Part shown: in pieces, positions 1-64,000 of the stretch
How the letters are laid out: each line of letters opens with the position of its first letter
Position numbering within the stretch: position 1 is the stretch's first letter
Source: Trichodelitschia bisporula
Taxonomy: Eukaryota
Assembly (NCBI GenBank): GCA_010356995.1
Contig: ML996694.1
Span: 743,224-807,223, forward strand
Direction: 5' to 3'
Length of the DNA stretch: 64,000 bases
The notes under the pieces: model-generated
Seen by the model: only the letters and a program-made list of their open reading frames with translations
The model's database searches: none
What the model was told of the DNA's origin: nothing
Program-made: the position numbers and the translations under genes

Positions 1-498
1 GGCGCTTCGCGGCTAGCCGATCGGTGCCTCTCAACCCGTGGGCCTGATATCTCGGCCCCGACCCGTTGCGGGTCGTGCCAGCGACGGTATGCCCGGCTCC
101 GCATCTCTCACGTAGCTCCGGCGGGCCGAAACCTACCTGCGCGGTGAGAGGCGTATTCACCAAGGCGTGGTCATTACGATGCAGTGGACGTGGGACAAAT
201 GGGGCTTGAGGATACTTGCACTGTGGTATTGGCTCGAGCATTTGCAGTGGAAAGGTCTTGTTCATATGAGAGACAAAGCACGTGATAGCGGGTGAGCGAT
301 GCAATGAAAAGCGGATGGATGAGACTAGCTAATGGCGAGGGGCAGCTCGCTACAAATACTATACGAGTGTTTACACTTGTAGGCGCTGCTGCCACTCTAA
401 TGATGGCAACTACATACTTGAATGAATGCAACTCCCATTGGGAGCCTCAGGAGCAGTGGGAAGTGACCCACCGATACCCCCTGCTCCTGACATCATAT

Positions 499-1171
499 CT
501 ATATACATGGTATCTGCCACGGAACTCGCAGGATTCGATTCTTTAATCGAATATGAGTTCGAGGGTTATGATACCGACGGCAAATAGCGCTGCCCGAGTT
601 TCTTCTTCCGATACTGTCACAGGCAGCATCCCTGTCAGTCTTCGTCCAATTCTCCCGGAAGCCATATGCCCTCAGAACTCGAAATTTGCACACAAATTCT
701 TCGAAGCTCTGCCACGTGGTATTTCCAGAGAGTTTACCCGGTGCATTTTCCGTCTTTAGAAGCTCGTTGTAGTCATTAAAGCCCCAATGCGAGAGGTACT
801 TCAAAACGGGCTCAACTGGTTGGCCACTGGGCGCAGCCGCATCGGAAGGTGAAGTAGACCCGCAGACATTTGCACGTGACCGGGGTTCTTTCGATTCGCC
901 AGAGTCCCTCTCAACCCCGATCTTAGCACGATCGCAGCTAAGCGTTCGCCGACAGCCTGAAACACGTCGAGAAATCAACGTCGTGCCTCTTCACACCTAA
1001 GATGCCCAGGTGGGCCTCCAGCCATCCGGACGTTGATACTACGAACTTTGCGGAGAGACTGTCGTTCATGAGGACATCTTTGAATTCCAACTCGCGCGAG
1101 AGCTGCAGGTCCTCGTCGGCTTGCTGGGCGCTCCCGGCCTCTGGCTTGGGGGCCTTTGGCTTGGGGGCCAT
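499..1171 (-). CDS. Hypothetical protein, probably two exons (MAPKPKAPKP... joined to the 499-978 ORF)
   Basis: Two adjacent minus-strand ORFs (938..1249 and 499..978) with protein-like composition. The splice junction is not resolved and no family is recognised. Confidence 0.3.
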
Positions 1172-1359
1172 TTTCAACTTGCGGCCCATTGATGCAGACA
1201 GGTTGGTGTTGAACTGAAGACGAAAGGAGAGCTGGGGTCGAGTTGACAAAGGGAGAGAGCTGGTTAAGCGACGAAAGGACAGAGCTGGCGTTCTGGCTCG
1301 TCAGAGTCGACGACCAGCAAACCAGGCCCGACTTGACAGGCATCAAAACTGAGCACGTT

Positions 1360-1956
1360 TTAGCGGCCGAACGAAATTATTGGGAGAGGAAGCATACTAT
1401 AAGAGATGTTGAACAGCCTTGAACACATTCCCGGACGTTCTGGATCCGTAAACCGAACCGCTGTCGAGTTCGGCCGGGTGCGTTGTTGACCGTGTGGCCA
1501 CTGTGGCCCCATTGGTGGAACAACCACGAACGAAGGGTTGTCAGGGTCATCGTAGTAGTCGTGAACCAGGTGGGCCGTTGTAGTAGTCGTGGACCAGGTG
1601 GGTCGTTGAAGTAGTCGTGGAGAAGGTGGACCATGCCTTTGTTCTCCCTCAAGTGCAGCTTTAAGGGTCCGTCGATCGACGAGGAGGTCTGGGGTGATGT
1701 AACGGTTCCACCGCACCGTTGCAATATAGCTGAAAGTTTTGAACAAAATCCCGAGGTCGATTGTGCCGGGTCCTTGTGATAGGACAAGTGAAAGGCAGTC
1801 TCGTGGTATATCGTTGATAAAATTTTGATAATGCCGGGGTGCGGACTCGAGAGCAGCGAAGCAGGGGGATTTGAATGGAGGGGTAGGGGTTGGAGGTGTG
1901 GAAAGCCCACCAGGGCGAGCAGAGAGTAGCAACTCACGGAAAGACATAATGACCAT
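1360..1956 (-). CDS. Hypothetical protein containing a 28-bp repeat
   Basis: Part of ORF 1360..2073, with an in-frame ATG at 1956. The central segment (INDIPRDCLSLVL...YITPDLLVDRRTLKAALEG) looks globular. No family is recognised. Confidence 0.3.
   Translation of the reverse strand: MVIMSFRELLLSARPGGLSTPPTPTPPFKSPCFAALESAPRHYQNFINDIPRDCLSLVLSQGPGTIDLGILFKTFSYIATVRWNRYITPDLLVDRRTLKAALEGEQRHGPPSPRLLQRPTWSTTTTTAHLVHDYYDDPDNPSFVVVPPMGPQWPHGQQRTRPNSTAVRFTDPERPGMCSRLFNISYSMLPLPIISFGR
1552..1635. repeat. 28-bp tandem repeat, about 3 copies (gtagtagtcgtgaaccaggtgggccgtt)
   Basis: Units start at 1552, 1580 and 1608; the third is degenerate. Confidence 0.85.
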
Positions 1957-4937
1957 GAAGTGCGCTTGTTCAGCCAGATCAATGATCAGAATGTTTTTCG
2001 GGGTTTGGTACAGAAGGAGTAGAGGAGAAGCAGAGGAGAGGAGGTCGGATGTCTCCATTGGCGTGTGAAGCATATCCGGGAGTCCTCCTCGGCAGGCCCC
2101 TCCAGTGGGAAGGGCTCTGTATAGGTTGTAAAGAAGAAGATGTGATGTTAAAAGATGGAGGCATTTATAACGTAAAGTGCAGGGTGAGGAAATGGGGAAA
2201 TGGGGGAAGTGGAGGAAGTTGGGGAAATCCTGGAGACCGCTGGTGAGTCAATCGCGGCTTGTTAGACGAGGCAGGAGCATTGCTGGGCAGGAAGGAGCAT
2301 ATCAAGCTTGGCACACACATCGTGTACGTCTCGAGCTTCTCTCTCCTACGCCCTCTCTTTCGCCTTTCATCAAACTTTAACTTTGCATCGAAGCCATTGC
2401 AGCTGTCAAGCCTATGCTACCATTAGCTTATGGGCCTTCACTCTGTTCAGAGAACATCGCAAGAGAATATCGACTCAATCGGCAAGTGCCAGAGACCTAT
2501 GATGGACCGTAGTCGCTGATGTGAAAAAGGTGAAGTTAATATTATCTGATTCTAATTGCTCGGATGTGACAGCGAGTCTCATGGGTAACGGGCTCGTTCC
2601 CTGAGCAGGCAAAAGAATGCCAGAGCATACGAATTCGGCCGCAAGCTGAAGGACATCTTGAGAAAAGAATTAGCGGATGCCTAAACAAGGGTGGCAAGAT
2701 TCTGGCAAGGCCTTGCATTCGAATCGATGGCGCGAGAGCCCGTAATGCAGGGTGCTTCTCTAGTTCGTTGCAGCGGGCTGCCTGTCTGAGGAAGAAGTTT
2801 GCGAACATAGTCCTTGAACGGAGGGCAGTGGCATCCTTCGGAGTTCGTCCGACCAATACACTACTACAAGACTCCGTCTAGAATTTGTGCCGCAGGACAA
2901 TGTGAAAATCCGGCCGATGAATGGTCCGAGTCATCCAGGAACAAGATATCGCAGCACCGGGGCATTCATGCATATGGGAACTCTGATTTCCCTTCTTCAC
3001 TGCAACGAGTCTCGGCCAACTCAGTGCTGTCGGATTCAAGTCTGGTAAGCATCAGCTAAATTCTGCAGCAAACATGCAAGACGAGGATACGGGTGTACTC
3101 CAAGCGGTATCGGAATATTTCCACGCAGGCTGTTTGCTTGATGCCGTGTCGCCCTCCCTTTCGGGATGTACTCTGCCGAGAGAGGCAAATTTGATAGGCG
3201 GTCCGGCTCGGCGTGAACATCGCAATCTGCAAAAGACAAGGCCTGATTCGAAGGCGCTGTAACGCTCCCAATCTCATAGCCTGCAGTATCCAAAAATGTC
3301 CTGCTTTCGCGTGCCATCAGATGATTGGGCTACGCGTCCGCATCTACACCTGTCACGACATCCAAGCAATTAGTTCGTAAGATATAAGTTCCTCGGAGTA
3401 CCAGAAGAGGACGCGTCTGCGGTGTAAATACATCGTCGTCGTCAGCACCTGAATATTGGTGCAAGGTGTTCCGACAGCGGTCCCAAAGTGTAAAGGAGCC
3501 GTCGTCAAGAATAGAGTCGCGAGGATCTGTTGTTCCTATGAAGCTGACGTGACAGTGTCGTGGTGGGAGCGGAGAAGGACATTTATCGGAAGCGCGCCAT
3601 TCGCCGTTGACGTTGAACCGTCGCACCCAGGATCTCACGCCGATATGAAATAATCACGGGCGACAACTGACCGGGTAGCTGCAAGCGACTAAGCTTTGTG
3701 GATGTTGGCAATCTGAAGTCTGCGACGATCTTGTCTTTGACGCGGTTGGACGCGGCACTTTGGGGTTGAAGGGCAATTGGGAGCGACAGTGGCTTCGTGT
3801 CTTTATTTGATGGGCGTCCATTTACAGGCCTTGGCTCAAGCCACTGACGATATCGAAACTGACCCCTGCAGGTACAAAAGTGCGGAGGACATGTTCGCGG
3901 GAGATGTGGGATGCGTTAGGTTATAGGCCTCAAAGATCGAGTTACTATTGATATGGAGCAAGTCGGGGAGTCGGAACAGTTGGGTTGAGGAGTTGGACGA
4001 AGAAGCAGCAAGCACAGCACGAAGCCTTGAAGCCAAGGCGCCGCGCAGGGCTTGACGCGGCGCACGTCGGCCCGCACCCGCAGATCTCCAACGTCCACAG
4101 CTTCACTTGAGACAATTCCCATCACGCCACTCTCTTCTTCCTACCCCACCCCCTCATTGACTTTTGCTTCACCTACTCTATACAACCCTTGGAACCTTGT
4201 AGTTAAGTCTCTAGCATAGGTCTCAAAAAATTGAATCACCGTCGCTGACCGATGTTCAAACTCTGCCCGACGTCGTCCGAAACCCTTCAAATCTGGTTGC
4301 TCATCGAGATGCCGTTGTCCTGAATGTAGAATCCGTATCTGCAAGGTCCACCTGCCAGCTGCCGTTCATATCGGAATGTCGGCGACTCGTGGCTGTCGGT
4401 GCTCTCTCCGGAACTGCCTTACACCATACATGGCCTGCACTCTCCCTCTAGTGCATGCAGCATTGAAGCCTGTGGTGCCTTACCCCCACCCAGTCACAGC
4501 GTTGTTGTCTCTCTAGTGCATCATATCGCTCAGGAGAATGGGAGAGATCTTCACTTGGCATGGTTCCGCAGCCTGCAGCCTTGCCCGCGATGGGTCCGCA
4601 TGCCTTGCGGGATGGTGTTTGTGACTCGAGTGCACCCCCACCCCCCGATTTCTCACTCTTATCCAGATGAGGATTTGCTCTTCGGATATTTTTTCCATCG
4701 AACATATGAACTCTTTCCGCCCGCTCTTACCCGCGCTCCCAATGTTGTTCCCCCTCATCTTCAGCATGTTAGTCAAATAGGCCAACAATAGCCGAGTGAA
4801 ACCTTTACCATTCTCGTCGCTCTTTAGTCCTTCATTTCTGCCCTAAAACGTCATTCCTTCCTAATATCCTTCCCTAATACCGGAGCGCGGAGATTTTTCC
4901 AGTTCCCAAGCCCGTGGTGCACGTTCGTTCTTTCAAC

Positions 4938-7146
4938 ATGGAACCTACCGACATGCCGTCCGGCGGTCTTCACGAAACAGGCCAGGATGCTGGTCAACAA
5001 CCACGGTTCATTGATCTAATCGAGGCTGCACTCGCGCGCCGTGAGCGCGGCGGCGAGAATCCATATGATAATACGCAGGATCCGGAGCTCGACCTTGCAG
5101 AGCTGCTGCAGGTCACACCAGTTCAGTCTCGTTCCTTTATTACTGCACTCAGCCACCAGAATTTTTCCTTCAGCGGGAGCAATAATCTTCGCCACCTGCC
5201 TTCACTGTTCATCAACATAAATTCCGACCGTCGACCATCTGCTGGCGGCTCCAGTGATCACTGGAGCCTCTCCACGGCCACGACGCCTACCAACGACCAA
5301 CGGCGGCTGAGCAAAGCCAAATGGCCCTCCAACTCGGAATTTCGGCTCAGCATTTCCAATCAGACCCCGGATGAAGAGATGCAAGATGTGTCAAGGCTTT
5401 TCCAAGAGCCCAAGGCTGAAAGACGCCCCTCCGACGAGGACTCGCCCGTGTCGCCCTCCGACAAGGAAAAGTACGACAAGGAGTCTCAGTACACCTCTGA
5501 GCTCTCGTCTCCGCAAGACAGTGCTCCACCATCTGCCGGAGACTCTCTTCCTAAGGCTCAGCCGCCCGTCGTTCCGCCTGGTCCGCCGCCGCCGCAGTGG
5601 TCGCTGCTTCACGAGTATGCATTCATTTTCAACATCTGCTTGGCGCAATTCATCACTCTCGCTGCTCTAGCGCAAACAATCGCTCCTTTGCTTCTCATTG
5701 GCCATCAAATGAAGGTCCGTCATCCGGGGCAGCTCAGCTGGTTCACTGCGGCATATAGCATGAGCCTTGGCACCTTTATACTTCCCGCTGGTAAGGCACC
5801 CATGCATCGTTTGCTCACGATCGATTACTCTCGACGGAGGTGATAAAATCAATTGCTAACCCACAAATGTAGGGCGAATCGGAGACATGTATGGCCATAA
5901 GCGTGTTTTCATGTTTGGCTGGCTCTGGTTTGGCATTTGGTCTTTGATTGCCGGCTTCGGGTATTCGCAAGGTCCGATCTTCTTTTCTGTGGCGCGCGGC
6001 TTTCAGGGCATCGGCCCGGCGCTCGTGGTCCCGAATGCGATGGCACTGGTTGGCCGGACGTTTCCGATTGGCAACAAGCGAAATATGGTCTTTTCGCTGT
6101 TTGCAGCCTGTGGACCGACGGGCTTCGTTATGGGTGCGGCAATGTCGTCGCTCCTTGCTGAGCGCCTCTGTACGTCCGAGCTTTGCCCATATTAAAGGTG
6201 CGACCGCTAACAAAGTTAAGGGTGGCCATGGGCTCTTTGGATCACAGCCGTAGTGTGCGCCCTCGCCGCTATTTTCAGCTATCTGGTTATCCCCGCGTCG
6301 ATGTCGCGGCCCGCTACCCCCCCGGGCCAGGACCCTCCCAAGTTCGACTTCCTCGGCTGCGGTCTCGGCGTGTCCGGTCTTATCCTGATCAACTTCTCGC
6401 TCAACCAGGCGCCAATCGTCGGCTGGCCAACCGCGTACATCTACTTCATTCTGCTCATCGGCTTGATGCTGACAGTAGCCTTCATCTATATCGAGATGTA
6501 CCACGCAGAACATCCGCTGCTGCCCCTGCGCGGCCTGCAGAAGCAAGCCATCTTCGCGCTCGCCTGCATTGCAGCGGGCTGGGCCTCGCACGGCATCTGG
6601 CTCTACTACTTCTACATGTTCTTGATGCGAGTGCGCGGCGTGGGTCCCGTGAGCGCGACGGCCTGTCTTGCGCCTGTGGCGCCCATCGGCGTGGCGTGGG
6701 CGCTTTCGACGGGCGTGCTGCTGCGGAAGACGCATGTCAGCTTGGTGATGTTTGCGGCGATGATGTTTTTCTTCATTGGCACTGTGTTACTCGCTTTCGT
6801 TCCCGAGCGCCAGAGTTACTGGCTGCAGACCTTTTTTTCGGTCATCATCATGCCGGGGGGTATGAACCTATCCTTCCCCGCCGGCACGATACTGCTGTCC
6901 AATGCTATGCCGCGCGAGCATCAGGGCAAGGCGGCTAGCTTGGTTAGCACGGTGGTCAACTATAGCATTGCGAGCGGGCTGGGGTTCGCGGGATCTGTGG
7001 AGCGTAGTGTTGTGCTCAAGGCTGAGCGGACGGGGAATATGGATGTCATGGTTGGGTATCGCGGGGGCTGGTTTTTGGGCTGCGGGCTCAGTGGACTCGG
7101 CGTGCTGATTTCGTTGTACTTCGTTTGGGTGTCGAGGAAGAGGTAG
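4938..7146 (+). CDS. MFS drug/H+ antiporter, DHA2 family (Atr1/YOR378W-like)
   Basis: Introns 5791-5872 and 6170-6220 restore GRIGDMYGHK (MFS motif A) and WWPW. Also QLSWFTAAYS and ARGFQGIGPA, many hydrophobic helices and a long disordered N-terminus. Confidence 0.92.
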
Positions 7147-7987
7147 GTTGGTTCTAGCGACATCATGGGCTATGGCGTAATGGCTTTTCTCCTTGGATAC
7201 TTTAGCATGGTTTTGGCTGCTCGTTTTCTTTCGTCTACCCTATCACTATTGCCACTCTCCTGTATATTCTTACCATACTTCGGCATGAACTCGCAAGGCA
7301 CATATCGGAACATCATTTCCCGCGACCCCGTCTCCACGGACGCGCCCCCATCATGCCATCAACGAGAGAAATTACCGCCAAGTATATCACGACCGGTATC
7401 GCCTCTCTCCTCTGCCCGACCTCCTGTGCTCTGACACAGCTTCACACGTGCCCAGCCCCCCTGCCCAGCCTTGCGCTCATGCGCGCCTGGACCGCGTCGG
7501 TGAATCGGTGTTAGCAGCACGCCGGAGAAACGAAACGAAACATTTTAATGTCGAAGCACCCGGTGGATCGAATCGGGTCGGCTTGCTGGTTTGGCCGGGC
7601 TGGGGTTCGGGCCGGCGAGGCTGGAGGCGGGGATCTGAAGTCTCTTCTAGCCGGATGCCCTCTGTCGCGAAAGTTGAGATGGTCTGATCAGGTCGCGAAA
7701 TTATATTCTGCTCGCACGTCACTGAGATATGGCCTCTTTATTGACGGAGAGAGTATCATGCAGCTGCCTGCCCCTGGCAGAGAGTCATACGAGGCTGCCT
7801 CTGCAAATAATTGGTCGCGTATACGGCGTGCTCAGCTCAATCCCATTCGCTCCCATTCTCGTGTTCCGCTCAGCTCGCGAGCTTACACGACACCTTCAAG
7901 CGGCATTTCGGTCAACAATATGGACAGTATGTGAAGCTGATCTGCAGGCCGACGTTCATGAAAGGCTGAAAGGAGCTGCTCTCGTAA

Positions 7988-8086
7988 TCACGTGAAATGA
8001 CGAATAAATTGCGCCTCCTCGACTGGCCACTTTGACGTAGAGACCCTTGCTGCAAGCCTCAGTGCCTGAAAATCGCGAAGTGACTC
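7988..8086 (+). promoter_or_regulatory. Candidate MET2 promoter elements: TCACGTGA (Cbf1-type E-box, 7988-7995) and TGACTC (Gcn4/CpcA core, 8081-8086)
   Basis: Both motifs lie 120-220 bp upstream of the ATG of a methionine-biosynthesis gene. Function is inferred from yeast and Aspergillus precedent. Confidence 0.45.
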
Positions 8087-8203
8087 TTCAATGGTGATCA
8101 GTAATGCGCCAATTCACTAATTAATTCCCTTACAAGTTCCATTTTCGCGCCCTCGAGTTGCTCCTCAACCCCTCCCCCCCTCCCTGCTCTTCACCGTCTC
8201 ACA

Positions 8204-9748
8204 ATGGCTCTCACGGAGGAAAACAAGGCCTCCGCGCCGCCCAGTAACCCAGCAGCGCCTCAAAAATACCGTTCGTCCCTCCCCGCACTCCACCAACCCC
8301 GCCGACCCCTCCTCCCCTCATCACCAACTGACACTGTCCCAGAACGAGTAACCTCACAACCCGAAAACCCCTTCGCCGCCCTCATTCCCTCCCAATCCAT
8401 CGCCATAATCCCCTCCTTCACCCTCGAATCTGGCGTCGAATTGCACAATGTCCCCGTCGCGTACAAAACCTTCGGTACCCTCTCCCCCGCCGCTGACAAC
8501 GCAATGGTCATCTGCCACGCCCTAACCGGCTCTGCCGACGTGGCCGACTGGTGGGGCCCGCTCCTCGGCGGTCCGGGAAAGTCCTTCGATACGAGCCGCT
8601 TCTTCGTCGTCTGTATCAACAGCCTCGGCTCGCCCTATGGGAGCGCAAGCCCAGTCACCTACATGGACGGCGACGCCAGCAAGGGACTGTACGGCCCGGA
8701 CTTCCCCCTCACAACCGTGCGGGATGACGTGCACATCTTCAAGCTCCTCCTCGACGACCTAGGCGTGCGCAGCATCGCCGCCGTCATCGGCGGGTCAATG
8801 GGTGGCATGCTCGTCCTGGAATTCGCCTACTTCGGCCCATCCTACGTGCGCGCCATCGTCCCCATAGCCACGTCGGCGCGCTACTCCGCCTGGGGGATAA
8901 GCTGGGGCGAAGCCCAGCGGCAATCCATATACTCTGACCCCAAGTACGCGGACGGGTACTACCCACACCACGACCCCCCGGCAACCGGCCTCGGCGCCGC
9001 ACGCATGGCCGCACTACTCACGTACCGCAGCCGGGACTCCTTCGAGAGCCGGTTTGGCCGGAACACGCCCGACCCCGCGCGCGTCAAGGGTATCAACGAT
9101 GGCGCGAGGCGCAGCGCGCTGCGCGCGGCGACAGTGGACGATCACTGGGCGGTGCACAACGACGGGAATCGCAATGCGGGGAGTTCGCGCGCGCGGCCGG
9201 CGCTGCCGACCCCGCCGCCCAGTGCCGCGGGGCCGGTGGGCGGCAAGGCGCCGACGTATTTCAGTGCGCAGAGCTATTTGCGGTATCAGGGGGAGAAGTT
9301 CATTGCGCGGTTCGATGCGAACTGCTATATTGCGATTACGCGCAAGCTGGACACGCATGATGTGAGTCGCGGGCGGGCGTTGCCGGAGACGGGGCATTAT
9401 CCTACGGCGCAGGAGCAGCTAAGTGCGGCGCTGGGGTTGATTGAGCAGCCGTGTTTGATATTGGGGATTCAGAGTGATGGGCTTTTTACGTTTGCGGAGC
9501 AGGAGGAATTGGCGGCGGCAATTCCCGGGGCGGTGTTGGAGACTATCGATAGCAGTGAGGGGCATGATGCGTTTTTGCTTGAGTTTGAGCAGGTTAATCG
9601 GCATTTGGTTCGGTTTTTGGAGAGAGTTTTGCCGGACATTATGCAGCGGGAGCCTGTGGGAGCCGTTGTGGAGGATGAGGCCGGGATGGTGGCGATGAAG
9701 ACGAGTACGTTTGGCGAGGCGGAGGTGGATGATATCACAGCGTGGTGA
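8204..9748 (+). CDS. MET2: Homoserine O-acetyltransferase
   Basis: HALTG, GGSMGG nucleophile motif, SDGLF Asp and EGHDAFL His, plus RFDANCY. Probable in-frame 72-nt intron at 8271-8342 (gttcgt...actgac...cag). Confidence 0.97.
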   Translation: MALTEENKASAPPSNPAAPQKYRSSLPALHQPRRPLLPSSPTDTVPERVTSQPENPFAALIPSQSIAIIPSFTLESGVELHNVPVAYKTFGTLSPAADNAMVICHALTGSADVADWWGPLLGGPGKSFDTSRFFVVCINSLGSPYGSASPVTYMDGDASKGLYGPDFPLTTVRDDVHIFKLLLDDLGVRSIAAVIGGSMGGMLVLEFAYFGPSYVRAIVPIATSARYSAWGISWGEAQRQSIYSDPKYADGYYPHHDPPATGLGAARMAALLTYRSRDSFESRFGRNTPDPARVKGINDGARRSALRAATVDDHWAVHNDGNRNAGSSRARPALPTPPPSAAGPVGGKAPTYFSAQSYLRYQGEKFIARFDANCYIAITRKLDTHDVSRGRALPETGHYPTAQEQLSAALGLIEQPCLILGIQSDGLFTFAEQEELAAAIPGAVLETIDSSEGHDAFLLEFEQVNRHLVRFLERVLPDIMQREPVGAVVEDEAGMVAMKTSTFGEAEVDDITAW

Positions 9749-9922
9749 GTGCTTCTTGGATGGTTTACGGGCATGGGCGGGCGTTGGGCGATAGACACTC
9801 TGGGCGAGGACACCAAAATATCTACATATAGATAGATGCGCAGAAAACCAATGCATGGGTATTCAACGCTACGTTGTGCAGCCCCTATTACCAGAAGCCA
9901 GGACCCGATTCACCTGGATAGA

Positions 9923-11733
9923 TTAAAACGACGTCTGCGCCAACCGACTCGCGGCATTCCGCGCATCAACTCGGTCCTCGTCGTCTTCCTCGACTAGCCC
10001 CTTGAGACTCCCGCTCGCTGCACGCTCACGCCCGATTCCCGGAACTTCCTCTTCATCCTCCTGCGGAGCAACCAGCCCGCCCGTACCGGGATCCGCACGA
10101 CGCACACCATCCGGCCGGCGCGGAACTCCGCTCCAGGCATCCCCCTTCGGGCCCTGCGAGCTCGCGAGGCTACTCCTGCGGACCTTCGGATGAGCCTCAC
10201 GACCAAGACGCGAAAGACCACCGCTCGCATCAATAGCACGAATATCCGGTCTCACTGCCTCGAGCGTGGCCAACGTGCGCCGCTCCGCCTCAATCTGGCG
10301 ACACACATACTCCCTCAGCGCGGTCCTCAAATCCGCAGCCGTGCGGTCAAACCAGCGCCTCCGCTCGCCCTTCAAATTCGCCGTCACATCCTTACACTTC
10401 TTCGCCAACTGCTCCTCCGTGCGCTTCGCCTCCTCCAAGGACGCAATTGCCTCATCCACCTTATCCCGCTTCACAGAGCTGGAAGCGCGAAGACGGTCAG
10501 CGGCGCTAATTTTGCTCCTTGTCGTGGTTTCGGCCTGGAGCAGCTCGCGCATGAGAATTTGCCGGTTTGTGAGCGTTTCCTTGACGATGAAGGCGTCACT
10601 GGAGTGGTAGGCGAGGGGGTCGGACAGCGTGCTGGCTTCGAAGGTGCCTTGCGCGAGGTGGAAGTCGCCGACGGCGCGGATTGTAGCGCCTAGCTTGCGG
10701 TAGGCGACGGCCAGGCCCGGGTGGTGTTCTTGCGGGGCCATTTGGGAGAAGGCGAGGCCGAGGGCGGATTCGGAGAGGCCGAGAGCTGCCCGAGAATTAG
10801 CTTAGGGCGTGAGTACGGGAGGAGTGACATACATCGCCGGGTCTTGACGACCTTGTCGACCTTCTGGCCCGCGCCCATGGTCTCGAGGTAGAACATCTTG
10901 ACGACGGGGCGCGCATCCGCCAGCTCCGGCGTGTCGTCCGGCGGTGGCGCGAACTGCTTGATCATCTTTCTGCGGACGCCCGTGGCGGGCTGCTTCCGGC
11001 GGACGACGGGGCTGTAGCCGAAGTCGCTCTCTACGAAGAAAATCATCTCTTCGTCGCGGATCAGCACCTCGTTGCTGCACACCACGTTCAACCACCGCTG
11101 CATGTTCGTCTTGACCCGTATCTCATCCTCCTCCGTGCCAGCACCGGCAGACGTAACCGGCGGCGGAACAGCGGGGACCAGGGCCTCGGGATTCGCAGAG
11201 ATGAGATGCTCGGCGAACTTGACGAACTCGGCGTGGGTGCGGCGGACATCGCGGAACTGGGTGGTCCGGAATTTGGGCAGATTGGTCTGTAGCAGCCGAT
11301 CAGCAACCTGGGTCAGACAGTAGCTGCAAGAGCAACTTACGTAGACATCGAAGCGCAAGATGGGGTCTTTACGACCAGTCCGCTCCAACCCTGTCACCTT
11401 CGCCTGGAGCTTGTACTGCGTCTGGGGGCGGGGCCGCGCCCCCGAGTGGTAGCGCTGCGAGGAGGAGCGGGGCTGCTGCTGTGGGCTGCCAGGCTGCTGT
11501 TGCGGTTGTTGGGGCTGGCCCTGGCCGTCGTCGCCACCAGCTTGCGGAGCCGGTGCAAAGCCCGTATCGTCGGACAGCGAGCGATCGATATGGGCCTGGT
11601 CGCCGTATTGGGGAGGTGGGGAGAGCGGCGCGGAGGGGATGTCGCCGGTTGGATGCTCGTAGCTGCGTGAGTGCTGGGGGGAAGATGCCCAGGGTGAAGA
11701 TTGCTCCTCTGCGGGAAGAGCGGAGTAGTCCAT
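9923..11733 (-). CDS. VPS17: Retromer PX-BAR subunit Vps17
   Basis: Introns 11287-11340 and 10786-10832 give RKDPILRFDVYTNLPKFRTTQFRDVRRTHAEF (PX domain) followed by a BAR coiled coil ending ASGGLSRLGRE. Confidence 0.95.
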
Positions 11734-11980
11734 TGCAGATCGGCAATTGACTGCGATGGTGCGGGGAGAGACAGGAAGTGAGGTTGGCGATGTTTGGAAT
11801 GGTCAGTTCCTTGGTGTCGTCGAGGTCGGCGGGTTGCTGATAGGGTCTGTGCGCTAGCTTAGTAACCGGCAGCATCACCTTCTGCCTGTTTGGGGATGGT
11901 CGGAGAGCTTTTTCCTGTGCGACTTTCACTCTTTCACCATCTGCCACTCATTCTTGTCGTTTGGGCTTTGATATTTGGGC

Positions 11981-14699
11981 ATGCTGAGTAGGTGGGCGTG
12001 GTCGGGAGTTCGAACAGTGCGATGCAGCCATATGCTCCATCATGGGCGGATTGCGCGAGCATCGTCGCTCGCAGGCTCCAGCGTTCAAGATGAGCTCCGC
12101 CGGACGCGAAACATTGGCATCATAGCACACATCGATGCTGTATGTATTCTGGGACGACCATTCGAGTAACTCCTGACCGATTCAGGGCAAAACTACAACT
12201 ACAGAGCGAATGCTCTACTACAGTGGTCATACACGCCGTATCGGAGGTACATCCGCTGAACAATTATCCCGGTCACGTTACTCACCAATTCTAGATGTTG
12301 ACGAAGGCTCAACGGTAACGGACTTTCTGCCAGCTGAACGAGCTCGAGGGATCACGATTCAGTCGGCAGCTATCAGTTTCCAATGGCCACCAGGATCAGC
12401 AGGCTCGGTTTCGTCGGAGCCGGAAGGCGCCCGCAAATCCTCCATCCCGCACAACATCAACCTCATCGACACTCCAGGCCACGCCGATTTCACATTTGAA
12501 GTCCTACGATCCCTCCGCGTTCTGGACGGTGCCGTCTGCATTCTGGATGGCGTCGCTGGTGTCGAAGCTCAAACCGAAAAGGTTTGGACGCAAGCCAACC
12601 ACTACCGGATTCCCCGCATAGCTTATGTCAACAAGCTGGATCGCGATGGTGCTACCTTCAACCGCACCGTCAAGGAGATTGGCACTCGGCTCCGTGGTTG
12701 GCCTGCAGTTTGCCAGATTCCCTGGTGGAGAGCCGGAGACCGCAAACTGTGCGGTATTGGAGATGTCATCGGACTTCGTGCCCTGCTCTGGCAAGAAGGG
12801 GGAGACGGGACTGTGATTGAGTCTTTCAGTCTGGAGCAGCTTGAGTCGAAGGATGCGTCCCTGGCCAAAGAATTGATCAAAGCCCGAGCTGCGCTAGTGG
12901 AGATTCTCAGCGAGTTCGACGATAACATGGTGGAAAGTTTCCTGGAACATGACGAGAATCACTCAGCAATTCCGGAGACGGACATCGTCGCCTCGCTCCG
13001 GCGTTGTGTTCTTCAGTCACCACAAACCGTCATCCCGGTCCTCGCAGGAGCGAGCTTCAGGAACATTGGTGTCCAGCCTCTGCTGGATGCAGTCGTGGAT
13101 CTGCTACCGTCACCACTGGAAGCCCACGCCCCTGATGTGAGCGTCAAAGGCATCGACGGCACACTGCCGGAGCTTCTGAGCGGAAAGCTTCTCGAAACAG
13201 CGATTGCCGCACCTCGGAAAAAGCACAAGGCCAAAGGCCCGCTTCCGGCCGCTGCTACGATCCAGAACCTGCAAGGGTGTGGTCTGGCCTTCAAGGTCGT
13301 CAACGACTCCAAGCGCGGTATACTGGTCTATGTACGCGTGTACTCGGGATCAATTGCACGAGGCTCCCCGGTGTTCAACACCAATCTGAGTGTTACAGAG
13401 CGTGCACCGCGCCTTCTGCGAATGTATGGTTCTGAAGCTGTTGAGATCCCTTCAATTGAAGCTGGACAGATTGGCGTGATCGTCGGATTGAAACATGCGC
13501 GGACCGGCGACACGCTTATCTCGTACGCAAACATGAGTGCCAAAGCCGGGCCACCAGAGCCATTGAACGCGCTCCAACTTCGGCCTATCGCTGTCCCACC
13601 ACCGCTCTTTTTCACGAGTGTCATTCCAAACACCCTCTCCGAAGAGAAGCATGTGGAAGAGTCCCTTGAGGTTTTGCTCCGCGAGGATCCTAGCCTCAAC
13701 GTGTCCAAGGATCTGGAAAGTGGTCAGACTCACCTCGCGGGAATGGGTGAACTGCATCTGGAGATTGCACGCGACAGACTCCTGCAGGACTTCAAGGCCA
13801 GGGCAGAAATTGGCAAGATAGAAATCAACTATCGTGAGGCCATTCCTAGATCTGGACAGCCACGCACTGTGGAACTCGACCGAGAGATAGCAGGAAAGCA
13901 GGCCCGTGCAACGGCTGTCGCCGCTGTTGCACCACGGGATGAAAATATCACCAGTTCGGACGAAGAAACGGCCCAACACATCGAGCTGCCCGATAACAAT
14001 GTCTTAACCGTACGACATCCTACTCTAGACTCGTCCGGGCAACCTTTCGGTAAAGAGGACAAGCCACTTCCCCCGCAGCTATCACTTTCAATCCTTATCA
14101 GCGCTATAGCGAGTGGCACGACCGCGGCCCTAGCGAGGGGTCCCAGCTACTCTCTGCCACTCCACTCTACGCATGTTATCGTTACACTTGACACCAACAC
14201 CCAGCTGTTCCCTGACACCTCCTCAATGGCTGTATCAATGGCTACACGACAGGCTGTCACAGCAACTCTCAAGGCATCGACCAGCGAGACAAGCTCCGCC
14301 GTCATGGAGCCTGTCATGCTAGCCACCATCTCCGTCAACGAGAGTGGCTTGGGCAGCGTCGTTCAAGACCTCTCCTCTGCTCGTGGCGGACAAGTTCTCT
14401 CACTAGACGGCGAGGAGAGCACGCATCAGGAGGATAATTCCCTCACCATTGATGCCCAAAAAATCTACGCTCCGCCTGATCCTTGGGCTTCAGATACCGG
14501 CTCATCCGGACCTGGCGCTGGAGTAGACAAGACTCGGCAAATCACCGCGAGAGTGCCGCTGCGTGAGATGGTGGGATATCTCAAGCATCTCAGAAGCTTG
14601 ACTGGAGGCCGTGGCACATTCATCATGCAGGTTGATCGATTCGAGAAGGTTGGCGGACAACGTCTGAAGCGGTTATTGAGCGAGCTCAGGGGCATCTGA
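11981..14699 (+). CDS. MEF2: Mitochondrial ribosome-releasing factor 2 (EF-G2mt)
   Basis: Introns 12140-12185 and 12247-12294 give [25 protein letters not shown]. Also RGITI, DTPGHADF, NKLD and GMGELHLEI. The Arg-rich N-terminus resembles a mitochondrial presequence. Divergent from VPS17 across about 250 bp. Confidence 0.95.
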
Positions 14700-16647
14700 G
14701 TTGTCACCACATGACGACCTTTCTTCCACCACCCGATACGCGCCTAAACATTTCGTCCCTGGTGTGGTGCTCTTGCACCTGACTGGTACATCGAGTGCAA
14801 CCCCATTTTTGGGTCTGCAGATGGTCTCGATGTCATTCGACCGGCATGGGGCCGCGTTGCAGCGGACAAACACGCGCGGCCAAACTCTCCTCTCTCCATC
14901 AATGGACGTGCCTTTGGCCACCCTCCTGATCCTTCGAGCCTCTCTTCCAAACCTGTAACGTACGAACCATCGTCCAGGCCTCGCAACTATCCACGCGGCT
15001 GCGGCTTCCATACAATACAACTCCAGCTCATGTAGCAAAATGGAAACATGAAGGGTGTGATCAAACGTCAGTTGCCGTCCTGGCGCAGAATTCGACTTCC
15101 TACCGTCATGTTCCACGAGCGGGGCAGTCGTCATCACAGCGTGAATGATCAACAACAGCAATAACTCACCTGTCCACGTATCCCCAGATTTCCAGGGCTT
15201 TCTGAACGCTCAATTCCAAGACTACCGTTGGTGCATATCAGCCAATCCGGAATCACCGGATACTTTTGAGTTATTAAGTAGGGTTCCCGCCACGACTTTC
15301 CTTGACCGTTACCTCCAATATTAATTCTTCATGTCGCGTATAGGGTGGCGAGAGCTAATCCTCACGTGGATGGCAGCCGTTCCCAAGCAGCTGGGTGGAT
15401 ATCAGCTCGAAATCACGAAACATTGCTCGCCACACCTTCCACGCCTACGGCAGCTAAGTTCCCGCTCCGATCCTGCAGATCCTCGAGATCTTATCTTGTG
15501 TTCTGCGGTGGAAAGGCTTGTTTTCCGCCGCGCAATGCAAATGTTTCCATTCCTTCCATGGACCACCTCGGCCAAGTTTCGTTCCTGGCAGACCTGAGCG
15601 AGACGCCGTGCATGTTTGATGTTTCGATCACCTTTCCTCAGCACGCACCACATCGCTTAACATCCACTCGAAACGTAGCATGCCCCCATCCGGTTCTCAA
15701 GCCAATATGTGGCTCGGACGCTATAATCGTTGAGGCTTGTTTGGTGGCCCGCTGCAACGCGCGGCAGCCCGCCTGATGGACGATAATCGCGGCGTGAGGC
15801 GCTTTCACACTGGACCCTCTGACGGTGGAATTCTAACTTTGGAAATGGGAATTCAACTTGCTTCAAGGTTACGTACAACAACATGAAATTATTGTTGCGA
15901 ATTCGTGGATGCATGGCTTCCGCACAGGTCAAGTGCGAGATAGATGAGGTCGAGGCGCGCGTTCCACGAAACAGCCGTGGGAGTTCGCAACACCTTTGCA
16001 AAAGGTACCTCTCCTAACTCTCTGTCTCTATAGGGGCACATTCTGACGGCTCTTAGTGGATTGGGGGGCGAAAAGGTTGGTTTCGCCAGCTCGAGCCATC
16101 TAGGCCGGGCCGAGTCGCATCAGCTCATCTCTCCCAATATCTCTGAGATCCCCCCGGCCTAACATCCCTGCCGGGTACTTTGGCGGAGCGCCGTCTCCGC
16201 CGAGACCAACAAAGTTACTCGCTCACATGGAGGCAGTCCCACTATACGCTCTCTATACCACTGGGGCAAGTCCCAATATTGCCCCAGCCTCCTAGAACAT
16301 CGTGCGCCATACAATATAGGGTGCCCCATGATCCAGAACAAGGTCGACCGCCGCACACGAGGCTCGCCACACATATTGACCTCCACCACAGTCCGTGGCC
16401 AAGCTGACGTATCCCCCCCGTTTGGTATCGATCAGTCTCTGGCACAGTGCACCGTTGCTGTTTCGTCGAGAGGTGGGTACTATATTGCTATCCATCGCGA
16501 TAAGGTCCAGGATGTAGAGTGGAATGTAGCATCAGCTCTTAAGCTTTGCGGGTCCTTTTCTAGAGACTGCAGGAAGCCACAACCTCATGCATTTGGCATT
16601 CTCATTCCCTCATTCTTGACACAGAGTGTTCAATTCAGCACATCACA

Positions 16648-19275
16648 ATGGCCGACATAAAGGGCCCCACATACCGGGCGAAGCCCATCAGCGACGACGG
16701 CTCAACAGAGCAGATCGAGTTCCTCGACGAGAAGAAGGCGCAAGTTCATGTCATTGACCGGACCGATTCGAGTGACGATGAGATTGTGTACACACGTCCG
16801 CCCAAGGACACCCACGACTTGGTCACCGAAGTCATTCTTGCCGAGGACGACCCAACACTGAATCCATGGACGTTCCGGACATGGTTTCTAGGTATGCTTC
16901 ATCGTTTCGTCCGGTTCGAAGCTCACAGCCAAAGGCTTGTCCATTGCGTGCTTTGCTGCAGCAACTACGGCAATCAACACATTCAAACCGCAGCCGGTGC
17001 ACATTCACCTTGTGTTTATCGCGGTGTTGAGTTACGTGTTGGGTGAAGTTATGGCGAAGGTGCTTCCTTCCAGGGGGCGGATCGGAAGGATCATCAACCC
17101 TCATCCGGTATGTTCGTCATTGGTTCTCTTTTGGATGGATGCCTAGAATCATGTTACACCATCCACATTTCCTGGAATCTGGACCCGTATTCGTATTTCA
17201 ATGCTAACCTCCACAGTTCAACAAGAAAGAACATGCCGCCATATGCATCATGGCCGTGTCCGGCGGGTCTACCCCCGAGGCCATGATGATTCTCGCGGTC
17301 CAAAAGTTGTGGTACGGCATCCGGCCGCATCCGTTCTACGCCATCTGCTTGATCTTCTCCGCGCAAATGCTTGGGTACGGTGTAGCTGGTCTGCTGCGCA
17401 AAACGCTAGTGTACCCGACGAAGATGTTCTATCCCGCCAATCTGCCTACCGCATCGCTCTTGGAGAGCTTGCACAAGGACAAGGTTACAACCAAGCGGAA
17501 GATGAAGGTCTTTTACATCGGTCTGGCCGTCTTGTTCTGCTGGCAGGCCTTCCCGCAGTACATCAGTATGTCTCCTACGTTATATTTCGTTGCTTCGCGC
17601 TGACCCCTGAAGTGCCCGTCCTCGGCGGTGTGTCCATCTTTTGCCTGACTCACCGCAACAGCCTCTTTGTTACGAATCTCTTCGGTGGTTCAATGGCGAA
17701 CGAAGGCCTTGGTGTCCTCGCTCTGTCTTTCGACTGGCAGCTGATCGCCGGCGCCAAGAATCCCATGTGGTTGCCGCTCCAGACTCAGGTCAACGAGCTC
17801 ATCGGCTATGTGATCTCCATCGGAATGTACATGGGCATCTTCTACTCTAACACCTGGCACGCTCGGTCCCTTCCGTTTCTCTCGCCCCTGCTCTTCCATA
17901 ACTCGTCAACCGCTCATAAATACGTTACATACGACGTGAAGAAAATCCTCAACAAGAAGTGGGAGGTTGACGAGGGCCTGTTGGCCAACTACGGCCTGCC
18001 GTCTTTCTCCGCATCCTACGCTACGAGCCTGACAACCATCAACATCGCCATCGCCGCCACCATCACTCACATGCTTCTTTGGCATTACCATGACATTAAG
18101 TCAGCTTGGGCGTTTATGAGTGGCTCGAACATGATCCATTTTGTCCAGCCGTGGAAGTGGCACTGGAAATTCTGGGAAAACCGCGGAGTCAAGATTACGA
18201 AGGAAGAGGCCGAGGCCATTGACCCGCACTACGCGCTCATGACGGAGTATGAGGAAGTCCCCGGCTGGTGGTTTGGATCCATCTGGATAGCCGCTGTCGT
18301 TGTAGGCATGACGATGTGCTATCTCGCCGATACCACACTTCCGTGGTGGGGTTTCCTGATCGCCTGCCTGCTTTCGACCGTACTCCTCACCTTCTTCGCC
18401 GCGTTGACTGCCATGTTCGGCTTCAGCCTGCTGGTCCAGCCTTTTATTCAGATGATCGGTGCCTATCTTCTTCCCGGCAAGCCCCTCGCAAACATGTACT
18501 TCTCGACCTATGGCTTCAATTCGCTCTATCAGGCCAAACTCATGCTCAAGGATCTCAAGCTTGGGCAATACACGCATTTAGCCCCCAAGTGTACCTTCGC
18601 CATGCAACTCATCGGGACGAGCGTCGGCTGCCTCATCTCGTACATCATGATGGAAAAGATTACGACCGAGAAGCGCGACGTCCTCATGGCCATTCAGGGC
18701 ACCAACGTTTGGTCAGGCCACATGCTCCAGTCGACCAACACAGTGGTACGTCCCAAATCCCTTGGCCCCAAGACTTTCAAATAGCTAACCACCCCCACTT
18801 TTAGGCAGTTGCATGGGGAGGCCTTGCAAAATACCTTTTCTCATTCGGTAAACGCTACCAATGGGTCCCCATCGGCTTCATGATCGGTTGCGCCGCGCCC
18901 CTCCCCTTCTGGCTCCTGGATCGGTACCTGTTCCCCAAGGCCGGGCTCGGGTACTACAACTTCGCGATCATCGCCGCGGCGCTCGGCGGGCTGGCCCACG
19001 GCACACACAGCGCCTACCTCATGCACTACGCTCTCGGCTTTTTCTGCCAGTTCTACCTCCGTCGGTACCGGCCCAACTGGTTCATCAAGTACAACTACAT
19101 TCTGTCGGCGGGCATGGACGGCGGCTCGAGTCTTATCAACTTCTTGCTCACGTTTTCCGTGTTTGGCGGCGCGGGCAAGGCGGTTAAGTTCCCGTCTTAC
19201 TGGGGAAATAATCATAACAGTGGCAACTTTGATTACTGTATGCGCGACCCCGCTATGGGGAAGAGGCACACGTAG
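16648..19275 (+). CDS. OPT-family oligopeptide transporter
   Basis: Introns 16892-16934, 17108-17216, 17566-17612 and 18746-18804 restore DDPTLNPWTFRTWFLG, NPHPFNKKEH, DLKLGQY and KYNYILSAGMDGG. Confidence 0.95.
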
Positions 19276-21651
19276 GTGGTGTGGCTCTGGGTGGCATGAC
19301 TGGTCACTGGTTTGCCCGACACTTTCTTTATTGTTTTTACGATGCATGCCCAATGAGATGAGAACAGAACCATAGGATATCCTGTACTAAAGACTTAACC
19401 GGCGCTGTTTGGAAGCTAGAATTGGGGGCGGGGAATTTTCTTGGAAAGTGCGCGTATCACTTCCATGGACATACAATTGACAGTTACTCTTGTACTATAC
19501 CTACAGCATCATCTCACTCGCTTTTGCATTTTTGGGTTTGAAGCGACGGGGGAGGAGGCTCGTGCTGAGCACTGACAAAACAATGGGGACGTTTCAGGTG
19601 TGGAGGACAAGGCGTGGAGATGACGGCATTCCCGACATCACCCGCCAAAATATGAAGCTGTATATTACTCTGCACGAACCGATCCCGTGGCATGCCTCGC
19701 GCCATCTCTCCCCACTTGCACCCCGGAGCCGATTCCAACCCCCTGCAGCGATAAGTAGGTCGATCCAGAGCCCAGCCCACAAGGTCTGCCCGTCCAGAAC
19801 TAGATCGCGCCGGAATTCCACCCCCGGAAGGCTACGTCAATATGTGCGGCTCGGCGGTCAATTTTTAAGTTCTTAGCGCCACGGCACATAGAAGGCGCAC
19901 TTTTTCTATATGCCTTGGCGGTTTCGTTCTAGGTTAAGCCAAGGTTGGGCGTTTGGCTGTCGATCTGAGATCGGGATGGGCGACGGGGGATGGGGTCGGG
20001 GCAGGGAATGGGGTCGGGGCGGGGGAGGGTAGTGCGAGGTACGAGACGGGCGATAGTAAGCGTGGGCTAGGACGCATAGAGACGGCTGGGGAGGCCGAGG
20101 TCCGGATTGGGATGTTGGGAATGAGGTGGGCTATGAGTTGCGGGGTGGGTGGATGGGGTCGGATGGCCCCGACGCTTTTCTTGTGGGGAGAGGTGGTTCG
20201 GTCGGTTCACATCTGCGAGGCTGAGGACTGCCGGCGAGGCTTTGGGCGTTTCGATTCCCGCGCTCCGAGTTCTTGAACGCGCTGAATTTGTGGCCGAAAC
20301 CGATGGTATTTCGTCGGCTTCTCCGCTGCGCTTGCCCGGCGAAGGATCTGAGAGGTTGAACAAGACCGGGAAGTCTGCAAAGTGCTGACTTGGAGGTTCC
20401 CTCCCCAAGCCAAGGTGTCAACGGACTCTTCGTTTAAGGCTCGTTCGTGAAGCCACCCTGCAGCCGTGGGACCTGGCGATCGAGATCTTCGTGCAGCATT
20501 TTCGACCTTCCGGTTTGGGCACACATTAGCGCCTCAAGGCTAGGCATGAAGAAGAGATCCACTTTGGGTACCTCGCTTGCTTCCGGCAGTTGGTTTGTAT
20601 GGCATACGTCTTGTGACCAGCTATGGGGTGTAAACGACGAGCTCGTGGAGAGAGTACAATGTGCAGTGGAAAAAGCGAGCTAATTTCTAGGGGTTATGTA
20701 TCATTTGCACTCATATGTACATCCGTATATCTGGTTCAAAGTGCTTGTGAACAGCGGATGTAGCTCCGATGCTGCTCGGCTTCCGTCATGTGTGTAACAT
20801 CTGAAGTTGTCGCGGCATCGACCGCCCTGGATCACGTCATCTGGCACCCGTCCACATAAGTCAGCGCCTCTCCCGTTTCCTCAAGCCACTTCAGATCCAC
20901 CTTTTCAGCGGCTAGTCAACCTTATCTGAACATCTGCCAAACTGCCTGACATGTTGCATCGCGATGCCTCCAGCTGTCCGCCAGCTAGACCGGAGCACAC
21001 TAACAATCGAATGATATTTGTTTCAGAATCGCTTGCGAGCCTTTGATTCTGCTTGTTCGCCAAACTTTGCTGTCTTATGGTCGCGGTTGTCACCGGCTAC
21101 CCTACATTCGGAGCCTCTTCCTTGCGGGCGAGGAGCATCACGCCTCTGAGGAATATCACTCCACCGAAACTCACTGAACTGTATTGGGGAACAGCAGCGA
21201 GGATATCTGCTCAATTGTACTCACCGAGGAGCCACGTGACAATAAGTAACGTTTTATGACCCCCGCAAGGCCGAAGTGGCGTCCCCGAAGTTCCATATAC
21301 ATTAGCCGAAAGTACACACCTCTTCATGCTCAGATGCCGCGTTCTTCTCCCACACGTTAGCTCAGCTGCTAAGAACAACAGAATAATCTAGAAATATGCT
21401 CGCAAGCGCAATGGTTCCCCCTCGGGGTCTTCTCCGCGACAACGTCTATCGTTGGCTACTCGAGAGGCAAACCACAGCCACTCACTTGCCTCGCAAGTCT
21501 CGGAAAGGCCCGAAACCCTAGGGCTTTTGTATGGCCTGATAGCTAGTGTATTTTTTGACCGGTGGATGGTATCGCCACCGCGGGTGCTATATATCATCTA
21601 GTGCGTGTTCGTACGACGCTCTCGTTGACAGACACACTCTCGCTCTTTACA

Positions 21652-23850
21652 ATGTCTCCCACGAGCAGCTACGCCGCTGCTCTAGCCACTCTTTTGGCCT
21701 TTGCCAGTCCTTCCCTCGCCGCGGAAAAAGCGCCCTATGCGCGCCTGAGTCCCGCCTTCAACAGCGCGTGGAAGAATCCGCTCCCTATTCCGGAGATCAA
21801 GAAGCCTTTGACCAGTATCAAAAACCCGGATACAGGCGCACCAATCGACTTCTACGAAATCGAAGTCAAATCCTTCAAGCACAAGTTCTTCCCGAACCTG
21901 CAGGAGGCTGATCTTGTTGGGTACGATGGCGCGTTTCCCGGCCCCGTGTTCCACGTCGAGAAGGGGAGAGAGACAGTGGTGAGGGTTGTTAACCGGTTTG
22001 TGAATGCGACGAATGTGCATCTTCATGGGTCTTTTAGTAAGGTTTCCTGACATTGAGTCGGGAGAGATGCTGACCGGCTAGGCCGAGCACCGTGGGATGG
22101 CTGGGCAAACGACGGCATTCCCTCCGGGCATTACAAAGGTATGCCTCCGCCACCAGATCCATATCCCGTTCTTACCGCCTAGACTACTACTACCCCAACG
22201 CCGCCGCTCGCATGCTCTGGTACCACGTACGACCCGTCTCCCTCCTTTCTAACCTCTCTAACTGCCTAGGACCACATCAACAAAGAGAGCGCCATAAACG
22301 CCTACCGCGGCCTCGTCGGCGTGTACAACATCATCGACTCCACCCTTGACAAATCCCTCAACCTACCCACCGGGGCCTACGACATCCCCCTCGTGCTCAC
22401 AGCGCACTACTTCACGCCTTCCGGCGGGCTCTCCAACGAGCGCGCTGAGCACAACTCCATCTACGGCGACACCTTCCTTGTCAACGGCGCCATCCAGCCC
22501 GCGCTCGCTGTTGAGCCGCGCAAGTACCGCTTCCGCATCTTGAATGCCGCGGTGAGCAGGGTGTTCAACCTGACACTCACGGATGACAAGGGCGCGGTGG
22601 TGCCGGTCGCCGTTGTGGGGAGCGATGGCGGGTACAGGGCTGCTCCGGCGGCGGCAAGGAGCTTGTTGCTCGGCATGGCGGAGAGGTGGGAGGTTGTTGT
22701 TGATTTTAAGGGGTTGGAGGGCAAGGCGCTGACGCTAGCGACGCATGATGTGTGGACGGATGCGAAGTATAAAGGCAGTGGGGAGATGCTGAGGTTCAAT
22801 GTGGAGAGGAGCGTGAAGGATACGAGTGGGAATGAGCTGCCGAAGAGTTTTGGGGTTGATTTAAGGTTTCCGAGTGGGAAGGTGGCGGGGGGGAAGAACT
22901 TTACGCTGGACAGCCATCATGATCTCATGCAAGTTCTTCGCGGATGATGAAGAGCCGGGCTAATCGGGATAGGTGGGGAATGAACGGACTCCATATGGAT
23001 GATCCCATGAAGCGTGTCATGCTCCGTCCGGCGCTGGGTACGATCGAGCGGTACATCTTCAAGAGCTCCGGTATGGGGCCGCAGGGGTCCGGCATCTCGG
23101 CGGATCCGGTGCTCAAGGCAATCTCGAAGAGCAATGCTGCTGCGCCGACGAAGAGGAGCCCAATGGGTGGCTCGGTCAGGGTGTGGTTCCAGGCTGTGAA
23201 GCGGCAGATGGGTGGCATGGGCAATATGGGCGGCATGATGGGCGGTATGGGGAATATGGGAGGCATGGGCGGTATGGGCGGCATGATGGGCGGTATGGGC
23301 GGTATGGGCGGCATGATGGGCGACAACCTGAAGTGGACACACGCGCTGCACATGCACCTAGTCGACATCCAACTGATCTCCCGGCGCAAGGACAACGCCT
23401 CACTCCCGGAAGGCCGGTCATACCTCGAGCCGTACGAGGTGGGCTCCGTGAAAGACACAATCGTTCTGGGCAGCAACGAGGTCGTGGAGGTCCTGGCTAA
23501 GTTCACGCCCTACCCGGGCGTCTACGTAAGTCTCCGCTCTCCGGGTTGTGACTGATGGTGGATACTGATATGGGTAGATGTTCCACTGCCATAACTTCGT
23601 CCACAGCGATCAAGGCATGATGGCCGCGTTCAATGTTACGCGGCTTGCGGACATGGGGTACAGTGAGCTTGAGGCGCGGCTGGAGGACCCGATGGATGCG
23701 CGGTTCCGCTCGAAGGCATACACGGGAACGAATCTGGATGAGGTGCGCACCAAGGTGTTGCCGATGTTTGCTGGTCTGAAGGCTTATCCGGACATACGCG
23801 CGTTGGAGAAGCTGGAGGATAAGTACTGGGCGGCGAAGACGGCGGCATAA
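21652..23850 (+). CDS. Secreted multicopper oxidase, bilirubin oxidase/CotA-like
   Basis: Signal peptide. Introns 22037-22081, 22139-22182, 22227-22269, 22929-22972 (GC-AG) and 23526-23577 give all four copper motifs: HLHG, WYHDH, WTHALHMH and HCHNFVHSDQGMM. Also SRAPWDGWA, VEPRKYRFRILNAA and EDPMDARF. Confidence 0.93.
23208..23321 (+). repeat. Coding repeat encoding a Gly/Met tract (MGGMGNMGGMMGG...)
   Basis: Imperfect 9- and 12-nt ATGGGCGGY units in frame within the oxidase. Confidence 0.9.
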
Positions 23851-24033
23851 GTGATGCATTTGAAAGGTACCTATGAAACCATGAATGCGAAGAGATCCCT
23901 CAACCGTGCCTTGCTTGACCTTTCATCTGTCTCTTTAAGCTCATTGGTAGCTACACTCGTGTATGGCTGTGTTTTCAATAACCATCTCGCTCATACCGGA
24001 TACATGTTTTGATTTCTCAAGTTCTGCGATTCA

Positions 24034-24582
24034 CTATATACAAAGCCCCCCGCCAGAGACCCAGTTATTTTCAAGCTCAGGGGCTATAGATAAACAGATA
24101 TCCCTAGTTACCCCTTCAAAATGATCCATAAGTCCTCCTATTGGGGAATTCTGAGACGGAGAAAAGGAGGAGATCAACCTGTCTTCCGAGGCTTTGACGA
24201 CAATGACATCGGTCTCAGAGACTGTGACGCCGTGCAGCTTTTTGAAAGCGAAGATGAGCTGTTTGTAATGCTCGGAGCCGGGGTTCCGGTTAAGTACAAT
24301 GAGATCCAGAGCAACGACCTCGTAGTGATCCGGGCGATTACCACGAGCACACGCTCGGTCACAATGACGGCCACGTGCGGTGTTACGACTCCTTCGGGGA
24401 GTTTGGAAAGAGCGATGGAGTAACTGAAGGCAGGTGCGACTGCCGGTAGGGGGAAGGGGGGGAAACCGATGAATTCTCCGGTTACAAGCTTTGGCTATCT
24501 GAACATGAGACGTCAGCATCTAGAGTAGAAGAAGTGCAGGTGTGCTTACCATGATGGAGAGGGCACTCTTTTCTTCGCCCAT
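24034..24582 (-). CDS. Small hypothetical protein
   Basis: ATG at 24582 (MGEEKSALSIM), then intron 24499-24549 (gtaagc...gctgac...ttcag), which splices in frame into ORF 24034..24519. No family is recognised. Confidence 0.45.
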
Positions 24583-24687
24583 CTGATATCAAGTTCCACA
24601 GCAACCATCCCCATTTCACTAAGCCACGTCATACGAACAATCTCATCAATCATTTCGATTGAGATCTACCACTGCCTCGTGAACCAT

Positions 24688-26633
24688 CTACCCGCCTCCC
24701 TGAAGCCTTCTCATCCTCTCTTCTGCCGCTCTCGCCCTCCGTTCCCTTTCCAGCCTCGCTCTCATCTCCGGCGTCAAACCGCGCATCTCAGCCTCCCTCC
24801 TCTCCGCACCACTCTGCTCCGGCACTGCCCCAACAGTCTTCCCCTTACCCATCCGTTTCTCCCTCTTAGCCTCCTCTTCCTTCCGTCCCTCCTCCCTCAC
24901 TCTGTCAGCCTCAGCCTTCCTCCTCTCCCCCTCCTTCCGCTTCTCCTCCTCCTTCTCCCCTCTCTCCCTGTCTTCACGCTCCTTCGCCTCCTCAGCACCC
25001 ATAGCTGCCCCGACACCAACCCAATCTTTCCCCTCCCCTACTATCCCACGGGCAACACGGAAAGCATCCCTCGTCGCCCGATCCGCCGCCAGATCCCCAG
25101 GCGCCTTGCCCTGGACATTCCGCACCCCAGGATCCGCCCCCATCTTGGTCAACAGCACACTAACCACAGTCGGCACACCAGTAACCGCCGCAAAATGCAA
25201 CGGCGTCGGTGCATGCCCATTCTGACTAGCAGGCGCAAATTGAAATTCCGGCGATAGGCCCTGCGCAGCCATGTACTTCGCCAAGGCGGGGGCCTTGGAC
25301 CGCTTGATGAGCGACTGGATGTGTGTCGTATGCGCAATGGCTTCCTCTTCTGCTTTGCTTGGTTTCTCCGGTTTCGGCTTCTCGGGTTTAGGCGCCAGAG
25401 CAGGCTTATCAGCCGCCGCCTCCGCAGCCGCAAGCGCCGCCTCATCCACACGCGAGACCTTAGCCCGCGTCAACTCCCTCCACGCCCTCATCAGCTCCCC
25501 TTTCGTCGGGCGACGCGTCGTAAACGGAAACCCCTTAATACGGGGATTACCCTTCGTCAAACCGCCTTCATGCAGCCCAAACAACGCCGCCCTATTAGCC
25601 GCCCCAGTGGCACGCACAAATATCCCCGCCGCCTGATCAACATAGCCCGACCACTCCACCATCAAGGCGCGGATCTCTGCCGTCAAGGCAGTCTCGTTAT
25701 ACCGCCGCAGCGCCGCGCCAGCGCTGTGTGCCGCGCCCTTCGCCGCATCGTTCGCGCTCTGCGCACCGCCCTGCTTGCGTCGCGTGGTGTATCGGTGGAA
25801 GGTTTTGTGTGCGAAGATCAGCGGTGCGGGTGGAGTACCGGGTGCACTTGACTTGGCGGCATTTGGGGCGGCGGATACAACCATCCCTGCGAAGTGGCCG
25901 CCACCGATCATGAGGAGGACGTAGTGCGGCGCATCCTCGATGGCGAAGTCGGCGGACTGAGGAGGACGTTGATCGAGACGGAGCGCGGAGAGGAGTGTTC
26001 CCGGCGTATCGGAGGGGAAGAGCGCGTGATATATGCCGAGGTAGGTATGTGGGGGAAGTTTGGGGGAGGAAAACCAGGCCAGTGGCCCCTTGAAGCGGGC
26101 GGTACGTTCCGTCTCAAGTTCATCTTCTTCCGAGGGGACCGGGTGCGCTTGCCTCTTCAGGAGCGCTTTCAACGGACCCTCGCCCCAGTCATCCCCTTCC
26201 CCGTCCTCGTCCGTGTCCGAGCCTGAGATGCTCTCATTCAGTTCCTCGATTAACGCCGCAAACTGTGTTTCGTCCACAGGATCCAGGCCGCGTTCCCGCT
26301 GCTTCAGGTTGTACCGGTGCAGGTCGGAGCGGATATGTATGCGTTGTCCAACAACGTCCGGGAAAGTTTGGGTGCATAGTTGGCAGGAGGTTGAGGGGCG
26401 GTTGTCCTTCACAAATGTGGATGGAGAAGCTTGCTCGGATTCAGGTTCGGTCCGGCTAATTGGTGCACCTTCGTCTCCCTTGAGGCTCAGGCCGTTGAGA
26501 AGGTCTTTGGGGAGATTGAAGACTACGGGGTGGATTAGCGACCGTTTGAAGCTATTATCACGTCACCCGCTCAAGTATCAAATTTACCATATAGCGGCCG
26601 CTGCAGCAGCTCATTCCCCTTGTCGTGATCCAT
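24688..26633 (-). CDS. VMS1: Vms1/ANKZF1 ribosome-quality-control tRNA-cleavage factor
   Basis: Intron 26523-26587 gives the N-terminal LLQRPLYVFNLP. C2H2 zinc finger (CQLC...HIRSDLHRYNLK), GGGHFAG, catalytic HKTFHRYTTRRKQGGAQS, ankyrin TPLHFAA and a C-terminal coiled coil. Confidence 0.95.
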
Positions 26634-27152
26634 ACTAACCGTCGTGAAGTCGTAAGTCGTGGATTCCAATACTTCGTTACAGAAGAGTAATGATATCACC
26701 CCGCCGACATTGATGCAACACCGCGCGCCAAGCCGGCCAGCCACAACGAGTCACCGACACCGCCACACCGTTTTGGGAACGCGTCCAGACGACGTCCAGC
26801 CTTGCAGGCGTAAAATCACGACATCACAAACACCAACGAATGATACACATTCACATCAAATTCGACCACAGGTATACAGTATGATACACCCCCCAGCAGC
26901 TCCAGCCCACTTGCCCACCACCGCCTCTAAACGCCGCGCAAGGGATCAGTTGCGCCAGCTCACAAAACCAGTAGGCGCCTCATATAACCCGGAAACACCA
27001 TGATAGGACTAGCACGTGCCGGTTCAAGTGCTATCGTAAGAGTGATGTCGGTCCCCCACACGGTGGCCTCTGCCAAAAGCCGCGGGGGGGGGGTGGCAGA
27101 GCTTGTTCGGGTAGCCCTCGGTCCTTCCTAGAGCCGCCTCGCAGCACTCCAG

Positions 27153-30100
27153 CTACTTCTTCCTCTGCTTCTTTGCACTACTCGACTTCTTCTCCTCTGC
27201 CTTCTTCTCCTCCGCTTTCTTCTTCCGGCTCTTCTTCAAGCCGTCACTGTGGATGAGGCCGAGATTATCCAGCGCCATGCCGTTGCGCCACTCCGTGCAA
27301 TGCCACTTGCCATCCTCGGTTTCCGCGACGGCTGCCCGTCGCGTGCTAACCCGCGTCTCATCCGGACGCTCGCGCTCCTTGCGGATGCGTTCGATACCCT
27401 CAAGATGCTTCCGCATAGGCTGCATGTGCTCCACCACCCGATCACGCCACTGCGTCAGCTCTTTACGGAGCGCTTTCTCGCGCACGCCGCGTTCGTCTAG
27501 CCACGCCATCAGCGCATCTACCGCCTCTGGATCGTCGATGTAGCCCCACTGCTTCGAGTGCTCCAGATGCGAGTCACCCTCCTCCTGCGCCTTGCGCTCT
27601 ATCGGCGTCACGCCAAAGCGCGACTTATAGGCAGCGGCGTCCTGGTGCGAGATATCAAGCAAGCCACCCCGATCCATGGAGTCTGGGCCTTGAATCCAGA
27701 TACGGCCGTTTGCGTAGCCGAGGTGTGATGTCGAGGATGAGGGGACACCGCCGAAAGGCATCCCGTTGCGTTCGAACCAGAAGTAGCGGTTGCAGAAGCG
27801 GTCACGCCCGAGCAGATGGACGCGCTGGCAGTCCGTCTCGCGAAGATCGTTGGCGATCTCCTTGATGGCGTCTTCGCAGACTTTGATCTCATCCTTCTTC
27901 TTTTGAATCTGATCTTCGACCTTCTTGAGCTCGCGCTCCTGCTTCGTCATCTTCGATGCGGCCGCCTTGTCCTTCTGTTGTGCCTTGCGCGCCGCTTCTT
28001 CGTCGCGTTTGCGTTTGCGGTAGTTGCCACGACGGAGCGAACGCGGCGTGTCTGAATCTTGGCTTTCCGTTGGGGAATTCTTGCGCGTCTCATCCATGGT
28101 GGCGTCAGTATCGCCGTTGGGCACTTGGACAGGTTTGGCGGCTGCGGTCTCGGCAACAAGCTCCTTGCGCTGCGCGTCAAGTTTTGTGAGCTCTTCGAAA
28201 CTAGACAGTGATATAATTAGTTCGGGATACCAATGTAGAGAGGTATAAATGTAAGGGGATCCCTACAGATCCTTGCGCAGGCGCTGCTGCTCCATGCGCT
28301 TCTTTCGTAAATCGGTCATGGACCGACTCATGTCATCGAGGTAGGTACGAAAAGCTTGCGTTTGAAAGCTTAGCGTTGTGATCAGCCGGAGCGCCTGCAG
28401 GCGCAGATTGATGTCTAGTTTCTGGTAGTTTTCTTTAACAGTGTCCTCGTCGGGCTCGGTCTCGGGTGGCACAAGCACAGCTAGGATCTCCTCGCAGCGG
28501 GACTTGAGAGATGGGTCTAGAGCCATCTGGTTGAGAATGCCGACGAGACAGATGATCCAGTCTTCATTTTTGAAGGTACGGTCCTTGACGCGGTCAATCC
28601 ACGTCTTGCCCTCATCGAAAAGGTCACCGGCGCGATGGACGATGAGGCTACCAGGGCTGGGGCTCTTTTCCTTGAGAGCAGCGGCCTCAGCCTTCGCGAA
28701 CGAGCTGCGCGTCGTGCGACGAGGCGGTTCCGGCTCGGGAGTCGGCTCGGGCTCGGACTCCTCGGACTCAGACTCTTCGGGTTGGGGCAAATCGACCTGC
28801 AGGTCGCCGGTTTCGTCGACAATGAGCTTGAGAACGGCGCAATGAACTTCGCTGAGGAGCTCGCACTCATGCTCATCAGAGGCAAAGCTCATGGCCTCTG
28901 CGAAGTCGTCGAGAGTGAATGAATCGAGTATATAGATCTCTGCGTGGACATTGAGCGCGTCCCACACCTCAAGTAAGTCACCGACAGACCGCAGCTTGAG
29001 GCCGGGATACGCGCATTGTTCTTGCATCTCTCCGGTGGGAGTGTCCTCCGAGATGTAGCGAAGAGTCGGACGACGCACGTCGGTCTGGCGCAGCGGCACA
29101 TCCAGGTCTTCAATGGGGTACTTGACAGAGGGCGGAGGACGGGGGGGTGAGGGGGAATCTATGGCGGGCGCAGGATGATTTTGCGGTGAAGATTGCTGGT
29201 ATGCGCCTTGAAGGTTGAGCTTATAATTGTCGTAGTGGTTGATGGGAATTGCTGATTGGGGCCTCGTGCTTGCCTCCGGAACTTCGCCTGGGCGAAAAGA
29301 TTGTGAATTGCTCTGCATACTAGGTTGGGATGTGAGGAATTGCGCACCTCTCTCCTGCTTATATTGACCGATGTCGTGAGGGATGAATCTGTGACCTTTT
29401 GGTAGTCCCTTTGGGCTGGGCCGGATATCGAGGGTTTGTCGGGGCTGCTTGATGAGCAAGTTGAGGAACGTAATGTCAGCTTCGGCGACTGACTGCCCCG
29501 GCATTTTGGGCGGCATTTTTTTCTGTTGTGCAATGCTCTGGGCAATGTGCTGTTGTTGTGGAGGTATATCAGTAGAAAGTCCGAATTCCCTGGCGAGTTG
29601 TGGCTTGGCCATCCACGGCGACCCGTGCCACGATTCAGGCGTGAGGCTCCGGCGGAGGAAGGCGCGAAGGGCCTGCTTGGAGAACGACTTCGGGTCACGC
29701 CGAAGCTCCGAGGCCGAGCACATCTTATAGTCTCGGCAGATGTGGCCACTAATAGAGTGTTCGTACTCAATCGAGATGCCATATTGCGATGTTGCAGGAA
29801 ATTGGGTGCCGTCAGAGGTGCGATATGCCGCTTGGGTGACCTTTTCTCGGATGGGGCCTTCATATCCGCTCTCGATGATGGTCACGTGTTCGCCGGGGAA
29901 GAATTCGTTTCTCAACTCCTGTCAGAGTTAGCAGAACAGCGCGATGAGCAGCAAATATGCATACCTCCGAGACAAAGGTTACTGCACACAGTTAGCTTGA
30001 GTCGGATTAATTCACTTGATCAAAACTCACCCAACTGCTCGAACCGTGGCACGGGTACCAGTTGTGCTAGCTTCAAAACGGGTCCCCTGAGCGGCGTCGG

Positions 30101-30605
30101 GAAAGCGCCTTCATGTCCAGGTGTATTCTCGACCTTAGAAGTTAGATGCTTTTCAATAAAGTATCGCAAGAGATATACCTCGCTAGCGTACGCTTCGAAG
30201 AAGCTTAGCTTTCCCTGCCCTGTCGCTTCGCACTGGAACCACTTCTGTGCATAGAATTCGCGTCTATCTCGTCAGCCTGACGGTCGCTTGGCTTCGCGCC
30301 ACTGCACTCCACTTCGCAAAATAGGGCGAAATAAGTCGCGCGAAGGACATTGCAGAAGCAGACAAACGCACCTCTCAAGGTACTCCTCGTACTTCTTGAA
30401 AACTTCTCCCGTTTCACGTATCTCCCAGACCTGCACGCATCAGTATCTTGCCTGCCGTCGCAACGAGGGTATGTGTACCTCAGCGTTTGGTGCATATTCC
30501 ACCCCCGCGGGGTCGGGGCGTAGTGGGACGCGCTTGTGCTTGTAGAGAACCTGCAGATGGTCAGCTATGTGCTATGACCAGCCGAACGAGGCGCGAGCTC
30601 ACCAT
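27153..30605 (-). CDS. ITC1: ISW2-complex subunit Itc1 (ACF1-like; WAC, DDT and WHIM domains)
   Basis: Introns 30551-30602, 30431-30478, 30264-30371, 30134-30178, 29982-30030, 29919-29964 and 28201-28266 give MVLYKHK...VWEIRETGEVFKKYEEYLER (WAC). Also KYPIEDL, LLEVWDALNV..LDSFTLDDF (DDT), LGRDRFCNRYFWFE and WLDERGVREKAL. Confidence 0.92.
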
Positions 30606-32358
30606 GTTGATACCGCGAAGTCCCCGTTAGAAAGCTTGTACTTCGGAAAGCGGCGTCCTGCGGCGCCGCCTCTTATTGACGAGAATGGGCCCCCAGTGAA
30701 TGCTGTCGCCCTCACAAACACCGGTCGCTTCCCCTTCAATCGTCCTCCGTCCTAGCGTCAAGACGCGACGAGTACCACGCGTCGAAGCGGCGAACCCCCA
30801 CCGAGACCAGCGCCGAACCAACGCGCCGCAAACTACGCGTCTTCTTTCCGCACCCTTCTCTTTCCTACGCGGCGTTCTCGTATTGTGATTACCGTCGGTG
30901 TTTCCGTATCCCGGCGCGCTATACCACAATCCAGTGCCCACTCGCAGGCGTGCGCATAGCGGCTGTAATATCGTATAAAGCGCGAGGCGGTGTTAAGCGA
31001 AAGCGAAGGTGCAGATGCTCGATGTTGCCGGCAAGGTCGCGTTTTCGTGGGCGATTTGAAGGTGGTTGAGGTATTCGGCAGCAGGTGCAAGGAGTGTGGT
31101 GAGAACAGAGAGCGGTGTTTGGTGGGAGAAGTGTGGACTCTGGTGGGTTGCGGAGATGCGCGCAGGGTTGTCCGGCTGGCCGCTGGCTGGGCACAGTGCG
31201 TGAGCTAGCACGTTTGGGACATGGGGGTGCATGGGGGAGGGGGGGGGGAGGCAGGAGGCGAGATCGAGATCTGAATGTGATGACAACACCAAGGCACTTA
31301 AGGCATATGCGAAGCTAAACGAAGGTTGCTAACTTTTGCCGGGATAAAGATCGATTGAACTACGCTCATCTTCCACCATCTAGTTATATTCTCCATATCG
31401 TGAATATGTATTAAGCAGAGTTCATCGCGGCGAACTTGAGCCGCATCCTTCGCGGCAAGGGACGAGAGGAAGCGATGCGAGCGTGGAGGACGCGCAATGA
31501 GGATGATTGATCTTAAAGCATCCATCGGATACCATGGTATCAATTGTGCTCGCAGATGGCGATTACGCGCTTATCATTTGAATGTTGTAGTGGTCAAGCT
31601 CTCCCCGCCGAACCACGCCAAGGCATGAGTGCTTCTGTTTTAGGCATTTGGGTGTAGCCGGTGGCGAGCATAACGTTGAAGCTGTACTTACCATCGAAAA
31701 CATGCTAGATGCGGCTTGAACTGCCAGCATCTCAACTGCATTCAGCTCATAATTCAGACATTTCAGCAACAGTCAAACCAATCTACATCTGAATGCGTCG
31801 CTGCAGAGAACAATGGATTTGATGTCCCCTTGAGCCTAGCTCAGCCTTGGCGGTGTCCCACGCGGCGAAACGTCGGGCGATGCGTGGTAGGGGTCTACAT
31901 CGCACGTTGGGGATTGTCGTTAAGATCTCCTCAGCACAAAGCACCGTTATCGGACACTGCCAACATGACGATCTGTCGCACCATTCAAATCAACGTCTGT
32001 ACAATCTGGTTATTAAAGAGTTAGCTCATACCCGACTCCGCACACTGTTCGTGCAAACACCGACAACACCATATCATCAAATTCCTAACAAGACATCCGA
32101 GAACATGCAAGCTAGAGCAGGAAAAGGTGGACATTCATTGGTGATCTCCCGGGAAAAAGGCCCTCCCCCCATTTTGAAAGCACAAACGCCGTCATAAAAG
32201 GACTCCGAAGAACCCCCTCCCCCGCGAAATATACTCCGACTGCCCACATCTTACTATACTCCACTTCGAAACCAGTAAATATCGCCGGAAACATTCCATT
32301 AATCCACACTAGCTGCAGCTGTTGCGCTCCAACTGTGGGGACTAGCCAGAAAGGCGTC

Positions 32359-33602
32359 CTACTCCTGAGCGGTGGCGGCAGCAGCCGGAGCCGCCGCAGC
32401 GTCACCTCCCTCAACAGCCGGAGCAGCCTCCTCCTTGGGCGCCGACGGGTCCTCGTCCTCCTTGCCAGGGCTGTCAATGGCGATCTTAACAGCAATCTCA
32501 CGGCCTTCAATCTCCTTGCCGTTCATCTCTTCACAAGCCTTCAGCTGAAGCTCCTCAGACGCGAGAGTGACGAAGCCGAAGCCACGGCCCTTACGGGGCT
32601 CACCGCGAGCCTGGAGCTTCTTAACCATGAAGCGGGGAATCGGACGGAGGGCGATCTTGGCGGTGACCGGGGAGTAAGCGGTGAAGATCTCCATGAGCTA
32701 CATGCGTCAGCGGATAGCCATATAATAGAGTCGCAAAGCTAACCTTGTCCTCACGAAGGTCATACGGCAGGTTCGCGACCATGACCTTGGTCTTGGACGG
32801 AATTCCGTCCTCAGGCGGGCCGCGCTGCTTGCGCTCGCCGCGAGGAGCGCGCGGCTTATGAGCTTTCTCTTCACTGTCCTTCGCCCCAGAGTCGTTTGTG
32901 GTCTGCACGAGTGGGTCCACCTGAGCAGGCACGTTGATCGGAGCATCCGTAACCTGGGCACCTTCACCTTCGACGTGGCCGTTGGTGTCATCCTGGCCAC
33001 CCTGGTTCGTTTAGTCATCTTATAGACATGAGGGGTGAAGACTTACACGGCCGCCACGAGGGGCGCGACCGCCACGACCACGAGCGCGGCCGCGGCCACG
33101 ACCCGAGGAGCGACGGCGAGCTTCGCCACCGCTCTGACCCTCGCCACCACTACCCTCAGCCGGCTCGTGCTTGCGAGCGATCTGAATAGAGACCTTCCGG
33201 TCGAGGATAGCCTGGCCGTTGAGCTCGGTGATGGCGCGCTCAGCCTCGGACGGGGTCGAGAGGTCAACGAAAGCATAGCCGACGGGACGGCTGGTGCGAG
33301 GATTGGTCGGAATGGAGACCGATTCGCTTTTGATGTCATTATGAGATGTTCGAGATGAGATTTGGGGGAGAGGTGGGGTAAACATACACCAGGTAGCTCG
33401 TGAAGAACTCCTTCAACTCCTCCTCCGTGGTGGCGTAGGCGAGGTTACCAATGTACAGACGACGACCTGAACCGTTAACCGGTGCGTTCAGAGCAGCGAT
33501 GTCAAGTTTACCTTCGGCCGCGGAGGCGATGGTCTCGGCGTGGTTGCCATTGGGCTGCTCGATCTGGCCAGCGGCAGTGGTAGTGACATTCTCGGCAGAC
33601 AT
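32359..33602 (-). CDS. RRM-RGG-RRM RNA/ssDNA-binding protein (Sbp1/Tcg1-like)
   Basis: Introns 33467-33511, 33327-33387, 33002-33046 and 32698-32743 give RRLYIGNL...GYAFVDL, an RGRG tract and KVMVANLPY...RGFGFVT. A 5'-UTR intron at 33603-33660 ends directly before the ATG. Confidence 0.9.
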
Positions 33603-34743
33603 CTAAACAGATTAGCGGGCAAGTCAAGGTGTGCATGTCACGGCCAGAAGGACAACATACGTTTGCAGTGAGTGCGGTTGACGACGAAGTGCCTTGTGAG
33701 GTCAAACGACGCTGGAAATGGTTGACGATTGGGGAAGTATTGGCAGCGGAGGAGTTCGTTGAGCGGGTAGCTTAGTGCCCGAGAGAAGCGGTTGATGAAA
33801 CGAAGTTGCGGGGGGGGTTTCGTGATTCTTGGTGGATTTGTTGTTGGATGGAGGAAGGGGAAGGGAGGGCGAGAAAGGGGAGAGAAATTTGAAGTCCACC
33901 ACACCAAGCCAACAGAAACTGGCGCTAGCTCCACATATGGCTAGCGTAGTATCGGAGGGTTGAAGGTAAGCGCGGTCATGGGAGTCCTGGGTATGTCGTT
34001 GCCTGGAACAGTCTGGCCGTTTTGGCCCTGCAAAAGGATTCTTTGGTCGCGCCTGGCGGTACAGTATTCACTTGGTGGCTAAGAACGACTTCTTTTACGT
34101 CGTATGAGGCTCTGATCGCTGGAAACATCGATGCTCCATATCTACACGATTGCACTCAACTCTCGCTTTCTTCCTTCATTATCTTCAGCTCTTTCCTCCT
34201 GGAGCCTGAGGCCCCACTGCGACTCGTACGTGGAGTGACGTAGTTCGACCTTTCTTTCTTTTCGCGGTAACTAGCTTCGAGGCTTGTGCGGCTCCCCGCT
34301 TACCTGCCGTTTGATACTGCACGCAAAATGCGACTGCAGGATGCAGGTACCTTTCACACTGCAGTTGCGGGCCGTTGAAGACATGTGAACCACGCGCTTT
34401 TTTCTTCTTTTCACTCTCTTCCCGCTTGTGAACTGATTGCTCCTTCTATCTGATTCTGGCCGCGTACCATGGGATCATCGTACTAGCCACGTATTATCTC
34501 ATCATCCATACATCGGCCGGCCCCACTCTTTCCCCGCTGGCTGATGCTAGCGCATCCATCCGCGCGCCTACCCCAGACGCCTTCTCGCTATCGTCGCTAC
34601 CTAATTTGGGTCATTTTCGCCGTTTGATGTAGCTGTATTCTCAAGGCGGAAGGAGGCAACCGCAGTCGCATCTCGGAAGGGAAGGCGTCTCCTCTAACCT
34701 TACGTATTAGGATCTGGGTAGAGAAGGAGCCACCCACCCCATT

Positions 34744-36783
34744 ATGGCCTCAACAGTACTGCCTCCCCGCTCTGCTCTCGTCGTCTACGGCTCCGAAACC
34801 GGCAATGCGCAAGATGTCGCTGATGAGATCGGAAGAGTGTGTTCGCGACTGCGCTTCACCACCACCGTTGCCGATTTCAACTCCATCTCGCTCCGCCAGC
34901 TCCTGCAGCACCAGATCGTGATCTTTGCCATTTCTACCACTGGCCAGGGCGACCTTCCCGCCAATGCCCAGTTCTTCTGGAAATCGCTGAGAAGCGTCCG
35001 CCTTCCGCCGACATGTCTCCTTACCCTCCGCTTCGCCTCATTTGGCCTCGGCGATTCCTCTTACCCCAAGTCGGTTGTACTTGACACATGTATCGAGCAG
35101 CGTAGCTGATTCTGCAGATTCAACTGGGCCCATCGCAAGCTGTACAACCGCGTGATGCAGCTGGGTGCGCAGCCGATTTGCGATCGTGGCGAAGCCGACG
35201 ACCAGCATCCTGAGGGGTGCGTTGTACCTTGCTGTTGATCACGATCTGACAATCCGCAGTGTCGACGGAGCGTTTGTGCCATGGTTGGTCCAGTTGCGTA
35301 GACGCTTACTCGAGGAGTTTACTCTTCCCGACGGTGTCGAGCCGATCCCAGATGACGTACTGCTCGAGCCAAAGTGGATACTGGACTTTGCGGATTGTGA
35401 CGAGCAGTGTGTGCCGGTGTGTGACGGAACGTCGGAGACTGAGAATGTCGGGAAGCCTGCTGATCCGACGCTACCACCAACGGAGCTGCTGCAAATTGAC
35501 GATGGAATTGCCGCAACTGTACTCACCAACGACCGTATCACACCTGCAACTCATTGGCAGGATGTTCGGCACCTTACTCTAAAGTTGGCGGAGAACCGGC
35601 AGTACTCTCCGGGAGATATACTGGCGATCCACCCAAAGAATTTCCCGCAAGATGTTGAGCAATTCATCGAGTTGATGGATTGGACATCCGTCGCGGATAA
35701 GGCGCTGAAATTCACTCCTACAGGCCTAGACGTAGATCTGGCGACCTACCCGCAGCCACCGAAGCCGCCGCTCGGTAGAGACTCAAGCCTTACACTTCGA
35801 GCCCTCCTGACCAACTACCTTGACATCATGTCCATCCCACGGCGGTCCTTCTTTTCGCTATTGCAGCACTACACCACGGACCCCTTCCACCTTGAGCGTC
35901 TGAGAGAATTCACCAACCCGGAATACATCGACGAGCTCTATGACTACACAACACGCCCCCGACGCTCTATCCTCGAAGTTTTCACCGAATTTACCTCGAG
36001 TCGCATCCCTTGGCAACGCGCCTGCGACGTCCTCCCCGCAATGCGTAGTCGCCAGTTCAGTATCGCCAGTGGCGGACACCTAAAGACCCTAATTCGCCCC
36101 GACACGACGACGTTGACAAAAGTCGAGCTCCTCATTGCCATCGTACGGTACAAAACGGTCATCAAGCGCACGCGCCAGGGCGTTGCCACGCGGTACATTG
36201 CGTCCCTAGCACCGGGGCAGGAGATCACAGTCACCATACTGAAGGGCGGCATTCGTGTCAAGGACGCGGATATGGTCCGCCCAGTTGTGCTCATTGGCCC
36301 TGGAACAGGTGTTGCACCGCTGCGAGCTTTGATCTATGAACGGGCCGCATGGCGGAGTGAGCGTGGGGTCAACGTTGATGGCAAAGAGACCGAGCTGCTA
36401 TTCTTCGGTTGCCGAAACGAGGATGCGGATTTCTTCTTCAGCGATGAGTGGAAGGCTCTGGAGGGACGTGGGCTCCTTGTCTTTGCAGCATTTTCGCGGG
36501 ATCAGAGACGGAAGGTTTATGTGCAGGACTTGGTAAGGGAAGAGGGCTCGAGGGTATGGGATGCCATCGGCAAGGACTGCGGGATGGTTGTTGTGTGCGG
36601 GTGAGTGTTCCTGTCTGATTCAGGCGTTGCTGATGGCGTAGATCGTCTGGGAAGATGCCTCTTGCGGTACGGGAAGCGCTCGTGGAAGTCTTCCAGAAGC
36701 AGGGCCAGATGGCACGTTTTGCTGCCGAGGAATACTTGATCAGGCTGGAGAAGGAGGGCCGTTACAGACAGGAGACGTGGTAA
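34744..36783 (+). CDS. TAH18: NADPH-dependent diflavin oxidoreductase 1 (Tah18/NDOR1)
   Basis: Introns 35070-35117, 35217-35259 and 36601-36641. Motifs YGSETGNA, STTGQGD, GLGDSSYPKFNWA, RQFSIAS, GPGTGVAP, AFSRDQ..KVYVQD, CGSSGKMP and C-terminal QETW*. Confidence 0.96.
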
Positions 36784-38402
36784 TGGTTCATGGCATTCTT
36801 TTCGTAAGAGTACCTTGCGGGCCATGGTAATCGTGCACCCCTCCTAGCCGTAAGCAAGGAACATACGCGATCGAACCGAAAATCTAACGGGACGGCAGCA
36901 GAGTGTAAAGAGAAGAGCGCAAGGAGATCCAGTCGGTGGTTCCCTAGAAGAGATTGTAAATATCCGATTAGAACGGCAATGCGTCTCCATCTCAACATTC
37001 TCTCACCTGAACGGTTAAATAGAAACACGGCTACGGGCACAGCCGCGAAGCGGGGGAGCGACTGGATGATTCGGTGGATCGGGGCATGGTTGCTTTGTAG
37101 GATATGCTGAGCTGATTCTTGGAGGTTTTTCTTGGGATGTGGTGGGCAGGCTTTCCGTATGTTTATTCAGGAGTGCAGAGATTAGGGCGAGAGTTTTGGA
37201 AGAAGAAACCTCCCGAATGGTGGGAGAGGGGGGTTTTATACCCAGTGTGCGCAGGGGGATCACTTACGGCCCTGTCTTCTCTCATAGAACCATGGTTCGG
37301 AATTCGTAACATGGTACGGAACGTGAGAGGCCGATGAGCTCCCATTCAGGGACCGCCAGGCTGTGTTTGCCAACTCTCACGATGTCCATATGAGGATATA
37401 CCCCTAGCTTAGAACTAGTAATCCCATCAGACCTGTCTCCTTGACAGTGAGAATGTGGTTGGGCGGATTGCGGGAACGAAAAGGCAAGTGAGAAATATGA
37501 GAGCCCCGTGTGGTTGATGACGGGATTGAGGGCCGTGGCCGGAAAAACTAATCGCAGCACCGAATGTTCAGGTAAGTGGCGTATAGGCACGCGGTACGGT
37601 GCTTTGTATAAGGCGCGGGCCGTTGTCTCCGCACTGAACAGCACGCAGCTGGCGCCGGCATGTGTCAAGGGGCCGTAGAAAATGTTGTGATGCTGGATAC
37701 TCACCACCCCCCATAGCGCATGAATACTCTTTTGGCTGTGTCGGAGGAGAACAGGGGCGACCGAGCGTGAAGAATTGCTAGCTGACTCGATCCGAATGAA
37801 TTCCAAGCGGTCGTTGATGGATGAGGCAGCCCGACGGAATACTAGCTTGGTGTTGCTGATATCACTGCTCTCAGAGACGTACCCGTCCGCCTGTAAGGGG
37901 TGCCGCAATTTTATCTCCTAGTCCTCGGGGATGGAGTTGAGGGCGGAGGGGATGGTGAGGGTCATGAGATGAGTCTGATGATGCAAAATCTGATGTGGGG
38001 AGTTACATAAGAGCTTATGACAAGTAATCCTAACGTTATATGCATGGCAGCAGACCCCTGTATGTTAGAAGGCGCCGATAGTTACTCGGTGAGCATTGAG
38101 GTGCAGAGGAAGTGACATATTACCATACATCGTTACTACTCATATTGTGCATGCTTACTGCCTATATTTGGACGGCAGGCATAGTTGTAGTGTAGTCATT
38201 GCCTGCCATTAAGGCAGGCAAGGGAGCATAGTCAACAGAGTACAGCTAGCAGGTATTAGCCAGGGGAGAGGAGAAGCGTCTGCATTGTTGACCTGCATAT
38301 ATCCAGTAGCTCCCCGTGGCCCTTTTGGCCGTGTTGTCAGTTATTCAGCTTTGCTTCACACACAATTGCATTGTGCTGCCACAACAGGCATTATGGGTTG
38401 GC

Positions 38403-38570
38403 TGTCACCGGTGTTAGCTAAGCATTACTATAATTACCGGAAGCAGCGTTAGGATGCTGGAGGGGGGCATTCGGATATTATTAGTATTTAAGCCCTACGG
38501 TCCCGTGGCCCTTGGGGCTCTTCGTCTTTTCACTCACCTTTGGCTTTTGCTCCCACATTGTATTGTGACG
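38403..38570. mobile_element. Possible degenerate solo-LTR relic
   Basis: Bounded by TGTCAC...GTGACG, with an internal TATTTAAG and partial similarity to 38296-38375. No target-site duplication was found. Confidence 0.25.
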
Positions 38571-40091
38571 CTTCTCCTTACAAACGAATCGCTTGGACGG
38601 GGCTAGGCAGCTCGACGAAGTCCTAGCTTGGTGCTGCTTATGTCATTGCTTTCACTGAGGTACACGTACACCTCTAGGTGGTGCGGTAACCTTTTCTCCT
38701 AGCCCTAGGGAAAGGGGAGCAAGCGGAGTAGACGGTGAGGGCGTATTGAAATAATTTAGCATCAGCAAAGTCATCTTTACGAGCCGAACGGACAACGGCT
38801 TCGCCGGCAATGCTAGACGACAAACGGCGCCGCCTTCACCACCCACCTTACCACGGCAGCAACATGGCAGTCACTCCACGGCCTAACCAACGATGCGTCC
38901 CCTCCTCTTCTCCGCATCCCCCGCACGGCGTCTTTCTCATAGCGGGGTGTTCGACATGCGAAGGTGATGGTGTATACGTATAGCAGGGACGTGTTGCTCA
39001 ACGGCTTGCCGCTCGATGAGACCGGCAACCGCAACGTCAAGGAGCGCGATGGTGAAGAAGAGGAATCGTAGGCCGAGCGCGGAAGAGGGTAGGTTGCGAG
39101 AGGCCGATGACGAGGAAGTGTGGCGGCGGCCGGCGTGAAGGCTGGAGATGAGGCACCTAACCGTTCCGTTAGCTCCTCAGGCCAGCCCACCTTCCTCCTT
39201 ACCCTCCGGCCCAACAATCCACCCCGCCCTCCCACCATTGTGGGACGCTAGCTTTGGAAGAAACCGTAAATTCTCCACGGTGATTGGAGCAACGTTAGAC
39301 CCGCAGCCTTAGCCTTTTTGCCGGCCGGCAAGCAGCTGGTGTTGCATCTAATAGTGATGCGTACGATAGCCGGTGTCAGCATCTGGATAGCGATGCGTAT
39401 GATGCTAAGTGCGCATCTCCGAAGCCCTATCATTGAGCCGAGCATACACCGACAAGCGGAGTGTGGGCATTGGGTCAAAGCTACATCCCCACCACAAACG
39501 CGTCAGATGGAACTATCCTTCATTGCCTCCAACAAGAAGACAACAGTCTTCGAGAAAGGTCTTGTAGTTCACGGAAATGAAGGTGAAGGCCATCTCAGCC
39601 CTTCGGGGTAGGTATGCATTTCTCCCCAGCCCGATCCAACTGCCCACGCCGAGTGTGGGAATCACCGGCTTCTTAGTGGTGACCGTAACAGCTCGGATAT
39701 CCGTACCTCGACTTCATCGGCGAGCTCTTTCGTACAGAAGCAGCTAGCTCCTTCCGCAAAAAAAGATTCGAGTACTTGGAGAAGGTCCAAAGTGCTGACA
39801 AAAAGAAGGCGAGACCACTCCGCTTGCCAAAGGGCTCGTCGTGATGTTTCCTCAAGGTCGTCGCGGTTTGCCGAAGATAGACTAGCACACGGGAGTACCC
39901 GAAGCGGAACGTACCACACCGGGAGGGTTAAACGCAGCCCGAAAGAAATGATGGTCGTCCCCTTCCCGGCTTTGTCTGAGCTGTGAGCCAAGGCAACGGG
40001 GGTTGCGGGCCATAACTTTTTCAGTACTGTAGCCCTACGGCAATGAGCTAACCTTGGAATGCCAGTGACTCATACAAGAGCCAAACTGTGC

Positions 40092-40104
40092 AAAAACCAA
40101 AAAA
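40092..40104 (-). terminator. Pol III oligo-dT terminator of tRNA-iMet
   Basis: T6 and T5 runs on the minus strand a few bases after the tRNA 3' end. Confidence 0.8.
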
Positions 40105-40108
40105 GAGA

Positions 40109-40180
40109 TAGCTGAAAGTGGTTTCGATCCACCGTCCTCCGGGTTATGAGCCCGGCGCGCTTCCGCTGCGCCATTCAGCT
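40109..40180 (-). tRNA. Initiator tRNA-Met (CAT), intronless
   Basis: Reverse complement is AGCTGAATGGCGCAGCGGAAGCGCGCCGGGCTCATAACCCGGAGGACGGTGGATCGAAACCACTTTCAGCTA. It has the A1-U72 pair, three G-C pairs closing the anticodon stem and the GATCGAAAC T-loop, all hallmarks of eukaryotic initiator tRNA. Confidence 0.97.
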
Positions 40181-41379
40181 GGTTGATGGAAAGAGTTTGC
40201 ATTCCAATTAATATCACCGGCTTTACCACTGGACCCCAGTAGGGTCTTTCAGTCAATTCAGAGCGTCGGCTTGCTGTAGATGCTTTGCAATCTTTCCTGT
40301 GATTCGAAGTCAAATTATATTCATGCTGAATGCATCGGATAACGATGAATCTGGAGTTGGAAAGACCGATTTCACACTCGCCGCTCGTTCACGGAGCCAC
40401 CTCCCCTCAACTCAAGCCCAAATGTAGGTTCGAAGGCCATCTTCGGCATCAGATAAAACCGGTGCGGCACAGCAGGCATCTTGTCAAGCATAAAGGCAGA
40501 GGACATCATTCATCAAAAAGGTTCGTGTCATTTGACACTTCTTCGTCCCTATCCACTCCCCGGAGAATATTCACGTGGTACGACACCGCCATGGGCCCTC
40601 CATGTACCGAGCCTATGAAACGGCCGCCCCGAAGAACACAACGCCTCAAGCCAACAGCACAACACAGAACGTGCCGCAGCCCGCGTCTGCAACCTTGCAT
40701 TAAAATAGTCGCAACTCGGCGAAGCATCATGCAAAGCTACCAATCCCTGCATACTGCATGGCCCCTAACAGCCGCGTTTATGCGCGGAGCTGCCACCAAC
40801 GCTCTTCGCGGCTGCGCGTGTTGGGAGGCTGACGCGCTGTAGGATCCAGCCTGAGAGACGAAGAACTGCAACCCGCCGGTAGGATGCAGCCCGGGAGACA
40901 AGGAGCGGCAAACCTTATCGAATTTCACCCGAGCTGGCTGTTCGGTACCACCGAAGAGCCACAAGGCTCGAACCCCCCTTATGATCTCCTGGTTTAGGTA
41001 CCGGCAAATACTGCGTTACTCAGCTCTGCATCTCGGCTCGCCTGGCCTCTCCAATGCTGTGTGCGACGTTATCTCCTCCGGAAACTGAACCACTTCCATC
41101 TCCTCCCATTCTGCATTCACCTGTACTCCTGCGCCCCGAAACGAGAGACTCATGGGCATATTGATGCGTCCAGCCTCCGGCTGCCGGGGCGAGTTTGAGA
41201 CGCGCATTTGTGAGCAAGGGCGGTGTTCTCATCCGATATCCAAGCCACTGTTGGTGATGGTGGAAGGATTCTGGGAGGAGGATGGGGCCTACATATGATG
41301 AACTGGGACCCCTTAGGAAAGGGTTGCGTTGGTTCTGGCTGAGATTGACATTAACATCTTACGGCTGATCGGTTTGGTC

Positions 41380-43308
41380 ATGGCTTTTCGCTCGTTTATC
41401 CTCTCTGCTTGTCTGGCGATCGGCTCTGCGTCGGCGAAGTTTTTTGATGGACTGGACTGGCAGGTGCTGGAGGGAAGACAACTTCGCCCGGCGGCGAATT
41501 TGGGACAGGTCTTGCGGCGGGGAAACGATATTCGGCTGAACCGCGATGCGGAATTGGTGTTTGCTGAGTGTAGGTTTTCGTTGATAACGCGATGTGCGCT
41601 GACAACCATAGATGAGAATGGTCATGGACAAGACGTCTTCGCTTCGACCGTACGTGTAAGCTGCCATCACAAGACAGTGCTCGTGCTAGAAGAGCTGGAG
41701 CATTTGTTCCGCGAGATATCCTGCAGTACGACAGCAATTGAGATAACATTCGCGTCGCGCGAGATCTTCGATGTTGCTCGAACACATTGGATAGGTAACG
41801 AAATGGTTATCGTGACATCCCAGCCTGGGTGTAATCTTGACGGCGAACGTGCTGTCTACAAGTACGCCCCCAGCATCCTAAGGGTCGGATCAAATACTAA
41901 GCTAGGCAGAACATATGGCCTTGCCTTCTCGTCGGAAGGCTCTAGGGTGCTAATGTGGACCACTCCTTCCTCCTTCAAAGAGTCTTTCGACTCCATCAGC
42001 GTCGACTTCGGCTATACGTCTGCACGACACTCTTTCGGCCGCCATCGTGATCTCGCCCGCCGAGCCATTGTCTCTCACCCGGCAGAAAGTTCATCGAGAA
42101 ATCCATCGAGCTCTGTTACGAGCGCCACAACCTCAGCAACAACCACCGTCTCAACCGTGTCCAGCGTCTCCCGCGCAGTCGTCATCCCTGCCTCTCCCTC
42201 GCCCCTTCCCCTCAACAGGACCCTCCACTTCAACCTCTCATCTCAAGCCATCGACACAAAACTCCCCCTCATTATACCCGAAATCAATGCGACCACAAAA
42301 TGCAAAAACTGCACGACCTCGGGCTCGCTCGAGCTCGTCGCCGGCAATTTCGTACTCAATACGACTAATCTTACCGCACCCGCCAGCGTGATACAGAGCG
42401 GGACTGTGGAGTTGAAGATGACAGATGGGTTCCGGGCGCATCTGGAATTCAAAACGACCGTCGCGCCAAAGGTGCAGTTTTCATTGGATTTGTTCACCGT
42501 GCCCGTGCAGGGGTTCACGATTCCCGGCCTCGGCCGCGCAGGACTTAATTTCGTTGCCGGTGTGACAACAGTTTTTGACCTCGACGGCGGAATTGAGATG
42601 ACGTACGGGATGGAGGTTGACGTGCCGCGGAACTCGTCGCTGATACTCGATGTCGGGAAGCTGAGCAACTCCGGCAGCCAGGGCTTGTAAGTCCCCCCGC
42701 CCTGCCTGGATGTCAACCCCTCTAATGCTGTCAGCAATAATACCCAAATCAATTCCCTCCCTCTCAATCTTAATGCCTCCTTTACCGGCTCCGCCCAAAC
42801 CAGCCTCGTCCCGCGTGTTCCCCTCGGGTTCTCCTTTTTCAACGATGAGGTCGTGGCCGAAGTCTCTGCCCTCCTTCACCTCCCGGCCCTCAACCTAACC
42901 GTACGGCGCCCGCTGGAAAAGTCAACCTGCTTCCCTTACGCGATGGACAAAACGCGCGAGGCTGCACTAGACGCCAGCTTCGCCCTCGCACTTGATGCAC
43001 ACATCCTCGTCAATGCGCCGGCACTACAGAAAGCGGCACAGTTCGGCGAGGTTTTGGGTGTGCCAGCGGGGGATCTACTGGAGGCATCAACGAGCTATAC
43101 GCTGTTTGAGTTGCACAGGGCGGTGGCCACAAACTGTCTTTTCTCAGGAACACCGCCGTCTCCGACCTCGACCGCGCCACCGAAGCCCACTGGAAAGGGA
43201 TTGCTGGACTCTGGGCCGATTAAGCCGAAGAGTGATGCAGGAGGAGTAGGGGCTAATTTTGCGCTGTGCGTGCTGGGACTTGTAGCCGCGGTGTTTGTGA
43301 GGTTATAG
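41380..43308 (+). CDS. Secreted, probably GPI-anchored protein of unknown function
   Basis: Signal peptide MAFRSFILSACLAIGSASA, probable introns 41570-41611, 41862-41909 and 42687-42734, Ser/Thr-rich linker, CKNCTTSG beta-rich domain and a hydrophobic C-terminal tail (SDAGGVGANFALCVLGLVAAVFVRL). Confidence 0.85.
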
Positions 43309-43853
43309 GCTTGCCTGCGGGGTGGGGATGGTCAATGGTTTAAACCGGCGCTTTGGATGGCTTCATGGCTAGTACAGTCGGAAGTGATGGAACGATCACG
43401 GACCTCTATATATTTCTCTTATCTATTTACTTGCTACGGCAATTCCCTCTCGTATACTCTATGCTCCACTGCTCCCGACATGGTGTTCTCTCTAACTACC
43501 CGCGCAAGGCTGTCAATTTATGCCTCAGCCCACAACTTTCTGCAAGGGTGCACGGGCCACTACCCACTGGCGCGTCATCACGCGTTCCCCATCAACGTAT
43601 CGCCATCCTTGCCAATAGCTGCACTCATAACTTCCGAAACACAACATCCACCCGCTCATATAACCCGCAATCTCGCGCCGACTTCTGCGCGTTCCTCCTT
43701 TACCCAAACATTCCGCAAACTTCCCTCGAACCACACATCCTCGGCCTCGACGATTGCCACTCCACTTCCTCAGCGCTCCGCGCAATCCTTACCTCAACAC
43801 CTTACATCCACTCACCTGCTCTCCCCGCGCCGCACCCCCGCGCAAACACAATC

Positions 43854-45035
43854 ATGCCTGCTGCTACCGAAGACCTCGGCTCTCCGCCGACGACGATAAA
43901 CCCCTACCATGTGCTGGACCTGTCCAAAGACGCGACAGAAGACCAGATCAAGACGGCCTACCGCAAAGCTGCGCTCCGCAACCACCCAGGTACACATAGC
44001 CTTCCCCTCTCTCCCTTCCCTCACTAACACAACATAGACAAGGTCCCCGAGTCTGAGAAAGAAGCCGCACACACCGCCTTCCAAGAAATCGCCTTCGCCT
44101 ACGCCGTGCTCTCCGACTCACGTCGTCGCGCGCGGTACGACGCCACAGGCCGCACAGTGGAGGTACTCAGTCTCGACGATGAAGACGGCGAGTTCAACTG
44201 GGCAGACTTTTTCCGCGCGCAGTTCGCCGAGATCATTACCCCGGATGTGATCGAGCGGTTTAAGAAGGAATACCAGGGGAGCGAGGAGGAGAAGCTCGCG
44301 GTCATTGAGGCGTATGTCCTCGGCGAGGGAGATATGGAGGCTGTGTTTGAGGGCGTGATGCTTAGCGATCCCATTGTGGATGAGGAGCGGTTCCGCGGGA
44401 TCATCGACGCTGAGATCGAAGCCAAGCGTGTTGAAGCTTACGACGCTTACGCTAAGGAGAGCAAGAAGAAGCGGGCGAAGCGCGTGGCGAATGCGAAGAA
44501 GGAGGCTAAAGAAGCAGAGGAGATGGCGCGGGAGTTGGGTGTTGCAGACAAGCTTTACGGTAATGGGACGAAGAAGGGCAAAAAGGGCGAACCGGATATG
44601 GATGGCCTCGCGGCGATCATTCAGCAACGCCAGCAAGAGCGCGCCGGCAACTTCCTCGCCGATCTGGAGGCCAAGTACGCACCGAAGAAGCGGGGCACGA
44701 AGCGCGCTGCCGACGAGTTCGATGAGGACGCGAAGCCGAAGCGCCAGCGGGGGAAGAAGCAGGCTACGGTTGAGGAGTCGGATGACGCCATGGAGGATCC
44801 CGAGGAGGAGGAAGTCAAGATCGCGAAGCGGCCCAAGGCGAAGCCTCGGAAGCGCCTGGCTAAGAAGTTGCCTAAGCTCGACGAGGTCGCGGAGGAAGAC
44901 GAGAATGAGGTGACTGAAAATAAGGCCGAGAAGACTGTAAAGCGGAAGTCCAAGGGCACCACGGATGCTGATCTCGAGGCCGAGGCTGAGAAATCTGCTC
45001 CGACTCCGCGGCGGTCGAAGCGGACGAGGCGGTAG
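43854..45035 (+). CDS. J-domain protein, DNAJC9-like
   Basis: Intron 43990-44037 restores HPD (NPYHVL...AYRKAALRNHPDK). Also RRARYDATG, YQGSEEEK and FLADLEAKY, with a basic/acidic tail. Confidence 0.93.
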
Positions 45036-45460
45036 ATGCTTGCTCGGTTGTTTCCTTTTTCATGGCGAGGAGTTTGGGCGGGGTGGTCATATGGGTATAC
45101 CCGCTGGATAAGGCTCTTTGACTGGGAAAATAGACTTTCTGAATAGCACTTTCATATCAGCTGTCTAAGTGTAGTAGTGATGTTCGCATATCAACCCTCT
45201 TTGACAGTCCTGGTGATCTTCAATGAAATTCCTACCCTTACAGTAGGACACCTAGAACTAAACTCTCATTCGCTCACTCCTCTCAAATCCCTTCAACTAT
45301 CTTAATTTCTAAGGCTCATAATAACTCCGCCTTTCCTCCCGCTAGCCATACCACGTGACCACGCGCCCCACGACGCTCCCCTCCCCGCATTACACAACGC
45401 GGCACCAAAACCACCACCATAACGCGAACAACCGCGCATATCCCACATTCCACTCAGCGC

Positions 45461-46242
45461 ATGCCCAACCCAACCAACGCCCAATATGCCATGACCGGCC
45501 ACCCCCCAAAAACCCCCCTCTACCCCGCCTACACCTTCCGCGCCTCCCCAACTTACTTCGCCTGGGTCCGGCTCCCGGCCACCGATATCCATACACTAAG
45601 GCGCGAGCCCGGCTTTGAAGGTACGTGCGGGGAACCCAGGTTCAACTCTGCTAACGCCCGCTAGGCCAGAATATCTACTTCTACCTCAACCACCCGATTC
45701 GGTTCATTTGTATTACAGCCCCGGTTGTTGCTATTGAGGACCTGTTTTCCCGGTTCGTGCTGCTTACCCTCGATGATGGGAGTGGTGCTACGGTCGCGGT
45801 TAAGATTGAGAGAAAGACAAAGGAGCGTCCGGTGGGAGAATGGGGCGGCGTGGCGAGGGAGGCGCTGCCGGAGACAGTTGTCGAGGGGGTGAGGGTCAAG
45901 GCGGGCAGAGGCGCATTTGAAGTGTTTGTGGAGGGAGTGAGGGTGGATATAGGGACGGTGCTCAAGGTCAAAGGCGTGGTGGAGACGTGGCGGGATCAGC
46001 GGCAAATGCTTGCGAAGAGGATTGTGCTCGCAAGGGGCATGACGGAGGTACTCGAGTGGGAAGAGTTGGCAAGGTGGAGAGGGATTGTAGGGCAGCCGTG
46101 GGTGCTGAGTCAGGAGCGGGTAAGGGAGTTGGATGCGGAGGAGAGGAGGTGGATCGAGGAGAAGAGGAGGAAGAGGGAGGAGAAGAGGGCGATGCAGGAG
46201 AAGCATGAGCGGAAGAGGAGGAAGTTGGAACGCAATGTATAA
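45461..46242 (+). CDS. STN1: CST complex subunit Stn1 (OB fold)
   Basis: Intron 45621-45664 gives LYPAYTFRASPTY...GFEGQNIYFYLNHPIRF...LDDGSGAT...GTVLKVKG. The start could be 45461 or 45490. Confidence 0.88.
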
Positions 46243-48321
46243 GGAGAGTGCGTTGGTTTAGGCGTGACTTTTGATACCCGGCGGGCTTTTGATTTGGGCG
46301 CAGGGGGGGCAGTTGGGTTTCTATGTCTGCAATGGGATCATGTCGGAGTCTTGCTGTCTACTGGTACTGCTATGGTGAGCCACGATGAGATGCTGGCATT
46401 CATCAGGATATCTGGGAATATACTTCTGTTGATTAACGACTGGGAACTGTATCAAGGGCAAGAGCATTTGCAAACAGGCTACAGGTGCACCAGATCGTCC
46501 CTCGGCGTCCCCTGAAGCACCTGGCATTTCCTTGATATCACACTTGTCGCTGTGCGTTTGTCATTAAGCGAACTTCTAGCTAGAGAATTCAGTCCGACAC
46601 CCAAGTTTCCATAGTCTGAGTATAGAGAACCGGCTCCCAAACTCCAGCAAGTGATATCCAGCGGGCGCTCCCCTGCCCCTCAAAAATAAATATCGGCTCG
46701 TCAATCCCTCTCCATATCCATATCTTCACCGTTATGTGGGTTAGTCCTAAGGTCCCAATCACAACGACATTACCCTTGCGATCTCCACGAGTTAGAGCAC
46801 CTGCGCCACAGACGCCGGTATTTGAGAGAGAATTCATTGCCCGTTCCCAGCATGTTGCGGGTATGTGCGCCGCAAAGCCACCAGAAAACCGTCGCTTCAG
46901 AAGACAGCTCTTCCGGGCGATGCCGTTATCTATGCTCTCAACGGCGACGCCAAACGCTGCTCTCAATGCGAGAAGAAGAAACCGTCATCCATGCCACCAG
47001 GCTCTTCAGTCTGTCGACACGCTTCTCGGCCTGTTTGGCCACATCACTTTGGTCGACTGCTTTATTGACGGCGCGCCAGGCACCAGCTACACACTGTTAG
47101 ATACAAACTCTTTAACACTGTGTAGGTGGTGCCTGGCGTAACGCGAACAAAGCAATATACCAGCGCGAAGAGGCCGAGCATGCTGAGAAGCATCGCCGGA
47201 CTAGGGAGGACGAGCATGAACCAGAGACCGGCACCATCGTTAGCTCGAGCGGCTGGAAGAGACGGCGTATAAAGGGATCAAACAAAGAGCGTTCCTAGAA
47301 GAGTACATAATAGTTTAAACATAACTGCGCGTTTGCAGATCGAGGGCTTGCCGGCCACTAGTTGACGGAGGAGGCTGTCGGTATCCCTCCTCGGCAATGA
47401 GCCGCCTGATCCCGGCAGTTGATGATGTTCTCGGTTCTCCACGAGGCACTGCTGAGATGGAAATGACTTGGCGCTGCGAGACGAGGCATGGTAGATTAAG
47501 AGAGCGAAGAGTCATAGACTTGTGGTAAGACAGTAAGGAATCTATTTAAGAATTTGCTCTTTCCTGTGGGCGTCTGCCATACCTAGGTGCGCGGAGCTGA
47601 AACTTCCGATCTGGTCCATTATCCGTTATTATGACGTCTCCCAAGATCCCTCCGAATGCTAACAGCTCTACTAACCATTGCCTCACTCCTCAGTCTACTC
47701 GAACCGCGGCCCTCCCCGCCATTCCTATGTCTACAACAACTGTATGTCGGCAGTGCGGGTGCTGCTCTTGGGACGCAGTTATGTGTAGCTATGGCGACGT
47801 GGTGGCTACTCGGCATGCAAGGTTCGAAGCCAAGCTGCAACCCTAACCCACAGGAACTCAAACCTAACCTCGCCTCAACTCCTCTCAACCACTTCCGCAC
47901 GTCCATATGGTCTACACTCAGCTGTATCAGCTATGACTTGATTGAAAAGTACATGGTGAGACAAAGGCGCGGTTGATGGCGAACCAATGCATCAGCTGCA
48001 CGGCATTCAGTGTGTAAGCAGCACGATTGAGTCTCCGCTCCCAAGTTTTTGAACCGGTCAGTTAATTGGCCATCTAGCCACAGCGAAGACATTCTGATTT
48101 GCAGAAGCCCGAACGCCAATTACTCCCAGATGGTAATGTCATCTCCCCAATTAGATCTCCAACATCGAGCTGGTCATCCAAGGGACACTGTCCAGTCGTG
48201 GCCTGTGGCTCCCTCCGCTGTAACTGTAGCGGACTCCTAATTCTTCGTTAGTTGTATCCCTGCCTAGCATATATAACTCACCAGGTAGAAGTTTCCGGCA
48301 CCGCCAGATATCCGGTTTCTC

Positions 48322-48792
48322 TTATTCCAGGATGGAGCGCACCATTCTCAGCAGTTCAACATTCTGAAGGACTGGGACCCCAAGGACCTCGTGCCAGTCG
48401 CGCTTCAGTACCGGATGAATAGGGCTGTTGCAAGGGACGAAGGCCACCGAGACGAGGGTGGAGCCGCGGTCGTTGCTAAGTATGAACTTGTTTCCGCTCT
48501 GCCTGCTATTCTCGTGCACCACGGTGTACTTCTCTGGGAAGGTGGCTATCAGGTGTTGGATGGTTTCGGCCGGCGTGTCCGTCATGATGACGATATGGAT
48601 ATCCGTGATGGTTCCATGTGCATGCTTCATCATAGCCAGCGCGAGGTGACCAGCGACCACTACCGGGACGCGGAGGCTCTCGAAGTCGTTGACAACATCG
48701 CTTGCGTGGAAGACGAACTCCATCATCGGTTCGATGTACTTGAGTTTCGATATGAGAGTCGTCAGGTCAATGTACGTCCGCAGATACCCCAT
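48322..48792 (-). CDS. Putative nucleotidyltransferase-fold protein, paralog A
   Basis: First ATG at 48792. Motifs VVVAGHLAL...TITDIHIV and EVLGVPVL..ELL align by eye with paralogs B and C. The 3' end may be spliced and is not resolved. Confidence 0.6.
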   Translation of the reverse strand: MGYLRTYIDLTTLISKLKYIEPMMEFVFHASDVVNDFESLRVPVVVAGHLALAMMKHAHGTITDIHIVIMTDTPAETIQHLIATFPEKYTVVHENSRQSGNKFILSNDRGSTLVSVAFVPCNSPIHPVLKRDWHEVLGVPVLQNVELLRMVRSILE

Positions 48793-49448
48793 TGTGGTGA
48801 TTGGGGACCGTCGAGGGCGCGGGGCTTGTGAATGAAGAAGGTCGTTCAGAGAAAACGTGGTCGAGGGCAATACTGAGGAATGCGGGCACTGTTTGGAGCG
48901 GCTGTTATGGTGAGAAAAGAACCTTGTCGATCATAAACACGGGTCAGAGCTTGCTAACTTGACGTGCCCAGCCAGTGTCTTTACAAGTGTGTTGTCTGTT
49001 GAGTGGAGTGCCAGTGATCGGACGGAACCACCATTCTTCCACCACAGCAGTATATCCGTCGGCTTCCATGCCGCCGAGAACAAGCCCGCGCACATATTCT
49101 ATACCCTGTCGACAGCGAGTACTTTGGCGGACCCACTGATTTCAGCCACCATTCCTGCGGGTTGAAATATCGGCAGGACGTGGTTTCGCACAAAATCACC
49201 CCTTCGTCTACGACACAATCACCTCCCCCATATCTCCTTTGAATCTGGGGTCGCAATTTCCTCACGAGCTGAAGCCAAAATACTGGCATCAGTCTTTTAT
49301 AAGGTATTAAGTAAGACAGTTTCCTCTCCGTCCCCTGACTTCAACGCCTTTAAAGAATTTGATTGCAGTGCAGCACTTACCCTGCTTCACAGTAATATAT
49401 GCGTCTCATTTCGTTTTCGAGAAACGTCACAATTCACTTTATACTGGG

Positions 49449-49553
49449 TCTACAGTGTGCAATACTAAGTTCAGAGTGGCCAACACTGAGTCCGTAGTGA
49501 GGAACAGTTATTTCACTGTGAGGAACAGTAAGCTCACTATTCATAAATACACT
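49449..49553. repeat. 21-bp imperfect tandem array, about 5 units
   Basis: tctacagtgtgcaatactaag / ttcagagtggccaacactgag / tccgtagtgaggaacagttat / ttcactgtgaggaacagtaag / ctcactattcataaatacact. Confidence 0.8.
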
Positions 49554-49665
49554 AGGTTCAAACACGACAGCTCAGCTCCTCCTCACCTGGAACACCTCCT
49601 TATCTCGAACGCCTCCTCATCTCGAACGCCTTCTCTCCTCGACATCCACTCTGAAAATCTTCATC

Positions 49666-50466
49666 ATGTCGGATGCTAGCGATAACTCTTCTCCCCAAGG
49701 CGGTGAGTTCTCGCCCAGGGGCCTCTTTTCTCTCTCGCCTGAAGAGCACTTTCTCCGCCTGAGCAACGCCGTTGAGGATGCCAAGCCGGTGCTTGAGCGG
49801 GTTCACCGGGCCTCCACAGCCATCGAACACCTCCGCGAGCTCGGCATCTCTGCCGCACTTGGGGGATATCTGGCCGTGCACCGCTACATCAAGTTTCCGG
49901 AGATTACGGACGCGAGGATGGGCACAACCACCTGGCTCATCATGTGGGCCGACGATCATGCGCAAGCCATTATTAGCCGCCTCGTGGACCTCTATCCGGG
50001 AATCTATACTGCACAGAGTCCGAGTTTTTTCATGGCTATCGACGACAAGGGCAGCTCGGAGATGTTGCTTGTACGCGCGGGGCCGCGCTCGGCGCTTTCG
50101 TGGCTGAGGTTTGAACCGACAGAGGTTGTCTGCGCGCAGGAAGTCCCCACGCTATCTCTCACACGCCTGTTGGTTTGGCAGTTCAGCCAGATCATCAGTC
50201 GCCGTGACCGCTACGAAGCATCGCCCGATGGCTTCGCTAATTGCTTCCATGTTCAGTGTATGGACTCGATCGCCGAGTACATGTGCAACAACGGCATTGA
50301 GTGCGACCCGGGCAACGACGAATTCTGGACGTTGAGCGGCCAGGTGCAAAAGATCCTTCCCCAGCCTGCTGCGGAAAGTCTGCGAGAATTGGAGAGCCTT
50401 TGGTCGCTGAGCATGTCGTTCAGCGGAAGCATCTGCTGCTGCCTTAGTTTTACTCGTCTAAGCTGA
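49666..50466 (+). CDS. Putative nucleotidyltransferase-fold protein, paralog B
   Basis: 266-aa ORF with IEHLRELGISAALGGYLAVH and EVPTLSLTRLLV, clearly similar to paralog C. The C-terminus may be spliced. Confidence 0.7.
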   Translation: MSDASDNSSPQGGEFSPRGLFSLSPEEHFLRLSNAVEDAKPVLERVHRASTAIEHLRELGISAALGGYLAVHRYIKFPEITDARMGTTTWLIMWADDHAQAIISRLVDLYPGIYTAQSPSFFMAIDDKGSSEMLLVRAGPRSALSWLRFEPTEVVCAQEVPTLSLTRLLVWQFSQIISRRDRYEASPDGFANCFHVQCMDSIAEYMCNNGIECDPGNDEFWTLSGQVQKILPQPAAESLRELESLWSLSMSFSGSICCCLSFTRLS

Positions 50467-51165
50467 TGTCTTGAGTCTTGCATGCCAAACTTCTCACGAA
50501 GGTCATTTCTGGGCGAGAAAGAACAGCTGCAGGTCCAAGTGAACTCAGAGGAATGAGCGGTATCAAAGCAGGAACCTGAGCGCCAGGGGAACGACGTCAC
50601 CATCTACTTTGGCTGTCAACAAAATGTATATTGTGGAATCTGGACTATTTGAATGAAACGCACAACTGTCAAAATGCTTATCCAAACGTGACGTGTCATT
50701 AATATCATATCATGACTTCCAGGCTTCTGTCCCAAGTTACTGCCAAAGCCACTCCAATGTCAATGTAGCCCACCGTCATGAGTCAATGTTCAGGAAGCGC
50801 CATCTTCGGGTTTATAGATCGCCGCTTATGTCAGCCTTCTTGGTAAGGACTATGGGCCCAATTCGCGCCTTCCTCCGTCCCACGGGTCCTAACCGATGCA
50901 AGGATGGCAGTGATCTTGCTACCCTGGGCAGGAGCGGATTGACAGCCAGAAGCCGATGGCGAAGGATTACGGACAGAAGTCACGCGGATTCGGCATCACT
51001 GCAAAATCTATATCCTTTCGGATTAAGAGAGATGCAAGAGCGGGCCCTTTTCGCATCTTCATAGCCTCAATCCGTTGTAGGCTTCATTAAACTCTACGTA
51101 TGAACCATTGCCGGTGCAAAGCCGCTCAGAAACAGGTGCACCAGACATCCAATTTGCTCCCCACC

Positions 51166-52145
51166 CTAAGCCCCATTCCCATTGCGCCGCGGCAGGTGAT
51201 CCTCACAGTACCGGATATCAATATAGGCTTGATCATCAGTGGCATTAAGCTCATTCGGACCCGTCGAAGGCTGGTGCGCGGCCGGCCCCGGAGTAGTCTG
51301 CAAACCTAAAGAGTTAGCTCGCGCCTGAAGGTATGACAAAAGTACGTACATTGAGCCGGATCATCGTCTACGAAGGGAACCCCGATGGAAGTGAAGTGCG
51401 CTAGAGCGCTCCGCCCCATCCTCTCCCCCAGGCGTTTGGCGGCAGTGGGCAAAGGGACATCATGGTCGTACATAATGTCGCGGCGCTTCATATAGGCGAT
51501 AATGCTCAAGATGTCCATAAACAGCCTCTTCCAGCGGGGCTTTCGGTCGTCTGTGGGGGCGGCCCGGGGGTCGTCTCGCTCGAAGATCTCGCGGGATTGG
51601 GTCGCGAAGCAGCTCATCTTTCCAACCAAGAGACGGGTCACCGATAGAATTGGAATGCCGTAGATCTCCTTGAGCTCGTTGTAGTCGAACTGGAGGTACT
51701 CTAAGTACGAGGACGGACCGGAACGCTTAATGACGATCCACGCCGTAAATGTACCGGAGAAGTAGCCTAGACCCCTCATTCCAGCGGGTCTGTAGGTATA
51801 TGGATGCGCGGTCATGAGACGTTGCACAATGGATGGGAGCTCGTGCGGCTGGAGGAAGGCGACGAGCTCAATGAGGTGCGGGTGTACGGCAGACGGCTTT
51901 GGATACCGGATGTGCAGATGTACGGCGAGCCATCCCGCAAGCGCACACTTCACGCCCAAGGCGTCTAGATGCTCAATCACGGTCGCCGAGTGATGTATGA
52001 GCTCGGAGACTGGCTTCATGTCTTCCAGCGCTTTGATGAGGCGCTCCGCACTGAGAGATGAGGGTCCATCCACGCGATGTGGTGTGGGGTCGACAGCGTC
52101 CGGTGTGCTTTCCTCTGTGGAGATGTAACTCGAGCTGGCCGCCAT
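51166..52145 (-). CDS. Putative nucleotidyltransferase-fold protein, paralog C
   Basis: 279-aa ORF, plus intron 51306-51349 (gtacgt...gctaac...tag) splicing in frame into the 51166 ORF. Motifs IEHLDALGVKCALAGWLAVH and EIYGIPILSVTRLLVGK. Confidence 0.72.
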
Positions 52146-53856
52146 GGCTGCGAGACGTTAGAGAAGTGCAGTAGAAATGTAAAGAGCTGTGAGCAGTTGA
52201 AATATTGCGTGGGTTCAATGGGTTGCGCAAGCGTGGAGATTGGAGATATGGTTTAGCCGACGGGGAAGCCGAAGGGAGTTGACGAGAAAGCGTTGGGTGC
52301 TTTGGAAAGAACAAACGTGGTACCCAATTGCAGACTTACATCCGGGCACACTGCCGAAGCAAATCGTACACGAAACCCGACCAAAGCTTTCTGTGATCTT
52401 GGCGTTTAACTAGTATATACTCAAGCGTCGCTGCGCTCTACTTAATCAGGACCAGTGCGATGAAGCGGCGTCATCGGTGCCTTGCGCTTTGAGTAATGGA
52501 GGAACAGAATATCTGGAACTGTCAAGCATATGTCGGGGTGAATAAATCGAGAAGTGGTTTGAGAGAGCTTTGAATCATAACCTCATTTTCGAAGGAGATG
52601 GTTGAATGTAAGGGTTCTTTGAGGGCATGTGTGTGGGTAGCGAAGGGCCACGAGTTATAACGGAGATGGGGATTCCGTTCAGTGATGCCTTTCCCGACAC
52701 TCCGACTTCTGGCACCATTGACTAGGGTGGCGGACTTTCCACGTGTTCACATATATGAAGATGAGGTGATCATCTGGTTGCAAACGAAGAAACGCTTGTG
52801 TAGTAGATAGGCCCAGGGACAGGTTTTCGAAGTTTCTACAGTTTCAGCCAGTCACAACCTCAGCCTTGTGCCAAGATTCCAGATAGGCAAGGCTATCTTG
52901 CAGATTTCTGGGGCTTCTAGTTCTACTAAACGCATGGGGACGAATCACCTCAAGATCTTAGATACCGCTCACGAAGTGCATTTGGATGCAGAAGGGTTCT
53001 GGAACCCCCAACATTCAAAATACTTGGTCATTTTTCATGTCACCCAGCGTCGTCAATGTTGCGTCGCTCTATCCGCGGCCAAACTGGGGATATTCTGGCA
53101 GGCCTCCTCTGCCTCTGCTCAAGCAATTGGCATTGCCTCTGGCGCAGCACACCTCATGCAACTGGCAGTACGCAGATCCACGACCGCCCACCATCGGAGC
53201 AAGCCCTTCAACAAGTCTAGGCGACATCACTCACACACGGAACTCAGCTTATGATCAGTGGAATTCATTCGTCATCCATATCCATGCACACTAATTAGAC
53301 AACCATGTCAAAATCCAGTGCCCACACCGCATCAGTATCAGCTTCACACACCGACACTTCATAACATGGGAAAAACCTAGTCCATAGCCCACATAACAGA
53401 GACATGGCCAACCGTTGCCGCCATGCTCCCGGTATATTCCCTTTGATGTCCGTCACCTCGTTGTCCGTCCTCCATATCCCCGTAAAGAAAACCGTGATTG
53501 AGGCAGAAAAAAGATGTCGTGGTATCAAGCAGCAGAAACACAAGGTGCAAGGGATGAGGGGTAATGACTGTCAGGGGGGAAGGTGGGGAGGTGTAGAGAG
53601 GTATGGGAAGAGGGGAAGGTGTGGAGAGGTGTGGGGTAGGGGAGAAAGAGGTGGGGGGGTGGGGGAATTTGGGGCTATGTACATTCAGAGAGCAAGACCG
53701 ACGACAGGCAGGCAATCGACCGCACTGCCATCAACCGCACAACCCCGACAAATCAACTTTTGAGGATCCCGGTCAGACCTTCCGCAACTCCGGTAACGCC
53801 GATTCCCAACCCAGTGCCAGAGAGCACGACGCCAGTCGAGAGCCCTAGCCAGAGCT

Positions 53857-56181
53857 CTAAGCCTCAGTCTTCTCGGCTTCGCCAGAGGTACCGTTCTTGC
53901 CATCATCACCTTCTTTGGTCTTGACGTACTCATCGTAAACATTTAGCGCCTCTTGGACCTTCATTTGCAGAGCATTATCATCGGAGATGCTACTCATCAT
54001 TAGTATGTGATGTAACTGCTGCTGGGTGTGGACTTACAGGTTGAGCAACTCGGAATTCTCCATTTCGAGAAGCATACCGGTGATCTTACCAGCAAGCTCT
54101 GGCTGCCGCTCCTGGATCTTGGGGTACAGCGCCTCACCAAGCATCTGCTTCTGCTGATGCGCCGGCGCGGCGTTGAGCGCAGCGATATCAATCCCGCCCG
54201 AACCGGGGAGCGGCTGGCCGGGAACCGGAGGACGGCTACCGAAGGCAGGAGCCTGGCCGGGACGACCAGGAGTAGTGCCACGGCCGCCCTGAGGAGGACC
54301 GGCGCGCATCTGAGGCATGGGCATCTGACCGGGGACGGGGATGGGCATCATGGGAGCCCGACCACCACCGCGACCACCGGCCATCTGAGCTTGAGCCTGA
54401 GCCTGGGCCTGGGCTGCGAGCTGGAGGTACGCGGGGTTGTAACCAGCGAAGCCAGGCATGTTCGGCGGCATGCCGTACATCGGGGGAAGCGCCTGAGCGC
54501 CGGGAGCGCCACGGCCACCCTGCTGAGGAGGCAAGCCACTGGGGAATCCACGGCCGGCCTGAGCGTTGGGCATGGCGGCCGGGAAGGGCATCGGAGCGCC
54601 ACGACCAGGGATGAAGCCACCAGGCTGACCCGGGGGGAAGTACATATTAGGCTGCATGAATGGCTGCTGCGGCATAGAGCCAAGAGCAGCGGCCTGCTGA
54701 ATGCGCATCTGGTTGCGCGCATGAATGGTGGCCTCAAGCTGGGACTTGCGGACTTCTTTACGCTGGGCTAGAGCGACGTAAAGCGGCTTGCTGTCAAGCA
54801 TTTTTTGGTTCATCTCGGTGACCGCCTTGGTCGCCTCGTCGGGGTTGCTGAAGCAGACGAAGCCGAAGCCCTTGCTCTTTCCGAGAATCTTCTTCTCGCC
54901 CTTGATTGTGACCTTGTCTTCATCAGAAGACTCTTTGGCCTCCGTAGTATCCTTGATGTCCTTGGCGTCCTTGGACTCCTCGCTATCCTCCTTGGACTCC
55001 TTGCCCTCCTCGGTCTTGACCTCATCCTTCGCAGGGGACTCGGGACGAGCGGGGGTGGTGTCACGCATCACCTTCGCCGAAGTGATGTTGCCAAAAGGAG
55101 CGAACATCTCGCGGAGCTTCTCGTCGTCCACGTCATCCGCCAGATTCTTGACGTACAAGTTGACGCCCTGGTACTTGGTCTGCTTTTCAATGCGAGCAGC
55201 CTCGTACTGCTTGCGCAGCTCCTCCTCGCGCTCGTGCTTCTTCTGGGCGCGACCGACGTACAGCTTCTGGCCGTGAAATTCAGAGTCGTTAAGGGTGTCC
55301 ACAGCACGAGCAGCGTCCTCGTGCTTAACGAAGTTCACAAACCCAAAGCCACGGTGCTTGTTGGTCTCATTGTCAATGGCAAGAGACGCCGAGGTGATTG
55401 GGCCGTACTGCTCGAACAGCTTGCGGAATTCATCCTCTGTAACTTCCTGCTCGACATTCTTGACATAAACGTTGGTGAAGTTGGCCTTCATCTCCTCGAA
55501 CTTCGACATGCGGTCCTTCTTCGGGATGTGGTGACCAACGTACACCTTCTTCTCATTCAGAAGCATGCCATTAACGTGCTTGATGGCGTTATTGGCAGCC
55601 TCGGCCGTCTCGTAGTGAACGAAGCCGTAGCCCTTGGAGTTGCCCATGTCGTCTTGCGCGACCTTGCAGCTCAGGATATTGCCGAAGGCGGCGAAAGTAT
55701 CGTGGAGAGCCTTATTGTCGATGGCGGTATCAAGGTTCTTGATGAACACGTTGCCTTGGCCAGTCTTGCGCAAAGCGGGATCACGCTGAGACCACATGAT
55801 GCGGCACGGTTTGCCCTTGATCAGGGTGTAGTTGAGCTCCTCGAGTGCCTTTTCGCCATCCTCAGAGCTGTTGAAATTGACGTAGGCGTAACCAAGCGAG
55901 CGACGCGTGACAGCATCGCGGCAGACACGGATCGAAGCCACCTGGCCGATGGACGAGAAAAGTTCGAAGAGCATGGCCTCGGTGACCGACTGATCCAGCT
56001 CGCCAACGTAGAGGGAAGCCGAGTTCTGGTGAGCGTTGGAAGGCGCAGCGGAAGTCGGGGTGGGAGCATCCCCAGCAACGCTCGAGGCGGCAGGGACTGA
56101 GGTGTTGACAGTGGTGCCGTTCGGGGCGTCGGCGGCGGGGGCAGCCACGTCGGCGGCAGGAGCAACCGGAGTGTCAGACAT
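53857..56181 (-). CDS. PAB1: Poly(A)-binding protein
   Basis: Four RRMs ([33 protein letters not shown]), a Pro/Gln linker and the MLLE domain ([13 protein letters not shown]...[11 protein letters not shown]). Intron at 53990-54037. Confidence 0.99.
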
Positions 56182-56197
56182 CTTTGATTTTGGAGTT

Positions 56198-56700
56198 CTG
56201 CGACGAGTGAGCGACAGTGGCCTTGAAGAGCGGACGTAAATGCAAGTGAGAGAGATGTGTGTGAAAGGAGGAATGTGTGTGAAGAAACAAAGGTGGTTCG
56301 TTGTGGAGGGGAAATCGCTGGAACGTGCCGCGTTCGCTTAGGGCGACTGATGCACTTGCACCACAAAGGACAGGCATACCGAGAAGACTAGGACCTGAGT
56401 GTATGTATCTGCCTCGTATCAGCACGATGTTCGGAACGATGTGATGGCGCGAAGTTAAAGTGGGCGTACCTGCTTGATGGCGACGAAGATGTGTCTTCGA
56501 CGGAGAGAGAGCGAGAAGTGCGGGGGAGAGGTTGCTTCTGCTTTTTGTAATTTTCACGTTTTTTTGGTAGCTTGTTGTTCTTTCTGAGGGGAGTGGGTGA
56601 AAGCGAGTTGTCGACAGACAGCCAGCTCGGTTTCAAAAAAGGCGAAAGGGTGGTTTTGGTGAAAGAGGATGTGTTGGGGATGGTGGTGAAGAGGGAAGAA
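56198..56700 (-). promoter_or_regulatory. PAB1 5' UTR: A-rich tract plus two introns flanking a 29-nt non-coding exon
   Basis: Predicted introns 56409-56469 and 56198-56379 have consensus donor, branch and acceptor sites. The minus strand is A-rich at about 56541-56590. Confidence 0.6.
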
Positions 56701-57466
56701 GAAGTAGTTGAGCGAAGGAGAGATTTTCGTGGACGCTGCCAAGCCAACAGGCAGCATGGGTCCTTTCCTTTCACAGTGCCACTGGTACTACGGACCTACG
56801 AAAGGTCGCCGGGAAAAGTCGTGGCCGCCCCTCCATTGGCTTTTGCTGTCTGGTACGCCCACATCATGAAGAGGGGCAGGCACGACTTTTCAGGAGCCTA
56901 GTGTACCACTGCCCGTTTCTCCCCCCCCCGCCGGCCGACTCACTAAGGACCCCAAAAAAATCTTGGCCATCCTCCGTGGGTGTCTTTATGGATGGGAACG
57001 GCCAAGATCTTTTTACCTGGTTCTTTCACCCAAAAGCACCAAGCGAAGGAAGCGAAGCAGATGGGCCTTTCATTATTCAGGCATAATTTCAGGCCTCAAC
57101 ACTACGTACCGGTAAAACTAGGTAGCTTATCGACCTTATCGCTCGTCATGGATTATCATTGGTTCAGCAAACGGGTACGCTAAGGTTAAGCCACATGTCC
57201 TATCACTGCCACCACCGCCACATATTTCTACAACACCATCGGTCTTACCATCACCAACTTTGTGTATCACCACTTCTTTCACCTTAAGTATCATTATACT
57301 CTTCGTTCGGCCACTCTCCATGTTGATTAATGAGCTAGACTCCATCTATGAAGATCAAGACATCAAATTCAAAGCGCCCGCCCCCACCTTGCTATTACCC
57401 GGTCCCAAACAGCGCCCTCTCAATCAGTATTCTTCCAACAGTAACCACTCAATAGCAGACTCCCCA

Positions 57467-59795
57467 TCAGTACCCGTGTAACTCCCGCTGCTGCTTATCA
57501 TAGTACGTCTCTTCCACCACAATAGGCTGAAAGTATCCAGTGTACACCACGGAATCCGCATAGCTCGACCGGGTCCTCCTCTTCTCATCCTGACTCCGCT
57601 CAGACGCATACGATGGCGTGAAGCTCGCCGCGTAAGCTGCCTCGTAACTCGGTGGCCGCGCAGGCAGTTTCTTCGTCAGCTTCCTCCGCGGGGGACTTTG
57701 TGCCTTGACACTCTTCTTCCGCTCGACACTCTTCTTCCTTTCAACCCCTCCATCCCGCCTCTTTGCCTTCTCCCCGCTTACGACTCGTGTCTTCACCCGC
57801 TCGCTCACCCCGCGCCTCGCCTGAACAAGCGCGACATTGACGTCTCGCCCCCGCGAAAGATCCAGCCCGCGTCGCTCCTTCACCGCCTTCAGCTCCTTGG
57901 TCAGACGCGCGCGCTTCCGCCTAGCTGCATCGCGCGCCCCCTTCAGGATATTAATGAAGCGTTGCACATTGCGCATCTTCATCACGACCTTCCGAAACTT
58001 TGCCAGCGCGCTCACCCGCGACGTCTCAGCCCTGCGGCTCAGCTGCGTGGCGGTAGAAAACGCACTCATGCTACGCTGCGTCCGCACCGCCTGCGGACTA
58101 ACATGAATCCCATACGCCGGCCCCTCAACCGCACGCCTCGAGATCCGGCGGGTTGGAGTGGTATCCGAAGCAGGCGGAGGCGCAATCGGCGGCAAAGCGT
58201 GCACGCTGCTTGCCACAGTCTCCACGCTGCGCATTTTGCTCGCCGTCTCCTCCGCGATGGTGGTTAGGCTGTTGAACGTGGTCACGCTGGCGATGCTCGG
58301 CGCCACCGATGACACGGACAGCGAGCGGCTCAGCTGCCCCACGGGCTTGCGCGGGATGCTCTGCAGCACCGGCGCGGGCGCGTCATTGCGAGGCCCGAAG
58401 GGATCCTCGAGTGGGCCTCCTAATGGTCCGTCGAGCGGGCTGTACGGCGGGGAGAACGGCGGCGAGGGCGGGCCCTGCGGCACGCGTGGCTGTGATTGTC
58501 TGTACTCGATTTTCTGCTCCACGCTGTTGCAGCGTCGCAGCGCGGGGTCGATGGTCATGCGCGACAGCTCGCCCTCCAGCGCGGTTAGCGGGGACTGGCC
58601 AGCTGGTTTGCGTGTCGGGGAGCGGTCGGAATGTTTCCGGGGCATAGCGTCCGGTATCCTGATCCCAGTGATACGCCGCGCCTCGATGACGATCGCACGT
58701 GGCAGCTCCGGCTTCGCGGGCACGGCAGTGGCGACGCACTCCTCGGAATGGTCGTCGGGGAGCTCGTCATCGGGATTCTCCTCGTCCTCGGAAAGCGCGA
58801 CCTCGTACACAGGCGCCAGGAGCACGTCCTTGCGGTCGGTGCCCACGCTGCGCACCTCAGCCATGGCGGCGGCAAAGTCGAACATGCGCGGATCCTTGAG
58901 CACCGGCGACGGGGTCGAGTCGTATAGATGCTCATCGTCCAGCAGCGGTTCCTCTCCTAACCGCTCCTCCCCACTCGACGCCGACATCTCCTCCGCCTCG
59001 CGCTCCAGCCGATCAACGACCACCGAACTCGGCGCCTTGCGCACAGCGGGGCTCACGGCCGCGACACCGCACGCCTTCGTAACCCCCCTCTCCAAGCCTG
59101 GCCTCCCCATCCCGGCCACCACGCGCTCCACATCCCCCTCCGCCACACTAACAATCCCAATCCCGACCCCCTCCCCCGCGCCTTCCCCAACACGCACCTG
59201 CCACCCATCCCGTCCCCAAACAGCCCTCCACCTCTCTTCCCCCCGATACCTAACCCCCCCATCCCCGCCAACTGTCCACGGCCCATTCCCACCTTTCCTT
59301 GCAAGCAATATGTTCCCAAGCCGCACACCCCCTTCCCCATCCACGTACGCCCATTTGAATATTGGCGCAGCCGCCTGCTCACAGCTCACGAGGCCTGTAT
59401 ACCCCGCGCCAGGGAACGGAGCGATGCTCGCGCGCAGCGGCATCGACACCGCGGATGGCGGAGTAGTCTCTGAGACCAATACCTAGCAACATCAGTATCC
59501 GTGCTGGCAGCGTGGGTGTGAAGGAGCATACCTTGTTGTCCCGCACCACGAGCACCCGCCCATCTAACTCAGCGGAGTGCGGTCCTCTCACAAGCGTGCG
59601 GACGAGAAGCAAGGAGGGCGACGCAACCGGCGGGTGCGATGTCAGCGGCCCGCTGCTCGTGGTGCTGGGGATGTAGGTGCTGGCCGGCCGTTGGGCCTTG
59701 GGTTTGGCGGGTGAGGTGACGTGCAGCGAGGTTGCCCGCTGAGGGAGGATGGCAGGTGGGAGGATGACGGCCATGCTTGTCGTTATTGCGGACAT
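57467..59795 (-). CDS. Large hypothetical protein (small N-terminal beta domain, long low-complexity tail)
   Basis: ATG at 59795 and intron 59483-59531 join in frame to the 670-aa ORF. The WAYVD...GPW...W segment looks globular. Confidence 0.75.
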
Positions 59796-61215
59796 CGCAA
59801 GATAGTGAGGAGAAGAGGTGAGTGTGGTGGGCGTCGTGCCCGTGGTGGCGAGGCTGCGATGCGCGGCGACGAAGGCGAGACGAAGCCAAACGACTGTAAG
59901 TGTAGCGACTCCAACCAACAAAGTAAGACCCAGGTGCAGTTGAGTTGTGAAGGCCAGAATCAAGATCAAGATCTAGATGACGAACCGTCGTTCGCCTCAC
60001 CTACACTCAGCGCCATTCAAGCTGAACCAATCTCCCCCAGCGCAATATACATATAACCGCCCCTTCCCCCCTCACCTCCAATCCGCGGGTGTGCCACTGT
60101 ATATCCCACGCCCCGTCCGCGCCGTGCCCGGACCCGTACGCCTACCTCCTACACCGATGCAAGTGCATCGATGCACACCGGAGGCAAAAGCGAATAATCT
60201 GCCTCAGCTCGTTACGCTGTACTCCCCACTCCCCTTCTCCACAGCCTCGCCCTGCACAAAGCGCGCCCACAACCTCGGCTTGCACACCACCAGTCGCACA
60301 GCACCACAGCCTCGCGCTCCATCCCCCCGCCCCGTCTCCCTTCCAGAAACATTCACACCCCAGCATAAAAAGAGGTAATATACCCCCCACAACCCCTCTG
60401 ACTCGTCGCACGCAGCCCTATGCACAGGGGGAATCCCTCATGCCGGGCGCTGCTCTACCGCCCATCACTCGCATACGCAGGCTGACTCCCCTCCGCACGC
60501 CGCATCGGGTGCGCTGGTGCTGTGATACGCGCTGTCACTGCCGCGTCCCGTTGCCTGTGCCAGAAGGAGTGGTGTGTGCCCCGCGCTCCTCCCCCTCCCG
60601 TCCGCCGCGGTGCTACGCGCTTGCGAAACGCAAGGCTCAGTCCGGCGGTGCGCTTCCGGGCTCGAAGCAGTGCGGCGACACGCCCCCTATGCTGGATCCC
60701 AATCACGAGGTCTCCCCACTTGTGGGTGACAAAGGCAGGTCAGTGGCGAGGCGAGCATTGACGTATACACTATCCTACACAGCCTCTGCTAGATTAATCT
60801 CCCGTGTCGCAGATATATTGACCTCTCTGGCGAACCAAGCATCTTCGCGGTTGCGGATTCACAAGGGTGCACTGGCTAGGATGTTTTTCGGGTAGATCGC
60901 TGGTTCCCGTGAGGAATTTTGGGTGCTAGGCCTGGAATGAGAGCAGAACAAGGTCAGACGTCGAAACGTCAGTGTCAGAAGTGAGGATGGATTTGCAGGA
61001 TCTCCAACGTCGGCCCCCAGACTCAATACATCCGGAATAAAACATGTTCCGGTGCCGCTCTACTACGGTAGAACTGCACTCCTCGCTGCCCGCATTTTGT
61101 AACAGCTCCAGAAACACCACACCCGCGCAACTGAACCTCATGGCACACGACGCACGATAACGGCGCTCCATGTCCCACGTTTACCGTCACGTTTAGCCAC
61201 GCCCTCATCATAATC

Positions 61216-61552
61216 ATGGTTATCGCCAGCACTTAAGCAAGACCTTCTGAACCTGTTAGCCTCCTGCGATGAGACTATGCGAGCGATATATGATGGCTCT
61301 CGCCTTCAGCGCAATGATCGGGAAGCAGACGATATTGATGTGGGGAATTTTGAGCTCGAGATCGACAAATTTTTTACCATGATCTCCGATCTCTTGACTC
61401 AGCTCGATACTCGAAAAGATATGGCTACACAGAAGCTCTGCGCGAGGAACAACATCGCCGCATGTGTATCTGACGCCAAGATTCTCCATACCATGACCGT
61501 GGATTTGGCCAAACACCCTTCACGTACGAACCACGAGCTGGATGTGTGGTGA
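61216..61552 (+). pseudogene. Helical-bundle array copy 1 (possibly frameshifted at its start)
   Basis: Similarity to copies 3 and 4 (LKQDLLNLLASCDET) extends upstream of the in-frame ATG at 61277. The nearest upstream ATG (61216) is one base out of frame, and there is an in-frame TAA at 61211. Confidence 0.5.
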
Positions 61553-61869
61553 GGGTATTTTTACAGCGTTCGGTGGGATCTTGACGTGGTCAGGAGGGAT
61601 CTACGCTCTCAAGGATATGAGTAAGTAGCTATTTCGCACATGAGCATCCTCTCACGCTCCCAGTGGGGGATCGTACCTATTCTTCTGGCTGACTGGGAAG
61701 AGATCAGGCAGGACCAAGCGTGCGAAAATAGCTAGTTGACTCAATCTTAATGTGTTGTAAGCTGTACGGGTACCCGGTTCAAGAGGCAGAGCAACGTAAT
61801 ACTAGCTTAGTGTTGCTCATGATCCTCTTTGAGTGAGGTCTGCCTCGCCCGCTCACGCCGCTGTACTAG

Positions 61870-62240
61870 TTCGAAGGGCGACGACTATGCGATTTGAAGC
61901 TCGAGGTCGAGGAAGTGCTTACGACGCTATCCAATTACTTGACTGAGCTCAATGATCGACCGGAGGCCGGCTATAATAGGATTTATACCAGGTTCATCAA
62001 GATGCTCACCGAATGCGTCAAGAATTCTGAGGAACTCTACACTTATGTTGTGGGTCCGGACAAGCGCGGCTTCTGTACCTCCAGCGAGTGGGAAATGTTG
62101 GAGGGCAAGATCACCCAGCTTAATACATCTCCTTTTCTGCTCAGACGGTAAGCGGCTGTCACATACTGTAGATTGATGGCTAAATCAGGTTTAGATTTTT
62201 GACTCGACCTACGACTTTTCGCGGTCATTACTCGATATAG
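61870..62240 (+). CDS. Helical-bundle array copy 2 (5' end unresolved or damaged)
   Basis: LKLEVEEVLTTLSNYL...ECVKNSEELY...DKRGFCTSSEW. A 41-nt intron at 62148-62188 leads to YSI*. The in-frame TAG at 61867 is either a splice acceptor or a nonsense mutation. Confidence 0.55.
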
Positions 62241-62545
62241 AAGGTAGCTCGATGAAATACAATCTTGATGTTGCTGACACTGCTTTTCGTGAGGTTGTGC
62301 ATAAGGAGTGGATGCGGCTTGGGGTTGCCACATCCAAGAGCTGGGCGGAAATATGATGAGCGCCCCCCTCTAAAAAGTTGCAGCCGACTTTTGCTCCGGC
62401 TTTGCGGAGTAAGAAGCAGAAACTATCGGAGAGGCGCTCATTATTCACGCCCTTCCCCGCAGTTAGCTCCCAACGCACGACAACTGCACATCCACATTGG
62501 ACTCTCTTCGTTCGGCTCAGCTACTGCAAATTCTTCAAAATCTTC

Positions 62546-63137
62546 ATGTCGGACGAGCCTGTAGAAGGGCTCCACGAGCAGCTTTGCGATCTTAGTCGCT
62601 CGTGCAGGAGAATTTTGAAAGTCCATACGCCTTGTGGAAAAGCACTTCAAGGGCAAAAATTATCCTGTCTTAAGCTCGAGGCTGAGGAAATGTTTACGTC
62701 GCTATCCGATTTCTTAGCCGATCTTAAGAACCGGAAAGAGATCGCCAATCAGGAGTCACATACTCAGGCTATTGAGGCGCTCACCGAATGCGTCAACAGC
62801 TCTGAGAAACTCTATATTCATATTACGGGTCTGGACAAACGCGGGTTATGCACGTCCGAAGAATGGGGCGTGCTTGAACAGGCGTATGATACCCTCTGGT
62901 GGGATCTCGGCCACCTTCTTGTCTACGGGTCCGAAAGAAAATTGTAAGCGGCTTTCCTATTCCGCAGATGAATGACTGAACCAGGGTGGCATTTAGTAGA
63001 ACTGTGAGTGGGAGAATGGACAGAGAGAGAGTGTGGGTTCCTCGTTAGGGATGAGCCTTCTTTTGCCTGCGTAGGAGAAAAACGGGCGGATAGCTGCTGG
63101 ACTTATCCCGAAAGGTTGCAAGGGCTACTCGATGTAG
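62546..63137 (+). CDS. Helical-bundle array copy 3
   Basis: MSDEPVEGLHEQLCDLSRSC...LKLEAEEMFTSLSDFL...ECVNSSEKLY...DKRGLCTSEEW. Introns 62944-62984 and 63004-63074 lead to YSM*. Confidence 0.7.
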
Positions 63138-63600
63138 GAGGCAGCTCGATGGAGTATAATCTTGATGGTGCTGATGGTACTGCTTTTCGCCAGGTTGCGC
63201 GTAGGCAGATGATGCGGCTTGGGGGCACACGGCAGAAGAAAAAAGTGTCTCGCAAAGCCGCCGCTTTCACACTCAAGACCGACAGGTCCGCGACGACATT
63301 ACGACCGCAACGAGCGATAGATAAATGTACAAGTTTGGTCAGCGGATGCATCCGGATGTTGGGACTAGGCCTAATAGGTTTATCTAGTTTCTTTGCGTTG
63401 TTGCGAGCTGATATCCTTTTTAAGCTCATCGTATGGGTCATTTTTCTTCTACCATGTGGAGGATACCACGACTTAAACCTCCACAGACAACACCCTAAAT
63501 ATTCCGCAGTTGAAACCTTACGGCACCCGGACCACGACAACAGCCTTTCTATGTTGAACCTTTGCTCATTACTCTTCGTTACGCATTGATCGCAGTCTCG

Positions 63601-64000
63601 ATGTCGGTGCCACTTTCAAAAGAGCTCTTCGACCTCACTGTATCGTGCGAAGACACTGTCGTCTGTATACATACTCTGGAATTACAGTATGGGAAGCCAC
63701 CCGACGAGCGAAAACTTTCCGATTTTCAGCTAGAGATTGAGGAAGTGTGGGCGTCACTGTCCGATTTCCTTGCCATATTCGAAGCTCGGCATGATGCCGC
63801 CGGTCAGGAGTCATATGCTACGACTATTAAGCTGCTCAGCGCATGTATAGAGTACTCCAAAGAACTCCATACTCATATGACGGATCTGCACAAACGCCGT
63901 TCATGTACGGAGAAGGAGTGGGAGGTGTTGCGCCTTGTGTTGTACAAGCTTTGGGATAGTCTTAGTGATATCGGACATCTACATATCGGATACTCATATA
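63601..64000 (+). CDS. Helical-bundle array copy 4 (runs off the window; absent from the ORF track)
   Basis: Manual translation from ATG 63601 is open to the window end: MSVPLSKELFDLTVSC...FQLEIEEVWASLSDFL...ACIEYSKELH...HKRRSCTEKEW. Confidence 0.75.
   Translation, partial: MSVPLSKELFDLTVSCEDTVVCIHTLELQYGKPPDERKLSDFQLEIEEVWASLSDFLAIFEARHDAAGQESYATTIKLLSACIEYSKELHTHMTDLHKRRSCTEKEWEVLRLVLYKLWDSLSDIGHLHIGYSY

Follow-up and report, generated by a model that had tools for sequence, protein, structure and literature searches.

The closest described relatives of the genes considered here are nucleotidyltransferases (NTases) of the DUF1814 superfamily, among them AbiEii from Streptococcus agalactiae and MenT1 (Rv0078A), MenT3, and MenT4 from Mycobacterium tuberculosis. 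The fold is familiar above all from such bacterial tRNA-modifying toxins, whose AbiE/MenAT toxin-antitoxin systems have an operon with an adjacent antitoxin gene (COG5340 AbiEi/MenA type) and inhibit growth by transferring nucleotides to tRNA 3' ends. Motifs I to IV of DUF1814 proteins, as laid out in Dy 2014 (PMC3985639), read hG[G/S]x15DhD with an internal Arg, KLxAaxxR, and +DxxD, and the same paper reports that AbiEii toxicity is abolished by each of the substitutions G49A, D67A/E, D69A/E, K173A, R180A, and D192A. MenT3 toxicity is abolished by D80A, K189A, and D211A (Cai 2020, PMC7450476), and the third catalytic carboxylate of MenT3/TglT is, going by the titles of PDB entries, E146 on a later strand. 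Fungi have been reported to carry DUF1814 NTases (Dy 2014, PMC3985639; Arrowsmith 2024), with the fungal homologues described in Dy 2014 as lacking linked antitoxins, and Pb27, an NTase-like antigen of Paracoccidioides brasiliensis that provides the one fungal structure (PDB 5UVD), is assigned to the DUF1814 superfamily in a preprint (bioRxiv 10.64898/2026.01.19.700257). We found no eukaryotic function of DUF1814 NTases in the literature examined, and no paper among the matches listed dealt with DUF1814 pseudoenzymes of fungi or, for Trichodelitschia, with the present family. MiD51 and NF45/NF90 are catalytically inactive NTase-fold proteins; they belong to another branch of the superfamily, carry other accessory domains, and resemble the proteins described below in the core only.

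Three paralogs between STN1 and PAB1

The window, by which we mean the whole 64,000-nucleotide stretch of the Trichodelitschia bisporula genome under analysis, contains three open reading frames (ORFs P0001, P0002, and P0003; Table 1) whose coordinates and shared sequence blocks, the latter letter for letter in the translations, are as an earlier note on this DNA had given them. Their location between STN1 and PAB1 is borne out by the Pfam domains of the flanking genes. The same note called the ORFs unannotated, which they are not: the exact sequences of P0001 and P0002, together with a two-exon model of the P0003 gene (P0004), are already deposited in NCBI/UniRef, all as hypothetical proteins of T. 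bisporula. A family HMM run against 1,885 six-frame peptides from the whole window matched P0001, P0002, and P0003 alone, with no fourth, intact copy, and among ORFs of at least 80 aa in the Stn1-PAB1 interval the three paralogs are the only family members. Neither the antisense ORF overlapping P0001 nor an ORF at 52934-53254 has a Pfam match, and we observed no repeats or transposon traces that would explain the duplication, the only repeats being a single 28-nt pair and an imperfect inverted repeat of 79 nt.

GC3 lies at 0.69 to 0.74 in the three copies, compared with 0.72 to 0.75 in PAB1, Stn1, and DNAJC9 (P0001, 0.739; PAB1, 0.728), and the antisense ORF of P0001 shows the mirror image of this pattern (GC3, 0.54; GC1, 0.73). 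Such coding-type GC3 in the claimed frames is evidence that the ORFs are real genes.

Table 1. Features of the Stn1-PAB1 interval (window coordinates)
Feature	Position	Strand	Remarks
Stn1 flank	45655-46242		Pfam Stn1, E 3.5e-9
Spliced transcript(s)	47923..50637	+	antisense through the whole P0001 ORF, on into P0002
Transcript exons	47923-48013, 48078-48131, 48251-48908, 48971-49310, 49393-50486	+	another contig reaches 50637
P0001	48322-48792	-	156-aa ORF
Antisense ORF	48415-48831	opposite to P0001	overlaps P0001
P0002	49666-50466	+	266-aa ORF
P0003	51306-52145	-	279-aa ORF, unspliced version
P0004	51251..52145	-	deposited 280-aa two-exon model of the P0003 gene
P0004 exon 1	52145-51350	-	
P0004 intron	51349-51298	-	
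P0004 exon 2	51297-51251	-	
5'-leader intron of P0003 gene	52148..52339	-	ends 2 nt before the ATG
PAB1 flank	54034-56181		Pfam RRM domains and MLLE

Homology and rarity of the family

The three ORFs are homologous at the sequence level. P0002 and P0003 align with 69 of 223 residues identical (BLASTP, E 1e-25), and P0001 is weakly similar to P0003 in pairwise comparison (E 4e-5) and not significantly to P0002 (E 4.5); its membership is established through an outside relative, P0006 (E 3e-12, 39% over 64 aa). Profile comparison with hhalign gives the same picture, with P0001 matching the outside-relative profile at 95.9% probability (E 6.4e-9) and that profile matching the P0002 plus P0004 profile at 98.2% (E 3.8e-14).

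The family is very small: when 1,835,955,588 protein representatives were searched exhaustively, six matches came back at E<=1e-3, namely, the two queries, one repeat protein treated as spurious, and three relatives, so that only three other clusters are found among 1.84 billion proteins. We observed no orthologue in other named genomes among 5.8 billion clusters or these 1.84 billion representatives, and no further T. bisporula copies in the protein searches. Scans of contigs, which detect close relatives only, confirmed none of the pattern matches obtained from metagenomes (593 with alignment A4 and 98 with P0005) or from prokaryotic genomes (83 with P0006). The outside relatives apparently come from intron-bearing eukaryotes.

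Family libraries do not reach these proteins: none of the six scanned has a significant family in Pfam, PADLOC, or NCBIfam, and, unlike MenT/AbiEii proteins, the three window proteins have no match to PF08843 (AbiEii) at E<=10, nor do P0005, P0006, and P0008. What we observe below threshold are hints of NTase-clan Pfam families (MdcG, 0.065 to 0.078; Aminoglyc_resit, 0.092; DUF6932, 0.15) and an AbiEi match of P0005 in PADLOC (E 0.034). In the tree, the three window copies are grouped against three outside relatives (support 83/92) on long branches of 1.2 to 2 changes per site, the window paralogs being saturated at 31% identity. The earlier note's proposal of a local, fast-evolving expansion, here also lineage-restricted, is thus upheld by tree support, branch lengths, and rarity.

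Predicted fold

Structural models point to a MenT/AbiEii-type fold within the Pol-beta nucleotidyltransferase superfamily, as the earlier note had suggested from the sequence. The top structural matches of the window proteins are MenT1, Pb27, MenT3, ANT(2'')-Ia, JHP933, and LnuA, and in the ESM Atlas the independent model of P0004 lies nearest to a fungal cluster automatically named 'AbiEii toxin domain-containing' (TM 0.63/0.77), with P0002 nearest to a fungal AbiEii-like cluster of the same name (TM 0.62/0.72). The likeness to Pb27 is structural, sequence similarity being undetectable in a search of PDB sequences with the family profile, which returned just three unrelated matches (E 0.96 to 1.9). 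The C-terminal antitoxicity domain of AbiEi (PDB 6Y8Q) scores below the toxins, and the N-terminal wHTH domain of AbiEi is absent from the window proteins.

The models, built from very shallow alignments (6 to 7 sequences), have mean pLDDT values of 69 to 72, with the NTase fold still confidently predicted in the core. They show the bi-lobed DUF1814/AbiEii-MenT arrangement of an N-terminal Pol-beta-like alpha/beta lobe and a C-terminal helical lobe, with both lobes predicted in P0002 and P0003/P0004 and the N-terminal NTase-like lobe alone in P0001. The AF2 model of P0001 (pLDDT 72.3) has five Foldseek matches at E<=1e-3, which are Pb27 and four MenT1 chains, and no relic of a C-lobe is seen downstream of this ORF (47300-48420; best E 1.1 among 56 peptides).

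Loss of the catalytic motifs

The outside relatives P0005, P0006, P0009, and P0010 carry GS, a 14- to 15-residue spacer containing R, D[IL]D, and K[LM]SAxxTR, in agreement with DUF1814 motifs I to IV, the spacer being of the long, AbiEii-like kind. DxxD is present in P0006 (QDRKD) and P0009 (QDKND); P0005 reads DKAN (KDKAN), and intron read-through truncates P0010.

The window copies, in contrast, appear to have lost this signature, judging from a 7-sequence alignment at about 25 to 30% identity read together with AF2 secondary structure. Motifs I and II, which would take the form hG[G/S]-x(9-15)-DhD with an internal Arg, read AGW-x18-LIE in P0003/P0004, GGY-x18-TTT in P0002, and AGH-x14-DIH in P0001, so that G/S of motif I is replaced by W, Y, or H and DhD is missing from each; the DxD strand described in the earlier note is thus absent, its place being taken by LIE, TTT, and DIH. 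At the position of the third carboxylate, three of the four outside sequences (P0005, P0009, P0010) align an E and the fourth, P0006, a Q, compared with V in P0004, L in P0002, and S in P0001. For motif III, K[LM]SA(C/A)NTR of the outside relatives corresponds to KMSCFATQ in P0004 (K175 kept, A and R lost) and to QFSQIISR in P0002 (K replaced by Q, R kept), and P0001 has no C-lobe; the lysine is thus missing from two of the three copies. The two Asp residues of motif IV are split by an 8-residue insertion in P0004, and P0002 has the second Asp only. Retained residues comprise E93 and K175 in P0004 and the first Asp in P0001. In some pseudoenzymes, catalytic residues have migrated, according to the abstract of PMC10211241.

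Since the motifs are lost in all three copies, we read these proteins as non-catalytic NTase-fold proteins rather than tRNA-modifying toxins. The idea of MenT/AbiEii-like toxins put forward in the earlier note finds no support because every copy has degenerate motifs I and II, with motif III partly kept in one, and even a D-to-E change in motif II is reported in Dy 2014 to abolish AbiEii toxicity (PMC3985639). On that note's allorecognition and antiviral ideas, the analysis turned up no evidence in either direction.

Transcripts and splicing

The X1 and X2 contigs are RNA-like; none of the sequencing runs listed carries an RNA label, and the naming of X1 and X2 as RNA is a guess. We treat them as RNA-derived because of their GT..AG joints and uneven cover. 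The plus-strand transcript (X2 record 8, 2237 nt; X1 records 4 and 5) has five joints, one of them an alternative X1 joint, all of which are GT..AG on the plus strand when intron ends are checked. One exon of this transcript, which is spliced on the strand opposite to P0001, contains that ORF completely. P0002 is covered by the contigs, and the GT..AG joints upstream of it, being on the plus strand, are in sense orientation. For the P0003 gene, a joint that links 52147 to 52340 within a contig (depth 3.3), CT..AC on the plus strand and GT..AG on the minus strand, defines a leader intron that reads GTAAGT...CTCGCAG. The RNA-like contigs thus show sense splicing for both P0002 and P0003; the contigs leave 50689-51939 and 52425-53075 uncovered, with most of P0003 falling in these gaps, and are uninformative on expression there.

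Interpretation of the array

We think it probable that the array is a lineage-specific tandem set of extremely diverged DUF1814 (AbiEii/MenT/Pb27) members that are non-catalytic and not tRNA-modifying toxins. The family has an enzyme ancestry, with the rare outside relatives keeping the full catalytic signature and all three window copies having lost it. P0002 and P0003 would be intact, transcribed, two-lobed pseudoenzymes whose role, if they have one, is most likely the binding of a ligand or partner (a nucleotide, an RNA 3' end, or a protein) without nucleotide transfer, and P0001 would be an N-lobe-only relic that is probably becoming a pseudogene. What the data show directly is homology, rarity, evidence of splicing, and, from alignments and predicted models, the fold and the loss of motifs; that activity has been lost and that any binding takes place are inferences. 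That ORFs of 266 to 280 aa have stayed intact, with a codon bias like that of the host, argues for some function being retained.

The same observations bear on neutral decay, a less likely course in which all three copies are, after a local expansion, functionless relics that are transcribed by chance in an array being lost. Catalytic motifs gone in three different ways, branches as long as those in the tree, and the lack of an orthologue in the other named genomes searched would all fit such a course, as would P0001, truncated, with no C-lobe relic, and enclosed in an exon of a transcript spliced on the opposite strand. It sits poorly, however, with two ORFs still open (266 and 279 to 280 aa), with GC3 equal to that of bona fide neighbours, with sense-strand splicing of P0002 and P0003, and with a core fold that is still confidently predicted.

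Conflict loci typically carry tandem, fast-evolving, lineage-specific paralogs, as this locus does, and for the locus to be active as a toxin/antidote, allorecognition, or antiviral module, at least one copy would have to be a working MenT/AbiEii-like nucleotidyltransferase. We regard such a module as improbable: none of the three copies has an intact motif I/II, and D-to-E alone costs AbiEii its toxicity (PMC3985639); the window holds no fourth, intact copy and the protein searches no further T. bisporula copy; no AbiEi/COG5340-like partner is seen; and fungal DUF1814 genes reportedly lack linked antitoxins (PMC3985639). In further contrast to the MenT/AbiEii systems, the window genes are eukaryotic and contain introns, and no adjacent antitoxin gene was seen in the interval, where two ORFs besides the paralogs were compared with Pfam. 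A toxin role of the window copies is unlikely; more probably they are relatives that are non-catalytic or in decay.

Quite improbable as well is that the dead copies serve as antidotes or decoys against an active DUF1814 enzyme elsewhere (in the genome, a virus, or a mating partner), or that one of them is a toxin with a rewired active site. In the antidote or decoy version, the array would be a domesticated conflict module whose copies act like the AbiEi C-terminal domain, itself an NTase-like antitoxin. That the ORFs are chance or mis-called frames and their similarity an artefact is scarcely credible, for even though Pfam has no matches and P0001 is overlapped by both an antisense ORF and an antisense transcript, artefactual homology is refuted by the E values of 1e-25 between two copies and 3e-12 between P0001 and P0006, a protein of an unrelated sample, and coding-type GC3 in the claimed frames, absent from the antisense ORF, and confident NTase-fold models likewise speak against it.

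Meaning for the family

With these three genes, a known superfamily gains new members that are catalytically degenerate. They provide a genome-anchored case in which the fold has been tandemly duplicated and has diverged past the reach of Pfam, with its signature lost in three ways and two copies open and transcribed, and they illustrate that a structure-first search recovers a family missed by sequence libraries. The locus alone reveals no new mechanism; what it offers is an inexpensive way of testing whether the MenT-like proteins of fungi are enzymes, scaffolds, or debris. Should the antidote/decoy or rewired-toxin reading prove true, a MenT-type fold would for the first time be seen in toxin-antidote or immune service in a eukaryote.

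Locus and gene models

The three ORFs lie between the Stn1-domain gene and PAB1 exactly where the earlier note had placed them. Its description of them as unannotated does not hold: exact P0001 and P0002 sequences are present in NCBI/UniRef, and the third ORF is identical to the Trichodelitschia bisporula deposit EJ06DRAFT_548793 (hypothetical protein, 280 aa; two-exon model, here P0004), so the genes are already annotated as hypothetical. In the flanking sequence, the J-domain start of the DNAJC9-like gene is on a separate exon further upstream, and the arms of the inverted repeat are 75% complementary and spaced by 13 nt.

Positions of genes, transcript features and repeats in the window
Feature	Position	Strand	Remarks
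DNAJC9-like J-protein gene	43900-45035	+	upstream of Stn1; DnaJ + HTH_DNAJC9, E 4e-24
Stn1-domain gene	45655-46242		Pfam E 3.5e-9
Imperfect inverted repeat	47021-47099 / 47113-47191		79-nt arms; Stn1-P0001 intergenic region
Spliced transcript span	47923-50637	+
Exons of 2237-nt contig	47923-48013, 48078-48131, 48251-48908, 48971-49310, 49393-50486	+	four introns
P0001	48322-48792	-	ORF, 156 aa
P0002	49666-50466	+	ORF, 266 aa
P0003	51306-52145	-	ORF, 279 aa
Intron spliced out in P0004	51349-51298		52 nt, GT..AG; gene end 51251
P0003 5'-leader intron	52339-52148	-	192 nt; GT..AG joint in low-depth contig (3.3)
PAB1	54034-56181		other flank of the three-ORF interval

Transcription

The sequencing runs X1 and X2 (one sample) contain roughly half of the words sampled from a 48000-52500 query; their record is silent on RNA origin, and we treated their contigs as RNA-derived because they show intron-like joints and very uneven depth. 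All joints of the 2237-nt contig are GT..AG on the + strand; a sense-spliced transcript, whose long leader includes upstream ORFs, therefore runs across P0002. The entire P0001 ORF sits inside an exon of this RNA, which is spliced on the opposite strand and continues, within a single contig, into the P0002 mRNA; a sense P0001 mRNA may exist as well. X1 depth is about 5x higher over 48251-49310 than over P0002 (116.8 vs 21.8), and the spliced + strand transcript may be a non-coding RNA antisense to P0001, an extended P0002 leader bearing upstream ORFs, or both at once. The low-depth contig spans the P0003 start, with the leader intron ending 2 nt before the ATG. As the exon upstream of this intron ends in ATG, splicing leaves an upstream ATG, out of frame, 3 nt ahead of the main CCATGG start.

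Paralogy and family size

We observe that the ORFs are related paralogs, as had been proposed. P0002 and P0003 share 31% identity across 223 residues (E 1e-25), P0001 is weakly similar to P0003 (E 4e-5), and no similarity was detectable in the pairwise comparison of P0001 with P0002. P0001 is tied in through the outside relative P0006 (E 3e-12, 39% over 64 aa); its top non-self tblastn matches on the window are the other two loci (E 0.004 each). A profile of the outside relatives matched P0001 with 95.9% probability and the P0002+P0004 profile with 98.2% (E 3.8e-14). GC3 in the claimed frames is 0.69-0.74, with codon-position GC like that of PAB1, Stn1 and DNAJC9, and the pattern is mirrored in a long ORF antisense to P0001. 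The family HMM, run on 1885 peptides from six-frame translation of the 64-kb window, matched the three ORFs and no other peptide.

Word-indexed protein searches with P0003 and P0002 returned only the queries, and when the P0004+P0002 profile was run exhaustively with HMMER against 1,835,955,588 representatives, six matches reached E<=1e-3: the two queries, three relatives (P0005, E 4.3e-6; P0006, E 3e-5; P0008, E 7.2e-4) and a 647-aa repeat protein, aligned in seven 29-residue stretches and taken as spurious. A six-sequence profile retrieved only P0005, P0004 and P0008 from the indexed database. The outside relatives come from short contigs in JGI, ENA and Logan records. The genomic P0008 and P0010 abruptly depart after '...GRLL' of block 3, the third segment common to the ORFs, from their cluster-mate P0009 (90% identity) into unrelated sequence; in P0009, a longer transcript-like version, motif III follows this point. 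The departure looks like read-through into an intron, and for this reason the outside relatives are probably eukaryotic. In a tree, a moderately supported split (83/92) sets the window copies apart from three outside relatives, and terminal branches measure 0.6-2 changes per site; the small family and long branches fit the local, fast-evolving expansion suggested earlier.

Predicted fold

No significant match came from sequence searches of Pfam, PADLOC, NCBIfam or the PDB. Every structural model was predicted from a very shallow alignment, and those of P0001 and P0004 have most alignment rows in common. The AlphaFold2 model of P0004, built on the six-sequence alignment (mean pLDDT 68.9; 10-residue blocks at ~70-94 over residues 31-190, except 66 at 81-90), runs helix, strand, helix, strand, helix, strands, two long helices. 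Its six Foldseek matches in the PDB at E<=1e-3 are Pb27 (5UVD, E 2.4e-5), four MenT1 chains and ANT(2'')-Ia; those of the P0001 model (pLDDT 72.3) are Pb27 and MenT1 only. Structural comparison scores of the P0004 model were 15.2 for MenT1 (rmsd 2.7, 166 aligned), 13.0 for Pb27, 10.8 for TglT/MenT3, 10.3 for ANT(2''), 9.6 for AbiEi antitoxin, 9.2 each for H. pylori 4ok0, LnuA and TM1012, 8.3 for MenT4 and 8.2 for TUT1. ESM Atlas models of P0004 and P0002 have as their closest neighbour a cluster from Basidiomycota that bears the automatic name 'AbiEii toxin ... domain-containing' (TM 0.63/0.77 and 0.62/0.72), with PF08843 on 16% of its members. Since a passage of a 2026 preprint (bioRxiv 10.64898/2026.01.19.700257) unites MenT1-4, AbiEii, Pb27, ANT(2'')-Ia and JHP933 in one DUF1814 superfamily, the AbiEii/MenT-type fold proposed earlier is well supported at the level of models.

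Catalytic motifs and interpretation

Passages of Dy 2014 (PMC3985639) give DUF1814 motifs I/II as hG[G/S]-x-DhD (AbiEii spacer of 15 residues with an internal Arg), III as KLxAaxxR, its lysine amid hydrophobic residues, and IV as +DxxD, and report that each of G49A, D67A/E, D69A/E, K173A, R180A and D192A abolishes AbiEii toxicity; a passage of Cai 2020 (PMC7450476) reports likewise for MenT3 D80A, K189A and D211A.

DUF1814 motifs in the outside relatives and the window copies
Sequence	Motif I	Spacer	Motif II	Third carboxylate	Motif III	Motif IV
Outside relatives	GS	14-15, with R	D[IL]D	E in 3/4 sequences; Q in P0006	K[LM]SA(C/A)NTR	DxxD in P0006, P0009
P0004	AGW	18	LIE	V	KMSCFATQ, K retained	8-residue insertion between two Asp
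P0002	GGY	18	TTT	L	Q in place of K	second Asp alone
P0001	AGH	14	DIH	S	without C-lobe	without C-lobe

The DxD strand described in the earlier note is absent from all three copies; its block 2 corresponds to the helix and strand that follow the motif II strand, and its block 3 leads into motif III. A C-lobe relic sought downstream of P0001 was not found. By this motif comparison the family descends from bona fide DUF1814-type enzymes, and the metal- and nucleotide-binding signature has been lost from each window copy in a different manner.

We favour, with moderate confidence, a tandem array, specific to this lineage, of DUF1814-fold proteins that have become catalytically degenerate, in which P0002 and P0003 would be intact, transcribed pseudoenzymes with a role other than nucleotide transfer and P0001 a truncated relic. 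Neutral decay alone, in all three copies, is an unlikely account of the same losses; an active toxin/antidote or immune module, set beside this motif record, is very improbable, and an artefact scarcely credible.

Fungal DUF1814 proteins without linked antitoxins were reported in 2014 (in a passage of Dy 2014, PMC3985639) and again in 2024 (Arrowsmith 2024), and Pb27, a superfamily protein with a solved structure, resembles the modelled window proteins in fold. Among the papers listed by our literature searches, none dealt with the window's own family. Fungal DUF1814 being already known, the window proteins are very diverged, degenerate additions to it, and their family is chiefly useful for testing how MenT-like proteins function in fungi.
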